A stretch of DNA of 64,000 nucleotides, taken from the NCBI GenBank assembly GCA_025454975.1, contig JALONK010000013.1, positions 994 through 64,993 of the forward strand, in the 5' to 3' direction. The position numbers were made by a program, and so were the translations under genes. The stretch's first letter is position 1. Each line of letters begins with the position of its first letter. The notes under the pieces were generated by a model. The model saw only the letters and a list, made by a program, of their open reading frames with translations, was not told the origin of the DNA and did no database searches. The stretch comes from Bacteroidia bacterium (GTDB lineage Bacteria > Bacteroidota > Bacteroidia > UKL13-3). Shown piece after piece: positions 1-64,000 of this stretch.

Positions 1-874
1 ACGTACCCATCATTCTGAAAGGTGCATTGCCTTCATTAAAAACAGTGTAAAGCTGCAATGCCAAAACATTTTCTTTCCATAGCTTAAGGTATTTCCGGGC
101 ATCTAACTGAAAAGAGGTAAAGTTACTGTTGCTTCCCCATGTCTTTTGATAAAGAAGTACACCAATGTCAATAAAGTGTCCTTTTGTTGGAAAATAGATA
201 TGATTTCTGTTGTCAAAAGAAAAAACAGGCCCCAAACCCCATTCAAAAAAACCGGTAGAGCCTTTAACTTGACTAAGCTCCATTTTTGGGGCATCCGACA
301 AGTCAACACGATATAGGTTTTCGACACTAAAATGTAAACCGGCGTACAATCCTGGTGTTATTAGTCGAGTCGCCTTTACGTTAGCTCTTAATTGTTTGAA
401 GCTGTATACTTCTTCGTTATCATTTTTTGCTTGTGGTCCAATTCCCCAGTAACTTTCAACAAAATCGGTATATTGAAATATCCCCCTTACATTGTAAATA
501 TTTTGAGCAGAAAACCAATCAACAAACGGACGAACACTAAATTGATTATTCAGCGTATGTACAATATTGGTTCTTATTACCGACATTCGGGTAACAGAGT
601 CGTTTTTTGATTTAAAAAAGTGTGAAACAGAAACACCATATTGCCAACGAGTTTCAGGCTTATATGACCAAATGGGAACTACAAACACATATTTTTTTTT
701 GGGTTTAGAAGAATCCCCTTCAACAATTTTATATGCCCAATTAATTGTTCGGTTTACAAAATTGTTCGGTTGAGCAAAAGATGCTGTACCGGCAAAACAA
801 AGTATTGCTAATAAAAAAAAGCGCTTTAAACCCGTCCTTTTAATACGGCAGGAATCAATTCTAATCAAGTTCAT
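1..874 (-). CDS. Outer-membrane beta-barrel protein, Omp85/BamA/TamA-like (partial; C-terminus beyond window start). Not in the supplied ORF track because it runs off the edge
   Basis: Manual translation of the minus strand from ATG (rc of 872-874) gives an uninterrupted 291-codon frame to position 1: MNLIRIDSCRIKRTGLKRFFLLAILCFAGTASFAQ (signal peptide) ... YNVRGIF (VRG[F/Y]-like loop motif of Omp85 barrels), with alternating aromatic/hydrophobic beta-strand pattern. The start lies 1 nt downstream of the asnS stop, suggesting an operon. Confidence 0.45.
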   Translation of the reverse strand, partial: MNLIRIDSCRIKRTGLKRFFLLAILCFAGTASFAQPNNFVNRTINWAYKIVEGDSSKPKKKYVFVVPIWSYKPETRWQYGVSVSHFFKSKNDSVTRMSVIRTNIVHTLNNQFSVRPFVDWFSAQNIYNVRGIFQYTDFVESYWGIGPQAKNDNEEVYSFKQLRANVKATRLITPGLYAGLHFSVENLYRVDLSDAPKMELSQVKGSTGFFEWGLGPVFSFDNRNHIYFPTKGHFIDIGVLLYQKTWGSNSNFTSFQLDARKYLKLWKENVLALQLYTVFNEGNAPFRMMGT

Positions 875-875
875 T

Positions 876-2390
876 TTATGGCTTTAACCTACCATACATG
901 CGAGGAAACGGTATGGTTTCTCGAACATGAGGGAGTTTACAAACCCATGCAACAAGTCGTTCAAGACCAAGGCCGAAACCCGCATGAGGCACCGATCCAT
1001 ACCTGCGCAAATCGAGGTACCACTCAAAGGCTTCCATCGGTAAACCATGTTCATTAATTTTCCCAATTAAAAGATCTAAATCTGTTTCACGTTCTCCACC
1101 ACCAACAATTTCGCCATATCCTTCCGGCGCCAATGTATCTACCCCCCTGGCAAACTTACTATTTTCAGGATCTCGTTTTAAATAGAACGCCTTTACTTCG
1201 TGTGGCCAGTTATAAACCATAATTGGCACATCAAACAAACGTGTTAGAACAGTTTCGTCACTACCTCCAAAATCATTTCCATATTCAAAATTACGAGCCG
1301 AGCTCAGCCACTGAGGAATATTTCTTGATTGTTCTTCAAGCTCATTTAACTCGTGTTTTAGTTTGTCTATTTTGGCTTGGTTAAATCCGATTTCTCCCTT
1401 TTTCATGCCGGGAACTTTGATTTTGTCTTCCCTTTCTTTTATTTCTGCCTCAACCTCTGAAATACGATTAACTACGCTTGTTAGCTCCTCTTCTAAAGAA
1501 ACAATTGCATTTTTATTATTTACATCAACCTCTCCTTTAATAATTTTTACCGCTTCATCATAAGTTAGTCGAGGGAATGGTTTTGTTATATTTTCTAAAA
1601 TAGAAATGTCTCTTTCAATCATCGCCAATTCGGGCTTGTTATTAGCTAACACATCCAACACAACGGCACGTAAAAAGCGTTCAATTAAATCCATATTATC
1701 AAAAATATCATGGAAAGCCATTTCTGGTTCAATCATCCAAAACTCGGATAAGTGTCGGCGTGTTTTACTTTTCTCGGCTCTAAAGGTTGGTCCGAATGTA
1801 TAAATTTTGTTATGAGCCATAGCCATGGCTTCACCGTAAAGTTGGCCGGATTGCGATAAATATGCCGGGTCGCCATAAAAGTCTGTTTCAAACAAAGTTG
1901 ATGTGCCCTCTACCGCATTTCCTGTAAACAACGGGGCGTCCATTTGAATAAATCCTTCCTGCTGAAAAAATTTATGGATTGCGAAAGTTATTGTATTTCG
2001 AATGCGCATAATTGCCCATTGACGCTGGCTGCGCAACCATAAATGTCTGTGGTCCATTAAAAATTCAACACCGTGTTCTTTTTTAGCAATAGGATAATCT
2101 GTTGCCACTTGAATTAACTCAAGTTCTGTAATAGCAATTTCATAACCACCAATTTGTTTTTCGTCCTTGATAACCTTTCCGGTTATGGAAATACTGGTTT
2201 CAAGTGTAGTTTTTCTGGCATCATTAAAATAACTTTCGTCAATATTATTTGCATCAGCTACGCATTGGCACAAGCCCGTTCCGTCTCTTAATACAATAAA
2301 AACCAAACCTTTACTCTCTCTTTTGTTAGCAACCCATCCTTTAAGGGTAACCAACTGATTTTCAAACTTGCTTAAATCTTTAATATACAT
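876..2390 (-). CDS. asnS: Asparaginyl-tRNA synthetase
   Basis: 504 aa. Class II aaRS motifs (FRAEKSKTRRHLSEFWMIEPEMAF, GFGLGLERLVAWV), N-terminal OB anticodon-binding domain, and the Bacteroidetes-type insertion. Confidence 0.9.
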   Translation of the reverse strand: MYIKDLSKFENQLVTLKGWVANKRESKGLVFIVLRDGTGLCQCVADANNIDESYFNDARKTTLETSISITGKVIKDEKQIGGYEIAITELELIQVATDYPIAKKEHGVEFLMDHRHLWLRSQRQWAIMRIRNTITFAIHKFFQQEGFIQMDAPLFTGNAVEGTSTLFETDFYGDPAYLSQSGQLYGEAMAMAHNKIYTFGPTFRAEKSKTRRHLSEFWMIEPEMAFHDIFDNMDLIERFLRAVVLDVLANNKPELAMIERDISILENITKPFPRLTYDEAVKIIKGEVDVNNKNAIVSLEEELTSVVNRISEVEAEIKEREDKIKVPGMKKGEIGFNQAKIDKLKHELNELEEQSRNIPQWLSSARNFEYGNDFGGSDETVLTRLFDVPIMVYNWPHEVKAFYLKRDPENSKFARGVDTLAPEGYGEIVGGGERETDLDLLIGKINEHGLPMEAFEWYLDLRRYGSVPHAGFGLGLERLVAWVCKLPHVRETIPFPRMYGRLKP

Positions 2391-2493
2391 TTGCTAATTT
2401 TGTTTGCGCTTAATACGATTGCGAAAATAATAAATTTAAGCACTTGGTTTTATTTAACGAGCAGATTGGCACAATTTTTAGCATAGAGGCTGT

Positions 2494-3972
2494 ATGTTGA
2501 AACAGGGATTACAACAAAAACAATTACAAAAGCTGTCACCACAGCAAATACAGTTTATTAAACTGTTACAACTTAATGCCGTTGATTTACAACAACGCAT
2601 AGAAGATGAATTAATAGAAAACCCGGCCTTGTTAAAAGCAGACGACGAAGATGCTGCCCCCAAAGAACAAACAGATAATGAGGTAGAAGTTGCCGAAGGC
2701 ACAGAAGCCGAAGCGAACGTTTCGGTGGAAGATTATTTGGCTGACGAAACCTTTGATGTAAAAGAATATGTGAATGACGAATATGACTCAGAAGGCTTTC
2801 ACTTAAGTGATGAAGGGCCGGATGAGGACAGAAAGGATATTCCTTTTGCAGAGTCTTCGGGCTTTCACGAAAGTTTAATGGAACAGTTTCGTGCGATTGC
2901 TACAAACGAAAGAGAGGAGATAATAGGCCAACAAATAATAGGTACTATTGACGATGATGGTTATTTGAGAAGGGAACTTTTAGCAATTATGAATGATTTG
3001 GCATTCGCACAAAATATTGAAACAAATGTTGAAGAAATGCAGCATTGTCTTCAAAAAATACAATCGCTTGACCCAGCCGGCATAGCAGCAACATCTTTAC
3101 AAGAATGTTTACTGTTGCAACTTAAACGTAAAGATCATAAAAAGAAAGAAGTTGTTTTGGCCGAACAACTCATAAAAAATAACTTCGACGACTTTACTAA
3201 AAAGCATTACGATAAAATAATTAAACAATACAAAATAACAGATGCCGACCTAAAAGAGGCCATACTAGTAATCACACACCTTAATCCAAAGCCGGGAGAA
3301 AGTGCCGCTGATGCTAAACCGCAATACATAAACCCCGACTTTGTAATTATTGAAAATAATGGTAAGCTTGAGGTGCAGCTAACCGCAAGAAATGCACCTG
3401 ATTTAAGAATTAGCCGCAACTATCTTGAAACCCTTAAAGGGTATGACGCTAATCCAACCCCAAATCGAGAGCTGAAACAAACAGTACAGTTTATTAAACA
3501 AAAACTGGATAGTGCACGATGGTTCATTGAAAGTATAAGACAACGACAACAAACGTTATTATTAACTATGTCGGCAATATTAGATAAACAATATGACTAC
3601 TTTTTAGAAGGTGATGAAACAAAATTAAGACCGATGATTTTAAAGGATATTGCAGAAAAGGTTGGACTTGATATTAGCACAATTTCTAGAGTAGCCAATA
3701 GCAAATATGTACAAACCGATTTTGGGATTATTCCATTAAAATTCTTTTTTAGTGAAGGAATCGCAACCGATGATGGAGAAGAGGTTAGCAGCCGAGAAGT
3801 AAAAAAAATACTAAAAGACGCCATTGATGCCGAAGACAAACGTAAACCGTTACCGGATGAAAAACTGATGGAAATCTTAAAAGAGAAAGGGTATAATATT
3901 GCAAGAAGAACGGTTGCCAAGTACAGAGAGCAATTACAAATTCCTGTAGCTCGATTAAGAAAGGAAATTTAA
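2494..3972 (+). CDS. rpoN: RNA polymerase sigma-54 factor
   Basis: 492 aa. C-terminal RpoN box ARRTVAKYRE, HTH region, acidic region II. Confidence 0.92.
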   Translation: MLKQGLQQKQLQKLSPQQIQFIKLLQLNAVDLQQRIEDELIENPALLKADDEDAAPKEQTDNEVEVAEGTEAEANVSVEDYLADETFDVKEYVNDEYDSEGFHLSDEGPDEDRKDIPFAESSGFHESLMEQFRAIATNEREEIIGQQIIGTIDDDGYLRRELLAIMNDLAFAQNIETNVEEMQHCLQKIQSLDPAGIAATSLQECLLLQLKRKDHKKKEVVLAEQLIKNNFDDFTKKHYDKIIKQYKITDADLKEAILVITHLNPKPGESAADAKPQYINPDFVIIENNGKLEVQLTARNAPDLRISRNYLETLKGYDANPTPNRELKQTVQFIKQKLDSARWFIESIRQRQQTLLLTMSAILDKQYDYFLEGDETKLRPMILKDIAEKVGLDISTISRVANSKYVQTDFGIIPLKFFFSEGIATDDGEEVSSREVKKILKDAIDAEDKRKPLPDEKLMEILKEKGYNIARRTVAKYREQLQIPVARLRKEI

Positions 3973-4028
3973 CAAACCGCATGTTCAAAATATTTTCTAC
4001 CTTGCGTTTAATAATGTAATTAAACAGT

Positions 4029-4565
4029 ATGGAAAACCAAGAAGAAAAACCTAAAAAAAGTGTTCGGCCAATAGTTGTTGCAGGTATAATATTATGGATT
4101 TGTATTATCGGTGGGGGAATTTCCTTCACAATTTTTTCAATAGTTAACCAATCAAGTTTATTAGCACTCACAAATCCTCAAGAGTTGGCTTTAGAGCAAG
4201 GTGTTGTGGCTTTAAACGCGCAATGTCCTGTTCAAATTGATGAAGAAACACAACTTGACTCGGTGTATTTAAACAAAGCAATAAAACAGGCAGTTTACGA
4301 ACTAACGCTTGTTAATACAAGTAATGAAGACTTAGACATTGCCGCAGTATATCCTGAACTCAGGAGAACATTAATCGAGGCTGTAGCAATGAATGCTGAT
4401 TTGGCGGGCTTGAGAAACTTGAGGTACTCAATTAAATATATTTATAACGATATGGATTATGTGCATTTATGTGATGTTCTGATTACTCCGGAAGATTATG
4501 AAGCGGTAATAAATAATGGTCAAGTACTTGATTCTACTGGCGTTGAACCATTAGACAATAACTGA
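4029..4565 (+). CDS. Hypothetical membrane-anchored protein (single N-terminal TM helix)
   Basis: 178 aa. Hydrophobic segment IVVAGIILWICIIGGGISFTIFSIV. The 3' end overlaps the convergent selD by 15 nt. Confidence 0.5.
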   Translation: MENQEEKPKKSVRPIVVAGIILWICIIGGGISFTIFSIVNQSSLLALTNPQELALEQGVVALNAQCPVQIDEETQLDSVYLNKAIKQAVYELTLVNTSNEDLDIAAVYPELRRTLIEAVAMNADLAGLRNLRYSIKYIYNDMDYVHLCDVLITPEDYEAVINNGQVLDSTGVEPLDNN

Positions 4566-5582
4566 TATTGCCGAGGCCCTATCTGATATCACCCCGATTT
4601 TATAAACTTGATGCCTACTCATTGAAAAAAGTTGTTTAACGATATGGTCATGCGTTGGATTTATCGTGAATAATAACCCCCCATTTGTTTGTGGGTCGGC
4701 TAACAATGCAAACGACAATAATGCATCAACGCCTTCGTCAATTGTAACAGCATCATTTATGTTATTCCAATTTCTATAAGTGGCATCAGGTAGTACACCT
4801 TGGGCTGCTAATTGTTTAATTTCAGATAATACGGGGATTGCGCTTAATGAAATTTTTGCACCAACATTAGACGCCTTGCACACTTCTAATAAATGTCCTC
4901 CCAACCCATAACCGGTAATATCAGTCATGGCATTTATTTCAATTTGTTTTCCAAGAACAGCACCAATCTTATTTAGGCTTGTTATTTCGTCATAAAACGC
5001 ATGTATGTGTTCAAGTTGCAAACCTTTTTTAATAGCAGCACCAATAATTCCAAAGCCAATCGGTTTAGTTATATAAATAAAATCCCCGGCTACAGCCGAA
5101 CTGTTTAACTTTATTTCCTGCTTTTTAGCAAGGCCATTTACTGACAAACCGAAGAATGGTTCCGGAGCATCAATGGTGTGTCCGCCAGATATTACAACAC
5201 CTGCATGATGGCATGTTTCTTTGGCGCCTGCCATTACAGTTGCTGCAACCTCAACGGGAATTTTATCAATTGGCCAACCCATTATTGCAATGGCTGTAAT
5301 CGGATTTCCGCCCATAGCATAAACGTCACTTAAGGCATTTGCCGAAGCAATTTTACCAAACAGAAAAGGGTCATCAACAACCGGGGTAAAAAAATCAGCA
5401 GTAACAATCAGACATTGTTCATCAGCAAGCAAATAAACTGAAGCATCATCATTGTTTTGGTTACCAATCAATAAATTATCCAAGCCCGAAGTTCGCGAAT
5501 CGTGAAGTAATTTTTGTAATACGGCCGGTTCAATTTTACATCCACATCCCGAACCTTTAGCATATTGTGTAAGCTTTATCAT
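4551..5582 (-). CDS. selD: Selenide, water dikinase (selenophosphate synthetase), Cys-type
   Basis: 343 aa. N-terminal LTQYAKGSGCGCKI motif identical in layout to E. coli SelD, with Cys rather than a TGA-encoded Sec. AIR-synthase-like fold. Confidence 0.9.
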   Translation of the reverse strand: MIKLTQYAKGSGCGCKIEPAVLQKLLHDSRTSGLDNLLIGNQNNDDASVYLLADEQCLIVTADFFTPVVDDPFLFGKIASANALSDVYAMGGNPITAIAIMGWPIDKIPVEVAATVMAGAKETCHHAGVVISGGHTIDAPEPFFGLSVNGLAKKQEIKLNSSAVAGDFIYITKPIGFGIIGAAIKKGLQLEHIHAFYDEITSLNKIGAVLGKQIEINAMTDITGYGLGGHLLEVCKASNVGAKISLSAIPVLSEIKQLAAQGVLPDATYRNWNNINDAVTIDEGVDALLSFALLADPQTNGGLLFTINPTHDHIVKQLFSMSRHQVYKIGVISDRASAISVIV

Positions 5583-5590
5583 GTTGAATA

Positions 5591-6646
5591 TTAATGATGA
5601 AAAAAGAGGATAAGTTGATTAGCATTATCAGTGGCATTTATTGTTTGGCAATGAATTAAAGTAGCCTTTCTTCCACTTTTTACCATTGCCTCTTGATATA
5701 ATCGGTCGTAATAACGAAGTAATTGTGCAAAGCAGGAGCGAATATCTTTTTCCGCTAAATAGGTTAAAACTTCTTTCGTAACCGCTCCGCCAAGTTTTTT
5801 TTGAATTCTCAAAACAGCGTTTTCCAGAACATCAGTTGAATAATGCCCATAACCGTTGATAATGTGATTGAGGCGCTGATCGAATGGAATAATTAAAGCA
5901 ATAATGGGTGACTTTAACATGGTTCCGTAAAAGCTTTTGGTAATATCAATATCACCAATACGCTGACTTTCATTTTCAATCCAAATGGTTTGTTTTTGAA
6001 CCCACTCACCATTCTCATTCAAATGTAGATAAGCTAATAGCTCATGTACAAGGTTGTTTTCAAATTGCTCTTGGCTCGGCTGCTTATGTTGTTCAAGATT
6101 GCCGAATGCCGAACCCTTGTGCTGCGCCAGGTGTTCGAGATTAATTGCCGCAATAGCTCTTTTTTGCAAATTAACCAACACCTCTGTTTTACCCGAACCG
6201 GTAAAGCCCCCAATAACGTTTAATTTATACGGAAAATTTAACATATCGAGTACAAAATGGCGATAAGCCTTATAACCCCCTGTTAATACTTTTACATCAT
6301 ACCCATAAAAAGATAATAACCATGCCATAGCTTGGCTTCTCATACCACCTCGCCAACAATGAACTAAAACAGTATTGGTTGATGTATCAGTAATGGCCTC
6401 TACCGCTTCTACAAAAGCCGTTAGTTTTGCCCCATAATACATTAAACCAGCTTTTATTGCATCTTTTCTGCTTACTCTTTTATATAAAGTCCCAATTTCT
6501 GCTCGCTCCTCATCATTAAAAATGGGAAGACTTGTAGCACCCGGAACATGGGCATGGTTGTACTCTTTTGGACTTCTAACATCAACAATAGGATGTGATT
6601 TAGCTAAAGCCAAAAATTCATATACGCCTATATTTTCAATCGCCAT
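5591..6646 (-). CDS. selU: tRNA 2-selenouridine synthase (rhodanese + P-loop)
   Basis: 351 aa. Rhodanese active site CWRGGMRS and Walker A GGFTGSGKT. Immediately downstream of selD on the same strand. Confidence 0.85.
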   Translation of the reverse strand: MAIENIGVYEFLALAKSHPIVDVRSPKEYNHAHVPGATSLPIFNDEERAEIGTLYKRVSRKDAIKAGLMYYGAKLTAFVEAVEAITDTSTNTVLVHCWRGGMRSQAMAWLLSFYGYDVKVLTGGYKAYRHFVLDMLNFPYKLNVIGGFTGSGKTEVLVNLQKRAIAAINLEHLAQHKGSAFGNLEQHKQPSQEQFENNLVHELLAYLHLNENGEWVQKQTIWIENESQRIGDIDITKSFYGTMLKSPIIALIIPFDQRLNHIINGYGHYSTDVLENAVLRIQKKLGGAVTKEVLTYLAEKDIRSCFAQLLRYYDRLYQEAMVKSGRKATLIHCQTINATDNANQLILFFHH

Positions 6647-6716
6647 TTAATTTTATAAGTAAATATGCAATATACAACACCGCAAAACTTTAATTAGTAA
6701 ATATGGTTTTACTAAC

Positions 6717-7334
6717 ATGAGTAATTTTAAAACACCTACAATTTTGTGTTTGTTTCTTTTGTTTTCAAGCTGTTCTGCTATATTAAATAAAATGGTTGGA
6801 TTAAAGTCAACAAAGGTGTTAAATGATGAAGAAATAATTAAGGCCGCAAAAGAGTTTAATATACCTGAAAAGCACTTATATTATGTTGATACAGCCTATG
6901 CTTATGCTTTAAAAAGAATAATTAAGGATACGCTGCAGCCAACCTTAAACAACCACCTTCAGCCTTTACAAGCACTTTATTTTATTCAATCCGATTATCC
7001 TGTTTCTTTTCAAATTAATTGTTACGCCGGAGGTTTACCCAAATTAGACTGGAACCGCGATGGAATAATGGAAGCCTTTCCCCCAAAATTACAAGCACCT
7101 CTTGACCAAGCAATATCCGGTAATTTTTTGCTTTCATTATTGAAGCCCGTTAAAGGCGCAACATATCCAACGAATGTTAATAGCAGAAACATGGTGGTTG
7201 TTTTTTGGACAAGGTTTATGAACAAGCATACGTCGTTGTTCATTCAAACAATTCAACAGAATCTTTCACGCGCCAACAATCCTGTTGAGGTTATTTATAT
7301 TAATGCAGATAACTTATATGCCTTAGTTAATTAA
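6717..7334 (+). CDS. Hypothetical lipoprotein
   Basis: 205 aa. Signal peptide with lipobox LFSSC. Confidence 0.5.
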   Translation: MSNFKTPTILCLFLLFSSCSAILNKMVGLKSTKVLNDEEIIKAAKEFNIPEKHLYYVDTAYAYALKRIIKDTLQPTLNNHLQPLQALYFIQSDYPVSFQINCYAGGLPKLDWNRDGIMEAFPPKLQAPLDQAISGNFLLSLLKPVKGATYPTNVNSRNMVVVFWTRFMNKHTSLFIQTIQQNLSRANNPVEVIYINADNLYALVN

Positions 7335-7338
7335 CTGA

Positions 7339-8322
7339 TTAGGGCAAAATAACGGTTTCCGAATTATTTTTAATGTGATTAAGCACCCTGTGGTGTATTT
7401 TATGAATGATATATGTGCTCCATAATTTCCAATAAGCAGCAGGTCTAATGCGATGATAATACCATGTTGTTCCCTCTAATAATGTTTTACCACCTGATAG
7501 TTGTGTTAGTTTAAACTGGCCCTTTTGCGAAACAAAATAATCATGTAAATGTGGTGCGTTAATGTCCCACATACTTAGCTCAACCATCGGCTCCGGTTGT
7601 TCTAAAACATTAAATGCAAGTAGTCGCGGTTCGTCCCACGTTGTTATTGGTTCTACAAATGAACCCGTATTAAAAGCGCAATAGCGAATAGCGCCTTTAC
7701 CTTGTCCAACAATAGTTGATTGAATTGGGTAAGCAATACCTGTTTTAAAAATAAATTCATCGGGCTTCTCCATTTTCGGAAATGCAATCAGGTTATTCCA
7801 AACCCGGTCGGGATTTGCATTAATAGTTATACTTGTGGTTACTGCTATTTGTTCGGGAATTGCCTCAGGTTCCATGTAGTCTGCTACAGGCGCCAATGAT
7901 GCTAATATTAAAAAGCTAATAGTAGTTTGATTTGGGTAACGATTGTTTATTTTGTATCCCAAGTAGCTGCCGATAACTACTAACCAAACGGCAATCGGCA
8001 TTGCCATGGCAATACAAATAAGCCCTTCAATGGCAAAAGCAACTAGAGAAACTGCGTATAAACCCATGGTTAATAACCCGACTAGCATGGTTTGTTTAAA
8101 CGACACCTCGTTGTTTTTGCTGTAAATTATTGCCGACCCTAATCCCATAAACAAAGGGATAATCACAAACAGTGCTATACTATAATTGCCAAACCAATAA
8201 ATGCTGATAAGGGTTAGTAATAAGGATAAAATTGCAGGAACAAAAACAGCAACAGGTTTTCGATTTGAATTAAAAAACGAAATAATAAAAGCCATGTTGT
8301 TTTGAAGAAAATTGACGGACAA
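7339..8322 (-). CDS. Membrane protein with four N-terminal TM helices and a C-terminal SRPBCC/Bet v1-like domain (probable)
   Basis: 327 aa. Hydrophobic helices in the first ~140 aa; soluble C-terminal domain about 180 aa. The true start may be an internal Met (MAFIISFF). Confidence 0.45.
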   Translation of the reverse strand: MSVNFLQNNMAFIISFFNSNRKPVAVFVPAILSLLLTLISIYWFGNYSIALFVIIPLFMGLGSAIIYSKNNEVSFKQTMLVGLLTMGLYAVSLVAFAIEGLICIAMAMPIAVWLVVIGSYLGYKINNRYPNQTTISFLILASLAPVADYMEPEAIPEQIAVTTSITINANPDRVWNNLIAFPKMEKPDEFIFKTGIAYPIQSTIVGQGKGAIRYCAFNTGSFVEPITTWDEPRLLAFNVLEQPEPMVELSMWDINAPHLHDYFVSQKGQFKLTQLSGGKTLLEGTTWYYHRIRPAAYWKLWSTYIIHKIHHRVLNHIKNNSETVILP

Positions 8323-8690
8323 ATATATGTATTACTGTGATAGTATAGGCCTTAAAATAACATAAGTATAATTGTGGTTTTAGATTTATGTTAAATAAAT
8401 AATCCGGCCCAACAACACCTACAAATTAATTCATGAATCAGCTACATGAATACAACGTTTTAATTGGAGCTCAACATTAATCAGGCTTATTGCCGATGTG
8501 CAAAAAAAGATAAGATTTATCCGACTTTACAATCCCAAAATCTTTTCAATAATAACATCAACCACCTTTAATGCTCGTGCTTTAGATAAATGCGACAGCC
8601 CTTAAACTAACAGGATTTAAAATCAAAATCCCAAGTTGTTAATGTGTTGGGTTTTTATAAAAACCAACCGGCTTGTATGATAAAAAGGGA

Positions 8691-9383
8691 TTACCAAAAA
8701 AACGACATGCCTAAGTCTAATGAGTAATAATTGGCACTACTTGCAGCTGCCCCCGTAGGCCTTTTTGCCAGTTTATATGTTTCAATATTAGGTGTGATGG
8801 TAATACCGAACCAATTTAATAACTTAATGCTGGTGTTAAATTGCAGCTTGGTGTTTTTGCCATATTTCTCGTTGTCTTGATTATTGTAAAACACACTATA
8901 ATGATACCTTGTGTTTATAATAAACTTATCACCCAAATTGGTTAAAACAGAAAAGCTTGCTCCAGGAAATGTAATGCCACTGCTATTGAAACCTGCGGTT
9001 TCAAATCCACCAAGTAAACCTAGTCCTATTCGGGTTTCTGACCCTAATATTTTAATGGGCTTAACCGGATTAACAAAAAAGCCAAAGTCAATATCTGCCA
9101 GAGATCCATGTACCATAGTAGGAGGATTAACCGAACCACCCCAGTCAATATTAATAGCTACGGTAAAGTCACCCGTTACCCATCCAAAGTCTGAAGAAAC
9201 CCAATCAATTTTTAGCATTGGGTTCTTAACAGAAAATATGTAGTTGTTGTTGGTAGCTAATTCGGCTTTACCTGCCGAGAATTGATATAGTGAAATATGT
9301 AATTGATCGAACTGTGCAGAAGAAATCGAATAACATAAACAAAAGACCAACGTGTTAATTGTTTTTCTTAAATTATTCATCAC
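8691..9383 (-). CDS. Outer-membrane beta-barrel protein (porin-like), secreted
   Basis: 230 aa. Signal peptide, alternating hydrophobic strands, C-terminal ...MSFFW aromatic terminus typical of OM barrels. Start overlaps the upstream gene's stop (ATGA). Confidence 0.55.
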   Translation of the reverse strand: MMNNLRKTINTLVFCLCYSISSAQFDQLHISLYQFSAGKAELATNNNYIFSVKNPMLKIDWVSSDFGWVTGDFTVAINIDWGGSVNPPTMVHGSLADIDFGFFVNPVKPIKILGSETRIGLGLLGGFETAGFNSSGITFPGASFSVLTNLGDKFIINTRYHYSVFYNNQDNEKYGKNTKLQFNTSIKLLNWFGITITPNIETYKLAKRPTGAAASSANYYSLDLGMSFFW

Positions 9384-11086
9384 TGTTGTTTGTTTAGGGT
9401 TACAAATACAATTTCTCCTTCTTTAGCTTTTTTGGTAAGTTTCTTTGCTTGAAAAACAACCTCATTTTCATTCTCAAATAATATCGGATTGGCATATCCA
9501 AGCACCCACTCATCATTATTAAATGATTTAAACGGGCTTAATTCTTTACTCAATAAATCATATTTACAAATGCCAAGCCCACTCATTAGTCCAAGCTTGT
9601 GTTTAGCTTGCATTGTGCCGTTTTCGTTCAACATTTTATTATATGTTGCATAATCAAAAAACGACCAATAAAAGCGGCTTCCATCTTTTGTAAAATGTAA
9701 ATTAAATTTTGTGTATTTTTCTTCAGGTTTAGCCAAATAGGTTAAGAGTTCGCCTGTAGCTGAAAATATAATTGTGACAATAGCTGACCGATCTTGCTCG
9801 CCTTTACTATTTATTGCTTTTACGGTTTGCCCTGAAATAAATAAGTTGCCGTTTTTAGCATGAATTTGTACATCCATAAAATACAAGCAGGGCTCTGCCT
9901 TTCCTTTAACTCCCGGTACTACTTGTGTTTTTCCTGTTAAATCTTCTTTGTTTAGTGCTCTCAAATAATCAACTTTACCATTGCTTATTTTAGCAATTTG
10001 TAATGCCGGAAATTCTTTTATTTTAAAAACATCAAAGGTGCTGAAGGAGGTTTTTTCTGTTGAGCTGTAACCTACAACATAAACCTCTTGGCCGATTTCT
10101 TTAACATGCTCAATTGCCCAATTTCCATAAACCGCTTCAAGGTTAATGCGCTCCTTTACTTCAAATGACTCCCCATCAACCCTGATGTATTCAAAGTTTA
10201 ATGGATTAGTTGTGGGCTGTTTTGACTTTTTATAGAAAAATGGTTTCATGATAATGATGTAATCAAAAACTCCGGGAGCCCTTTCTATTTCTTTCACCGT
10301 TGGCAAACACTGATAGTCATAACTAAAGGTTAACTCTTTAATCACAGTGCCGTTTCCGTTGTATTTTCTAAACACATAATGTGCTTTATTTGGATCAGGA
10401 TTTACTCCTACGGTTGAAAATAAAATGTTCCCACCGTTAGGAACCGGATTATTGTAAAGAGGATACCATTTTTGTCCTTTCGCTTCCTTTGCGTCACTTG
10501 AAGAGATGTTTTCAATAATTGGAATTTCGCCACATAAAGTTCCTTGCGTTTTTGTATCCTTAGCAAGTGGTTGACAACCCACTGTTGAGATATTTACCTT
10601 AAAACCGGAGATTCCTGCTGTGCCCGTAACCACATCAGTAAACATGAATGAATTATTAAGCGGTCGTGGTAAATTCGCTCCACCTTGCCAAACACTTTTG
10701 CCCAAATTTGCAAAAATCGGCATAAATGTTTTGCCAAACACAAATTCATTGTTTAATAGTGCTTCCTCCGACGATTCATATTTTTTTGAAATAGTTTTAA
10801 GATAGTCATAGGTGTTTGAAAACAGCAACATGTCAATATTCCACTTTAACCCTCTATATGTTCGTGTTCCTGTCCAAAAGCTTTTGTTTACATCACAAAT
10901 AGATTGTGCAAACTTGATTTAAATTTCATGGTTAATACTGTCTCGTCCGGCTTCAATAATAAACCAGTTTTTATGTTTGTTCTGACTTGCCAGCTCAAAA
11001 CTTTTAGTCGTAACTTCTACTTGTGCATGGATAACAAAACTGATTAGGAAACCGGCACATGTTGAGATAAATTTTTTCATATTCAT
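9380..11086 (-). pseudogene. Secreted hypothetical protein (~585 aa) interrupted by a single in-frame TAA (rc of 10919-10921). ORF-track pieces 10919..11143 (signal peptide) and 9380..10831 are in the same frame
   Basis: Both pieces have lowest coordinate ≡2 mod 3. Manual translation of the 87 nt between them (IKFAQSICDVNKSFWTGTRTYRGLKWNID) has no other stop. The upstream piece carries signal peptide MKKFISTCAGFLISFVIHAQ; the downstream piece has none. Confidence 0.45.
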
Positions 11087-11158
11087 AATTGAAATTTTAT
11101 TATTCAAAAATCCCGTTGTAAATACCCTGAACCAATACAGCATCTGCTGTATTTATTC

Positions 11159-11196
11159 AAAAAAAAAGGGCGGCCCAAATGTTGAGCCGCCCTTTG
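11159..11196 (-). terminator. Rho-independent terminator of the giant gene
   Basis: On the minus strand: AAAGGGCGGC-loop-GCCGCCCTTT followed by T9. Confidence 0.7.
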
Positions 11197-11213
11197 AAGT
11201 ATGGAAGAATATT

Positions 11214-14200
11214 TTACTGTTTAATAAACTTTTTAATATGTATTCCGGTTTCGTCTTCTAATTTAATAAAGTACAAACCAGGTGAAAGCGAGCTAACATC
11301 TAATCGTTCGTTTCTTTGCGTTGATGTGAATAACAACCAGGTTTTTCCTTGTCCATCAGTAATAGAAATTTTTCTATTTGATATATTAGTGAAAACGAGT
11401 TCAACCCAACTGTTTGCAGGATTAGGATACATCAAAAACAAAGCATCACTACTTATTTCGGGCAACCCAACAGGTTCGCTTATGGTAAATACTATGGTGT
11501 CTTTACAGTTATTTGCGTCTGTGAGTTTTATGGTATAAGTATCAGGACAAACATCTGAATATACTCTAACTGAATCATTAATTACAGCATTTACGCCAAC
11601 CGGGTTTGCCGGCCATGATATATTTAACGTGATTGGCAAAGCAACATTGCTCGCATGAACACGAATCTGCTTACACCTAACCGAATCAGCGGTTAGATTA
11701 GTAAACGACAACCCAACGTTACAACTAACAATATTTACTGGGTAACATACAGATGTATCTGTACAATTATTTTTTAGGATAACGACTTTAAATGTTCCTG
11801 AACTTATTGGTGTATAGCTTGCCATTGTTGCTCCGGGAATAATTAGATTAGTCGCACAATTTATCCATTGATAAGACGCTCCTGTTTCATTTGACGTCAA
11901 TGTGTTATCAATTTTTGTTACACCCACATTAATCGTATTAATTGTTAAATTTAAGGTGATGATACTATCACAGTTGGAAACGTTAGTTAATGTATCGTAA
12001 TATACCCCACTTTGCGTTAATGTTAACCCTTTAAACAGATAACTTTTGCAAGCCACTATATTTTGTGTTGAACCATTATTGTTTAGTACTAAATTTAATA
12101 CTAATATACTATCGCAGCCTGCCGTACTTGCACCAATCAGTGTATCACGATAAGAGCCCGATTGGCTGTATGTTTTACCATTAAGTATATATTGGTTACA
12201 AGCGGTAATATTTAAAGTATTTATAATAGGGCCGCCATTGTTAATGGTTAGGTTTAAAGTTATCACGCTATCGCATCCGGCAGTGTTTAAAATGGTATCT
12301 TTATATACCCCACTTTGGGTGTAGGTTTTGCCAAATATGGTCAAGCTGCCGCAACCTATTCGCGAAACACTTGAAGATGTGAGTTGGCCAGTGGTTACTG
12401 TTAATCTAACTGTACTGTCACAGTTTCCAACTACACCAACAAACGTTTGTATGTAGGTTCCCGCGGTGGTAATGCTCAAAGAGCCAAAATTGAGCGTACT
12501 TCCAGAACATAAAGAGACGTTTCTGTTAAAGGTGTCGGTTGGTGTAACATTCAGTACTGGAGAAACCGATGGGCAAACACTTCCGGTTGTAATATATTCA
12601 GCTGTAAATGTTCCACATCGGAATGGATTGGTATAATTGATATTTCCATTTAGTGTGTTGGTGAAAACCAATGTCCCGTTTCTAAACAGTCGTACTTGAT
12701 TGAATGAAGACGAAACAGACACTACCTTGGTTGTAGCATTATAGTTTAAAGTTGGACCAGCCGCTGTAGTTCCTTGTACTTTAGGATAAAAGTTGTATTG
12801 CATTTGTGTACACCCTACAGTTTGTATCAAGGCAATTCTATCACCATTTGTTACAGTTGTTGATCCGCTTGTTCCATTTGCATTCACTACAGTTACTGGA
12901 GTGAAATTAGGCGAAGAGCTTTTTGTTAGTTGATAGGTAGCAGAGGCGTTTCCGCTTCCTGTGTTAAATCCAAAGTTTCGGCTTGCACCCGCACAGATTA
13001 CCGAAGTATCCGGTATTTCAATTATAGTTGGTAAGGTAAATAAACTTGTTACTTCATTCCTTACAATGGCTCTGGAATATATGGCCACATCATCATAAAA
13101 ACCTGTAGCACCAAATGTGAATCCTGCAGTATTTCCCAAGTGTTGGATGTTGGCCTGGTTTATACCGGTGCCTGACAAGCGTAACGTATCATTCACATAT
13201 ACTTCATAGTTGGTGCCATTTCGTATAAACACAATATGATACCATACACCCGCAGTTAAGGCATAGCTTGTACCAATGTAGTTACCTACTGTTCCGAGAG
13301 CACGTAAGTTTAAATTTCCGGTTGAAACATCAATGTTTAGTATTGAACTAGTTGAACTTCCTAACAAGGCACGAGCACTTTCAGCACCAAATACTACGTT
13401 GGGTCTGTGCCAGAATGAAACTGTTACGTTTGTGAAATTACCAATACCTAAGTCAATAGAACCATTTTTTCCATTCCAGGTAAGGGCTGCTCGAGCAGCA
13501 CCTGTTCTTCCGTTGCTGTAAATCATACCGGTAGGCTCTCTACGTGTAAATAAAAGGGCGCTATTTTCGGATGGTGCAGTAAGTGAATTACCTACATCTT
13601 TGGCATTCATGGTCCAAAAGCGCTCCAGAGCTATGTTTAAGTTTGTTACATTTTTTGTAATTCTGCTAGTAAGGCGAATAGTAGCGCATGCTTTATCTAT
13701 CTGCAACCCTACAACCGTATCAGTAGGTGTAACCACAAACGTATTGGCTGTTGAATTCGTAATATTAGTGCTATTATTTCTTATGAATGTATAGGATACA
13801 GGTGTGGTGTCTTGCGCGTTCCACACAAAGTTGGTAGCATTGTTATTGCATGTTGCAATGGAAAGAGGGGATTCAATAATTACTGGTAAATTATACAAGA
13901 CCAATGCCTCACTATTTGAAAGTACCCGATTGTAAATCATGATATCATCATACCGGCCTCTTGCTCCACGATTGGTTAATCCCGGGCGACCATTCCCTAT
14001 ACGTTCGGGACGTAATGTAGGAATTGCTCCCCAGCCCTCAGAAGCAAGCTGTCCGTTTAAAATTAATTTATAATACCCGTTGCCGTTATTGGCATACACA
14101 ATATGTTGCCACACTCCGGCAGGTATGCTTGTGCTCGAAAATATGGCTTGACCAGTATTGTTTAGTAGTTGAAGTTGGTTTGAGGTTGATAGTTGTAACA

Positions 14201-17200
14201 TCGCAACAGAACCTGCGTTGCTATTTGATAATAATATTCCCTCTTCGGCACCTTGGTTGGTAAATGTTGAATTAAACCAAAACGAAACGGTATATGGCTG
14301 ACCATTTTGTAGTTCGGTTGTTGTTAAATCTGTATTTATCCATTGGTTGTTTTTGTCGGTTATTTGTACCGCACCATTAGAGTCAATATTGTTTCGACCC
14401 AATGACCCGTTTGAGCCAATGTTTCCTGTTAAACTGTAAGGCGATTGTCCGTTGGTAAGGCTATTTCTATTCTCAGTGTTCTTCATAGTCCAAAAGCGCA
14501 CCAGCCCTTGGTTTAGGTCAGCGGTTTGGTTTGAAATGTTTAAGCGCACCGGATATTCTACTGTTCTACAATTACTGAATGAACGAATGACAATAGAGCT
14601 TGTATCGCCTAGTGTAATGGATGGTATGATAGCAAATGTTGTATCCGAAAGTTTTGTGTTTCCTCTCCAAATACTATATCTCCAACCTCCTGCAAATTGA
14701 AACTGAGACCTAACCGAAACGTTTGAACCTACACATGCAGCCAAGGGTTTACTCAGACTAAGCATGGGTTGTTCGGTACTTAATAACGAAATTTCTGTTT
14801 CATTCAATTCTCGATTGTAAATAAAGATATCATCGAACGAACCTCCGGCAGCACCTTGTGTTTCTGCACCGGGCCTGTTATTGCCGAGCCTGTCGAAATT
14901 GGCAGGAGATAAATTGGTTCCGCTATTCACCAAAACGTTGTTTACATACAATTTATAATTGCCACTATTACGCACCAATACAATATGGTTCCAGCTGTTA
15001 TTAGCCAATACCACCGTTGGGTTTCCGCTGCCTGTATTCGACCACACATTTAAATTGTTGTTAACCACGACCAAAAGCGGATGCCCGGCAGGAAGAGATG
15101 TTGCATTTGATCCAAGTAATACTTTAGTTGTTGAGGAAGCAACATGAAAATAATAAAACGAAATGGTACCAACGCTTAATGGAGGAATATTGGTACGAAT
15201 TACTGAAGTTATGCCCGTCATACTTAATGCGCTATTCGCTGCTAAAGTTCTGCTACCTGTATATGCAATACCGGTACCTATAAATGATAAGGTATCATCA
15301 TTCACAATATCTCGGTTTAAACTGTTCGCATTTGCATTCCAGTACCTGATAAGCCCGTTTTGTGAAACGCGAGTAGTGTTAGTGTCATTAATGTTTACAA
15401 TTAATGTCACATACGTGCTGCAATTTGGAAAGTGTATTATTGTATCTTGATAAGTGCCTGATGCTATATAGTTTTTATTGTTGTAACTATAGCTTCCACA
15501 AGCATTGGCAACCACTGTATCAAACTCCGGAGAAACAGAAATGCGTTTTGTATAATCTATGCGCATACAGCTACTTAGCAATCGGTAGGTTATTGTTGTG
15601 TCTAAAACTGAAAAACTATTTACGGCAGCAAATGTATCGTTTGCTAAGAGTTGGTTATTTTTATACAACTCAACTAATGTTTCTTCTTTGTTTGTAAGTC
15701 CGGTTTTTATTACATAACCACAGGCTGTGCTGTAACTTGAAGGCATATCAGTATTAATTAATGTTGGAAGCAGCCGTAAGCTATCTGCTTCATTTGCGTT
15801 TAGTGCATAATTAAACACCATAAAATCATCGTATAAACCTCTTGCTGGCGAAGAGCCATTAGTTAAATTTCCAATCCTTGTTATAGGAGCAATTGTTCCC
15901 GATTGAGCTATCACCAATTGTCCATTAATATAAATCGAAGCCAAGCCATTATTGGTTAGGTTGTTTGTGTAAACAATATGATACCATTGATTTTGTGCAA
16001 GGATAAATGTTGATGTATTGCCGTTGTAAGTAAGCGTACCGTTTGCGTTAAGCGTAAGCAGAGCGTTGTTTTGGTTAGCCAACAAGGTTCCTGAAAGGGC
16101 GCTCGTTCTGTTAAACCAAAAAGCAATTGTTAAATCAGGATTATTAATTGCTGTTTCAGGAATAAAGCTTCGATTGGTGCCTGAAATGTTATATGCAGAA
16201 CCGATGTTTCCGTTGCGATCCGTGGTTGGTGTTACCAAACCTGAATGGTTTAATAAAGTTAATCCTTTATAGTTTGTTGATGAGTCGCGGCTGTTTAATG
16301 GCCAATAATGTATCATTCCTTGGTTACGATTAAACGCATTCGCCTTGTTCACCGTTAGGTTTAAGTTGATAATGCTATCACATCCAGTTGTTCGTTTTAA
16401 TATAGCAGTATACTGTCCTGTTTTAAAGTAAGTACTATCTCCAATTTTTATTGCACTACATGTGGTTAAGCTTACATTGCCGGTTACCGAATTACCTACA
16501 ACAAAAGTCTTACTAAATGTTTCAAATATGCATTGGTTTTCAACCCTAACCTGTATTAATGTATCATTAACGGCAAAAGTATTTGCATAGGTTTGACTAT
16601 TGGCTCCAACCGGCTGTGTGTTTTTAAACCAACTGTAGTTCATTCCAACAGTTGAAAAACTTATACTTTGTTGTAATGTGCTTCCTGCACAAGCTAGTTG
16701 AGATAGGTTTAACCTGCGTACTTGCCCAAATCCATAAATGTTTTGTATTTGTGCTGCGGTTAATTGTATGTTATAAATCCTAATGTCATCAAATTTTCCT
16801 GTAGCTCCTTGTGTTTCGAAACCCGGGCGATTATTCCCAAGGCGTTCAAAATTGGCAATGGATAAGTTTGAGCCTTCTGCCGCGTTTATTCCATTTATAT
16901 ATAAAACAAAACTGCTGCCATTACGAACCAAGGCAATATGATTCCATGTGTTTTGAGTAATAACCGTTCCTGTACCAATTGCTGTTCCCGCATTAGACCA
17001 CGGAAATAGCCGGCCATCGTTATTAGTAATAAGCAATAATGGGTGTCCGTTTGGAAGTAGGCTTGAATTGCTTCCAAGCAACACATTGTTTGTTTGTCCA
17101 TTACTTTGATAATAGTACCAAAACGCTATAGTGCTATTACCTGTTGGAAGGTTTCCTCCTGTGCCAATAAAACCGGTATTGTTTGAAATGCGATACGCAG

Positions 17201-18977
17201 CATCCGGAGTAGAAAACCGATCTGTATCCTTTACTGTATTTGTTAAGGATAACTGAACGCTTGAAATTCTGTCTCTGTTAGAATCAGCGCTATCCGCAAG
17301 CCAATGACGAACAAGGTTTTTATCGAGTGTATCAAATGCAAAACGAACAAACAATTGTCTTTCCAATCCCATTCCGCAAGAAGTTACCGGTTTAACAGAA
17401 ATAGTTCCGCTTGAACTATTGGGAGTAACACTTATGCTATTGGATGTTGAACTTCCACTCCAACCGGCAGGTAAAGTCCATAGGTATGAGGTGGCACCAA
17501 CAACCGTAGGAATTGTATAAGATTTGGCGCTGGTGTTACAAATTTGAACCGGGCCATTTATAGCAGCTGCATCAGCGCATTCGCCCAACTTTAAAGCAAA
17601 TAACTGACCACCTGATTGGCCTCCTGTAAAAAAATGATTTCCGTTTTTTGATACAGAAACTGATCTTCCCAAATCGTTCCCTACATCTCCATATCTATAG
17701 CTCCATAACATTGTACCTAAACCATTAACTTTAATAAAAAATGCATCTTCACCTCCTACACCGGTTAGGGTTGATGTTGAGCCCACAGGAAAAGCAGCAG
17801 TTCCGGTGAAAGAACCGGATGCATAAACCTGGCCTAATGTATCCACAGCAATGGATAATACCAAATCTGCTCCTGTGCCACCAAGCTGTCGTATCCAAGT
17901 TGCTGTTGCCACATTGGTATCTAATTTGGCTATAAATCCGTCTATACCACCTTGTGTGGTAAAATTTATCGCGGTTCCATTAGGGTTCAGGTTAATATTT
18001 GTACCGGCAAATGTGCCTCCCATATATAAACTGCCTTTGCCATCAAGCTTAAGGCCTCTAATGATATCATTACTTGATGCTCCTCCAATTCTTCTTCCCC
18101 AAAGGGTGTTTCCTGAGCTGTTTAATTTTATCACAAATCCATCTGCAAGTCCGGTTGTGGCAAGTGATACGCCATTATTAAAGTTTGATGTTCCGCCAAA
18201 TTCACCTGCTGCATACACAAATCCGTTTTGGTCAATATCTATGTCATGTAACACATCATTTGTGCCTATTCCCCCGCCATATACGCGTGCCCATTGTAAT
18301 GCGAGCGAGCCATCATATTTAGCAATAAATCCATCATTACCCCCACTTGATGATAATAAGGTACTGCCACTTAAAAGGCTAAAGTTTACACTTGCGCTGG
18401 CAAGTATACCATGTAAGTAGATATTACCTGATGCATCCGATTTTATGCCAATACCTTCTTCATTATTAGAACCACCAATGCGATAAGGCGTAAATACTTG
18501 ACCGTCCGAAGCGGAATAGCGTGCAATAAATATATCGCTACCGCCTGATGAGGTAAGTTGAGGGCTTGTATTTGGAGCATTAAATGTGGCAGTACCCGTA
18601 AAGTTGCCACACACATAAATGATACCTCCACTTACTACCATGCCATTTACTTGCTCTTCATTTAAACCGCCAATGCGCCTGGCCCATTGCAATTCTCCAA
18701 ACACATTGTATTTAGCAATAACTCCATCATAAGATCCAACAGGTGTTAATACAGATTGAGCCGATCCGAAGTCTAAATCAATAGCTGATTGGAAATACCC
18801 GCCTATGTAGAGGTTGTTTGCCTCATCATAAAAGGTAGCAGTTACTCGAATTGGTGCAGAAGTTCCCGCAGTGCCTTGCCAGTTTAATACCGGCTGCGCT
18901 TCAGTAAATTGAAACACCAACATCATGAAAAGCGTATAAACTAGTTTTTTCATAAAATAAAGAATTAGATGATACAA
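11214..18977 (-). CDS. Giant T9SS-secreted multidomain surface protein (2587 aa): SBBP beta-propeller repeats, about 5 LamG/concanavalin-like domains, Cys-rich tandem repeats, C-terminal Por sorting domain
   Basis: - Signal peptide MKKLVYTLFMMLVFQFTEAQ (probable start at 18953).
- Repeated GG.D.FIAKY motifs (SBBP).
- Five copies of LGNNRPG.ETQGA.G.FDDI.IYN-like LamG signature.
- Five or six T..GCDS...LNLT.N repeats.
- C-terminal YPNPANSWVEL...GLYFIKL...KKFIKQ, a T9SS type-A CTD. Confidence 0.85.
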   Translation of the reverse strand: MYHLILYFMKKLVYTLFMMLVFQFTEAQPVLNWQGTAGTSAPIRVTATFYDEANNLYIGGYFQSAIDLDFGSAQSVLTPVGSYDGVIAKYNVFGELQWARRIGGLNEEQVNGMVVSGGIIYVCGNFTGTATFNAPNTSPQLTSSGGSDIFIARYSASDGQVFTPYRIGGSNNEEGIGIKSDASGNIYLHGILASASVNFSLLSGSTLLSSSGGNDGFIAKYDGSLALQWARVYGGGIGTNDVLHDIDIDQNGFVYAAGEFGGTSNFNNGVSLATTGLADGFVIKLNSSGNTLWGRRIGGASSNDIIRGLKLDGKGSLYMGGTFAGTNINLNPNGTAINFTTQGGIDGFIAKLDTNVATATWIRQLGGTGADLVLSIAVDTLGQVYASGSFTGTAAFPVGSTSTLTGVGGEDAFFIKVNGLGTMLWSYRYGDVGNDLGRSVSVSKNGNHFFTGGQSGGQLFALKLGECADAAAINGPVQICNTSAKSYTIPTVVGATSYLWTLPAGWSGSSTSNSISVTPNSSSGTISVKPVTSCGMGLERQLFVRFAFDTLDKNLVRHWLADSADSNRDRISSVQLSLTNTVKDTDRFSTPDAAYRISNNTGFIGTGGNLPTGNSTIAFWYYYQSNGQTNNVLLGSNSSLLPNGHPLLLITNNDGRLFPWSNAGTAIGTGTVITQNTWNHIALVRNGSSFVLYINGINAAEGSNLSIANFERLGNNRPGFETQGATGKFDDIRIYNIQLTAAQIQNIYGFGQVRRLNLSQLACAGSTLQQSISFSTVGMNYSWFKNTQPVGANSQTYANTFAVNDTLIQVRVENQCIFETFSKTFVVGNSVTGNVSLTTCSAIKIGDSTYFKTGQYTAILKRTTGCDSIINLNLTVNKANAFNRNQGMIHYWPLNSRDSSTNYKGLTLLNHSGLVTPTTDRNGNIGSAYNISGTNRSFIPETAINNPDLTIAFWFNRTSALSGTLLANQNNALLTLNANGTLTYNGNTSTFILAQNQWYHIVYTNNLTNNGLASIYINGQLVIAQSGTIAPITRIGNLTNGSSPARGLYDDFMVFNYALNANEADSLRLLPTLINTDMPSSYSTACGYVIKTGLTNKEETLVELYKNNQLLANDTFAAVNSFSVLDTTITYRLLSSCMRIDYTKRISVSPEFDTVVANACGSYSYNNKNYIASGTYQDTIIHFPNCSTYVTLIVNINDTNTTRVSQNGLIRYWNANANSLNRDIVNDDTLSFIGTGIAYTGSRTLAANSALSMTGITSVIRTNIPPLSVGTISFYYFHVASSTTKVLLGSNATSLPAGHPLLVVVNNNLNVWSNTGSGNPTVVLANNSWNHIVLVRNSGNYKLYVNNVLVNSGTNLSPANFDRLGNNRPGAETQGAAGGSFDDIFIYNRELNETEISLLSTEQPMLSLSKPLAACVGSNVSVRSQFQFAGGWRYSIWRGNTKLSDTTFAIIPSITLGDTSSIVIRSFSNCRTVEYPVRLNISNQTADLNQGLVRFWTMKNTENRNSLTNGQSPYSLTGNIGSNGSLGRNNIDSNGAVQITDKNNQWINTDLTTTELQNGQPYTVSFWFNSTFTNQGAEEGILLSNSNAGSVAMLQLSTSNQLQLLNNTGQAIFSSTSIPAGVWQHIVYANNGNGYYKLILNGQLASEGWGAIPTLRPERIGNGRPGLTNRGARGRYDDIMIYNRVLSNSEALVLYNLPVIIESPLSIATCNNNATNFVWNAQDTTPVSYTFIRNNSTNITNSTANTFVVTPTDTVVGLQIDKACATIRLTSRITKNVTNLNIALERFWTMNAKDVGNSLTAPSENSALLFTRREPTGMIYSNGRTGAARAALTWNGKNGSIDLGIGNFTNVTVSFWHRPNVVFGAESARALLGSSTSSILNIDVSTGNLNLRALGTVGNYIGTSYALTAGVWYHIVFIRNGTNYEVYVNDTLRLSGTGINQANIQHLGNTAGFTFGATGFYDDVAIYSRAIVRNEVTSLFTLPTIIEIPDTSVICAGASRNFGFNTGSGNASATYQLTKSSSPNFTPVTVVNANGTSGSTTVTNGDRIALIQTVGCTQMQYNFYPKVQGTTAAGPTLNYNATTKVVSVSSSFNQVRLFRNGTLVFTNTLNGNINYTNPFRCGTFTAEYITTGSVCPSVSPVLNVTPTDTFNRNVSLCSGSTLNFGSLSITTAGTYIQTFVGVVGNCDSTVRLTVTTGQLTSSSVSRIGCGSLTIFGKTYTQSGVYKDTILNTAGCDSVITLNLTINNGGPIINTLNITACNQYILNGKTYSQSGSYRDTLIGASTAGCDSILVLNLVLNNNGSTQNIVACKSYLFKGLTLTQSGVYYDTLTNVSNCDSIITLNLTINTINVGVTKIDNTLTSNETGASYQWINCATNLIIPGATMASYTPISSGTFKVVILKNNCTDTSVCYPVNIVSCNVGLSFTNLTADSVRCKQIRVHASNVALPITLNISWPANPVGVNAVINDSVRVYSDVCPDTYTIKLTDANNCKDTIVFTISEPVGLPEISSDALFLMYPNPANSWVELVFTNISNRKISITDGQGKTWLLFTSTQRNERLDVSSLSPGLYFIKLEDETGIHIKKFIKQ

Positions 18978-19184
18978 AACTGAATTATGCGGGATATTAA
19001 TTGAGAGCAGATTTATAAAACAGGCGTTTAAGCAAATGAAAGCTTGAATTGAATTGGTAAAGATAAAAGCTTAAGCTTTTTAGGCCTTAGTTTAAGCCGA
19101 ATGTGGTTTTCGTGTGTGTATTGTATCGCTTCATAAATTGAAAATGCGGTTAAGTATTACTTAGGCTATATTTGTTTAGCACTC

Positions 19185-22076
19185 ATGAAGCTGATTATAT
19201 TTTCTTTTTTACTTCTATTTTCAAATGGCTTAATAGCTCAAGAGCCATATCCTTTTTGGATAACGGAACAACAAGGGCTACCATCAAATACTGTTTATCA
19301 TGTTTATCATGATACAAAAGGATTCACTTGGCTAGCTACAGAAGAGGGTTTGTGTAGATATGATGGAACCGCGTTTAAAAAATATCATAACAACAAACAA
19401 ACTTCTGTACCCGGTAGTGATATCAAACAAGATGTTACAGGAAGGATTTGGTACCAAAACTTTGATGGGTATTGTTATTATATCGAGCATGATTCACTAA
19501 AAAGCTTGCATCAAAATCAACCATTAAATTATAACCCAATAGGAATGAATCAAAAGTTTCTTTTTGTTTTGCAAACTCAGGGAGTAGATGTGTTTGATAT
19601 CAACACATTAAAACTAATAAAAACTGTTAAGCCGCAATTGCCATTTAAGAACTTGCAAAGTAGTTACTGTATTAATGGCTTGTTTTATTTTATTGATGGA
19701 TATACACTTTATTCGGTCGGAGATGATTTAGTTATTAAAAAAGAAATGGCTTTTAGATTTTTATCAAATCATCAACAGTTAATTATATCCCAATATAATA
19801 AGAGTCCTGCTACGTATTTAAAATATAGCGAAACCAATAAAATATCCTTTTTTCAAACAGGTAAAGGTGAAGAAAGCGTATCAACACCGGGCCCAATTGG
19901 AATTAATGGAACGGCTTTTATCATGGGAAAGTTTGCCATATATGGTAATAGTGGGTTGCTTATCTATGAAAACAATAAAGTGGTTTCACACTGGTTTAAA
20001 AACCAAAACATCACTTCTATATCCAAAGATTTTCAAGGAAATTACTGGATTAGTACACTATCTAATGGGGTTATCCTTTTAAAAGATATATATAATCACT
20101 ATAAAGTAATTGAACAGAAGCCAACAAAAATTATTAGCACCGAAAAGGCGCATTATGTGTTTAATTCGGTAGGAGATATTTTATACTATAACAAAAATTT
20201 TTCATTGGTAAATACTATAGCCAAGCTGGCGCCTACCGCTATTTATTACGCCCATTTAGATCAACATGGCGGAAGACTGTTCACGTCATCTTTAGGGATG
20301 AATATTATTGAATTAGACAACCATAACACCAATAATAAGTTTGTTTATGCATTAAAAGAGGTGAGTAAAATAAATGATAATTTATATGCCCTTGCTGTAA
20401 GTTCTCAATGTTTGTTATATAAGGCAAACGCAAGTATACTCAACGATGGATGGGATAGTTTATACGCTTATCTTCCCCATTCTTTAAATAAGGGATTTAA
20501 AGTTTTAGCCGAAGGATTTAGAGCAAAAACGGTTGCCTACCACCGTACCTCGTCCACGCTTTATTATGGAACTAATACTGGGCTATTTAAACAAACGCCA
20601 ACAGATAGGGTTGAGGTTAAGTATAAAAATGAAAAGGTTTTTGCGAAGAACATAATTGCTACCAAACAAAAAATATATGTACTTAATACCAAGGGTGAGT
20701 TTTATGAACTTAATTCAAAAGGGACATTTACTTTACTTAATAATTTAACTTCAATTAGTTGTAACAACATTTCTGGCGTTAAGCTTTTTAACGACACATT
20801 ATTATGTTTATATGGAGATAACAGACTGGTGCTTGTTGATGCAGATAGCCCGAGTATTCTTATTTCTAATCCGGATCATATTATAAAAACAGCAGAGCTT
20901 AATGATGTTAGCTTTGCAAACCAAACACTTTATCTGCTAACGAAAAATGGAGTGATTAGTGTGCCGATAAATATTAAAAAGAAACCACAACACCCGCCAA
21001 GATTTATTGTTGATGATATTCATATCAACGGTAGGCAAGGGTTTTTAAACAACATGACCCTTGAATATATTGATAATAATATTACCATCAACTACCTTTT
21101 AATTGATTATGATAAAACAGCACGCAATAAAGTTTTTTATTCATTAAATAATAATGAATGGGTTGAAATGTCAACAATGTCAAGAGTGCTTCAGTTTGCA
21201 GCATTAGATGCCGGAAAATATACCATACGATTTATGATTAATACTAGCGTTATAGCCGATAACGAGATATCATTCGAAATATTAAAGCCTTGGTGGCTTC
21301 GCTGGTGGTTTTTATCCTTAATGTTTTGTAGTGTTAGCTTACTAATCTTTTCGTTATATCGTTGGCAAATTAATATTGTTCATAAAAGAAATGCGTTACT
21401 TAAACAAAACTATGAGCTGGAGAAAGAATTAAACAAGTCCGTTTTAAAATCCATTAAGTCGCAGATGAATCCTCATTTTTTCTACAATGCATTAAATACA
21501 ATTCAAGGGTATATTTTTACGAATGATAAAAACAGCGCGGCTAATTATCTGAATAAGTTTTCAAAACTTACACGAAGTGTGTTAGAGATGTCGGATAAAG
21601 AATATGTGAATTTGGAAGAAGAGATTAATGCATTAGACTTATACCTTTCACTTGAAAAAATGAGGTTTGATGGTGAATTAACCTACGAAATTATAAAAGA
21701 TGAATCATTAAAAACAGACACAATTAGAATCCCTCCCATGCTTATTCAACCTCATGTTGAGAATGCCGTTAAACATGGTTTGCTGCATAAGGATGGGCAT
21801 AAGATGGTTTTAGTTTCCTTTCAGTTACACAATGGTAATCAACTAAAAATAGTAGTGGATGATAATGGGATTGGCCGAAAAAAATCGCAAGAGTTAAATG
21901 CAATAAAGAACCAAAGGCATGAGTCGTTTTCTACCGAAGCCAATCAAACCCGAATTAGCTTAATGAATAAACTAAGAAATGCCGGGGCGTCTTTAGAGAT
22001 TAAAGATAAATTTGATGAACAATCACGCTCAACAGGCACCTTAGTAACAATTATTTTACCCTATCAAAATTATTAA
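19185..22076 (+). CDS. Sensor histidine kinase, LytS/YehU family, with large periplasmic beta-propeller/Y_Y_Y-type sensor domain
   Basis: 963 aa. Signal peptide, about 700-aa extracytoplasmic region, TM WWLRWWFLSLMFCSVSLLIFSLY, His_kinase (PF06580-like) motif MNPHFFYNALNTIQ, HATPase_c. Confidence 0.8.
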   Translation: MKLIIFSFLLLFSNGLIAQEPYPFWITEQQGLPSNTVYHVYHDTKGFTWLATEEGLCRYDGTAFKKYHNNKQTSVPGSDIKQDVTGRIWYQNFDGYCYYIEHDSLKSLHQNQPLNYNPIGMNQKFLFVLQTQGVDVFDINTLKLIKTVKPQLPFKNLQSSYCINGLFYFIDGYTLYSVGDDLVIKKEMAFRFLSNHQQLIISQYNKSPATYLKYSETNKISFFQTGKGEESVSTPGPIGINGTAFIMGKFAIYGNSGLLIYENNKVVSHWFKNQNITSISKDFQGNYWISTLSNGVILLKDIYNHYKVIEQKPTKIISTEKAHYVFNSVGDILYYNKNFSLVNTIAKLAPTAIYYAHLDQHGGRLFTSSLGMNIIELDNHNTNNKFVYALKEVSKINDNLYALAVSSQCLLYKANASILNDGWDSLYAYLPHSLNKGFKVLAEGFRAKTVAYHRTSSTLYYGTNTGLFKQTPTDRVEVKYKNEKVFAKNIIATKQKIYVLNTKGEFYELNSKGTFTLLNNLTSISCNNISGVKLFNDTLLCLYGDNRLVLVDADSPSILISNPDHIIKTAELNDVSFANQTLYLLTKNGVISVPINIKKKPQHPPRFIVDDIHINGRQGFLNNMTLEYIDNNITINYLLIDYDKTARNKVFYSLNNNEWVEMSTMSRVLQFAALDAGKYTIRFMINTSVIADNEISFEILKPWWLRWWFLSLMFCSVSLLIFSLYRWQINIVHKRNALLKQNYELEKELNKSVLKSIKSQMNPHFFYNALNTIQGYIFTNDKNSAANYLNKFSKLTRSVLEMSDKEYVNLEEEINALDLYLSLEKMRFDGELTYEIIKDESLKTDTIRIPPMLIQPHVENAVKHGLLHKDGHKMVLVSFQLHNGNQLKIVVDDNGIGRKKSQELNAIKNQRHESFSTEANQTRISLMNKLRNAGASLEIKDKFDEQSRSTGTLVTIILPYQNY

Positions 22077-22077
22077 C

Positions 22078-22815
22078 ATGTATAAAGCGATCATAATTGA
22101 TGATGAAAAAATGGCAAGAACCTTATTAGAAGGAATTATTACTGAAAGCCATGCAGATTTAAGCGTTGTTGAAACCTGTAAAGATCTTCCATCAGGGGTT
22201 AAGGCTATTCGCAAACATAAGCCTGATTTGGTGTTTTTAGATATTGAGATGCCAGGACATAGCGGCCTTGAGCTATTAGATTTTTTTGATGAAAACGAGG
22301 TCACTTTTTCAATCATTTTTGTAACTGCTTACAACCAATATGCAATCCACGCCCTTCGCTTATCAGCAGTTGATTATTTATTAAAACCTGTTGATGTTAA
22401 AGAGCTTTCAGAGGCAATTACTAGATTTAAGCAACAAGAAAACAATGGAAACTATCAGGTACTTAAACATAACTTAAACACCCCCGGACTTTCTAAAATT
22501 GCTATTCATACTGTTGGTTCTGTTAAGTTTATTGATTTAAATGATATTTTGTTTTTCAAAGCAGATGGTGCGTATTCTCAAATTACTTTAAAGAATCATC
22601 AGGTTATAACAACAAGTAGAGGACTTAAATATTATGAAGACTTATTAAACAGCACACGGCAGTTTTTTCGATGTCATAAATCATACATAATTAACACCGC
22701 CTTTGTAGTTGAATATATTAAATCAGATGGAGGCTCTCTCTTACTTGAGGGTGGATTTAATGTAGGACTCTCATCTGATAAGGCAGAGGAATTACTCAAT
22801 AGAATGGGAAAATAA
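22078..22815 (+). CDS. LytTR-family response regulator
   Basis: 245 aa. Receiver domain (IIDDE...DLVFLDIEMP) plus C-terminal LytTR DNA-binding domain. Starts 1 nt after the kinase stop. Confidence 0.85.
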   Translation: MYKAIIIDDEKMARTLLEGIITESHADLSVVETCKDLPSGVKAIRKHKPDLVFLDIEMPGHSGLELLDFFDENEVTFSIIFVTAYNQYAIHALRLSAVDYLLKPVDVKELSEAITRFKQQENNGNYQVLKHNLNTPGLSKIAIHTVGSVKFIDLNDILFFKADGAYSQITLKNHQVITTSRGLKYYEDLLNSTRQFFRCHKSYIINTAFVVEYIKSDGGSLLLEGGFNVGLSSDKAEELLNRMGK

Positions 22816-23645
22816 AAAAGAGGCTGCTCTATAATAACATTAATTGGCGGGTAAGTTTCTGTTTATTCAAATCGCCTAAATAAAAACGGCTTATGTTTTC
22901 ACGAATAACAAAAACCACAATAACACCTACATTCATTTTTGAATTCAATAGCAGGTAAAAAGGTATAAATGTATATGCTTTAGGTTGAATAAATATGGTT
23001 TTTCCTGATGCGTTCCAATTCCGATATTTTGTATTTGGTAATACGTTGGGTTGATATAGTTATTCACCCAAGAAAAAAGCAATTGTGTTTTCGACTAAAC
23101 CGGATGGTAAGTTGCTCGTCGAATATTTCTGCAATAACCGTAGGATACATGCCCTTACACCATTAAAAGTAGTATGCTTTATAAATAGCGGATATGCTAT
23201 TTTGTGCCATGTACTCTATTTTCATTTATAGCCTCGGTTTATTTATGTAAGTGCGAATAAATTAATTCTGCAGGTTTCACTAGAAACTTTATTGTTTTAT
23301 TTATTCAGTTTTTATGAGTTAATGGAGCTAAGCCGGTTTGATTTTTAATAATGCTAAATAGTTAATTCAATCAGTAATCAAACCACATTAAATATGAATA
23401 TTTAAGGGCTAAGTGAGCGTGGCAGGAGATATAAAATTTGTAATGGATATTGTGTTAAATAGGATTCGATGTTTTATGAAATGTATATTTTTGGGTTAAT
23501 AAAAGTTGAAGATGTGTGTTTTAAACAGTGAAAGGTTAAGGCTTTAATTAAACAGAACGGAGCTTGATGGCCATCGCTTATGGTTGCTTAAATGATTCAG
23601 CATGGCTAACATTCATGTTAAACAAAATAAGTGTTGTGAAGAATA

Positions 23646-24455
23646 TTATTCGTCTACAAAACTTAAAACAATATTTATGTCGAAGTCACATTTCCTATTG
23701 TGAATGACAGCAGGCATCCAAATTGGCATTTTTTCAACTAACCTCTGAATCTGTTGAACCAGATATGGATTAGCAAAACCATAATAATCTCCCCACCGAG
23801 CTTTACCTGTGGTGTCAATTGTAATGTAAAAATGTATGGTTCCAAAGAGTTTATTTCCTTGCGGGTCCGTAGGGAATGTCATTTTCTTGCTTACATAATT
23901 TTTAAATCCGATGTCCTCCTCAAGGCCATTTAAACTTGGCGGTAGGTATAGAACATTATTTTTTGAAACAGCTCCATTTGGATCCCAGAGTTGAGCATCT
24001 AAAAGTATTGAGTCGTTTGTATACTCTTCTATAGCGCTTATTGTGCCATTTCGGTGGTAATAAACACATTTATTAGAGGCCTTTTTGTAGTTACAAACAT
24101 AGTCGGCAAGCCCGTCCTCGAAAAAGCCAAAACTCTTGCCAAAAAGCTGGTTGTTCCGATAGGTTTCTTGGGCCTTTAATTGGCCATTGGAATAATAATA
24201 TTTAAAAGTATCTGTTTTAATTGTGCATGCTTTGTCATCAAAACTTCCCACCATTTTAAGCTTTCCATTAATATAATAATCATAACAAATATAGAACGCG
24301 TTGCTTTTAACTACTTTTCTGTAATAAGCCGCATTTTCTTTTGTTGTTGTAGCAGTGCCGTTTTTATCAAAAAGAACTGTTGCAATGGTGTCTTGCGCTC
24401 GGATGTACGTTACAGACAAGAAAAATATTAATAACAGAAAAACAAACCTTACCAT
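23646..24455 (-). CDS. Secreted hypothetical protein with MORN-variant (YwqK-like) repeats
   Basis: 269 aa. Signal peptide; repeated Y..NG.L...G motifs. Confidence 0.4.
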   Translation of the reverse strand: MVRFVFLLLIFFLSVTYIRAQDTIATVLFDKNGTATTTKENAAYYRKVVKSNAFYICYDYYINGKLKMVGSFDDKACTIKTDTFKYYYSNGQLKAQETYRNNQLFGKSFGFFEDGLADYVCNYKKASNKCVYYHRNGTISAIEEYTNDSILLDAQLWDPNGAVSKNNVLYLPPSLNGLEEDIGFKNYVSKKMTFPTDPQGNKLFGTIHFYITIDTTGKARWGDYYGFANPYLVQQIQRLVEKMPIWMPAVIHNRKCDFDINIVLSFVDE

Positions 24456-24465
24456 ACGAAAGCGA

Positions 24466-25773
24466 TTAAGGCTCTTGCGTCCAGTTTGCCCTGTCCATCG
24501 GACTAAATTGCCAAGGTGCTTGATTGTTTTCTAAGTTACTAAACATGTTGTTAAGTGAACCGGGTGCCGATGATTGTTCCATAACCTTATATCGCCTCAT
24601 TTCAACAATCAACTCCATTGGGTTTATGTTTACCGGACAGGCTTCAACACAAGCATTGCAAGTGTTACACGCCCATAGTTCTTCTTCACTGATATAGCTG
24701 TGTAGGTTTTTACCATCATCAATAAACGTCCCTTTATTGGCGTCAATATTTTTACCAACCTCTTCTAGTCGGTCGCGTACATTCATAACAATTTTTCTTG
24801 GCGACAACAATTTTCCTGTAATGTTTTGAGGGCAACTACTGGTACAACGACCACATTCAGTGCATGTGTAGGCGTCCATCAAATTTTTCCAGGTAAGGTC
24901 TTGTACATCTTTAACACCAAAGCTTGTTGGTGGTTGGTATCCATCAGGAGTAGGTGCTGATGGGTCTAGCATTAACTTTACCTCTTGGGTAACACTTCCC
25001 ATATTGTTAAGCTCCCCCTTTGATTTTAAATTAGAATAAAACGTATTAGGGAATGCCATAATGATATGGAAGTGCTTACTAAATGGAAGGTAATTCATAA
25101 AAGCAAATATGCCAATGATATGAAACCACCAAGCAGCACGTTCAATAAATACTAAAGTTCCATCACTTAATGAATTGAATAACGGGGCGATTAACCAACT
25201 GCTGATTGGAAACGAGCCTACCTGGGTGTAGTGCTCTGCTGCGCGACTTTGTAATATTTGGTCGGCACCATTCATTTTTAATAAGGCAGCCATTAAAACA
25301 ATTTCAACAAACAAAATGGTGGCTGCATCTTTGTTCGGTTGTCCGGTTAACTCAGCACCTTGGAAACGAGCTATTTTAAGAACATATCTTCTGGTAAGAA
25401 AAAACACACAAGCGATGAGTACGCCAAAAGCCAAAATCTCAAAAAAGCCAATCGCAAGGTTATAAACCGGGCCTAAAAAGGATAATACACGGTGGGTTCC
25501 AAAAATACCATCAATTAAAATCTCTAACACTTCAATGTTAATGAGTACAAACCCAACATAAACTACCAAGTGGAGAATAAATGGTACCGGACGTACCGCC
25601 ATTTTCGATTGGCCAAAAGCTACTTTAAGCATGGTTTTCCAACGCTCGGCGGGATTGTCAGACAAATCAATATCCTTGCCTAATAAAATGTTCCTTCTTA
25701 TTCTACCAAGGTTTTTAGCGAAGAAGTAAATAGAAGCCGCTGACAAAAGAACAAACAGTATTTGTGAAATCAT
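24466..25773 (-). CDS. Membrane-anchored 4Fe-4S dicluster (ferredoxin-type) oxidoreductase subunit
   Basis: 435 aa. About five N-terminal TM helices; two CxxCxxCxxxCP motifs (CTECGRCTSSCP, CNTCNACVEACP). Confidence 0.7.
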   Translation of the reverse strand: MISQILFVLLSAASIYFFAKNLGRIRRNILLGKDIDLSDNPAERWKTMLKVAFGQSKMAVRPVPFILHLVVYVGFVLINIEVLEILIDGIFGTHRVLSFLGPVYNLAIGFFEILAFGVLIACVFFLTRRYVLKIARFQGAELTGQPNKDAATILFVEIVLMAALLKMNGADQILQSRAAEHYTQVGSFPISSWLIAPLFNSLSDGTLVFIERAAWWFHIIGIFAFMNYLPFSKHFHIIMAFPNTFYSNLKSKGELNNMGSVTQEVKLMLDPSAPTPDGYQPPTSFGVKDVQDLTWKNLMDAYTCTECGRCTSSCPQNITGKLLSPRKIVMNVRDRLEEVGKNIDANKGTFIDDGKNLHSYISEEELWACNTCNACVEACPVNINPMELIVEMRRYKVMEQSSAPGSLNNMFSNLENNQAPWQFSPMDRANWTQEP

Positions 25774-25857
25774 AGTTATTTGGGCTGTTTACGCACAATA
25801 ATAACATAAATTTTGAAGTAGTAGGCGCATAAATTCTTATTTAGATTCAAACAAAAG

Positions 25858-25888
25858 TTTGCAGAATTAAAAATTACTTTTACATTTG
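25858..25888 (+). promoter_or_regulatory. Bacteroidetes sigma-A type promoter for tRNA-Phe (-33 TTTG / -7 TACATTTG)
   Basis: TTTG at 25858-61, then 19 nt, then TACATTTG at 25881-88. The tRNA starts 16 nt downstream. Confidence 0.45.
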
Positions 25889-25903
25889 CACTCCCCAAAA
25901 CAC

Positions 25904-25976
25904 GGTGCGGTAGCTCAGTTGGTAGAGCAAAGGACTGAAAATCCTTGTGTCGGGGGTTCGATTCCCTCCCACACCA
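25904..25976 (+). tRNA. tRNA-Phe (anticodon GAA)
   Basis: GGTGCGGTAGCTCAGTTGGTAGAGCAAAGGACTGAAAATCC... folds as a cloverleaf: 7-bp acceptor stem (one C·A mismatch), GCTC/GAGC D-stem, anticodon loop CTGAAAA, T-loop GGTTCGATTCC. CCA is not encoded. Confidence 0.9.
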
Positions 25977-25981
25977 CGAAG

Positions 25982-26020
25982 AAAACTCCATTGGTCTTAA
26001 CCATTGGAGTTTTTCTTTTT
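25982..26020 (+). terminator. Rho-independent terminator after tRNA-Phe
   Basis: AAAACTCCATTGG-TCTTAA-CCATTGGAGTTTT (12/13 bp stem) followed by TCTTTTT. Confidence 0.65.
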
Positions 26021-26283
26021 AGCGAAAAACCGCTCTACGTTTCTCGAAACTAATTATTACTTCCTTCTTCTTATCAAGTCCTTTTCCCTTTGTATACCCT
26101 TAGTAAATTGGTTAAACCAGATGTTTTTATTAAGCAGAATATTTATTTGAATATATGAATGGGTAACCATTCATTAAAGCGTAATAATAACAATAATGAA
26201 TGCTTTATCATAAATTTTTAATTCTGGTAAAATAGCATACTTTTGTATTGTAATTCATTCATAAAATATAAAAATAGACAAAT

Positions 26284-26604
26284 ATGACTGAGTCATCATA
26301 CACAGATTGGAACTCAATGACGGATAAGGCCATTTTAGCCCAAATTGGAAAGTTTATAAAACATCAAAGAGTTGCTCAAAATTCAACGCAAGATGTATTG
26401 TCTAAAGCAGCCGGCATTAGCCGTTCAACCTTAAGCCTACTTGAAAGAGGGGAAACAGTTACTTTACCAACATTAATACAGGTTATGCGTGTTTTAAACC
26501 AATTACAATTTATGGAACACTTCGTTTTACAGGAACAAATTAGTCCATTGTGGTTGGCAAAACAAGAAAAGTACAAGCGCAAAAGGGCAAGTAAAAGAAA
26601 ATAA
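26284..26604 (+). CDS. hipB: XRE-family HTH transcriptional regulator, HipB-like antitoxin
   Basis: 106 aa. HTH QDVLSKAAGISRSTLSLLERGE. Located 18 nt upstream of hipA-like gene. TACTTTTG -7 element at 26238-45. Confidence 0.65.
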   Translation: MTESSYTDWNSMTDKAILAQIGKFIKHQRVAQNSTQDVLSKAAGISRSTLSLLERGETVTLPTLIQVMRVLNQLQFMEHFVLQEQISPLWLAKQEKYKRKRASKRK

Positions 26605-26622
26605 ACCATCAATAAACTAGCA

Positions 26623-27918
26623 ATGAATACTGCTTTTGTTAACATTTGGGGTGAATTAGTTGGCGCTGTTGCTTGGAACGCCCGCACCGGTGTTGCAGAT
26701 TTTGAATATAATCCGGCGTTTAAAAAACGACAATGGGACTTATCGCCATTAAAAATGCCCATATCCGAACCTCGTAGAATAATCAGTTTTCCTGAATTAC
26801 GCGCGAATAAAGGAACGGAATATCATACCTTCAGAGGGCTACCCGGATTATTAGCTGACGTACTGCCTGATAGGTATGGCAACCAACTTATTAATATGTG
26901 GCTTAGTCAGCAAGGAAGGTCACTTAACGACATGAATCCTGTAGAACTTTTGTGTTTTATTGGAAGCAGAGGAATGGGGGCATTAGAGTTTCAACCGGCA
27001 ACAATGGAGCATCAGTCGGCTGTTTCATTAGAGGTAAAAAGTTTGGTTGAAACAGCTCAAAAACTACTTTCCAATAAAAAAACCTTCAGTACAAATTTTC
27101 ATGAAAAGGAAAAGGCCATCATGGATGTTTTAAAAGTAGGTACATCAGCGGGAGGCGCAAGACCAAAAGCTGTAATTGCTTTTAATGAAAAAACAGGTAG
27201 TGTAAAGTCAGGCCAAACGCATTCTCCAATAGGATTCGAACATTGGCTGATTAAGCTCGACGGAATAACAAATGCCCAGCTTGGAGCAAGTAAAGGTTAT
27301 GGTAGGGTTGAAATGGCTTATTACAATATGGCTGTTGCCTGTGGTATAGAAATGATGCCATCGAGGTTGCTTGAAGAAAATGGCAGGGCCCATTTTATGA
27401 CTAAACGATTTGATAGGGAAGGGCCAAACATTAAACATCATGTACAAACATTTTGTGCCATGAAACATTTCGACTTTAATTTAATAAATAGTTTTAGCTA
27501 TGAACAGTTATTTCAAACCATGCGCGAGCTAAAGTTAAATTATCAAGATATGGAACAGATGTATAGAAGAATGGTGTTTAATGTAATTGCAAGAAACTGC
27601 GACGACCACACGAAAAATTTTTCTTTTCTCCTTAAAAAGAATCAATCATGGGAGCTTGCACCGGCCTACGATATTTGTCACGCCTATCGCCCCGAAAGTG
27701 ATTGGGTAAGTCAACATGCTTTAAGCATTAATCAAAAAAGAAGCAACATTACAAAGCAAGATTTATTATTAGTTGGGAAACTTGTTGCAGTTAAAAAGGC
27801 CGCTTCTATTATTGATGAAATTAATGAAACCGTTTCGCAATGGAAATCTTTCGCTAAAGCTGTTGATGTTGACTCAAGGCTGATTAATCAAATTGCTAAA
27901 ACATTATGGCTTTTATAA
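26623..27918 (+). CDS. hipA: HipA-family serine/threonine kinase toxin (type II TA)
   Basis: 431 aa. HipA N-terminal/couple domains; catalytic motif VIARNCDDHTKNFSFLL. Confidence 0.8.
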   Translation: MNTAFVNIWGELVGAVAWNARTGVADFEYNPAFKKRQWDLSPLKMPISEPRRIISFPELRANKGTEYHTFRGLPGLLADVLPDRYGNQLINMWLSQQGRSLNDMNPVELLCFIGSRGMGALEFQPATMEHQSAVSLEVKSLVETAQKLLSNKKTFSTNFHEKEKAIMDVLKVGTSAGGARPKAVIAFNEKTGSVKSGQTHSPIGFEHWLIKLDGITNAQLGASKGYGRVEMAYYNMAVACGIEMMPSRLLEENGRAHFMTKRFDREGPNIKHHVQTFCAMKHFDFNLINSFSYEQLFQTMRELKLNYQDMEQMYRRMVFNVIARNCDDHTKNFSFLLKKNQSWELAPAYDICHAYRPESDWVSQHALSINQKRSNITKQDLLLVGKLVAVKKAASIIDEINETVSQWKSFAKAVDVDSRLINQIAKTLWLL

Positions 27919-28017
27919 TTTTTTATTTGCTTTGTTTATGTTGAAGCAGGTACCGGTAGCACCGTTATAATAATGTTTTTTTACGCGTCTAAATTTTGTT
28001 GGCACCATATAAAAGAT

Positions 28018-28051
28018 ACAATCAGTTTAAGGGATTTCTTAAACTGATTGT
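28018..28051. terminator. Bidirectional terminator hairpin between convergent hipA and T9SS BNR gene
   Basis: Perfect 14-bp inverted repeat ACAATCAGTTTAAG / CTTAAACTGATTGT with 6-nt loop. T-run on the minus-strand side. Confidence 0.5.
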
Positions 28052-28106
28052 ATGAATGAAACCTTTTCGACCAATTTACTTTGGGTTAATGTTTATAAGC
28101 CGAATG

Positions 28107-29423
28107 TTACTGCACAACTATTTTAACTATCTTAGTTTTATATGCAGTGGTGATGTGAAGAAAATAAATGCCACCCGGATAATTATTTAAATTTACCTGC
28201 TGCAATGTTGCTCCCTGTTGCACCTTAAGTTGGGTGCCTTTTCCATTTATATCAGTTAAATAAAGATCAATAATCAGGTCATTCAAACTGTTAATGTTTA
28301 GGATTTTATCAGTAACAGGATTAGGAAACACGTTTACATCAACTGTTGCGATTTCTTTCATTCCACTTGGAATAGAAAAGCCATTAAACAAAACGATGTT
28401 TCCATCAATAATAAGTCCTCTAGTTATTTGGTTATTTAAAAAAACAGGTTTTTTAATTACACCGTTCGTGTCAATTTTAACTTCTGTAATAGTGGCACCG
28501 CTATCTAAAGTACGATATATTTTTCTGTCGTTGTAAATTATTCCTTTTTGGGCATCCATAAATTGATGTTGGATAATACTTAGAGTATTGTACTGTGCTG
28601 ATAATAAAGTGTTGGTTTTACCTCCGTCCAACGACTTAATCAGTCCTGAATTATTTATGGCATACAATGTACTATCTCCAAAAAAATATGGACGTTTATT
28701 GTTTGATGAGTTGCCAAACCACAACGTGTCCCAAGTTAAGCCGCTATCGTTTGTTTTTAGAATAATAGATTCGAAATTTCCTATAGTATTCTGTCCCCAA
28801 ACAAATCCATTGGTATTATTAATGAATTGGAGGCTTTTTAATTCTATACGGCTTGATCCCAAAGGTGCATAAGTTTTACTCCAGGTTTGTCCGCCATTAT
28901 CGGTTCTGCAAATTTCTCCATTGCCGCTCATTACAACGCCCTCGTTGCTGTTCTTAAAATAGATGGCTCTAATTTCAGCGTTGTTAAACACTGGTGTAAA
29001 GGCTAAGTTATTACTTAGGTTTTGCCAGGTACTGCCACCATCTGTTGTTTTATATAACTGATTAGTATAACCTCCAACATACCCATTGTTTTCATCTAAG
29101 AAAAAAATGGTTTTAAAATAAGCCGGTGTAACAGGAAATTGATTTGTGTCTATTAGGGTCCAGCTCACCCCTCCATTTATGGTTTTGTAAACCACACCTT
29201 TTTCTTTTCCAACTGCCCCGTTAAATCGAAAACCTGACGCGTATCCTGTATTTTCAGATGCGAAAAACACGTTGGTATAAACAATCGAGTCTGTTTTTTT
29301 TAACGATAAGGTAAAGTCTTGAGCAAATGCAACCATGCCTGAAATCACAACCATGGATGTTAAAATGAATTTTTTCATGCTTAAAATTTTTTCTGTACAA
29401 ATGTAGAAACAGAACAAAAGCAT
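28107..29423 (-). CDS. T9SS-secreted BNR/sialidase-like repeat protein
   Basis: 438 aa. Signal peptide (probable start MKKFILTS at 29378); repeated S/T-x-D-x-G-x-T-W BNR motifs (TTDGGSTW, TDNGGQTW, TNDSGLTW); C-terminal T9SS CTD (VFPNPVTDKI...GIYFLHI...KIVKIVVQ). Confidence 0.75.
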   Translation of the reverse strand: MLLFCFYICTEKILSMKKFILTSMVVISGMVAFAQDFTLSLKKTDSIVYTNVFFASENTGYASGFRFNGAVGKEKGVVYKTINGGVSWTLIDTNQFPVTPAYFKTIFFLDENNGYVGGYTNQLYKTTDGGSTWQNLSNNLAFTPVFNNAEIRAIYFKNSNEGVVMSGNGEICRTDNGGQTWSKTYAPLGSSRIELKSLQFINNTNGFVWGQNTIGNFESIILKTNDSGLTWDTLWFGNSSNNKRPYFFGDSTLYAINNSGLIKSLDGGKTNTLLSAQYNTLSIIQHQFMDAQKGIIYNDRKIYRTLDSGATITEVKIDTNGVIKKPVFLNNQITRGLIIDGNIVLFNGFSIPSGMKEIATVDVNVFPNPVTDKILNINSLNDLIIDLYLTDINGKGTQLKVQQGATLQQVNLNNYPGGIYFLHITTAYKTKIVKIVVQ

Positions 29424-29668
29424 GTATTATTCTGATTCCTGAAAGGTGTCCGAATTCATGAATTAAGACACTTCTATCGGTTTAAAATTAGTCTAATTCG
29501 TTGAAAATTAAACGAAAGTAATTACCGAAGCTATTAACTCATTTCAACCTTATACCTTTAATTCTTACGACTTGTGGCTATTTTATTACAGCGCTATTAG
29601 CTTCAGATAAAGGGTAGGTAAACAAAAAACGGACAGTTAAAACAATTTGGTTAGAAGGCAGATAGTAC

Positions 29669-30808
29669 TCATTTTTTAGGACGGAACCTGCACAACAACC
29701 CCGGATTTTCTGTTAAAAAATAAAGGTATCCATCCGGCCCTGACTTTACACATCTGAATCTTGCGAAAGCTTGTAAAATCCTTTCTTCTTTAATAACTCG
29801 GTTTTCGGCAACGGTTGTAATGTTAAGGTGTTGACCAACCAATGCGCCAATAAACAATTTACCTTTCCATTGAGGAATACTGTCGGAGGTATAAAAATCC
29901 ATTCCACATGGGGCAATTGATGGTACCCAATAATATATTGGTTGAATGGTTCCTGCAACTGCTGTATCTTTTGATACAGGAGTACCATTATAATTTACTC
30001 CAAATGAAGCTAATGGCCAAGCATAGTTTGCACCGGGTTGAAGAATGTTTATTTCGTCGCCACCCATAGGACCATGTTCATGAAGCCATAAAGCGCCTGT
30101 TGAAGGGTGCATAACCAAACCTTGAGGATTACGATGGCCATAAGAGTAAATATCTTTTAAGGCACCTTGGGTATTAATGAAGGGGTTATCCGCAGGGATT
30201 GTTCCATCATCATTTAATCTAACCACCTTACCTGCATGACTGCTTAATGATTGCGATTGGGTTGTTTGGTTTCTTTCGCCCAAACAAACATAAATTTTCC
30301 CGGCCCTATCAAAAACAATTCTGCTTCCAAAATGCACACTCGAGGTATTGATTTGGGTGCTTTGAAATAGTTTTTTTAGTCCAACCAAAGCGTTACCATT
30401 TAAAGTGGCACTAAACAAAGCAGTACTAAAGCCGCCTGCGGTATCGGTTGTTGCTGTGAAATAGATAAGTTTATTGTTATTAAAATCAGGGTGCAATGCA
30501 ATATCCATTAAGCCTCCTTGTCCTGTGTTTCTAATTGTTGGCAAACCTGTTACCACAGTGCTGTTTCTGTTAGAGACTAACTTCATTACCCCTCTTTTTT
30601 CGGCAGTTAACACATCCCCGGTTGGTAATATAGCCATACCCCAAGGTTGATCAAGTCCTGTGATTATGGTGTCTAATATCAAATCAACAGGCATTGTATC
30701 TGCCGTTATAACAGGGGTTGGCTTGTCTTGATCCTTATCGGGATTGCACGATTGCAATGTGCCTACCGATAAGGCACAAATACAAATTATCAATAGAGGG
30801 TATTTCAT
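29669..30808 (-). CDS. PQQ-dependent sugar (glucose/sorbosone) dehydrogenase, lipoprotein
   Basis: GSDH-family motif GLMDIALHPDFNNNKLIYF; beta-propeller; lipobox LQSC. The ORF track extends to 30871, but the signal peptide starts at MKYPLL (30808). Confidence 0.7.
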   Translation of the reverse strand: MKYPLLIICICALSVGTLQSCNPDKDQDKPTPVITADTMPVDLILDTIITGLDQPWGMAILPTGDVLTAEKRGVMKLVSNRNSTVVTGLPTIRNTGQGGLMDIALHPDFNNNKLIYFTATTDTAGGFSTALFSATLNGNALVGLKKLFQSTQINTSSVHFGSRIVFDRAGKIYVCLGERNQTTQSQSLSSHAGKVVRLNDDGTIPADNPFINTQGALKDIYSYGHRNPQGLVMHPSTGALWLHEHGPMGGDEINILQPGANYAWPLASFGVNYNGTPVSKDTAVAGTIQPIYYWVPSIAPCGMDFYTSDSIPQWKGKLFIGALVGQHLNITTVAENRVIKEERILQAFARFRCVKSGPDGYLYFLTENPGLLCRFRPKK

Positions 30809-30918
30809 ATTAACTTTATTAACTACCAAAATACAGTCTTTATTAGAAGAGTGTATCAGGCAAAGAAACAAAATTAATTTGTATAGGTTTTACGAACCCT
30901 TTATTGAAACTTACAACG

Positions 30919-31335
30919 CTAACTGTTTTGCGCATTCAGCTTGTTATAGTACACATAAGAGAGCAGTAAAATGCCCAAGATAATTAGTGGAAAAAATGAC
31001 TGTCCCGTAGCTCCATCAACAACCACATGACTAATAGTTGCAAAAATAAGGTTAAATACGAATCCGGCATAGGCCCATTCTTTAAGGCGTTTGGGAACCA
31101 CCGGAATAATCAACGCTAATACGCCAAGGATTTTAAAAATGACCAATGCATTTCCAAAATATTCGGGATAACCAAGGTGCTTAATTCCTTCTTTTGCCAT
31201 TTCTGTTTGTGAGGTTAAGGCAGGCATAACACCTTCGAACAAGGCAATAATGCCAGTTGCTAACCAAAAAATAATCTTGTTTTTTTTCATAATTGTAGGT
31301 GTTTTAGTTTGAATTATATATGTTGTATGGGTCAC
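30919..31335 (-). CDS. DoxX-family membrane protein
   Basis: 138 aa, four TM helices, DoxX-like size and topology. Confidence 0.5.
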   Translation of the reverse strand: MTHTTYIIQTKTPTIMKKNKIIFWLATGIIALFEGVMPALTSQTEMAKEGIKHLGYPEYFGNALVIFKILGVLALIIPVVPKRLKEWAYAGFVFNLIFATISHVVVDGATGQSFFPLIILGILLLSYVYYNKLNAQNS

Positions 31336-31467
31336 ATTTTTAATATTATCAGAAAGATAAGTTAACGAAAACTCCTTTTCTCTTTAAAAAGACGAATAAA
31401 AGAATTTTATAGGTGAATGAGGGATATTAATTAAAAGAGGGCTTAACTTAACTATAAAGATAGGTAG

Positions 31468-31941
31468 TTATTTAAGTATTGTTCTTGGGGAAGTAATTCC
31501 GTTTTTTAGTTGTTGAGCAATTTTTAACGCACGTGCTATTCTTTTATCTTGAGATTTAACTTGAGTAATTAAATAAATTAAACCACGTTGATTACCTTCT
31601 GTAAGGTTATGAAATAAGTCATAAGCTTTTGAGTCAGTATTCAAAACTTCCATCAACTCTTCAGGCATATCAAATTGGTATGGGGTATTGTCTGTTTCAA
31701 ATGATGCTTCTAACGAACAACCTTCTGTAAGGCCAAGTTTTTTACAAACAGCTTGTCCGATATTAATAAAATGCCCCCCTTCTTTTTTAGGCATGATGGC
31801 ACAATGAAAACTTACAGCATGATTGATAGTACATATCACCCGATTATTATCCTTCTTGATTAAATGATTTACTGTGGCAGCATCAAGTAAAATGTAGTGC
31901 ATTCCGCTGCTAAACTTAAATAAGGAATATGTTTTTACCAT
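31468..31941 (-). CDS. DUF1905/YdeI-like domain protein
   Basis: 157 aa; family call from overall similarity pattern only. Confidence 0.35.
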   Translation of the reverse strand: MVKTYSLFKFSSGMHYILLDAATVNHLIKKDNNRVICTINHAVSFHCAIMPKKEGGHFINIGQAVCKKLGLTEGCSLEASFETDNTPYQFDMPEELMEVLNTDSKAYDLFHNLTEGNQRGLIYLITQVKSQDKRIARALKIAQQLKNGITSPRTILK

Positions 31942-32230
31942 AATATAACTTAATGGGCCTTGAAGGAATTTAAATTACTACATGCTTTTGTATACCTATT
32001 GTATGTTGCAATTATAATTTATAAGTCGCGTTTTTATTTGAAAAATTGTATTTTAAGCAGAGGAGTGTTTTTAATTTACAGGGAATACCTGTTGCATAAA
32101 AAATTCTGTAAATTGATTGTATAGTTGATAACGAAACTAATATTATAAAATAACCTACAATGATAGCTAACACATGCCCAGAAACAGTTCTGTGATTAAC
32201 TGGATAAGATTTAAAAGAAAGTATTTGATG

Positions 32231-33421
32231 TTATTGTTTAATAAACTTAACCATGCTAACACCATCTTCAAAAGTAAGTTGTAGATAATAAATGCCGGGT
32301 GTTAAGTTTGAAACGTCAAGGCTTTTTTGATTGTTCGACCAAGAATTATTATCCAATACTGTATTGCCATTGTGGTTATAAATAGCTATAGCTTTAGGAG
32401 TTGAAGTATTAGGTAAACTAATAATATTGTATGCAGGGTTTGGGCTGATGTAAATTGGCGTTTTAATTATATGATTAGTTCCTGCAAGTAATTCATAAGT
32501 AAGCATGTAGCTCCATACGGGTTTAAACAATGGCATACCGTTTTGCTTTGGTGTTTTATTATCTTGAATGGTGCTCGCGTGTTCATCCCCAACAGGTACG
32601 TTGAACGAAGAAGTTAATTGCCGAGTTTTTTGATAAGGAAATGTATATTGTTCAACAGAAACAGGAGGTCCGAACAAATTTAAGCTTAAGCTATCCCAAA
32701 TTTGCAATTGTTTTTCATGCTCGTCTAACACATGATTAAAGCAATAGATAAATTCCGGTGCTGTTTTCCAACCATCGGCATAAGCCCAAGGAGCCGGACT
32801 GTTAGTAATGTTGCTCCAGTCTTTAGGTGAAGAAAAGCAAAGTGCTCTTTTTATGGCATAATGTTTTGCAATTAAAGCCGCGTGTCCGCCACCTTGTGAA
32901 TGTCCGGAAAAAATGATGCGCTCGTATACCGGATTATTTTCTTCATCTAAAAATTGGCTCCACCCTTCATCAGGAAATTTCAAGTGTAAGTACATTAATA
33001 ATTTGGAAAGTCGGTTGATAATACATTCTGATGGACTTATATTAATATCACTAGAATAGTCTTTACCTTCAATAATTTCTCTTCTAACCAACTCAAAGCA
33101 AGAAAGGTTAGGGTTGTTTGTGCAAAAACTACCAACAGTAGGAATATTTGGATACATTAATCCTATGCTATGGAGTCCTAAGTCTGCAGCCGTTTCACCA
33201 AACAATGATGAGCGTTTGGGTTCACCAAAAGTTCCGGGCAAATGCACAACAAGAATTCCTTTCGAAGGCACAGTTTTATTTAGATATACATAATGAGAGT
33301 CGGCGGTAAATGTTTGAATTGTAGAGTCCGTATCATTAGGCCTAACTTGTCTTTTTATGAGTTGAGCATTAGCAATCCACGTAAATATTAAGCCAAATAT
33401 CAGTAGCGTAATTTTAGTCAT
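32231..33421 (-). CDS. T9SS-secreted alpha/beta-hydrolase (esterase/lipase-like)
   Basis: 396 aa. Signal peptide; nucleophile elbow GHSQGG; C-terminal T9SS CTD (YISPNPAYNII...GIYYLQL...VKFIKQ). Confidence 0.7.
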   Translation of the reverse strand: MTKITLLIFGLIFTWIANAQLIKRQVRPNDTDSTIQTFTADSHYVYLNKTVPSKGILVVHLPGTFGEPKRSSLFGETAADLGLHSIGLMYPNIPTVGSFCTNNPNLSCFELVRREIIEGKDYSSDINISPSECIINRLSKLLMYLHLKFPDEGWSQFLDEENNPVYERIIFSGHSQGGGHAALIAKHYAIKRALCFSSPKDWSNITNSPAPWAYADGWKTAPEFIYCFNHVLDEHEKQLQIWDSLSLNLFGPPVSVEQYTFPYQKTRQLTSSFNVPVGDEHASTIQDNKTPKQNGMPLFKPVWSYMLTYELLAGTNHIIKTPIYISPNPAYNIISLPNTSTPKAIAIYNHNGNTVLDNNSWSNNQKSLDVSNLTPGIYYLQLTFEDGVSMVKFIKQ

Positions 33422-33630
33422 AAGGAAGATGTTTATAGAGCTTTTTGATATAGAAAGTTGAAAATGGTTTAATAATGTTTCACCAACAAATTTAATACAA
33501 GGGTATGAATGGTTACTTTTTATTTAACATAAATTCATCTTGACCTAAAGGTTATTTAATGTAACGGTATCCATACTTTTCACCTAACACAAGGTTATTA
33601 TAAAAATAATAATGAGGCAGAAATTCGATA

Positions 33631-36600
33631 ATGCACCATAGGTTTCTTTGTCGTTCAATTATAAAATTAATGAAAACAACATTACTCCAAAAAGCCACAT
33701 TGTTTCTTGTGTGTTTGAGTACTTTTACTGCTGTAAATGCACAAATTCAAACCAGTTTCTTTCGAAAAATTAACAACGGAAATGATGATGTAGAAGTAAG
33801 AGGATCAACCTTCGACCTCACCAGTTCCGATCTTGAAATCATGTTAGACGGCTCATCTGTTCAAACCATTGGTATCAGGTTTACCAACATTCAAATTCCT
33901 GCCGGAGCAATCATTGATAGTGCCTTTATTCAATTTACCAATGTTGGGGATAAAAATCCGGTAAGTGGTGCGGCTATTATTAAGGGACAATTTGCTTTAA
34001 ATGCTGCTACTTATTCAACGCTTGTTGACTTTAATACTAGGGTTGCCACAAGTGATTCAGTTATTTGGCCGGGCAGTACCCATGCAAGCTGGGGCACTAC
34101 TCAAGCTAATGCCAAAACATTAAATCAACGTACACCTGATTTAAAAAATATAATACAAACCATCATTAATCAAGGAGGTTGGAACTCTGGAAATGCAATA
34201 GCTTTTATCCTTAATGGTTCAGGTGTTAGAAATGCTCGTTCCTTTAACACAGCATCAGGTATACATGCAGCAGAGTTAACCGTTTTTTATACCTTAAATA
34301 ATTATAATCCATCGGTATTTCCCTTTACCCGTGGAAATGTATGGAAGTTTTTGGATAACGGTTCAGATCAAGGAACGGCATGGCGCAACCAAGGGTTTAA
34401 CGACTCGACATGGGCTTTTAAAGAAGGGAGTTTTGGGTATGGTGATTCGGTAAAAACAACCTTGTCATTCGGAAGCAACCCTACAATAAAACACATTACA
34501 ACATATTTCAGAAGTCAGCTTAATATGACAAATACTTCTGCTTTCGACTCATTAATTATCAGGGTTAGAAGAGATGATGGCTTTGTTTTGTATATTAATG
34601 GAAACGAAGTTTTAAGAGATAATATGCCGGCCGGTGTTGTTTCATTTACAACAGCCGCCGTAGCAGATGTTCAAATGCCTGAAGAAAATATGTATTTAGA
34701 ATATCGGATTCCTAATTCGTTGATCAATGGATTAAACACCTTGGCAGTTGAGGTTCATCAACATAGCGCAAGCAGCGACGACAAAATTTTTGACTTGGAA
34801 TTATTCGGTCAAAGAGTAGCGATGAATACAGTGAATTTACCCATGGGGAAAAATCAAGAGTGGTATTATCTTGATGATGGTTCAAATCTTGACACTGCTT
34901 GGAGAAGCCCAAATTATTACACCGGCAGGTGGAGTTATGGCCCGGGTATTTTAGGTTATGGCGATCCAAGTGCAACAACACTCGGGTTTGGCCCAAACAC
35001 TAATAATAAACACATCATATATTATTTTGTAAAAAAGGTAAATGTTCCTTCGTTAGCAGCGCTTACCGATACGTTGTTTTTTGGCTTATTAAGAGATGAT
35101 GGAGCCATTATCTATATTAATGGTGTAGAAGTAGTGAGGGATAATATGCCAGCCGGACCAATAAATTTTAGAACATACTCTTCTACCATTGTTGACGGTG
35201 CTAATGAAAGAACATATTTTGACTATAAGGTTTTAAAATCCTTTTTTACTCAAGGAATAAATACCATAGCTGTACAAGTACATCAGCGTGACAGTGTAAG
35301 TTCTGATTTAAGTTTTGACCTTGAAATTAGAAACGATACCCGTCAGCTTAATTTTGTAGCACCGGTAAATGGACAAAGTATTGGAGCCGGTCAACCTGTA
35401 AACATTAATTGGTATAACCTATCTTCAATTACTCAGGTAAACATTCAAGTGTCATACGACAATAGAGCAACTTGGAGCACATTAGCAAATGCGCTTCCGT
35501 CTCAAAGTCAACCTTTCGTTTGGACAACTCCCAATATAAACAACTCGAACACATGGCTTCGCATTTCTGATTCTACTGGTCAATTTCGCGATTCAATTGC
35601 TGTTTGGGTTTATCCAACGCCAACAGCTTTTAATCCTTGTGTCGACTCTTTACATATTGGTTGTTTTACTTCAGTTCCTTCAACACGAAACCAAATATTA
35701 AAACTTCCTTCAACGCATAATTTCCAACGACTCGCATTTAATGGTATGGCTCACACGTTAGGCGGCACAGTTGGTAATAATTTAGACTTTACCGGATTTA
35801 TGCCGTGGAATGGTAGCAACAAACGCGGAGCACTCGGAATAAATGAAGAAAACACCCCGGGTGGAGTAAGTGTATTATACCTCTCTTACAATGATTCGAC
35901 AGGCACATGGAGAAGAGACTCTTCAGGCAAGGTAAATACAGCCGCTCCAGGAGTTGTTCAATTTACAAGAAATTGTTCGGGAGGATTAACTCCGTGGGGA
36001 ACCATAATTACTTCTGAAGAATCATATAATACAGGCGATGTAAATGCAGATGGATATACTGATGTAGGATGGAATGTTGAATACAATCCTTGGACAAGGG
36101 AAGTAATGGATTATAACAATGATGGAACAAGAGATAAACTATGGGCAATGGGACGTATGAGTCACGAGAATATCGCAGTGGCAAATGATAGTATCACGGC
36201 TTATTATGCAGAAGATGGCGGCACATCAGGGTTATATAAATTTGTGGCATTTCAGAAAACAAGATTAGACTCGGGGTTGGTTTATGTACTACAACGTAAT
36301 GGAACCGGCGGAAATTGGATATTGGTACCTAATGCAACACAAGCACAACGCAATACACTTCGTGATGCAATAACAGGATTAGGTGGAACAAACTTTAACG
36401 GACCTGAAGACGTGGAAATAAATCCTGTTAACGGAATGATTTATTTTACTTCAAAAAATAATGGAATGATTTATCGCTTTACAGATAATGGAACAACCAT
36501 TTCAAATTTTGAAACGTACGTTGGTGGTCCTTCTGTAAATTACACCATGCAGGTTCAAGGAGGAGGAACACAATCAGTAAACTGGGGAAGCGGTATTGAT

Positions 36601-37464
36601 AACCTTGTCTTTGATAATTTGGGCAATTTATGGGCACAGCAAGATGGTGGTGATGGACATATTTGGGTAATTCGTCCTGACCATACACCGGCTAACCCTA
36701 AGGTTGATCTTTTCGCAACAACGCCTAGCGGTAGTGAATCAAGCGGACTTACATTTACTCCTGATTATCGCCAAGGGTTTCTTTCTATTATGGGTCAGTC
36801 GGCAGCAAATAGTCAAAATGTAATTGATGCTGCGGGTAATTCTATTGTGTTTAACGTAAGCACAACAGTTGCCATTGGCCGTAATATTTATTTAGGTCCA
36901 TTGGCAGCAGTACCTGTAACTTTTAATGAAATTGGTGCAACTTTAATCGGTAAACAATCCGCTAAAATTTATTGGTCAACAGCATCTGAAATAAACAACC
37001 AACTTTTTGAAGTAATGAGATCAACGGATGGAAATAATTTTATAACGATAGGTAAAATAAGAGGAGCAGGAAACTCAAGCGTAAGGAACGATTATTCATT
37101 TAATGATGTTGAACTTACCACAGGGGTTTATTATTATAAAATAAAACAGGTTGATTTTAACGGGGCATATTCATTTTCAAAAACAGTTACCCTTTATGTT
37201 GGTGTTCAACAACAATCAAATGTTACCGTTTATCCTAATCCTTTTGAAAACAACTTAATAATCACCTTGAATAACGAAACAACAGGAAAAGCTTTAATTG
37301 AATTAACCAATATAAATGGTGAGAACATTCTTTCACAAGAAGTAAACCTGCGATTAGGTGTTCAACAAGTTGAATTTAACACATCAGCTATTCCTTCAGG
37401 TGTTTACTTATTAAACATTACGAATAGTAATAAGGAAACACAAGTTATTAAACTTGTTAAATAA
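33631..37464 (+). CDS. Large T9SS-secreted multidomain protein with PhoX-like (DUF839) phosphatase beta-propeller core, duplicated N-terminal lectin-like modules, Fn3-like domain and Por CTD
   Basis: 1277 aa. Signal peptide (probable start MKTTLLQK at 33670); two ~200-aa modules sharing W..LDDGS...W....GYGD...YINGNEVLRDNMPAG; PhoX-type motif SGGLTPWGTIITSEE; C-terminal YPNPFENNLII...GVYLLNI...IKLVK. Confidence 0.65.
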   Translation: MHHRFLCRSIIKLMKTTLLQKATLFLVCLSTFTAVNAQIQTSFFRKINNGNDDVEVRGSTFDLTSSDLEIMLDGSSVQTIGIRFTNIQIPAGAIIDSAFIQFTNVGDKNPVSGAAIIKGQFALNAATYSTLVDFNTRVATSDSVIWPGSTHASWGTTQANAKTLNQRTPDLKNIIQTIINQGGWNSGNAIAFILNGSGVRNARSFNTASGIHAAELTVFYTLNNYNPSVFPFTRGNVWKFLDNGSDQGTAWRNQGFNDSTWAFKEGSFGYGDSVKTTLSFGSNPTIKHITTYFRSQLNMTNTSAFDSLIIRVRRDDGFVLYINGNEVLRDNMPAGVVSFTTAAVADVQMPEENMYLEYRIPNSLINGLNTLAVEVHQHSASSDDKIFDLELFGQRVAMNTVNLPMGKNQEWYYLDDGSNLDTAWRSPNYYTGRWSYGPGILGYGDPSATTLGFGPNTNNKHIIYYFVKKVNVPSLAALTDTLFFGLLRDDGAIIYINGVEVVRDNMPAGPINFRTYSSTIVDGANERTYFDYKVLKSFFTQGINTIAVQVHQRDSVSSDLSFDLEIRNDTRQLNFVAPVNGQSIGAGQPVNINWYNLSSITQVNIQVSYDNRATWSTLANALPSQSQPFVWTTPNINNSNTWLRISDSTGQFRDSIAVWVYPTPTAFNPCVDSLHIGCFTSVPSTRNQILKLPSTHNFQRLAFNGMAHTLGGTVGNNLDFTGFMPWNGSNKRGALGINEENTPGGVSVLYLSYNDSTGTWRRDSSGKVNTAAPGVVQFTRNCSGGLTPWGTIITSEESYNTGDVNADGYTDVGWNVEYNPWTREVMDYNNDGTRDKLWAMGRMSHENIAVANDSITAYYAEDGGTSGLYKFVAFQKTRLDSGLVYVLQRNGTGGNWILVPNATQAQRNTLRDAITGLGGTNFNGPEDVEINPVNGMIYFTSKNNGMIYRFTDNGTTISNFETYVGGPSVNYTMQVQGGGTQSVNWGSGIDNLVFDNLGNLWAQQDGGDGHIWVIRPDHTPANPKVDLFATTPSGSESSGLTFTPDYRQGFLSIMGQSAANSQNVIDAAGNSIVFNVSTTVAIGRNIYLGPLAAVPVTFNEIGATLIGKQSAKIYWSTASEINNQLFEVMRSTDGNNFITIGKIRGAGNSSVRNDYSFNDVELTTGVYYYKIKQVDFNGAYSFSKTVTLYVGVQQQSNVTVYPNPFENNLIITLNNETTGKALIELTNINGENILSQEVNLRLGVQQVEFNTSAIPSGVYLLNITNSNKETQVIKLVK

Positions 37465-37478
37465 TTAATTTACCTCTT

Positions 37479-37517
37479 AAAAGCCCGTAGCGTAAATGCT
37501 TCGGGCTTTAATTTTTT
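37479..37517 (+). terminator. Rho-independent terminator after PhoX-like gene
   Basis: AAAAGCCCG-loop-CGGGCTTT followed by AATTTTTT. Confidence 0.6.
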
Positions 37518-37523
37518 AAACAT

Positions 37524-38438
37524 ATGGATTTAAGACTTGTCACAGTATTAATGGTTCTTATTGGGTCTCAATTTTCGCCAAAAGCACAACGTCCGGCCTC
37601 AACACAACCAAAAGTATATTATACAATATCAAGTGCGTATTCGAACAGAAATCAGGTAATGATTTTAAATTTAAGGGGAAGTCGTTTAACAAGTCTTGAT
37701 GACAGTATAGGACGGTTTCCTCAGTTAAAAGTATTAAATATTATGAAAAATCAATTGCGCGTACTGCCTGAGTCTATTGGTGGTTTAACAAACTTACAAG
37801 AGATGATTGCCGACCAAAATCAATTGATAAACTTACCTAATTCAATCGGGAAATTAAGAAAGTTGAAGGAGCTTCATTTAAAGAAAAATAAATTAACTAA
37901 GTTGCCATTAACGTTTCAACAACTTCAAAAATTAATAGTTCTGGAAATGTCGAATAATGAATTAAAACAAGTACCGGAGGTGCTGTTTAAAATAAATTCA
38001 TTACAACGATTGGTGTTAAGTGCAAATCAAATTACGGCTTTACCATCGGCAGTTGTTGGATGGTCGCAATTAAAAGAACTGCATGTGTCAAACAATAAGA
38101 TTACAACGGTGAGTAATGAAATTGGGAAACTAAAACAATTAGAGGTGCTGGTGATTGATAATAATTTGTTGGAAGAATTACCTGATGATATCGGCGAATT
38201 AACCAAATTGAAGATATTAATAATAAATCATAATCAACTTCAAAGCTTACCCGATATATTTAATCGCTTACCTTTGCTCGAATCATTAATTATTAGTAAC
38301 AATCAAATTAAACAATTACCACCATCATTATTTTCATGTAAGCAATTAAAATTATTAGCCTTAATGGGCAATCCAATTGCCATTGAGGATATAGCAAAAC
38401 TAAAAGAAGCGTTGCCTAAAACAGATATAAGACACTAA
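37524..38438 (+). CDS. Leucine-rich-repeat protein, secreted
   Basis: 304 aa; about 12 tandem LxxLxxLxLxxNxL repeats. Confidence 0.8.
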   Translation: MDLRLVTVLMVLIGSQFSPKAQRPASTQPKVYYTISSAYSNRNQVMILNLRGSRLTSLDDSIGRFPQLKVLNIMKNQLRVLPESIGGLTNLQEMIADQNQLINLPNSIGKLRKLKELHLKKNKLTKLPLTFQQLQKLIVLEMSNNELKQVPEVLFKINSLQRLVLSANQITALPSAVVGWSQLKELHVSNNKITTVSNEIGKLKQLEVLVIDNNLLEELPDDIGELTKLKILIINHNQLQSLPDIFNRLPLLESLIISNNQIKQLPPSLFSCKQLKLLALMGNPIAIEDIAKLKEALPKTDIRH

Positions 38439-38441
38439 ACA

Positions 38442-38473
38442 AAAACGACTATCATTTTTGAGATAGTCGTTTT
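38442..38473. terminator. Bidirectional terminator hairpin
   Basis: Perfect inverted repeat AAAACGACTATC-ATTTTTGA-GATAGTCGTTTT between convergent genes. Confidence 0.65.
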
Positions 38474-38487
38474 AAACAAAAAGTTTT

Positions 38488-38937
38488 TTATGGCCACAAA
38501 GCTTTATTCCAAGGAATTCGGCTTAATATTAATAACATTCCAATACTAAAAAAAATAACCGCTCGTCGGTGTTTAACCATTGCATCTGTAGCTTTTTTGC
38601 TTAACGAACGCCCTACCTGTATCAACACAATGGCAATAATCATGGTGCTGATATGCTCAACTGCTACGAAACGCAACTCAGGCACTTTCATTGCTGCCCC
38701 CATACCATTAGCCAAAGCTTCATCAACCGCCGGACTAATAAAATATAATATCAAACCAATTAATAGTTGCGCATGACAAAGACCAACAAAAACAGCGTGT
38801 GATATATTCTCCTGTTTAGTGTATGCTCTTTTATGCATAATTCCTAATACCGATTTGGTGATGGCATATAAACCACCCAGTAGCACTGCCCAACGTAAAA
38901 TGTTGTGCAGGTTAAGTAGAAATGGATATGAATTCAT
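38488..38937 (-). CDS. Hypothetical membrane protein (4 TM)
   Basis: 149 aa, hydrophobic helices. Confidence 0.45.
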   Translation of the reverse strand: MNSYPFLLNLHNILRWAVLLGGLYAITKSVLGIMHKRAYTKQENISHAVFVGLCHAQLLIGLILYFISPAVDEALANGMGAAMKVPELRFVAVEHISTMIIAIVLIQVGRSLSKKATDAMVKHRRAVIFFSIGMLLILSRIPWNKALWP

Positions 38938-39117
38938 ATATTGTTTTTAGCATATATTATTTGTGCAAGTTAATAGTCATATTTCATTTTTTAATATCTT
39001 TTTAGTAAAAACATTACTGCAATTGTTCACCTGTAAACGGATATGTTGATTATGAGTTGTAAACGGTTTGCTTAAAAAGAAATTATGGTTTAGTATCATG
39101 GATAAACTGTATATACC

Positions 39118-41154
39118 ATGATTCAAACGTTTTGGCACCGAATCCCTATTGTACGTATTTTAGTTGTATTTGTTCTTGGAATTTGGATTTCTTTTTTTAC
39201 AACTGTTTATCCTCTTTTATGTTGGATTTTAATCTTTGTTTTTCTATCGGCTCATTTATTTCTGGTTGTAAATCTGCAACAATTTTCGAAGCGATGGATG
39301 CAAGGCTTCAGCCTACTGGCGGTTTTTTTTGTGATGGGCACATTGATCAGGCATTACCAGAACCCGATGCAACGACGCACACATTTTGCACAAGTATCAA
39401 CTGCAGATTGGTTAGTGGTTAGGCTGATAGAAATGCCCGTTAAAAAAAAGACATTTCATTCGAGTAAAGCAGAGGTTATTGCTGTAGTTGAAAAAAACAG
39501 GTCATGCATACAAACGCAAGGATTTGTTATGGTTAATATAAAGCTTGATAGTTTTATTCAACCTCCCTTTTATGGAGATATCATTCTTGTTTCTTCTCAA
39601 AACCTATCAACAATAAAACCGCCTGCTAATCCCGGTGAATTTAACTATAAATCTTATCTGGCTCTTCAGCATATTTATCATCAATTATTTGTAACCAATC
39701 ATAATACTTTGTTTACCGGCGTCAATAAAAGTAACAACGTTTATGCACTTGTTTATCAAATTCAAAACAGATTTAAGGAAGTACTACACAAGTATATAAA
39801 AGAGGAAAATGAAGTTGGTGTTGCTCAGGCATTATTATATGGTTTTGACGATGCCATAAACGAAGAAACTATTGCCGCGTATGCAAACACAGGCACATTA
39901 CATGTACTTGCTGTTTCAGGAATGCATGTGGGCATCATCTACTATTTAATTAATGTTATGTTGGTGTTTATGGATAGAAGTAAAAGATTAAAGCAAGTAA
40001 AGCAACTGATAATATTGCTAGTGATCTGGGGCTATTCTGTTTTGTGTGGATTATCACCAAGTATATTACGAGCAACAGTCATGTTTTCGTTTGTAATAGT
40101 GGCAGGGTTAATTCAACGCAGAAGTAATGTTTACAATACACTCGCCGCATCTTGTTTAACGCTTATTTGTGTTAACGCAAATATGCTTGCAAACGTTGGC
40201 TTTCAGCTAAGTTATCTTGCTGTTTTAGGAATTGTATTTATTCAGCCTTTATTATATAAATGGTACGTTCCTAGGTTTTGGATTGTTGATCAAATTTGGA
40301 AAATAACATCAGTTTCTATTGCAGCCCAATTAACTACAAGTCCGATTGGTATTTTATATTTTAAACAATTTCCTAATTGTTTTTTGCTTTCTAATCTTTT
40401 AATAATTCCATTAACTACCATTATTCTTTATGGTTGTATGTTGCTGCTTTGTTTGTCGTTTATACCTTTGATAGCCGAATTTTCAGGGATTATATTATGT
40501 AGGCTAATTTCATTTACTAACCAGTTGGCCATGTGGATAGAAGAGTTACCAAATGCTTATGTAAACGGAATTTATATAGTGCCGCTACAAAGCATAGCTT
40601 TATATTTGGTCTTGTTCGGAATATGTTGGTATTTAATCTATAAACAATCGGCCTTTTTGCTTCAGGCAAGCTTGGGTTTATTGCTTTTTTTGTGTATTAA
40701 AGGTATTAAAGATATACAGCAAAGTTTGCTAACACAAGCCTGGGTTTATGCGATTCCAGGTGAAACCACAATTCAGTTTTTCTACGGTAAAAGAAGTGTT
40801 TTGTTTCTAAGTCATGAATTATATAATAATAAAAGTAAGTTTCGATATTATTTGCAACAACATATTTGGGAAAACCAAGTTGAACAAACCGATACTTTTT
40901 GGCTTTCTGGTAACTATTGCTATCAAATAAATGGAGTTTTAATTACGAATATAAAAAACTGTTCAATTCCTGAACAAATACAATATGTGGTTTCAAGCCA
41001 TGTGCAACCTAAGTCTAATAAATCCAAAGCAAAGTTAATTTATACAGCAAAACCGATTAAACCGAAACCCTATCAATTAAAACAAGACCAACGGGATACA
41101 AATAATATATATTGGAATGTAATGAAATCAGGGGCAATTCAGTTATCATTGTAG
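39118..41154 (+). CDS. comEC: ComEC/Rec2-family DNA internalisation competence protein (no C-terminal metallo-beta-lactamase domain apparent)
   Basis: 678 aa. Multi-TM; Competence-domain motif LHVLAVSGMHVG. Confidence 0.75.
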   Translation: MIQTFWHRIPIVRILVVFVLGIWISFFTTVYPLLCWILIFVFLSAHLFLVVNLQQFSKRWMQGFSLLAVFFVMGTLIRHYQNPMQRRTHFAQVSTADWLVVRLIEMPVKKKTFHSSKAEVIAVVEKNRSCIQTQGFVMVNIKLDSFIQPPFYGDIILVSSQNLSTIKPPANPGEFNYKSYLALQHIYHQLFVTNHNTLFTGVNKSNNVYALVYQIQNRFKEVLHKYIKEENEVGVAQALLYGFDDAINEETIAAYANTGTLHVLAVSGMHVGIIYYLINVMLVFMDRSKRLKQVKQLIILLVIWGYSVLCGLSPSILRATVMFSFVIVAGLIQRRSNVYNTLAASCLTLICVNANMLANVGFQLSYLAVLGIVFIQPLLYKWYVPRFWIVDQIWKITSVSIAAQLTTSPIGILYFKQFPNCFLLSNLLIIPLTTIILYGCMLLLCLSFIPLIAEFSGIILCRLISFTNQLAMWIEELPNAYVNGIYIVPLQSIALYLVLFGICWYLIYKQSAFLLQASLGLLLFLCIKGIKDIQQSLLTQAWVYAIPGETTIQFFYGKRSVLFLSHELYNNKSKFRYYLQQHIWENQVEQTDTFWLSGNYCYQINGVLITNIKNCSIPEQIQYVVSSHVQPKSNKSKAKLIYTAKPIKPKPYQLKQDQRDTNNIYWNVMKSGAIQLSL

Positions 41155-41155
41155 T

Positions 41156-41932
41156 ATGTCAGCATTGGTTATTTATGAAACCTTAAATCGTGTAGGATAC
41201 ATTACACTTAATCGTCCTGAAAAAAGAAATGCATTAAGTTATGAAATGGTATCCGCCATTAAATCTGTTTTTAAACAAGCAGAGGAGGACGACGAAGCAA
41301 AAGTTATAGTAATTAAAGCAAATGGCGAAGCTTTTTGCGCAGGTGCTGATTTGGCCTATTTACAACAACTACAAAAGAACACTTTCGACGAAAACTTGGC
41401 CGATTCAACTCATTTAATGGAGTTGTTTACGATGATATACAAAAGCAAAAAAGTCGTTATCTCACAAATTAATGGTCCGGCCCTTGCAGGTGGATGTGGT
41501 TTAGCAACCGTGTGCGACTTTTGTTTTGCGACACCAAAAAGTACTTTTGGTTATACTGAAGTTAAAATTGGCTTTGTGCCTGCAATAGTAATGGTGTTTT
41601 TACTTAGAAAGTTGGGTGAAAAAACAGCCAGAGAGTTGTTGCTAACCGGCTCGGTATTTACAGCGGAACAAGCAATAAGGTATAACCTGATTACAGAAAT
41701 TGTTGAGGAAAATTTGCTGGAAGAACGGGTAAATAAATTTGCTACAACAATTTGCTTAACAGCTTCGGCACAATCGCTCGCAACTGTTAAACAGATGATA
41801 GCAGACATACAGCACTTAGCGATAGATGACGCGTTGTTGTATGCTGCAAAAACAAATGCAACAGCACGAGCAACCGATGATTGTAAAAAGGGCATCGCTG
41901 CATTTTTAAATAAAGAAAAACTAACTTGGTAA
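41156..41932 (+). CDS. Enoyl-CoA hydratase/isomerase (crotonase) family protein
   Basis: 258 aa. AFCAGADL oxyanion-hole motif. Confidence 0.8.
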   Translation: MSALVIYETLNRVGYITLNRPEKRNALSYEMVSAIKSVFKQAEEDDEAKVIVIKANGEAFCAGADLAYLQQLQKNTFDENLADSTHLMELFTMIYKSKKVVISQINGPALAGGCGLATVCDFCFATPKSTFGYTEVKIGFVPAIVMVFLLRKLGEKTARELLLTGSVFTAEQAIRYNLITEIVEENLLEERVNKFATTICLTASAQSLATVKQMIADIQHLAIDDALLYAAKTNATARATDDCKKGIAAFLNKEKLTW

Positions 41933-42633
41933 AAATTATATTCATGAAAAAAACATCTTCAATTTTATTTCTGCTTATTGCATGTATATGCTTTTCTTTC
42001 ACAACAAATAAAAAGCTTACACAAGGAAAAGTTGAGTTTTCCGTTAGCTTCGACAACCTAACTCCTGAAATGAAAGAAATAGAATCGTTGCTACCTAAAA
42101 CGATGTCTATATTCTTTAAAGGAAAACATATGCGCACAGAAATGCCAACCTCAATGGGCAATACTATTACCATAAATGATGATGAGAAAAAGGAATGGTA
42201 TTTATTGATGGATATGATGGGACAAAAGTTCGCAATAAAAAGAACAGACGAGGAGATGAAAAAGGACACAACCAAAATTGTTACTAATTTAAAAGTAACT
42301 TATCCTAAAGAAACCAAGGTTATAGCAGGATATACTTGTCAAAAAGCCATTATTAGTTATGAATCAGATGGTAAAAAGGAATCGGTTGAATGTTTCTTTA
42401 CACGTCAGTTGCCTGTGTTAGGCTTTATGAATGCCGGTCCGGGTTACGATAAGGTAGAAGGGTTTTTAATGGAGTATAAAATGACCACTCAGGGGTTAAC
42501 GCTAAACCTTTTTGCAACAAAAGTGTCTGAACAAAATATTTCAGACGACTTATTTAAAGTGCCCGGCGACTTTAAACTGCTTTCTGATGAAGAATTAATG
42601 AAAATGCAGAATAATGTACCTGCCGATCGTTAA
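41926..42633 (+). CDS. Hypothetical secreted/lipoprotein
   Basis: 235 aa. Signal peptide from MKKTSSILFLLIACICFS (probable start 41944). Confidence 0.45.
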   Translation: MVKIIFMKKTSSILFLLIACICFSFTTNKKLTQGKVEFSVSFDNLTPEMKEIESLLPKTMSIFFKGKHMRTEMPTSMGNTITINDDEKKEWYLLMDMMGQKFAIKRTDEEMKKDTTKIVTNLKVTYPKETKVIAGYTCQKAIISYESDGKKESVECFFTRQLPVLGFMNAGPGYDKVEGFLMEYKMTTQGLTLNLFATKVSEQNISDDLFKVPGDFKLLSDEELMKMQNNVPADR

Positions 42634-42635
42634 AA

Positions 42636-43547
42636 TTAGTTAAGTACTTCGCCTTTAGTGAAACTAATACTGTCCACTAATGTTATAAAATCTTCCATTC
42701 GCTTTATTAATCGAGCGTTTTCGGGAAGTTTATAACTGCCACTTAAGAATTGTATTCCTGCCAATAAAACTTGAGACTCAGGCCAAGTTTCAGCGATTGC
42801 TTTTATAAACTCTTGTTTATCAATATTTATATGTGCAGAGGTTAATAAAGTTAAAATATAATCCGGTGTGTGATTCGAAAATGCACTTCGTAGGTCCTCT
42901 AATGGAACCTCTTGGCCTAAATATAAAACATCATGGCCCCTACTTCTTAGTATAAAATTTGCAAATAACAATCCTATCGAATGTTGTTCATTTTCGGGAA
43001 GAAATAATAAGAAGCGTTTGCGGTTTTCAGCATAACGCCCAACATTGCCGTCAATGGCAACATAAAGTTTTTGTTTTATAATATTTGATGCAAAATGTTC
43101 ATGTGAAGGATGTATCGAACCAATTTGCCACAAAATCCCAACCTCAATTAAAAATGGAAAAACAATTCTAACCATTGTAGTTTCAAGTCCTAATTGAATG
43201 ATGTTGGTAGTTAAGGTTTTGTGAAATCCATATTCATCAAACGATAACATACAAGAAAGCAAACTTTTTACCTGCCCGTCATAATTATTTGTACTATGGC
43301 CGGTAAGCTTAAGTATAGTTTCAGTAATTTGCTCTTTTGTCATTTTGGCTATTTCAGAAATTTTGTAGCCATGCCTGTTAAGAATACTGATGTTAAGAAT
43401 TAACTTTAAATCATCATCATCATAATAACGAATGTTAGAATCCGTTCGTTTTGGCGATACAATACCATATCTCTGCTCCCATATGCGAAGCGTATGACTT
43501 TTTATTCCTGAGACTGCCTCAATGTCTTTGATTGAAAAAGTTCCCAA
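42636..43547 (-). CDS. MerR-family transcriptional regulator with C-terminal cobalamin-binding domain (CarH/LitR-like photoreceptor-type)
   Basis: 303 aa. MerR HTH (FSIKDIEAVSGIKSHTLRIWEQRYGIV); B12-binding motif E-Q-H-S-I-G...G..VLYLG. Confidence 0.7.
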   Translation of the reverse strand: MGTFSIKDIEAVSGIKSHTLRIWEQRYGIVSPKRTDSNIRYYDDDDLKLILNISILNRHGYKISEIAKMTKEQITETILKLTGHSTNNYDGQVKSLLSCMLSFDEYGFHKTLTTNIIQLGLETTMVRIVFPFLIEVGILWQIGSIHPSHEHFASNIIKQKLYVAIDGNVGRYAENRKRFLLFLPENEQHSIGLLFANFILRSRGHDVLYLGQEVPLEDLRSAFSNHTPDYILTLLTSAHINIDKQEFIKAIAETWPESQVLLAGIQFLSGSYKLPENARLIKRMEDFITLVDSISFTKGEVLN

Positions 43548-43624
43548 ATTTTGTTACCTCCTTTTTTGTTTAAAAACAAACATAAAAAGTTTAACGAATG
43601 TTTTAATATACAAATAATACTTAA

Positions 43625-44530
43625 TTGAATATGAACGTAGTTATAACAGGAGGATCGGGATTAGTGGGCAAATACCTCACCGAGATGCTAATAAAATCGG
43701 GATATAATGTAGCTTGGCTATCCAGAACACGGGGAGATAAAAATAAGATTAAAACTTTCATTTGGAATGTTCGTCAAAATCAGATTGATGATGAGGTTTT
43801 TAATTTTGCAGATGTAATAATTCATTTGGCAGGTGCAGGTGTCGCTGATAAGCGTTGGACTACCGAATACAAGGACGAAATTTACAAGAGCAGAATTGAC
43901 TCAACAGCTTTGTTGGTCAATCACTTAAATACAAAGCCACACCATGTTAAAGTTTTTTTATCGGCATCAGCCATTGGGTTTTATGGATATAATACGCCAT
44001 TAAACACCACCGAGACGCAACCAACGGGGGAAGGATTTTTAGCAAAAGTGTGTAAGGATTGGGAAGCTCAAATTAATTCTTTAAGGGGCATAAGAACTGC
44101 AATTGTTAGGGTTGGTGTGGTTTTAGCTAAAGAAGGAGGATTTATTCCCGAAGTATCAACTCCAATTAAAAACTTTATCGGAGCACCATTAGCTTCAGGC
44201 AAACAGTATGTAAGTTGGATACATATTACTGATTTGTGTAGGATGTTTATTCATATTTTGGGAAACGAGAAACTTTCAGGTGTTTTCAATGGCGTTGCTC
44301 CTAACCCTGTTACTAATGCCGAGCTTACACAAACATTGGCTAATGCCTTGCACAAACCGCTTTTTTTACCTCCGGTGCCAAAATTTGTGCTACGGATTTT
44401 ATTTGGGGAAATGTCTGAAATGCTCAGTGCTAATCAACATATTATTCCGGCTAATGCCGTTTCTGATGGGTTCAACTTTAACTACATGCAAGCAGAGGAC
44501 GCAGTTAATCAAATTGTTAGTAAGAAGTAA
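43625..44530 (+). CDS. TIGR01777/YfcH-family NAD-dependent epimerase/dehydratase-fold protein
   Basis: 301 aa. Rossmann VITGGSGLVGKYL; C-terminal DUF1731-like region. Confidence 0.65.
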   Translation: MNMNVVITGGSGLVGKYLTEMLIKSGYNVAWLSRTRGDKNKIKTFIWNVRQNQIDDEVFNFADVIIHLAGAGVADKRWTTEYKDEIYKSRIDSTALLVNHLNTKPHHVKVFLSASAIGFYGYNTPLNTTETQPTGEGFLAKVCKDWEAQINSLRGIRTAIVRVGVVLAKEGGFIPEVSTPIKNFIGAPLASGKQYVSWIHITDLCRMFIHILGNEKLSGVFNGVAPNPVTNAELTQTLANALHKPLFLPPVPKFVLRILFGEMSEMLSANQHIIPANAVSDGFNFNYMQAEDAVNQIVSKK

Positions 44531-44533
44531 TAA

Positions 44534-45160
44534 TTATAAAATTGCCTTCAGCGCCATTAATGCATCAGGATGAATTTCATGCTTTCCATTAAATGTAATG
44601 GTTTTTGCTTTAAGCTTTTCCATTAAGTTAAACATGGCTAGCTGCTTTTCTTTTGTAATCAAAGGGTCGTTTAGTCCGGTGATGTAAATAATCGGAAGGC
44701 CGAAACTCTGTTCGTTAGGGCTTTCGATAAGTTCTTTGGCTATTTCTCCTGCATATGCAACAAATAAGGCCGGTTTTCTTTTGGTATAATTTATCCATCT
44801 TGAAGCTGTGGCAACCCCCTGTGAAAACGCAAGAACATAAATTGGAATATGTTCAGGTAGTAATAACGTTATTTGGTCGATAAAAGCGGTATAGTCTTTA
44901 ATTTCATCCATCCTGTCTTCACTGGTCATCCAAGATGCCGCCGGGTTACCACCCAACCCTTTTGCATAAAAGCGCGATAAGCCTTCGGGTGCAATAAAAT
45001 ATCGGTGAGGAGCATAAAGCTCTGAAAGAGAGTTAAGGAAGCTTGAAGCCAATTGAGCATAACCATGTATGCATAACCAAACCTCCGTGGTTTCATTATT
45101 AAGTACTCCTTCAGTAAAATAACGTGCTGTTTTGGTGATGTTAATGTGGTGCTTTTGCAT
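44534..45160 (-). CDS. Alpha/beta-hydrolase (phospholipase/carboxylesterase family)
   Basis: 208 aa. Nucleophile elbow AFSQG. Confidence 0.55.
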   Translation of the reverse strand: MQKHHINITKTARYFTEGVLNNETTEVWLCIHGYAQLASSFLNSLSELYAPHRYFIAPEGLSRFYAKGLGGNPAASWMTSEDRMDEIKDYTAFIDQITLLLPEHIPIYVLAFSQGVATASRWINYTKRKPALFVAYAGEIAKELIESPNEQSFGLPIIYITGLNDPLITKEKQLAMFNLMEKLKAKTITFNGKHEIHPDALMALKAIL

Positions 45161-45169
45161 GAAATGTAT

Positions 45170-45508
45170 TTAAAAAAATTGCCACCATTTTTTCTTTAAT
45201 CCTATATAAACACCATCAGTCCGAACCTCCACCGGGTATGTTTCGATATAATCACCTTGTTTGCCCCTTCCAGTTACTAAATTGTATTTATAACGATGAA
45301 CCGGACAAACTAAATCTTCGTTCTCGCACCAACCGCTACTAAGTATGGCTCCGGCGTGAGGGCAACGATTGTCAACGGCATAATAACCGGTTTGGGTGTG
45401 AGCTAAACAAATTTTTTTGTCTTCAATTACAATTGTTCGTAATGAGTTAACCTCTTGAGGCACTTGCCCGTGTTTCGAAAAGTCGTAAACCTTATAAAAC
45501 CTAACCAT
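45170..45508 (-). CDS. Rieske [2Fe-2S] domain protein
   Basis: 112 aa. CPH...CPVH motifs. Confidence 0.8.
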   Translation of the reverse strand: MVRFYKVYDFSKHGQVPQEVNSLRTIVIEDKKICLAHTQTGYYAVDNRCPHAGAILSSGWCENEDLVCPVHRYKYNLVTGRGKQGDYIETYPVEVRTDGVYIGLKKKWWQFF

Positions 45509-45527
45509 AGGCAGGCAATATAATTAA

Positions 45528-48446
45528 TTATTTAGTCGGCTGCCCGAATACTTTACGATTTACTTTACGTGTTTTTTCAATAATTTGAAATTGAATCACA
45601 AGACCATCCGTGTCTTTAGTTACTTCAACTTTGTAGTCATTCCTGGTTAACATAAACTTTTCACCAAGAACTTGTTCGTCAAACGCAATTGTATAAGTGC
45701 CAAATGGTAAGTATAACTCAAACGAGCCATCTAATGATGTTAAGGTTTCATAAACTTTACCCTCACCTTTTGCTGTTATTTTTATTAATGATAAATCAAA
45801 AGGGTCATTTGCATCATAGTTTACTTGGTCTCTACGAATACCAACCTTTCCTTTTATTTTCACACTTTTAACAAAAGGGATATAATTGATTTTGTTACCG
45901 GCTAAGATCAAACTATCTTTAACGTTAGCAAACCATCCATCTACTTGGTCAAGCGCAAGTATAACAACTCGTTGCGGTCCGTTAGGCGCACCTGTTAACA
46001 ATGCCTCACCTTCTTCATTTGTTAACAATTCGTTTTCTCCAATCCTGATAACTACGTTTTCAAATGGCTTTTCGTTTTTATCCATGATTCCATTCCCATT
46101 AATATCAAAAAAGGCAACAAACTGTGCATTAGAATAAGTTTGTTTTTTTAATGGTATTGGTGCGTTAAATTCCTTGCGTATTCCTAAATTGATAAACATA
46201 CCTTGTGTTGTCATTCGTGGTGTTTCGTCGCTAACAAAAGCATTGCTATAGGCATTAGCTAAAGCAACCCCCGATTGAAGATTGTAGTTTATCCCAAACC
46301 TAAAACGCCAAGCGTTAGGGGTAAAATATAAAATTTCGGGAAATAAATTAATGGTATGGCGCTTAAACTGATTTCCATAAAAGTAGCTCATTCCATTTTG
46401 TAAAATAAAGCGAGGGTTAGCAAATACGTATTGGTGCGAGAAATTTGCATTTATGGTTTGTTGAACAACACCATTAATTGATAAGGCTGGAATGGCACCA
46501 ACTGCTCCAATGTTATATCTAACGTTTGATGTAAAGGTTTTATAAAACAAAATACTGTTAAATAATAAATATGGTTGGTTGGCTCTTTCAACACCTAATA
46601 AAGTTGGAGTGGCAACACCTGCTTCTATATTACTCGAAAAACGGAAAAAGGTTTTGGGGTTAAATGTGGTATAGTTAAAGTTTGCGCCTTTAATATCGTT
46701 GCTGCCATTAGCAAAAATGAAACGATTATATAGGCCCGCAAATTGAACACTTTGCACCTTGTTAGTTCTAACAAAAGCCAACATGTTATTATAAGCAATT
46801 ACTTCTGCTACAAATGGAAATGAAGTTTTTGTGTAATCATAATTGTTTACCATTGTTATATTCCATTGTTGGTTTATTACGAACTGTGTGCGATGATTAT
46901 AAAAGGTGCGAAGTGTTTTAAGGTTAGAATAATTAGGAGAGCTACTTCCAAAAGTGTGGTTCATGTTTATTTTGTTCTTAAAGAATGAACCTCCATAGTT
47001 TACCAAGTAAAAAAAACCTTGTAGACTTGCGCCTGAACTTCTTCTTTCATTCCAGTTGTTTGAAACATTAAACGAAATGGTTTGGGTTTTAAGAAAGTTA
47101 ATTCCACTTCTCAAGTTTAGTGAACGGGTATAAAAGCCGGTTGCTTCATTGTCTGCTTCAGCATACTCAATTAAAACCCTATTGTTACGTAAATACGCAA
47201 ACTGGTATGACACACCTTTTGCCGTTAAAAAGTTTTTCATACGTTGGTTGCTGTTAGTCACATAAAAGCCACCAATTGTATGTTTGCGTGTAAGATTGTA
47301 AGCAGCTTTTACTCCACGACCAAATGTTTGAACCCCCATCACTCCGCCGTTTACAAACCCGGCTTGTACATTTCCTCTTTCATGAAAATATGCTAAATAA
47401 TAATTTGTATTATCTATGGCTTCTCCTAATCTGTCAGTGGTTGCGTTCGACTGCACATTAAATATTAGTTGAGCGCGATTGCTAACTTGTCCATTACCTC
47501 TGATATTTAAACCGGTGAAAGAAACGTTGTCGAGTAAGTTACTTACATTAAAGTCAACAATTACCGGAATGTGCGAGTAAGTTTGATTAGAATAGCTGCT
47601 TTTATCACTTAGTTTTTTAATAATGATACGTTGGTTATTACTAAAGGCATTTCCTTGACCTAAATTAGGCTCATCAGTAGAGGCAATAATGTTAAATGTT
47701 TTTTCTTCGTTGTTGTTTATTGGTCTATAATTTTCAATATCTGCAATTTGTTGATTTTTTTTAGCTGATGTGTATTTAAAAACGAAGGTTAGGCTGGTAT
47801 CAACCATATGACCTAAGTTAAACAGATACGATTTGTTGGTTGTTAAGTTTCCAAAGCTATCTCTAACTTCAGAGTATAAACTTTTATTTCCAATGGTTAA
47901 ACTTATTGGTTGCTTTTCAGCTCCGGTGTTTAATATATTCAAACGAAAGCGAAGTTCATCGGTTCCGTTTTTAAGGTACAACTTGTTGCCTTCTAAAATT
48001 GTTGTTTTCCAGCTTGTTTTTTTAATGGTAAATGCCCAAAATGTAGCATCAGTTATAAACCTTCCTGATGCATTAAGTACATTTACATTTACCATGTAGC
48101 GACTGCTTCCGCCCATTAGTTCCTGAGGGATTAGTCGCAATGGAATAAATATAGAGTCGAATGCCGGAATTTGATATTCGGCCAATTCAGCTCCAATTTT
48201 TCTCCAACCCTGAGGATAGTCAAAGGTAACTTTAACATCAACAGGTTGGTTTGTTGGATTGCTTATGCAAGCAACATTCGAGAGCATTTCTCCTTGTATA
48301 ATTTCTAATTCATTTTCACGAAAGGTGGCTTGAACATTATTTTGTGCAGCAACATTTAGTGAGCAGAAATAAAGGCATACAAGTATGATATTTAGGGTAA
48401 TTGTTCTCAACTTGTTATTAGTTAGGGTAAAATTAAAGGGACTCAA
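45528..48446 (-). CDS. Large outer-membrane protein, candidate usher-like pore (beta-barrel core plus two C-terminal Ig-like/CarboxypepD_reg-like beta-sandwich domains)
   Basis: 972 aa. Signal peptide; long central region with alternating aromatic/hydrophobic strands; C-terminal prealbumin-like domains. Start overlaps upstream subunit gene by 14 nt. Confidence 0.4.
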   Translation of the reverse strand: MSPFNFTLTNNKLRTITLNIILVCLYFCSLNVAAQNNVQATFRENELEIIQGEMLSNVACISNPTNQPVDVKVTFDYPQGWRKIGAELAEYQIPAFDSIFIPLRLIPQELMGGSSRYMVNVNVLNASGRFITDATFWAFTIKKTSWKTTILEGNKLYLKNGTDELRFRLNILNTGAEKQPISLTIGNKSLYSEVRDSFGNLTTNKSYLFNLGHMVDTSLTFVFKYTSAKKNQQIADIENYRPINNNEEKTFNIIASTDEPNLGQGNAFSNNQRIIIKKLSDKSSYSNQTYSHIPVIVDFNVSNLLDNVSFTGLNIRGNGQVSNRAQLIFNVQSNATTDRLGEAIDNTNYYLAYFHERGNVQAGFVNGGVMGVQTFGRGVKAAYNLTRKHTIGGFYVTNSNQRMKNFLTAKGVSYQFAYLRNNRVLIEYAEADNEATGFYTRSLNLRSGINFLKTQTISFNVSNNWNERRSSGASLQGFFYLVNYGGSFFKNKINMNHTFGSSSPNYSNLKTLRTFYNHRTQFVINQQWNITMVNNYDYTKTSFPFVAEVIAYNNMLAFVRTNKVQSVQFAGLYNRFIFANGSNDIKGANFNYTTFNPKTFFRFSSNIEAGVATPTLLGVERANQPYLLFNSILFYKTFTSNVRYNIGAVGAIPALSINGVVQQTINANFSHQYVFANPRFILQNGMSYFYGNQFKRHTINLFPEILYFTPNAWRFRFGINYNLQSGVALANAYSNAFVSDETPRMTTQGMFINLGIRKEFNAPIPLKKQTYSNAQFVAFFDINGNGIMDKNEKPFENVVIRIGENELLTNEEGEALLTGAPNGPQRVVILALDQVDGWFANVKDSLILAGNKINYIPFVKSVKIKGKVGIRRDQVNYDANDPFDLSLIKITAKGEGKVYETLTSLDGSFELYLPFGTYTIAFDEQVLGEKFMLTRNDYKVEVTKDTDGLVIQFQIIEKTRKVNRKVFGQPTK

Positions 48447-49071
48447 TGAGTACGTATCTTAACCGCAATTGGTAAGTTCCACTTCTGAATCCGGAGCCTG
48501 GCACTAACCTGTAGTCAATGTCGAAATTAAATTCATTGTAATTATTAATGGGATCGCCCGGTCCGTTTACATTTGTTGTACAAGAGCCGGCCGGCGTTGT
48601 AACACCGTTGTTCGAAATAATGAGAATTGGAGTTCCTCCAACTGTCGGCACATTAAAGAACTGATTCCCTGTTAACGAAGTATTACAAGCGTTTCTAATT
48701 CGTAATTGTAACAAATCTATTTCAGGCTTATTTCCCGATGTTGATGCTGAGTAAAGCATTTCCCACTCATTTGGCGGTGTTGATGCTGATCCGTTCTCCA
48801 CATAAATAACCAAGTTCCATCGGCAATCCGGGTTATTATTAATATTGTTTTTTACTGTTACTTTCAGGCGAGTAGCACCGTTTATGGTAAGACCCGACTG
48901 GTATTTCGTGTAGGTATCGAAAGAGAAGTCGAGGTTTGAAGTAGTAGTTAGTGAAAGAGAAACCTCATCGCAAAGTTGCGCTCTTCCGGTTAGGGCGGCT
49001 AGCATCAGCCAAACGAGGGTAAGTTTTTTCACTGTTGATTGATTAGGGTGATGGGTAAAATAAAAAACCAA
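48433..49071 (-). CDS. Small secreted fibre-subunit-like protein (paralogue of the 49110..49961 gene)
   Basis: 212 aa. Signal peptide; N-terminal alternating strand EVSLSLTTT; 4 Cys; C-terminus ...NFDIDYRLVPGSGFRSGTYQLRLRYVLIESL shared with the paralogue. Confidence 0.4.
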   Translation of the reverse strand: MVFYFTHHPNQSTVKKLTLVWLMLAALTGRAQLCDEVSLSLTTTSNLDFSFDTYTKYQSGLTINGATRLKVTVKNNINNNPDCRWNLVIYVENGSASTPPNEWEMLYSASTSGNKPEIDLLQLRIRNACNTSLTGNQFFNVPTVGGTPILIISNNGVTTPAGSCTTNVNGPGDPINNYNEFNFDIDYRLVPGSGFRSGTYQLRLRYVLIESL

Positions 49072-49109
49072 CGAGCTTTAGGGTGAAAGCTCGTTGGTAT
49101 AATTTTTAT

Positions 49110-49961
49110 CTATTGATCTTCTAATAATACATACTGAACGTACATAGTATATACACCAGGTTGGGCATAAGAACCGGCTCCGTTTACAGACACTAAGTCT
49201 TGTGACGTTGTTCCATCAGCGGCGAAAGCCATAGGGAAGATTGATGGTAAACCCGGAACGATACGGTAATCAATACTGTAGTAATAATCGCTGGTTAGTG
49301 CACCTGCTGCTGCAGTTAAATAACTTCCACCGGCAACTGCATCATCACCAACACCTGTAGTTCCTTTGTGTCCGGCAATGTATTTGTTGTTAGCAGTTGG
49401 AGCTGTACCGGTATTTGCAGGGTCAACATATAAGCTGTTTGAGCCCGATGGAGTAGCAACCGGTGGGAATGCAGCGCTATAATCGGCGAAAGCACCTGTA
49501 GCTGCTGCTGCATTAGCATTTGGTGTGTTTTGGCGTAATTCCAAAGCACTTAAAGGAATACGGTTGGTTGAACGAGTTCCGCCTGTACCGTAGCGAATTT
49601 GTTGATCCCAGAAACCTGCTGCAACGTTTCCGTTAGAACGGCCAATTGCATAAAGGTCCCAATTAACAGTTGAACTGATTTTTAAAATTGTTGCACCATA
49701 CTTGGTAATACCTGCATAATACTCATTGATGTTATCGAACGTGAAATCAATTTGATTTGGCGTTGACATGTTCAATTGTAAAATAGGTTGTAAATCCATA
49801 GTGATGGTAACATCCTTTTGATCTTGTAACTGAGCGAATGCTCCGTTTGAGAATAAAAATGCTGCGGCTGCGCAAGCGATTACTTTTAGAGTTTTCATAG
49901 TGTAATTATGTTGAGTTTTGTCGATACAAACTTTCAACAAATAATTAACATAAAAAAGCAA
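49110..49961 (-). CDS. Secreted fibre-subunit-like protein with Ala/Gly/Thr-rich low-complexity region (candidate major subunit)
   Basis: Signal peptide MKTLKVIACAAAAFLFSNGAFAQ (probable start 49898); C-terminus YYSIDYRIVPG...GVYTMYVQYVLLEDQ. Coding DNA is noticeably more GC-rich than its surroundings. Confidence 0.4.
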   Translation of the reverse strand: MLFYVNYLLKVCIDKTQHNYTMKTLKVIACAAAAFLFSNGAFAQLQDQKDVTITMDLQPILQLNMSTPNQIDFTFDNINEYYAGITKYGATILKISSTVNWDLYAIGRSNGNVAAGFWDQQIRYGTGGTRSTNRIPLSALELRQNTPNANAAAATGAFADYSAAFPPVATPSGSNSLYVDPANTGTAPTANNKYIAGHKGTTGVGDDAVAGGSYLTAAAGALTSDYYYSIDYRIVPGLPSIFPMAFAADGTTSQDLVSVNGAGSYAQPGVYTMYVQYVLLEDQ

Positions 49962-50020
49962 ATGAATGGCTGTTTAAAAAAATAAAATGCAAACGCCTGA
50001 TTTACAGCAATAAAAAAATA

Positions 50021-50069
50021 AGCTATTTATACTTTTTAACAGCTATTTAATTTTTATAGCAGCTATTTA
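50021..50069. repeat. Three direct repeats AGCTATTTA (TAAATAGCT on the gene strand) at exact 20-bp period
   Basis: Copies at 50021, 50041, 50061. The last overlaps the stop codon of the chaperone-like gene. Confidence 0.6.
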
Positions 50070-50909
50070 TTCTATTGTAAAGGATAATTCTGCAGCTTCA
50101 ACAGCCTCTTTATTCCCATAATCTAGAATCCCTACAGCAGAATACTTACCCTTTTCGAGTTTTTCAGGTAAAGCAAACATATAATTACGTATATAACCCG
50201 GAAGGATTGTAAATCTTTTAACACTTAATTTTTGCTGTTTGCCGGTGCTTAGGTTGGTAAGCTCTACATAAGCAATACAACTGGCTATTCCGTCTCCTGC
50301 GTTACGTAATACCATATCAATTTTTGGCTGATTGTTTAGGTTTTGAAAAGTAAAGTTTTGAAACTCTACCTTATTATTTTTAACACTTGGTGGGTTTTGA
50401 TAAATATAAACACCAAACGCAAAGGTTGGAATTACGCCTAAAGAAATGGCCTTGTCATTTCCTGCATTGTCAATTGCTTCTCGTTCTTTTTTCTCTTCAA
50501 TCCACAGCAATCCCCAAGCAGCATGATTAGTACTGTCGGTGTCGGGAACTGTTAACGTAACAGCAATTTTCTTTACTTCTCCGGGTTTTAATTCGAAAAA
50601 AGTAGGGGCAGCACTAATCCAATTACTGATACCAAATTTCGAAGTTCCCGGGGCTAGAAACTCTGATTTTCCTGCATTGTCTGCATCATAATCAGAAAAT
50701 CGAACATTAAATGTTTTGGAAGAACGAGTCTCGTTTGTAACCTTTACTTCAACAGTTCTTGTTTCGCCAGGCTTTAAATTAAAGTTGATGTGTGAAGGGG
50801 TAACCGCAACGCCTACATCTCTTAATGTTGAATCATTCGGGTTTTTTTGTGCAAAAACAACCGAAACATTCAACAATAAATAAGTCAAGATAATGTTAAT
50901 ATGCTTCAT
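50067..50909 (-). CDS. Secreted two-domain Ig-fold protein, candidate PapD-like periplasmic chaperone
   Basis: 280 aa. Signal peptide MKHINIILTYLLLNVSVVFAQ; strand patterns VAVTPSHINFNLKPGETRTVEVKVTNE and SAAPTFFELKPGEVKKIAVTL reminiscent of PapD N-domain. First gene of the co-directional 4-gene cluster. Confidence 0.35.
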   Translation of the reverse strand: MKHINIILTYLLLNVSVVFAQKNPNDSTLRDVGVAVTPSHINFNLKPGETRTVEVKVTNETRSSKTFNVRFSDYDADNAGKSEFLAPGTSKFGISNWISAAPTFFELKPGEVKKIAVTLTVPDTDSTNHAAWGLLWIEEKKEREAIDNAGNDKAISLGVIPTFAFGVYIYQNPPSVKNNKVEFQNFTFQNLNNQPKIDMVLRNAGDGIASCIAYVELTNLSTGKQQKLSVKRFTILPGYIRNYMFALPEKLEKGKYSAVGILDYGNKEAVEAAELSFTIE

Positions 50910-51062
50910 ATATAAATAATTTTAGGCAAATTAGGCAGTATCCTTTCATGCTCACAATGAAGTTGGTGAATTAATATCACAACATTGTGTGTTAAATGTG
51001 CTAAATTTTATACGAATGGCTCGCTTTTTGAAGTTATATTTGATATAATCACAATTATTTGA

Positions 51063-52478
51063 ATGTTTATGGACGCTGATGATTTTTTAGATGAAGAAAT
51101 TCAATCCAACCTGCAAAGGTTTGAAAGGATGATGAGAAATAAAACACGCGAATATTTTGAGGCGGAGGAACTGGAGGATATTTGCGATTATTACATAAGA
51201 AAAGAAAAGCCCAAAAAAGCGCTCGAGGTTCTATATTTTGCTGAAGAAATATATCCAAACACGCTATCCTTCAAAATTCAAAAAGCGGAGTTGTTTTTGA
51301 TGTTAGACAAGGTTGATGACGCCCTTGAATTATTAGATCATGTTGCAGTTTTTGAACCTAACAATGATGAATTGTGGCTGATTAAAGGTGAAGCATTGCT
51401 GCTAAAAGGCGACTTTAAAGACGCTGCTGAGGCTTTTGAACAAGTATTAATTTACACAGATGAGCGTGTTGATATGCTGTTTGAAATTGCCTATATATAT
51501 GATGATAACAACATGTTTGAACAAGCAGCCTATTACTTTAAGTTGATTATTGCAGAAGAACCGGATAATGAACAAGCCTTTTTTGAACTTGCCAATTCTT
51601 ATGAAATTACCGGCAACCTCAACGAAGCTATTCAGATATTAAACCGATTAATTGATGTAGATCCTTATAATACGCTAGCTTGGTACAACATCGGATTAAT
51701 GTATAGCAAAGTTGGTCTTTTTGAAAAAGCGGTTTGGGCATTTGATTATTGTTTAGCAATTGATGAGGAGATGGCGCCTGCAAGGTTCAATAAGGCTAAT
51801 TCACTTGTAGAACTTGAGCAATTTGATGAGGCAATCGCTGAATATCTTTATACCATTGAACATGATGGTGCAGATGCAATCGCTTATTGCAATTTGGCCG
51901 GATGTTATGAACGCCTTGAAAAAAACGAAGAAGCAAAACTGTTTTATAAAAAAGCGGCTAAGCTCAATCCTAATATCGCAGAAGCTTGGTTTGGCATTGG
52001 GTTAACATACGATAAAGAGCATAAAGACAAAGAAGCTTTGCAATATGTGAAGCGAGCAGTTGTGCTCGAACCTGAAAATACCGAATATTTACTTGTGTTG
52101 GCCGAATTACAATATAGGCTTAACAAAACGTCAGACGCCGTTGATACATACAGAGAAATTGTTGCAATAGATCCTGAAATGATGGCGGCTTGGCTGGATT
52201 GGTCATACATATTATATGTTGAAAACCAAATTGATCAAGCCGTTGCATTGTTAATGGAAGCATTAATTAATCATCCAAATTGTCACCAATATTATTACCG
52301 ATTATGCTGTTATTATTACGCATTGGGAAAAACAAAAATTGCTACCCAGTGTTTGGAAGACGGATTAAATATTAACTTTGCCGACCATTTTCTGGTGTTC
52401 GAAGTGTTACCCGAACTGGCAAATGTAAATACCATAACAGATATTATAGAAGCATACCGTAATAATGAGAAATTTTAA
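51063..52478 (+). CDS. TPR-repeat protein
   Basis: 471 aa; about ten TPR units. TATATTTG -7 element 23 nt upstream. Confidence 0.75.
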   Translation: MFMDADDFLDEEIQSNLQRFERMMRNKTREYFEAEELEDICDYYIRKEKPKKALEVLYFAEEIYPNTLSFKIQKAELFLMLDKVDDALELLDHVAVFEPNNDELWLIKGEALLLKGDFKDAAEAFEQVLIYTDERVDMLFEIAYIYDDNNMFEQAAYYFKLIIAEEPDNEQAFFELANSYEITGNLNEAIQILNRLIDVDPYNTLAWYNIGLMYSKVGLFEKAVWAFDYCLAIDEEMAPARFNKANSLVELEQFDEAIAEYLYTIEHDGADAIAYCNLAGCYERLEKNEEAKLFYKKAAKLNPNIAEAWFGIGLTYDKEHKDKEALQYVKRAVVLEPENTEYLLVLAELQYRLNKTSDAVDTYREIVAIDPEMMAAWLDWSYILYVENQIDQAVALLMEALINHPNCHQYYYRLCCYYYALGKTKIATQCLEDGLNINFADHFLVFEVLPELANVNTITDIIEAYRNNEKF

Positions 52479-53256
52479 GTTAAAACAACTACCGGAGCGT
52501 ACTGCTAAACCAAGAAATAATGGCCTAACCATGGTTATGGATAAGGGCTTAAGCTTAAACGAGGCTGCAAACTTTATTGAAGCATGCGGCGATTATGTTG
52601 ATTTAGTGAAGCTTGGATTTGGGACAAGTATTGTTACACCCAAGTTAGAGGAAAAAATTGATTTGTATAAAAAATCAGGAATAGGCGTGTACTTTGGAGG
52701 TACTTTGTTCGAGGCGTTTATTGTTCGTAATCAGTTTGATGATTTTTTGTCATTAATTGATCGTTATAAACTTCCTTATATTGAAGTATCTGACGGCTCA
52801 ATTGAAATGCCACATGAAGTGAAACTCGAATATATTCATAAATTAAGTAAATATGCAACCGTATTGAGTGAAGTTGGGAGTAAAGATGTAGAAAAAATTA
52901 TTCCCCCATACCAATGGATTGAGCTGATGAAGGCTGAATTAAAAGCCGGTGCATGGAAGGTTATTGCCGAAGCTCGCGAAGCAGGAAATGTTGGTGTGTA
53001 TCGCAGTAGTGGTGAGGTAAGAGAAGGCTTAGTTCAAGAAATCTTAACAAAAATTCCGGGTGAAAAAATTATTTGGGAGGCTCCTCAAAAAGCTCAACAA
53101 ACATATTTCATTAAATTGGTAGATGCCAATGTAAACCTTGGAAATATTGCTCCTAACGATGTTATCCCTTTAGAAACTTTACGCATTGGATTACGAAGTG
53201 ATACCTTCTCGTTTTTCTTGAATAAATCAGCGAAATACATTGGCAAAAAAAAGTAG
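52465..53256 (+). CDS. comA: (2R)-phospho-3-sulfolactate synthase (ComA) family protein
   Basis: 263 aa. Colinear with ComA/PF02679 (GLTMVMDKG...VDLVKLGFGTS). Overlaps TPR gene by 14 nt. Confidence 0.6.
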   Translation: MRNFKLKQLPERTAKPRNNGLTMVMDKGLSLNEAANFIEACGDYVDLVKLGFGTSIVTPKLEEKIDLYKKSGIGVYFGGTLFEAFIVRNQFDDFLSLIDRYKLPYIEVSDGSIEMPHEVKLEYIHKLSKYATVLSEVGSKDVEKIIPPYQWIELMKAELKAGAWKVIAEAREAGNVGVYRSSGEVREGLVQEILTKIPGEKIIWEAPQKAQQTYFIKLVDANVNLGNIAPNDVIPLETLRIGLRSDTFSFFLNKSAKYIGKKK

Positions 53257-53282
53257 TTTTATTGTTGATTGAAAACAACTAA

Positions 53283-53741
53283 ATGATAGATATGAGTTTA
53301 CAAGATCAGATTAATGCAGATGTAATTACTGCCATGAAGGCAAAGGATGAGGTTTCTGTTAGGGGATTAAGAGCGCTCAAGTCAGCATTATTACTTGCTG
53401 CAACATCAGGAGGTACTAATGGCAAGGTAAGCGACGATGAAGCCTTGAAAATATTTCAGAAGTTGGCTAAACAAAGAAGAGAAAGTATTGAAATTTTCAA
53501 GAACAGTAATCGAATTGACTTAGCAACAGTTGAAGAAGAAGAATTACAAATCATTGAAAAGTATCTGCCAAAACAATTAGGCAATGATGAGATAAAAGCG
53601 TTTTTGTTGGAGCTTATTAAAGAGCTAAATGCCTCTAGTGCTGCCGACTTTGGTCGAGTCATGGGAGTGGCAACCAAACGCTTGTCGTCAGTTGCAGATG
53701 GAAAAGTGGTGTCAGCCATATTAAAAGAAATTCTAGCATAA
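53283..53741 (+). CDS. GatB/YqeY domain protein
   Basis: 152 aa; YqeY-like N-terminal motif. Confidence 0.7.
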   Translation: MIDMSLQDQINADVITAMKAKDEVSVRGLRALKSALLLAATSGGTNGKVSDDEALKIFQKLAKQRRESIEIFKNSNRIDLATVEEEELQIIEKYLPKQLGNDEIKAFLLELIKELNASSAADFGRVMGVATKRLSSVADGKVVSAILKEILA

Positions 53742-53819
53742 ATAAAGAATGTCTAAAAAGTTATAGGGCACACCTTGGGGTGCCCTTATGTGTGTTTATT
53801 AATTACCATTGTTAAGAAT

Positions 53820-54530
53820 ATGACAACTAACGAAGAAAGAATTAAAAAGGCTTTTGAAAAGAAGAATTGGCCGGAAATAAAAGTAACCGACAGTTGGGCC
53901 ACGTTTAAAATCATGGCCGAATTTGTTGAAGGGTTTGAAAAAATGAGTCGGATTGGTCCTTGTGTTTCTATTTTTGGTTCGGCCCGCACCAAATCAAATC
54001 ATAAATATTATTTGTTGGCCGAAGAAATTGCAGCTAAACTTGTTCAAGCTGGTTTTGGCGTGATTACAGGAGGAGGCCCCGGAATTATGGAGGCAGGAAA
54101 TAAAGGTGCTTATGAAGCAAGCGGCAAATCAGTTGGCTTAGGAATAGAATTACCTTTTGAGCAATTCATCAATAAATATGTTGATAGAGATAAGATGATT
54201 AATTTCGATTATTTCTTCGTCAGAAAGGTTATGTTTATGAAATATGCTCAAGGGTTTATTGCAATGCCTGGTGGTTTTGGTACAATGGACGAATTATTTG
54301 AAGCGCTCACATTAATCCAAACCCATAAAGTAGCAAGATTCCCGGTGGTATTAGTTGGAAGCGAATATTGGAAAGGACTTATTGAATGGTTAAAAATTAC
54401 TATGTGCAGCGAGGAACACAATATCAATCCGGAAGACATGGATTTATTTAAATTGGTTGATTCGGCCGAAGATGCCGTTAATTACATCCTGGATTATTAT
54501 GCAGATATGTCAATCAGTCCTAATTTTTAA
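53820..54530 (+). CDS. LOG-family (TIGR00730) cytokinin-riboside-5'-monophosphate phosphoribohydrolase-like protein
   Basis: Motifs GGGPGIMEAGNKGA and PGGFGTMDELFE. The ORF-track start 53775 is rejected: a terminator-like hairpin (AGGGCAC..GTGCCCT) lies at 53766-53790; the start is taken at MTTNEER. Confidence 0.75.
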   Translation: MTTNEERIKKAFEKKNWPEIKVTDSWATFKIMAEFVEGFEKMSRIGPCVSIFGSARTKSNHKYYLLAEEIAAKLVQAGFGVITGGGPGIMEAGNKGAYEASGKSVGLGIELPFEQFINKYVDRDKMINFDYFFVRKVMFMKYAQGFIAMPGGFGTMDELFEALTLIQTHKVARFPVVLVGSEYWKGLIEWLKITMCSEEHNINPEDMDLFKLVDSAEDAVNYILDYYADMSISPNF

Positions 54531-54688
54531 GAATCTTAATTAGATAAAACTGAAAAAAATGAAGTGTTGATATAAGTAAATGGTTACCGTTTATTGGAAT
54601 AATGTATATTCACAATATTATCCCTGTTGAATTAAACCGGTAAAAGGATATTATTATATCACAAAAAACAATTTAAGAGAAAACAAAC

Positions 54689-56950
54689 ATGAGTTCATTA
54701 AAGGAAGATGCTTTAAAATATCATAGTAAAGGCCGCCCGGGCAAAATTGCGGTTGTGCCAACAAAACCTACTAATACCAAACGCGATTTAAGTTTAGCTT
54801 ATTCGCCCGGTGTAGCTGAGCCTTGTATTGCTATTGCTGAAAATAAAGAAGACGTTTATAAATATACGGCTAAAGGAAATTTAGTTGCCGTAATAAGCAA
54901 TGGTACAGCCGTCTTAGGACTTGGTGATATCGGTCCGGAAGCCTCTAAACCTGTTATGGAAGGTAAAGGTGTACTGTTTAAAATTTTTGCTGATATTGAT
55001 GTGTTTGATATTGAAATCAATACAAAAGATACAGAAGAGTTTATTAAAACAGTTAAAGCAATAAGTCCAACTTTTGGTGGAATTAATTTAGAAGATATTA
55101 AAGCTCCTGAATGTTTTGAAATTGAAAGTCGTTTAAAAGAGGAGTTGGATATTCCTATTATGCACGATGACCAGCATGGTACAGCCATTATCACAGGCGC
55201 CGGACTGTTGAATGCATTAGAGCTTGTAGGAAAAAGAATCGAAGATGTAAAGGTAGTGTTTAATGGAGCCGGAGCTTCGGCAATGAGTTGTGCTAAAATC
55301 TTTTTAAGCCTAGGCGTTAATAAGGATAACCTTATCATGTGCGACAGTAAAGGTGTCATAAGAAAAGATATACCTAATCTCGATGAATCAAAACTTTTCT
55401 TCGCTACCGATCATCCTGTTACAACATTAACCGAAGCAATGAAAAATGCAGATGTGTTTGTTGGGTTAAGCAAAGGTAATGTGGTAACTAAAGAAATGGT
55501 AAGAAGTATGGCTAACGATCCTATTGTGTTTGCTTTAGCAAATCCCGACCCAGAGATATCATATCAAGACGCACTTGATTCGCGTCCGGATATCATTATT
55601 GCTACCGGTAGAAGCGACCATCCTAATCAGGTAAATAATGTGTTGGGATTCCCCTACATATTCCGTGGTGCACTTGATGTTAGAGCAACTAAAATTAATG
55701 AAGAAATGAAACTGGCAGCAGTACATGCTTTGGCGCAGTTAACAAAAGAGCCTGTTCCTGAAATTGTAAACATGGCTTATAACGAAAAAAATATTTCATT
55801 CAGCAGAACTTACATCATTCCTAAACCGCTCGACCCTCGTTTAATTACAACAGTTTCTCCGGCAGTAGCAAAGGCTGCCATGGAAAGCGGCGTGGCAAAA
55901 GGTACTATCAACGATTGGGAGGCTTATCATAACGAATTACTTAATCGCTTAGGTAAAGAGAGTAACTTCATTCGTGTAATAGGAAGCAAGGCTAGAAAAA
56001 ACCCCAAACGTGTGGTATTTGCCGAAGCCGATAATTATAAGATTTTACGTGCCGCACAAATTGTTAAGGATGAAGGTTTAGCCATTCCAATTTTATTGGG
56101 TGACAAACAAAAAATTCAAGATATTCTTGATGAGAATATGATTAAACTGAAAGATGTACAAATCATTAATCCATTGGAAGAAGAGGCAAAGAGGGCACAG
56201 TTTGCAGCATTGTTTTATGAAAAACGTCAGCGGAAAGGGATTACCTTGTATGAGGCCAATAAATTAATGCGCGACAGAAACCACTTTGCACCGATGATGG
56301 TTGAAACAGGGGAGGCAGATGCGATGATTTCAGGATTAACAAAGAATTATCCGAGCACGATTCGTCCGGCACTTCAAATTTTAGGAAAAGAGGAAGGAAT
56401 TAATAAAGTTGCCGGGATGTATGTAATGTTAACCAACCAAGGTGCATTATTCTTTTCGGATACTACTGTTAATAAAGACCCTAATGTTGATGATGTTGTT
56501 GATATAACTAAACTTACTTATGATGCAGTTAAAAAGTTCAATATCAACCCAAGTATAGCATTATTATCTTACAGTAATTTTGGAAGTGCAGATGGAAACA
56601 CACCAAACAAAATGGCACAGGCACGAGAAATATTAAAGCAACGCTACCCCTTTATGGTTGTTGATGGTGATATTCAGGCCAATATTGCCTTAAATCAAAA
56701 AATGTTAAAAGAGAATTTTCCATTTAGCGAACTGTGCGATAGTCCTGTTAACACATTAATCTTCCCAAATCTGTCTGCCGGTAATATTGCATATAAGTTA
56801 CTGCAACAGGCTGGTGGAGCAGAAGCTATCGGTCCTGTACTCTTAGGTTTAAAAAAGTCGGCACATGTATTACAACTTGGAAGCAGTGTACGCGAAATTG
56901 TAAACATGGTGATTATAGCCGTAGTTGATGCGCAAAGCAAAGAGGCTTAA
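54689..56950 (+). CDS. maeB: NADP-dependent malic enzyme (malic enzyme + PTA-like domain)
   Basis: 753 aa; malic enzyme NAD(P)-binding and C-terminal phosphate-acetyltransferase-like domain. Confidence 0.9.
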   Translation: MSSLKEDALKYHSKGRPGKIAVVPTKPTNTKRDLSLAYSPGVAEPCIAIAENKEDVYKYTAKGNLVAVISNGTAVLGLGDIGPEASKPVMEGKGVLFKIFADIDVFDIEINTKDTEEFIKTVKAISPTFGGINLEDIKAPECFEIESRLKEELDIPIMHDDQHGTAIITGAGLLNALELVGKRIEDVKVVFNGAGASAMSCAKIFLSLGVNKDNLIMCDSKGVIRKDIPNLDESKLFFATDHPVTTLTEAMKNADVFVGLSKGNVVTKEMVRSMANDPIVFALANPDPEISYQDALDSRPDIIIATGRSDHPNQVNNVLGFPYIFRGALDVRATKINEEMKLAAVHALAQLTKEPVPEIVNMAYNEKNISFSRTYIIPKPLDPRLITTVSPAVAKAAMESGVAKGTINDWEAYHNELLNRLGKESNFIRVIGSKARKNPKRVVFAEADNYKILRAAQIVKDEGLAIPILLGDKQKIQDILDENMIKLKDVQIINPLEEEAKRAQFAALFYEKRQRKGITLYEANKLMRDRNHFAPMMVETGEADAMISGLTKNYPSTIRPALQILGKEEGINKVAGMYVMLTNQGALFFSDTTVNKDPNVDDVVDITKLTYDAVKKFNINPSIALLSYSNFGSADGNTPNKMAQAREILKQRYPFMVVDGDIQANIALNQKMLKENFPFSELCDSPVNTLIFPNLSAGNIAYKLLQQAGGAEAIGPVLLGLKKSAHVLQLGSSVREIVNMVIIAVVDAQSKEA

Positions 56951-56971
56951 AGGAAACTCATTATAAATTAA

Positions 56972-57008
56972 AACACCGGCATCATTTAAGTGTCGGTGTT
57001 TTTTATTT
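56972..57008 (+). terminator. Rho-independent terminator after maeB
   Basis: AACACCGGCA-loop-TGTCGGTGTT followed by TTTTATTT. Confidence 0.6.
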
Positions 57009-57121
57009 GTATTATAACGAGTTGCTTTATAGAATTGCCGGTTCTTAACAGATTATTGTTTAATAATCATTTCATCTATCAATGATTGTTCATTAACAAA
57101 TTTGTGGAATAGCAACAAATA

Positions 57122-57865
57122 TTGCAAATTGCAGGCTCAATCTTGCTTTTGCATCTTATGAAATATAAAAGAGTGCTCCTCAAACTTAGCGGCGAATCAC
57201 TAATGGGTTCACAACAATATGGTATCGACCCCAAAATTCTTGAACAATATGCTGCTGATATTAAGTCGGTAATGGACTCAGGTGTTCAGGTAGCCATTGT
57301 TATAGGGGGCGGAAATATTTTTAGAGGAGTGCAAGGCGTATCAGGAGGAATTGTTGATAGAGCCCAAGGCGATTATATGGGAATGTTGGCAACAGTAATA
57401 AACGCAATGGCCTTGCAGGGAGCCCTGGAAAAGGCCGGCATTAAAACTCGACTGCAAAGTGCAATAAAAATGGAGCAAATCTGTGAACCATTTATTAGAA
57501 GAAGGGCAATGAGGCATTTAGAAAAAGGCAGGGTAGTAATTTTTGGTGCAGGTACCGGAAATCCATATTTTACTACCGATACAGCAGCCAGTTTACGTGC
57601 AGTAGAAATTGAAGCAAATCTTGTGCTTAAGGGTACTAGAGTTGATGGTATTTATACCGCTGACCCTGAGAAAGACTCAAGCGCAGTTCGTTATGAACAA
57701 GTAAGCTATAGTGAAGTGTATGAGAAAGGGCTTAACGTAATGGATTTAACTGCTATTACTTTATGCCAAGAAAATAAGCTTCCAATTGTGGTATTTGATA
57801 TGAATAAAGCAGGTAATTTTCTAAAGGTATGTGCCGGCGACAATGTAGGAACATTGGTAAGCTAA
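57122..57865 (+). CDS. pyrH: UMP kinase (probable true start MKYKRV at 57158)
   Basis: [10 protein letters not shown], amino-acid-kinase fold. Confidence 0.9.
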
Positions 57866-57912
57866 TGGATAAAATTTAATGTTTAATTTTGAAATATAAT
57901 AACAAATAGAAT

Positions 57913-58479
57913 ATGAGCGACCCAAGATTGAAAACCGTTTTTGAAGACATGAAATCAGCAATGGATAAAGCCATTGATCATGCAGCAACCGAGTTCACTA
58001 AAATTCGTGCAGGCAAAGCTCACCCGAGTATGCTTGATGCAGTAAAAGTTGATTATTATGGAAGCCTTGTTCCGTTAAGTCAAGTTGCCAACGTTAATAC
58101 TCCTGACGCAAAAACAATTACTATTCAACCTTGGGAAAAAAGTACATTACAAGCCATCGAAAAGGGAATCATTATTTCTAATTTAGGTTTTAATCCAAGT
58201 AATGATGGCAGCATGATTAGGGTTGTGCTCCCACCGTTAACCGAGGAAAGAAGAAAAGAAATTGTGAAAAAGGTAAAATCAGAAGCAGAACAAGCGAAAA
58301 TTACCATACGCAATATTAGAAAAGAGGCAAACGAAGCCATAAAAAGGTTGCAAAAAGAGGGCGTTGCTGAAGACGAAGCAAAAGTGGCAGAAACCAATGT
58401 GCAAAAAACTACCGACACCTTTATCAAAAAGATTGACGACCTTACAGCAGCCAAAGAAGCTGAAGTAATGCACGTTTAA
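57913..58479 (+). CDS. frr: Ribosome recycling factor
   Basis: 188 aa, canonical RRF. Confidence 0.92.
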   Translation: MSDPRLKTVFEDMKSAMDKAIDHAATEFTKIRAGKAHPSMLDAVKVDYYGSLVPLSQVANVNTPDAKTITIQPWEKSTLQAIEKGIIISNLGFNPSNDGSMIRVVLPPLTEERRKEIVKKVKSEAEQAKITIRNIRKEANEAIKRLQKEGVAEDEAKVAETNVQKTTDTFIKKIDDLTAAKEAEVMHV

Positions 58480-58497
58480 TTTGGTGTTCTACACGAT

Positions 58498-60522
58498 ATG
58501 ATTAAACGCTTACCGAGCATAAAAAAACTACTTATAACACTGGCAAAAATTGCCGGTGTTTTTTTCATATTGGGTATTGTTTCGTACTTCTCATTTAGAA
58601 ACCTCATCTTGCATAAAGTTATTGAGAAAATCTCTGAAAAATCAGCACGAGAGTTTGATGCAGTTTTTACAGTTAAGGAAGCTTCTTTTACGGGTATTAG
58701 CACGATTGAATTGCACCAAATAAGTTTAAAGCCTAAACAACATGATAGTTTATTGTATGTTAATAAACTAATTACAGGTGTTCAACCTTTATACGCATTA
58801 TTTTTAGACATCAGACTTAGCAAACTTGAACTTCATTCGGGTTATATAAATATCATCAATAACGATAATGGAAGCAACCTGAGTGGTTTTTTTAAGGGGA
58901 AAGACACAACGGTAAAAGCTCAAGAAAAGAATGGTGAGCAACAAAGTAACCTTGCAAAAAAGGGTTATCAACTCATCAGCAAAGTGCTAAACTTTATTCC
59001 TGACGACGTTCAACTACACAACGTAGCACTTCGTTTTCAAGACCAGAAACAGTTTGTGGTTTTTCAAATGCAACAATTTACCTTAACGGACAACCAGTTA
59101 AAATCTTCAATTCATGTAATGGAAGCAAAAGACAGCTTGAGTAATATATGCTTTATTCAAGATTGGTTGATAAAAGGATATGCAAATCCCGGAAAACGTA
59201 AAGCGGATGTTAGTTTTTTTAACACCGATACAGGAAAGGTATTATTGCCATACGTAAAAGAAAAGTTTAACTTAAGTACCGGTTTTGATAGTATCAGACT
59301 AAAGTTAGATGGGGTGGTGATTAATGATGGAGTACTTAATATTTCGGGACTGGCAAGTACGGTTAATTTTTTGGTAAGTCATCCTAAAATTTCCGGTAAA
59401 GAAGTTGTGGTTGAGCATGCCGAATTTAAATATGACTTCGTAATTGGTGCTAATTTTATTGGAATGGATAGCAGTTCGTGGTTTACACTCAATAAAATTA
59501 AAGTTCAACCATTTGCAAAATACCAACGAGGTCCGGATACAACAGTGCAGTTTTGTGTAGTAATTCCTAAAACTACCGCACAAGACTTTATTAGTTCATT
59601 ACCTGAAGGATTATTTAATCATTTTAAAGGAATGGAGGCCGAGGGGAGTTTTACCTATCGCTTGGATTTTCTTTACAATGAAAATCGCCCTAAAGATTTG
59701 GTTTTTGAAAGTTCGTTGCAAAAAGAAGGTTTACGGATTATAAAATATGGTGAAGCAAACTTAAGTAAACTTAATAGCGATTTTGTGTATCACCCAATAG
59801 AAAACGGACGACCACAACGGGCTATTGAAGTTAGTTATACAAGTCCAACCTTTGTTCCTCTTGATATGATTTCTCCATGGCTGAAGAAGTCGGTACTCAC
59901 TACAGAAGACCCATCATTCTTTTATCATAGAGGATTTATTGACGAGGCATTCAGACAATCTATAATTAAAAATATACGGAAGAAGAAATTTGCAAGAGGT
60001 GCCAGTACAATTAGTATGCAGCTAATTAAGAATGTTTTTTTAACGAGAGAAAAAACATTGTCGCGTAAATTGGAAGAAATACTATTGGTTTATATTTTAG
60101 AGAACAACCGCCTAAGTTCTAAGGAAAGAATGTTTGAAGTTTATTTAAACATTATCGAGTGGGGGCCTAATGTATATGGAATTGGAGAAGCTGCAAGGTT
60201 TTATTTCAACAAATCGGCAAACGAACTCACCTTAAGTGAAGCATTGTTTTTAGCAGTGATTATTCCTAGCCCAAAAAAGTTTATGTGGCGATTTGGAAAA
60301 GACGGCTATTTAAAAGATCATGTTGGTCGCCATTTTCATTCACTTGCAGGGTTGATGATAAGGCGTAATGTACTAAGCACCGAAGACACAATTGGACTTA
60401 ATCACCGTTTTCCAATCATTGGGCCGGCAAAATCTTTTATCAAAATTACAGCCGACACCTTACCAAATGACACCATTATCATTGATGAAAATGGATTAAT
60501 ATTATCCGGAGATGAGGAATAA
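58498..60522 (+). CDS. Membrane-anchored protein with C-terminal GT51 peptidoglycan glycosyltransferase (monofunctional transglycosylase) domain and a large N-terminal domain of unknown function
   Basis: 674 aa. N-terminal TM; GT51 motifs TEDPSFFYHRG, GASTISMQL, RKLEE. Confidence 0.75.
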   Translation: MIKRLPSIKKLLITLAKIAGVFFILGIVSYFSFRNLILHKVIEKISEKSAREFDAVFTVKEASFTGISTIELHQISLKPKQHDSLLYVNKLITGVQPLYALFLDIRLSKLELHSGYINIINNDNGSNLSGFFKGKDTTVKAQEKNGEQQSNLAKKGYQLISKVLNFIPDDVQLHNVALRFQDQKQFVVFQMQQFTLTDNQLKSSIHVMEAKDSLSNICFIQDWLIKGYANPGKRKADVSFFNTDTGKVLLPYVKEKFNLSTGFDSIRLKLDGVVINDGVLNISGLASTVNFLVSHPKISGKEVVVEHAEFKYDFVIGANFIGMDSSSWFTLNKIKVQPFAKYQRGPDTTVQFCVVIPKTTAQDFISSLPEGLFNHFKGMEAEGSFTYRLDFLYNENRPKDLVFESSLQKEGLRIIKYGEANLSKLNSDFVYHPIENGRPQRAIEVSYTSPTFVPLDMISPWLKKSVLTTEDPSFFYHRGFIDEAFRQSIIKNIRKKKFARGASTISMQLIKNVFLTREKTLSRKLEEILLVYILENNRLSSKERMFEVYLNIIEWGPNVYGIGEAARFYFNKSANELTLSEALFLAVIIPSPKKFMWRFGKDGYLKDHVGRHFHSLAGLMIRRNVLSTEDTIGLNHRFPIIGPAKSFIKITADTLPNDTIIIDENGLILSGDEE

Positions 60523-60525
60523 ATT

Positions 60526-62007
60526 ATGAAGATTTTTTCTGAGTACACACCCAAACAAAAGATTGTTATCTATAGTATCTTGGCGATTTTTGCTTTGGTG
60601 TATGCATCTATCTCTTTAATTAATCATTACAGCTTTAGAACATTTGCATACGATTTAGGAATTTATAATAACATGTTGTATTCCTATGCACACTTAAAGG
60701 CTAATTATACTTCTTTACAACAGCCGATGGTAAATCATGCCTTTGCTGATCATTTCGAACCAATATTCTTTCTTTTTGCACCACTGTATTATATTTTTGG
60801 TTCATATACTTTGTTGGTTATTCAAATTTTTTTCGTGCTATTCGGTGGTGTCGGAATTTTATATTTCACAAAATCACATAGCAATAATCAATATTTATCC
60901 ATAGCTGTACTCGTGCAGTTTTTTGCCATGTGGGGTGTTTATTCGGCCTTGGCTTTCGACTTTCACAACAACGTTACCGCGGCCATGCTGGTGCCATGGT
61001 TTTTAGTATTTGCTCATCAACAAAAATATAAGTTATTACTGTTGGTTTGGGCGCTAATGCTATTAACAAAAGAGAATATGGCATTGTATACCGTGTTTAT
61101 TTGTGCAGGTGCTGCATTACATTTTTTTAAAATCAAAAAACTTCGAAATATCTTAAGTGTACTTTCAGTTTGTGCAGCCATTTATTTTGTACTGATTGTG
61201 AAGGTTGTTATACCATTATTTCAAACTGAGGATGCCGGATATATTTACAATAGCATGTATAAAGTATTAGGCAATAATCCTCGTGAAATGTTAACTACAT
61301 TATTAACTAAGCCCGGCTATGTTTTTAACTTATTGTTTGAAAACCATATTGGCGATCAGTTTTACACAGGCATTAAATCTGAATTACACTTTTCAGTTTT
61401 ATGCAGTGGAGGAATATTTTTATTATATCGCCCACAGTTTTTAGTGATGCTTATTCCTATTTATCTACAAAAGCTATTAAATTCCGACGCTGCTCGTTGG
61501 GGAATAAATTATCACTACAGCATCGAATTTGTGCCGGTTATCACAGCTTGTACTGCCGTTTTTATTTCTGATTTAAATGTTAGAAGCTACTTCAAATTTA
61601 TATTAGCAATGGTTGTGGCAATTGTTACCGGATTTTATACCTACAATAAACTGAAAAGCCGTGTTTCCATCTGGTATGCACCCGAAAATGCACAGTTTTA
61701 TAATTTATCTCGATTAACAATGTTAAGTGAAGCAAGGGGAATTCACCACGACCTTTCCAAATTATTGAATGATCATATGGATTCGATTTCGGTGCAAAAT
61801 GCATTAGCACCGCATTTAGCAAACAGAAATTATATTGTGCTTTTTCCAAATACGAAACATACTAAGTATATAGTTGTAGCACCTAAAACTAATCCTTATC
61901 CATTAAAAGATGATTATTGGAATTGTATTGATACTTTGTTAAAAAGCAGTTACTGGCAACTTACCGACAGCACCCAAAATGTTCTAATTTTTAGAAGGAC
62001 GGAATGA
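60526..62007 (+). CDS. Multi-pass integral membrane protein (DUF2079-like?)
   Basis: 493 aa, about 10–12 TM helices. Confidence 0.4.
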   Translation: MKIFSEYTPKQKIVIYSILAIFALVYASISLINHYSFRTFAYDLGIYNNMLYSYAHLKANYTSLQQPMVNHAFADHFEPIFFLFAPLYYIFGSYTLLVIQIFFVLFGGVGILYFTKSHSNNQYLSIAVLVQFFAMWGVYSALAFDFHNNVTAAMLVPWFLVFAHQQKYKLLLLVWALMLLTKENMALYTVFICAGAALHFFKIKKLRNILSVLSVCAAIYFVLIVKVVIPLFQTEDAGYIYNSMYKVLGNNPREMLTTLLTKPGYVFNLLFENHIGDQFYTGIKSELHFSVLCSGGIFLLYRPQFLVMLIPIYLQKLLNSDAARWGINYHYSIEFVPVITACTAVFISDLNVRSYFKFILAMVVAIVTGFYTYNKLKSRVSIWYAPENAQFYNLSRLTMLSEARGIHHDLSKLLNDHMDSISVQNALAPHLANRNYIVLFPNTKHTKYIVVAPKTNPYPLKDDYWNCIDTLLKSSYWQLTDSTQNVLIFRRTE

Positions 62008-62155
62008 TTAAACATTGAGATTTTTTAGGGGTACTGTTGGGTCGTTTTTTTTAGTTTTTATCTGATCTATTAAATGCCGTATTGATTAAAGACTTATTTT
62101 TACATATCGGATGATTTAATTATTTATTTATTTTTATGATTTAAGAAGTAATCAT

Positions 62156-63301
62156 TTAGTTATTGTTATAAAACTTGTGAATAATACTGCATATATAATC
62201 AACATCTTCTTCAGTAAGTTCAAAGTACAATGGTAGTCTTAATAAGCAATCGCTGAAATAATCAGTATAAGGTAAAGTCCTTCCATCGTGTCGGTTTAAA
62301 TAATAGTTTGATGTATGCAATGAAAGGTAATGGAAAACGGCCATTACGCCGGCTTCTTTTAATGATTGAATAAGCCGTTGACGTTCTTCAACATGGTTAC
62401 ATATAATACAGGCAATATGAGCATTGCTTTCGGCGTAAGATGGTATTTCAGGAAATTTAATTTTGCCTTGAACTTGCAATGATTCAAGGTTTTTATGGTA
62501 TCTATTCCATAATACTTTTCTTTTCGCTTGAATTTCATCTATATTTTCTAATTGTGCAAATAAGAATGCAGCAATAATGTCTGAAGGCAAAAACGAACTT
62601 CCAACATCAACCCAGCCATATTTATCTACTTCACCTCTAAAAAAGGCTGAACGGTTTGTTCCTTTTTCTCGTATAATTTCAGCGCGTTTAATAAAACGTT
62701 CGTCGTTAATTACAAGCATACCTCCTTCGCCACTGATAATATTTTTTGTTTCATGAAACGAGAATGCGGCAAGATGTCCCAAGCTTCCAAGAGGTTTGCC
62801 TTGGTAATAGCTATCTATGGCCTGAGCAGCATCTTCAACAACAAACAAATCATACTTTTTTGCCAATGCAAGAATACTATCCATATCGCAGGCAACACCG
62901 GCATAATGAACCGGAACAATGGCTTTGGTTTTTGAGGTAATTAATGCTTCAATTTGTGTAACATCAATATTCGGATTGTTAAAATAGCTGTCGGCAAAAA
63001 CTATTTTGGCTCCTCGTAATACAAAAGCATTTGCAGTGGAAACAAAAGTATAAGAAGGCATAATAACCTCATCACCTTCTTTGATGTCTAATAAAATTGC
63101 TGCTAACTCTAAAGCATCAGTGCAGGAGGTTGTTAGCAAACATTTTTTAAATCCGTATTTGTTTTCAAAAAATTCATGGACGCGTTTGGTGAATATCCCG
63201 TCTCCTGAAATTTTTCCGGATAGTACGGCTTGATATATATAATGACTTTCCTTTCCGGTAAGATAAGGCTTATTAAAAGGAATGGATTGTTTTATTTCCA
63301 T
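62156..63301 (-). CDS. DegT/DnrJ/EryC1/StrS-family PLP-dependent sugar aminotransferase (WecE/ArnB-like)
   Basis: 381 aa; fold-type I aminotransferase of nucleotide-sugar type. Confidence 0.8.
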   Translation of the reverse strand: MEIKQSIPFNKPYLTGKESHYIYQAVLSGKISGDGIFTKRVHEFFENKYGFKKCLLTTSCTDALELAAILLDIKEGDEVIMPSYTFVSTANAFVLRGAKIVFADSYFNNPNIDVTQIEALITSKTKAIVPVHYAGVACDMDSILALAKKYDLFVVEDAAQAIDSYYQGKPLGSLGHLAAFSFHETKNIISGEGGMLVINDERFIKRAEIIREKGTNRSAFFRGEVDKYGWVDVGSSFLPSDIIAAFLFAQLENIDEIQAKRKVLWNRYHKNLESLQVQGKIKFPEIPSYAESNAHIACIICNHVEERQRLIQSLKEAGVMAVFHYLSLHTSNYYLNRHDGRTLPYTDYFSDCLLRLPLYFELTEEDVDYICSIIHKFYNNN

Positions 63302-63972
63302 AGGTGGTAAATATAAGAACGATTTAAAATGTTATAGTTATTCTTAATATAAAAATTCATTGCAGTCTTGTTTTCAAACTGTGTGTTTACAGTAATTTTT
63401 TCTATTCCCTGTTCAACAGCAAATGCATCTGCGGTTGCTAAAAGTTTTGTTCCAACTTGTAACCCTCTTTTTTGTTCATCTACTGCAATTAAACCTATAT
63501 CAGCCGAATTATTTTTTATTGATAAGGTAATAAATCCAGCCAAAAACCCTTCGTAGATGTAACCATAAACAACAGTTGAGGTATCATCAATAGCGTTGGT
63601 AATCCAAGTTGTATAGAGGCGTTCAAATTCATTGTTTTTAAAATGCGTATCAAGTTTAAATCTCGAATAAGCCCCGCTTTGTAACGCAAGTTTTATCAAC
63701 TGTTCGCTTAATGAATAGATACGAACGATGTGTTGGTTGATTATTGCGTTTGGATTAACCGATTTGCCTAATTGAACTTTAATATCTACCAATTGAATCG
63801 GGTTTTCTTTATTATCAACATCCAACAACTCTTTTTCGCTGAAAAGGTATATCAGTTTGTATTCATAAAGGTTCAGCATCTTTAAGTTTAATGATGTTTG
63901 TTGTCCAACATCAATTCGGCCAATCGGATAGCCAAAAAACCTACTGTCCCATTCAAGTTTATTTATAATCAT
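63292..63972 (-). CDS. GNAT-fold dTDP-fucosamine acetyltransferase-like protein (WecD-like)
   Basis: 226 aa. N-terminal LEWDSRFFGYPIGRI resembles WecD LTWENAFFGV; C-terminus ...YIYHLWK resembles WecD ...YWLYR. 10-nt overlap with the downstream aminotransferase, as in wecD-wecE. Confidence 0.55.
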   Translation of the reverse strand: MIINKLEWDSRFFGYPIGRIDVGQQTSLNLKMLNLYEYKLIYLFSEKELLDVDNKENPIQLVDIKVQLGKSVNPNAIINQHIVRIYSLSEQLIKLALQSGAYSRFKLDTHFKNNEFERLYTTWITNAIDDTSTVVYGYIYEGFLAGFITLSIKNNSADIGLIAVDEQKRGLQVGTKLLATADAFAVEQGIEKITVNTQFENKTAMNFYIKNNYNILNRSYIYHLWK

Positions 63973-64000
63973 TAAAATGTTTTTTTGTCAACGATATAAA

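Follow-up and report, generated by a model that had tools for sequence, protein, structure and literature searches.

The four genes described here probably serve as an operon for making a TLP-1-type pilus, in which N-terminal donor-strand exchange would join the subunits into a tubular surface fibre, 8 nm wide, on Bacteroidota. The names TLP-1a/b denote tubular fibrils that were recovered from pond water and solved by cryo-EM (CryoSeek, Wang et al., PNAS 2024; PDB 9IKJ, 9IKK), and their organism, genes and assembly factors were left unidentified in that study (PMC11494351). Whereas TLP-1a/b are known as a structure from pond water only, here the gene, its operon partners and the taxonomic range of the family are visible. 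Fibrils of this type could now be assigned to Bacteroidota, with a chaperone-usher-like pathway that had not been described before, and the system is open to experiment in cultured Polaribacter.

The window, 64,000 nucleotides of a Bacteroidia contig, holds four co-directional minus-strand open reading frames at 50067..50909, 49110..49961, 48433..49071 and 45528..48446, exactly as first listed in the preliminary description, and all four encoded proteins have signal-peptide-like N-termini. The lengths originally listed are those of maximal ORFs and exceed the likely genes (Table 1). Translation of the major subunit starts at ATG 49898, giving 262 aa identical to NCBI MCU0422354.1, and that of the minor subunit probably at GTG 49032 (199 aa), judging from its signal peptide. 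For the 972-aa protein TTG 48410 is the probable start, because the signal peptide then has the same length as in its 17 homologues. This start would remove a 14-nt overlap between the last two genes, previously read as translational coupling, which probably arose because maximal ORFs were called. Even so, little space separates the genes: about 22 nt here and 1 nt in the related locus L001.

Table 1. Features of the cluster, in window coordinates
Feature	Position	Strand	Basis
280-aa secreted DUF916 (WxLIP_PGBD)-type protein, candidate periplasmic chaperone	50067..50909	-	ORF, PF06030
Major fibre subunit, precursor of 262 aa with a 22-aa signal peptide and 240 mature residues, TLP-1a/b protomer homologue	49110..49898	-	
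N-terminal donor strand (beta1), codons of major-subunit mature residues 1-17, QLQDQKDVTITMDLQPI	49782..49832	-	monomer model, TLP-1 cryo-EM, conservation
Hairpin with a perfect 13-bp stem and a T-run, an intrinsic terminator or attenuator	49057..49098	-	terminator scan, folding energy
Minor subunit, ~199-aa precursor, donor-strand-less paralogue of the major subunit	48433..49032	-	paralogy
Large outer-membrane protein (maximal ORF of 972 aa, starting probably at TTG 48410), candidate usher-like export/assembly platform	45528..48446	-	
Outer-membrane protein: two N-terminal beta-sandwich (Ig/ASH-like) domains, residues ~39-280	47607..48332	-	model, Foldseek domain matches
Outer-membrane protein: beta-barrel, ~26 strands, residues ~295-760, without inserted plug domain	46167..47564	-	
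Outer-membrane protein: two C-terminal beta-sandwich domains, SdrD_B-like and CarboxypepD_reg-like, residues ~771-957	45576..46136	-	model, sub-threshold Pfam

Fibre subunits and their relation to TLP-1

Homology comparisons show that the major subunit and the solved TLP-1a/b protomer are members of one family, and that the donor strand has been kept. The profile search against the TLP-1 chains gave E-values of 2.2e-59 and 8.3e-58 and covered chain residues 2-236, and the window protein itself aligns with TLP-1 over residues 1-234 at 37% identity (BLASTP, E 6.5e-43). Among the family sequences compared, the closest to TLP-1 shares 43% identity; by these alignments the window protein is a divergent member of the family, distinct from TLP-1 itself. 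It shares the fold of the TLP-1 protomer (PDB 9IKJ/9IKK), and its N-terminal donor strand, beta1, lies outside the globular head. In the monomer model residues 1-13 have pLDDT values below 50 and are disordered, as is the same segment in the AF2 model of the TLP-1 paper (PMC11494351). In the fibril, beta1 of protomer n+4 inserts into protomer n, a donor-strand exchange seen by cryo-EM, and the map is that of a homopolymer with no second component (PMC11494351). The strand is almost invariant across major-subunit loci and in TLP-1 (conserved QL.DEKDVT.TMDLQP). The 8-nm tubular homopolymer with n+4 to n exchange is known for TLP-1a/b only. With no more than 37% identity to TLP-1, the window subunit may form a fibre of other helical parameters, which is a point against the pilus-operon model.

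Type V pili (FimA/Mfa) are likewise surface fibres of Bacteroidota that use strand exchange. Their pilins are lipoproteins, proteolytically matured, with a C-terminal donor strand, whereas the signal peptides here are ordinary ones that end in A before a mature Q (50 major subunits), none of the 50 major subunits examined has a lipobox, and the solved homologue has its donor strand at the N-terminus. The earlier suggestion of a little-known fibre system in Bacteroidota, separate from type V pili, is supported.

The two small proteins are indeed paralogous, as had been proposed (BLASTP E 1e-07, 26% identity over 185 residues), and the C-terminal motifs IDYR[IL]VPG ... Y....YVL[IL]E are common to both. 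Donor-strand-like N-termini had been ascribed to the pair; this holds for the larger protein and fails for the smaller, which was found in 52 loci and lacks the strand in every one. At each of these loci its mature N-terminus reads Q-x-C and passes directly into beta2, about 12 residues shorter than that of the major subunit, and the alignment of the minor-subunit family HMM with TLP-1 (E 1.7e-05) begins only at residue ~19 and runs to the C-terminus. The minor subunit would therefore act as a strand acceptor only, and is a probable tip or initiator.

Conservation of the module and its hairpin

Comparative genomics gave the same gene order in every locus with enough sequence upstream (about 47 Bacteroidota loci, from Flavobacteriales, Bacteroidales, Sphingobacteriales and Chitinophagaceae), the DUF916 gene always standing first. 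The order was also kept when the search began from the subunit closest to TLP-1a, and among informative loci it holds down to 27% barrel identity. Judged by this comparison, the four-gene arrangement is far beyond chance, because the order is kept in related loci while the flanking genes change. The same constancy speaks against the idea that the genes are neighbours without a shared function, in which case the 972-aa protein would be a porin or nutrient transporter unrelated to the fibre, while the subunits would leave by another route such as the type IX secretion system. We consider this highly improbable: the minor-subunit and barrel genes lie within a few nucleotides of each other, and the 972-aa protein has no Pfam match to a TonB-dependent-receptor plug or other transporter family. 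In addition, the subunits could not accommodate a C-terminal sorting domain of the type IX system: their C-terminus aligns to the end of TLP-1, where the last strand, beta7, lines the donor-strand cleft.

Directly 3' of the major-subunit stop codon lies a hairpin of -22.8 kcal/mol (z -10.2). All 47 of the 47 loci have a hairpin of -15 kcal/mol or stronger here, and the same threshold was reached at control positions in 5/47, 1/43 and 0/47 (0-11%); the stem sequences differ between lineages. The hairpin might set the stoichiometry of the products, keeping chaperone and major subunit high and minor subunit and pore low.

Candidate chaperone and outer-membrane barrel

The 280-aa protein had been described as carrying PapD-like strand motifs, an assignment that we could not uphold. 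DUF916 (PF06030) is the one family to exceed its threshold, scoring 29.0 bits where 27.3 are required; it accounts for the N-terminal half and matches 56 of the 58 family members (best E 2.2e-11). Weak matches to MSP (39 of the 58), ASH and Cep192 also occur in the family, and a near-identical cluster mate, MCU0422355.1, is named 'DUF916 domain-containing protein' by NCBI. PapD_N/PapD_C (PF00345/PF02753) gave no match to the window protein with an E-value limit of 1, and they are absent from the 25 families with most matches among the 58 members; a profile search of PDB sequences with the 280-aa family found no chaperone; and hhalign against genuine E. coli chaperones (FimC, SfmC, YehC, YadV) gave a probability of 1.4% (E 0.036), which is not significant, with a collinear alignment over 201 columns. 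By these Pfam, profile-profile and PDB-profile searches it is no detectable member of the PapD family. The protein has no lipobox and no C-terminal membrane helix (it ends ...AELSFTIE). In Gram-positive clusters, AF2 predicts that a DUF916 strand completes the incomplete beta-sandwich of a partner (PMC10599100). DUF916 membership, secretion and the absent anchor make the 280-aa protein a candidate for the chaperone of the subunits.

WxL/WxLIP clusters resemble the module in that a DUF916 protein is encoded next to two paralogous beta-sandwich partners, and differ in that their Gram-positive hosts have no outer membrane and hence no barrel. The module could be a Gram-negative counterpart in which the DUF916 protein, as a stable structural partner and not a transient chaperone, tethers the two beta-sandwich proteins to the surface or peptidoglycan, and the product in this lineage is a surface complex with no long fibre. 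Such a reading draws on WxLIP_PGBD being the only above-threshold family, on the match between this gene set and 'one WxLIP plus two WxL', and on the LysM or SPOR peptidoglycan-binding domains of some barrel relatives. We find it very improbable, given that the partner is homologous over its full length to a protomer whose solved structure is a homopolymeric fibril, and that its polymerisation donor strand is almost invariant. WxLIP proteins, moreover, have DUF3324 (PF11797) and a C-terminal membrane helix. The 280-aa protein has no such helix and no DUF3324 match, DUF3324 is also missing from the 25 families found most frequently in its 58 relatives, and the WxL family of Pfam matched neither subunit nor any of 76 major-subunit relatives. 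Fibre formation is not known for WxL proteins.

The model of the 972-aa protein is a barrel of about 26 strands (pLDDT about 90) flanked by two N-terminal and two C-terminal beta-sandwich domains. The preliminary description had anticipated the large barrel and the C-terminal pair and overlooked the N-terminal pair, whose domain-level Foldseek matches are Ig/ASH-type repeats. The layout is that of an usher (N-domain, large barrel, two C-terminal beta-sandwich domains), and the top six Foldseek matches in the PDB are full-length FimD (E 1e-12 to 3e-10, ~800 aligned columns, TM-scores only about 0.3), followed by full-length PapC, with FimD/PapC matches spanning E 1e-12 to 2e-09 overall. In distant relatives LysM x3 or SPOR peptidoglycan-binding domains are appended after the C-terminal domains, which would therefore be periplasmic; the N-terminal domains are placed in the periplasm as well, since the strand count of the barrel is even. 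Usher families (PF00577, PapC_N/PapC_C) gave no Pfam match in this protein, hhalign against FimD, SfmD, YehB and HtrE a probability of 0.09%, and the model has about 26 strands and no plug insert where ushers have a 24-strand barrel with an inserted plug. We regard the protein, on its modelled structure, as a candidate for an usher-like export and assembly platform. The alternative identity named at the outset, a TonB-dependent receptor, was rejected, as there is neither an N-terminal plug nor a match to a receptor barrel family.

The original assignment to chaperone-usher pili of the sigma/archaic (Csu, SCPU) type can accordingly be divided. Its subunit, chaperone and usher logic finds support in the TLP-1 homologue, the DUF916 protein and the Foldseek matches to FimD/PapC. 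The family assignment does not: none of the four window proteins matches PapD (PF00345/PF02753), Usher (PF00577) or SCPU (PF05229) in Pfam, the two hhalign probabilities are negligible, the barrel differs as described, and the subunits have no close fold match to CsuA/B or CupE. Overall, the observations were partly confirmed and the interpretation partly supported, its logic being largely right and the family and some details wrong.

Proposed assembly of the fibre and comparison with known systems

We propose that Sec carries all four proteins across the inner membrane, and that each subunit, once in the periplasm, has its open groove covered by a strand of the DUF916 protein through donor-strand complementation, so that subunits stay folded and unpolymerised. 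The chaperone-subunit complexes could then dock on the periplasmic beta-sandwich domains of the barrel. The acceptor-only minor subunit would go in first and end up at the distal tip, after which the N-terminal strand of each major subunit would replace the chaperone strand and the fibre would be extruded, growing from its base. The n+4 to n exchange in TLP-1 implies a tube of four strand-linked protofilaments, which would require several cooperating pores or lateral association outside the cell. Several observations sit uneasily with a pilus operon of this kind: a ~26-strand barrel is too narrow for an 8-nm tube, n+4 exchange is at odds with single-file extrusion through one pore, and the lack of a plug domain leaves pore gating without explanation.

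These geometrical points are also what favours an extracellular assembly of the curli or TasA kind, which we hold to be unlikely. Here the barrel would serve only to secrete single subunits, the role of the DUF916 protein would be limited to blocking periplasmic polymerisation, and the minor paralogue would be a surface nucleator or anchor (like CsgB or TapA), with strand exchange outside the cell and no usher-type catalysis at the base. A four-protofilament 8-nm tube is hard to extrude through one ~26-strand barrel, and the barrel has neither a plug nor a sequence relation to ushers. An acceptor-only subunit, on the other hand, is unable to nucleate by strand donation and suits a distal cap better than a base anchor; the four presumably periplasmic beta-sandwich domains are collinear with the N- and C-terminal domains of ushers, full-length examples of which are the best Foldseek matches; and a dedicated partner, putatively with two Ig-type domains, is kept in every locus. 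TasA is not known to be assembled with an outer-membrane pore or a dedicated Ig-type chaperone. The fold resemblance of the subunit to TasA fibres of Bacillus subtilis (PDB 8AUR) is distant, at 10% identity.

The pilus operon that we favour has close parallels in Fim, Pap, Csu and CupE. In these too, N-terminal donor-strand exchange builds the fibre, and one operon encodes major and minor subunits together with a large barrel flanked by periplasmic beta-sandwich domains and a periplasmic partner of Ig type, for which the DUF916 protein is the candidate here. FimH and PapG are first-in subunits without a donor strand, a feature that Fim and Pap would share with the present system. It differs from chaperone-usher pili in its ~26-strand plug-less barrel and two N-terminal domains, and in the register of exchange, which is n+1 to n in chaperone-usher pili and n+4 to n in TLP-1. 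No component has detectable sequence homology to those pili, and for a pilus operon the lack of such homology between its chaperone and barrel and PapD chaperones and ushers is a point against. Unlike in classical chaperone-usher operons, the candidate chaperone gene comes first. The most conserved component of the module is the major subunit, which is the opposite of classical chaperone-usher operons and likewise runs counter to the pilus-operon model.

The major subunit and the TLP-1 fibrils

The type of fibre encoded by this cluster is already known as a structure, TLP-1. The family profile of the major subunit recovers PDB entries 9ikk (E 2e-59) and 9ikj (E 8e-58) over the whole chain, and the major subunit of the window is 37% identical to TLP-1a end to end (E 6.5e-43). 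TLP-1a, like TLP-1b, is an 8-nm tubular fibril with a 15-Å lumen, and the two were resolved to 3.2 and 3.5 Å straight from filtered pond water (Tsinghua Lotus Pond); the authors identified neither producer nor gene nor assembly route, metagenomics and mass spectrometry gave no match, chaperones and ushers appear in the reference list only, and no gene-neighbourhood analysis is reported (Wang et al., PNAS 2024, PMC11494351). Our search for later publications in which a pilus operon is connected with TLP-1 or DUF916, which was thin on subscription journals and does not prove absence, found none. The locus, the producer phylum, an acceptor-only minor subunit, a DUF916 chaperone candidate, a plug-less usher analogue and a conserved attenuator all appear to be undescribed.

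In the fibrils, the N-terminal donor strand, beta1, is inserted from protomer n+4 into protomer n. After a signal-peptide cut between A and Q, the mature major subunits begin with QL.(D/E)(E/Q)K.V..T(M/L)D(L/M)QP(I/V)L(Q/E)L in 50 of 50 related loci, which agrees with beta1 almost residue for residue, and an AlphaFold2 model of the mature subunit (pTM 0.80, pLDDT 79.5) leaves the first ~13 residues outside the fold. The preliminary description had read donor-strand-like segments into both small secreted proteins; this holds for the major subunit but not for the minor one, which is devoid of the strand in 52 of 52 cases. A type V pilus is ruled out, as there is no lipobox and the donor strand lies at the opposite end, and a type IX secretion substrate is likewise ruled out because there is no space for a C-terminal sorting domain. 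No Pfam family was found for the major subunit and 75 relatives; a search with the major subunit gave 840 matches, the best 120 of which are 60-90% identical.

Measured against the window, the 45 complete loci show a median identity of 64% in the major subunit, 45% in the DUF916 protein, 40% in the minor subunit and 31% in the barrel, a ranking opposite to that of classical chaperone-usher operons. The high conservation of the major subunit agrees with the description of the tubular fibril as rich in lateral contacts and, together with the wide spread of the cluster across orders, suggests that the fibre has an important function in Bacteroidota of aquatic habitats. One Bacteroidales MAG (locus L022) carries two tandem major-subunit genes (3412-4227 and 4283-5068) ahead of the minor subunit, a pair that recalls the co-occurring TLP-1a/b variants.

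The cluster itself is real and highly non-random. All four minus-strand ORFs are present, each with a signal-peptide-like N-terminal segment, and their coordinates stand as ORFs; as genes, three of them need their starts moved. The corrected major subunit is identical in sequence to NCBI MCU0422354.1, 'hypothetical protein [Bacteroidia bacterium]'. A GTG start is most likely for the minor subunit, whose maximal ORF reads through the terminator hairpin lying upstream, and a TTG start is most likely for the large protein because its predicted signal peptide then has the same length as in 17 homologues. With these starts, the 14-nt overlap that had been taken for translational coupling probably arises from the use of maximal ORFs; the minor-subunit and barrel genes are tightly spaced all the same, with a gap of 1 nt in locus L001. 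The small proteins are true paralogues (BLASTP E 1e-07) and share the C-terminal motifs listed in the preliminary description.

Features of the cluster, its surroundings and the modelled large protein
Feature	Position	Strand	Remarks
DUF916 protein gene	50067..50909	-	280 aa
Major-subunit gene	49110..49898	-	ATG start at 49898; 262-aa precursor
Minor-subunit gene	48433..49032	-	GTG start at 49032 most likely; 199 aa
Barrel gene	45528..48446	-	maximal ORF, 972 aa; TTG start at 48410 most likely
Hairpin	49098-49057		directly 3' of major-subunit stop; perfect 13-bp stem and T-run; -22.8 kcal/mol, z -10.2
Tandem 20-nt units	50021-50080		three units, spacing exactly 20 nt
Divergent genes	51063-54530	+	TPR protein, ComA-like, YqeY-like, LOG-family
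Signal peptide	N-terminus of 972-aa protein		AF2 model
Two beta-sandwich domains	residues ~39-280 of 972-aa protein		AF2 model
Barrel	residues ~295-760 of 972-aa protein		AF2 model; ~26 strands, no inserted domain
Two further beta-sandwich domains	residues ~771-957 of 972-aa protein		AF2 model

The three partner proteins

The partners of the major subunit are annotated as no more than hypothetical or DUF916 proteins. All 52 mature minor subunits start with Q-x-(x)-C and continue directly into the strand aligned with beta2, their N-terminus being ~12 residues shorter than that of the major subunit; their profile aligns to TLP-1 from residue ~19 only, through to the extreme C-terminus (E 1.7e-05, PDB database size). 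Since the N-terminal strand is missing, the minor subunit is predicted to accept a strand and to be incapable of donating one. In Fim and Pap systems, an acceptor that cannot donate is the hallmark of the tip subunit, which is incorporated first. A cysteine at mature position 3-4 is conserved in all minor subunits (loci L001-L056 and the window); the window's minor subunit has four cysteines in total and its major subunit zero. This pattern suggests that a disulfide may lock the N-terminus of the donor-strand-less subunit.

The 280-aa protein is a secreted protein that lacks a membrane anchor. Only one family scores above threshold, PF06030 (DUF916, WxLIP_PGBD), at 29.0 bits where the cut-off is 27.3; it is also matched by 56 of the 58 relatives in the family alignment (best E 2.2e-11), many of them with additional weak matches to MSP, ASH and Cep192 domains. 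A search with the 280-aa protein gave 173 matches. Profile comparison with FimC, SfmC, YehC and YadV gave a collinear, non-significant alignment (probability 1.4%), and the family profile run against PDB sequences placed EfmWxLIP1 at E 0.49 and gave no evidence for PapD. Nothing useful came from the single-sequence search of PDB sequences with this protein or from NCBIfam for any of the four. Residues ~215-269, in the second half of the family profile, weakly match synaptotagmin C2 domains in the PDB (E 1.5e-04), probably reflecting a common beta-sandwich pattern and not homology. We infer a chaperone role for this protein. The typical Gram-positive WxL cluster combines a single WxLIP with a pair of WxL proteins, and the layout here is also one DUF916 protein with two partners. 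Gram-positive DUF916-DUF3324 proteins (WxLIP) are reported to consist of two perpendicular Ig-like domains, with a DUF916 strand predicted by AlphaFold to complete the beta-sandwich of the partner (Hassan et al., PMC10599100); this amounts to donor-strand complementation in all but name. The shared DUF916 hints at an evolutionary or mechanistic tie to the WxL clusters, which have been implicated in adhesion and virulence.

In whole-chain Foldseek searches with the AF2 model of the 972-aa protein (pLDDT 77.5, pTM 0.44; barrel ~90), the top six matches are full-length FimD (E 1e-12 to 3e-10, ~780-830 columns), followed by PapC (E 2e-09) and, only from 3e-07, by TonB-dependent transporters, all with low TM-scores of ~0.3. 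A TonB-dependent receptor is ruled out, as there is no plug. Profile-profile comparison of the barrel family with FimD, SfmD, YehB and HtrE gave a probability of 0.09%, Pfam returned only sub-threshold SdrD_B and CarboxypepD_reg within the C-terminal 200 residues, and the single-sequence search of PDB sequences gave nothing useful. The modelled protein thus appears usher-like in architecture, as first proposed, but fails usher membership on sequence and on the plug. A word-indexed search found just 18 relatives, every one hypothetical, and an exhaustive profile search 1600 representatives at E <=0.001 (287 at E <=1e-30), mostly full-length. In two distant relatives (P0342 and P0362) the C-terminal beta-sandwich domains are followed by three LysM domains or by a SPOR domain, which would put this end of the protein on the periplasmic side, the usher arrangement; the even strand count would put the N-terminal domains there as well. 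Many other relatives reach 1100-1560 aa, and their extensions have no Pfam match. In Polaribacter (L034 4333-8850, L036, L039, L045 and L051) the barrel protein reaches ~1500 aa through an additional ~540-residue N-terminal region without a Pfam match, and the rest of the cluster keeps its usual gene sizes.

A probable assembly route

None of the four proteins has a Pfam match to the PapD, Usher or SCPU families, and membership in the Csu/SCPU group is thereby ruled out. The functional logic proposed at the outset was largely right, its family assignments were not, and a chaperone-usher-like pathway is the best-supported and probably the correct reading. Following export of all four proteins by Sec, the DUF916 protein would cap the subunit groove, and the capped subunits would dock at the periplasmic domains of the barrel. 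The acceptor-only minor subunit would enter first, and major subunits would then join at the base through strand exchange.

The part that such a pathway does not simply fit is the fibre topology. With strand exchange running from n+4 to n, the 8-nm tube is made up of four protofilaments, covalently unlinked yet strand-linked. Such a tube would be too wide for a barrel of the predicted ~26 strands, and the topology challenges the single-file usher model. It is possible that several pores cooperate, that four chaperone-capped subunits are seated at the base, or that protofilaments associate outside the cell. The main rival moves polymerisation outside altogether, with monomers exported in the manner of curli or TasA; we consider it unlikely. 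If the usher-like reading holds, the machinery of donor-strand pili would be broadened, with a DUF916 protein serving as chaperone and the usher role going to a plug-less barrel of a family that has no Pfam model. More tentatively, this might be the first genetic account of a donor-strand pilus pathway in its own right, spread throughout Bacteroidota, whose DUF916-type chaperone and plug-less ~26-strand usher analogue have no detectable sequence kinship to the classical proteins, and whose four-protofilament tube would need either cooperating pores or a base that holds several chaperone-capped subunits; Gram-positive WxL clusters would then be its monoderm version, with WxL proteins donor-strand-complemented or even fibre-forming.

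The orphan TLP-1 structure gains a gene family, a phylum that includes cultured Polaribacter, and three conserved partners. The maker of TLP-1 and its assembly route are therefore directly testable, and an orphan cryo-EM structure becomes a genetically tractable system.

The conserved module and its surroundings

When one genome per species was scanned, 54 loci emerged, every one of them within Bacteroidota; Flavobacteriales, Vicingus, Salibacteraceae, Bacteroidales, Sphingobacteriales and Chitinophagaceae are among the groups represented, and Flavobacteriales include the cultured carriers Polaribacter sp. MF5-112 and P. uvawellassae SLMDC-22 (loci L034 and L036). Cluster conservation is borne out: the order DUF916 protein, major subunit, minor subunit, barrel on a single strand is kept in each locus whose upstream DNA reaches far enough (HMM search of six-frame ORFs), and the unit also surrounds P0184, the subunit nearest to TLP-1a, and likewise P0015. 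On one side the flanking genes are shared with the closest relatives only, on the other side with none; the conserved unit thus consists of these four genes alone.

A hairpin of <=-15 kcal/mol follows the major-subunit gene in 47 of 47 loci, with stem sequences that vary between lineages, against 5/47 after the chaperone gene, 1/43 after the barrel gene and 0/47 within the barrel gene. This fits attenuation, by which the minor subunit and the pore would be kept scarce relative to chaperone and major subunit. Matches to the Bacteroidota -7 promoter motif TAnnTTTG were below chance, with none upstream of the cluster, and a sigma-70 scan gave background level. The tandem units, each beginning AGCTATTTA (TAAATAGCT, coding strand), run across the stop of the DUF916 gene and lie upstream of the gene for the major subunit; they may serve a regulator as binding sites or form a promoter element.

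The divergent genes beside the cluster are syntenic with it in the closest relatives only (10-16 loci, nearly all within L001-L019) and are probably neighbours by descent, outside the system. The contig of locus L019 (CAYMRD010000007.1) is labelled 'uncultured Bifidobacteriaceae bacterium' and holds a typical copy of the cluster; because its proteins are 42-78% identical to those of the window, the bin label is probably wrong.
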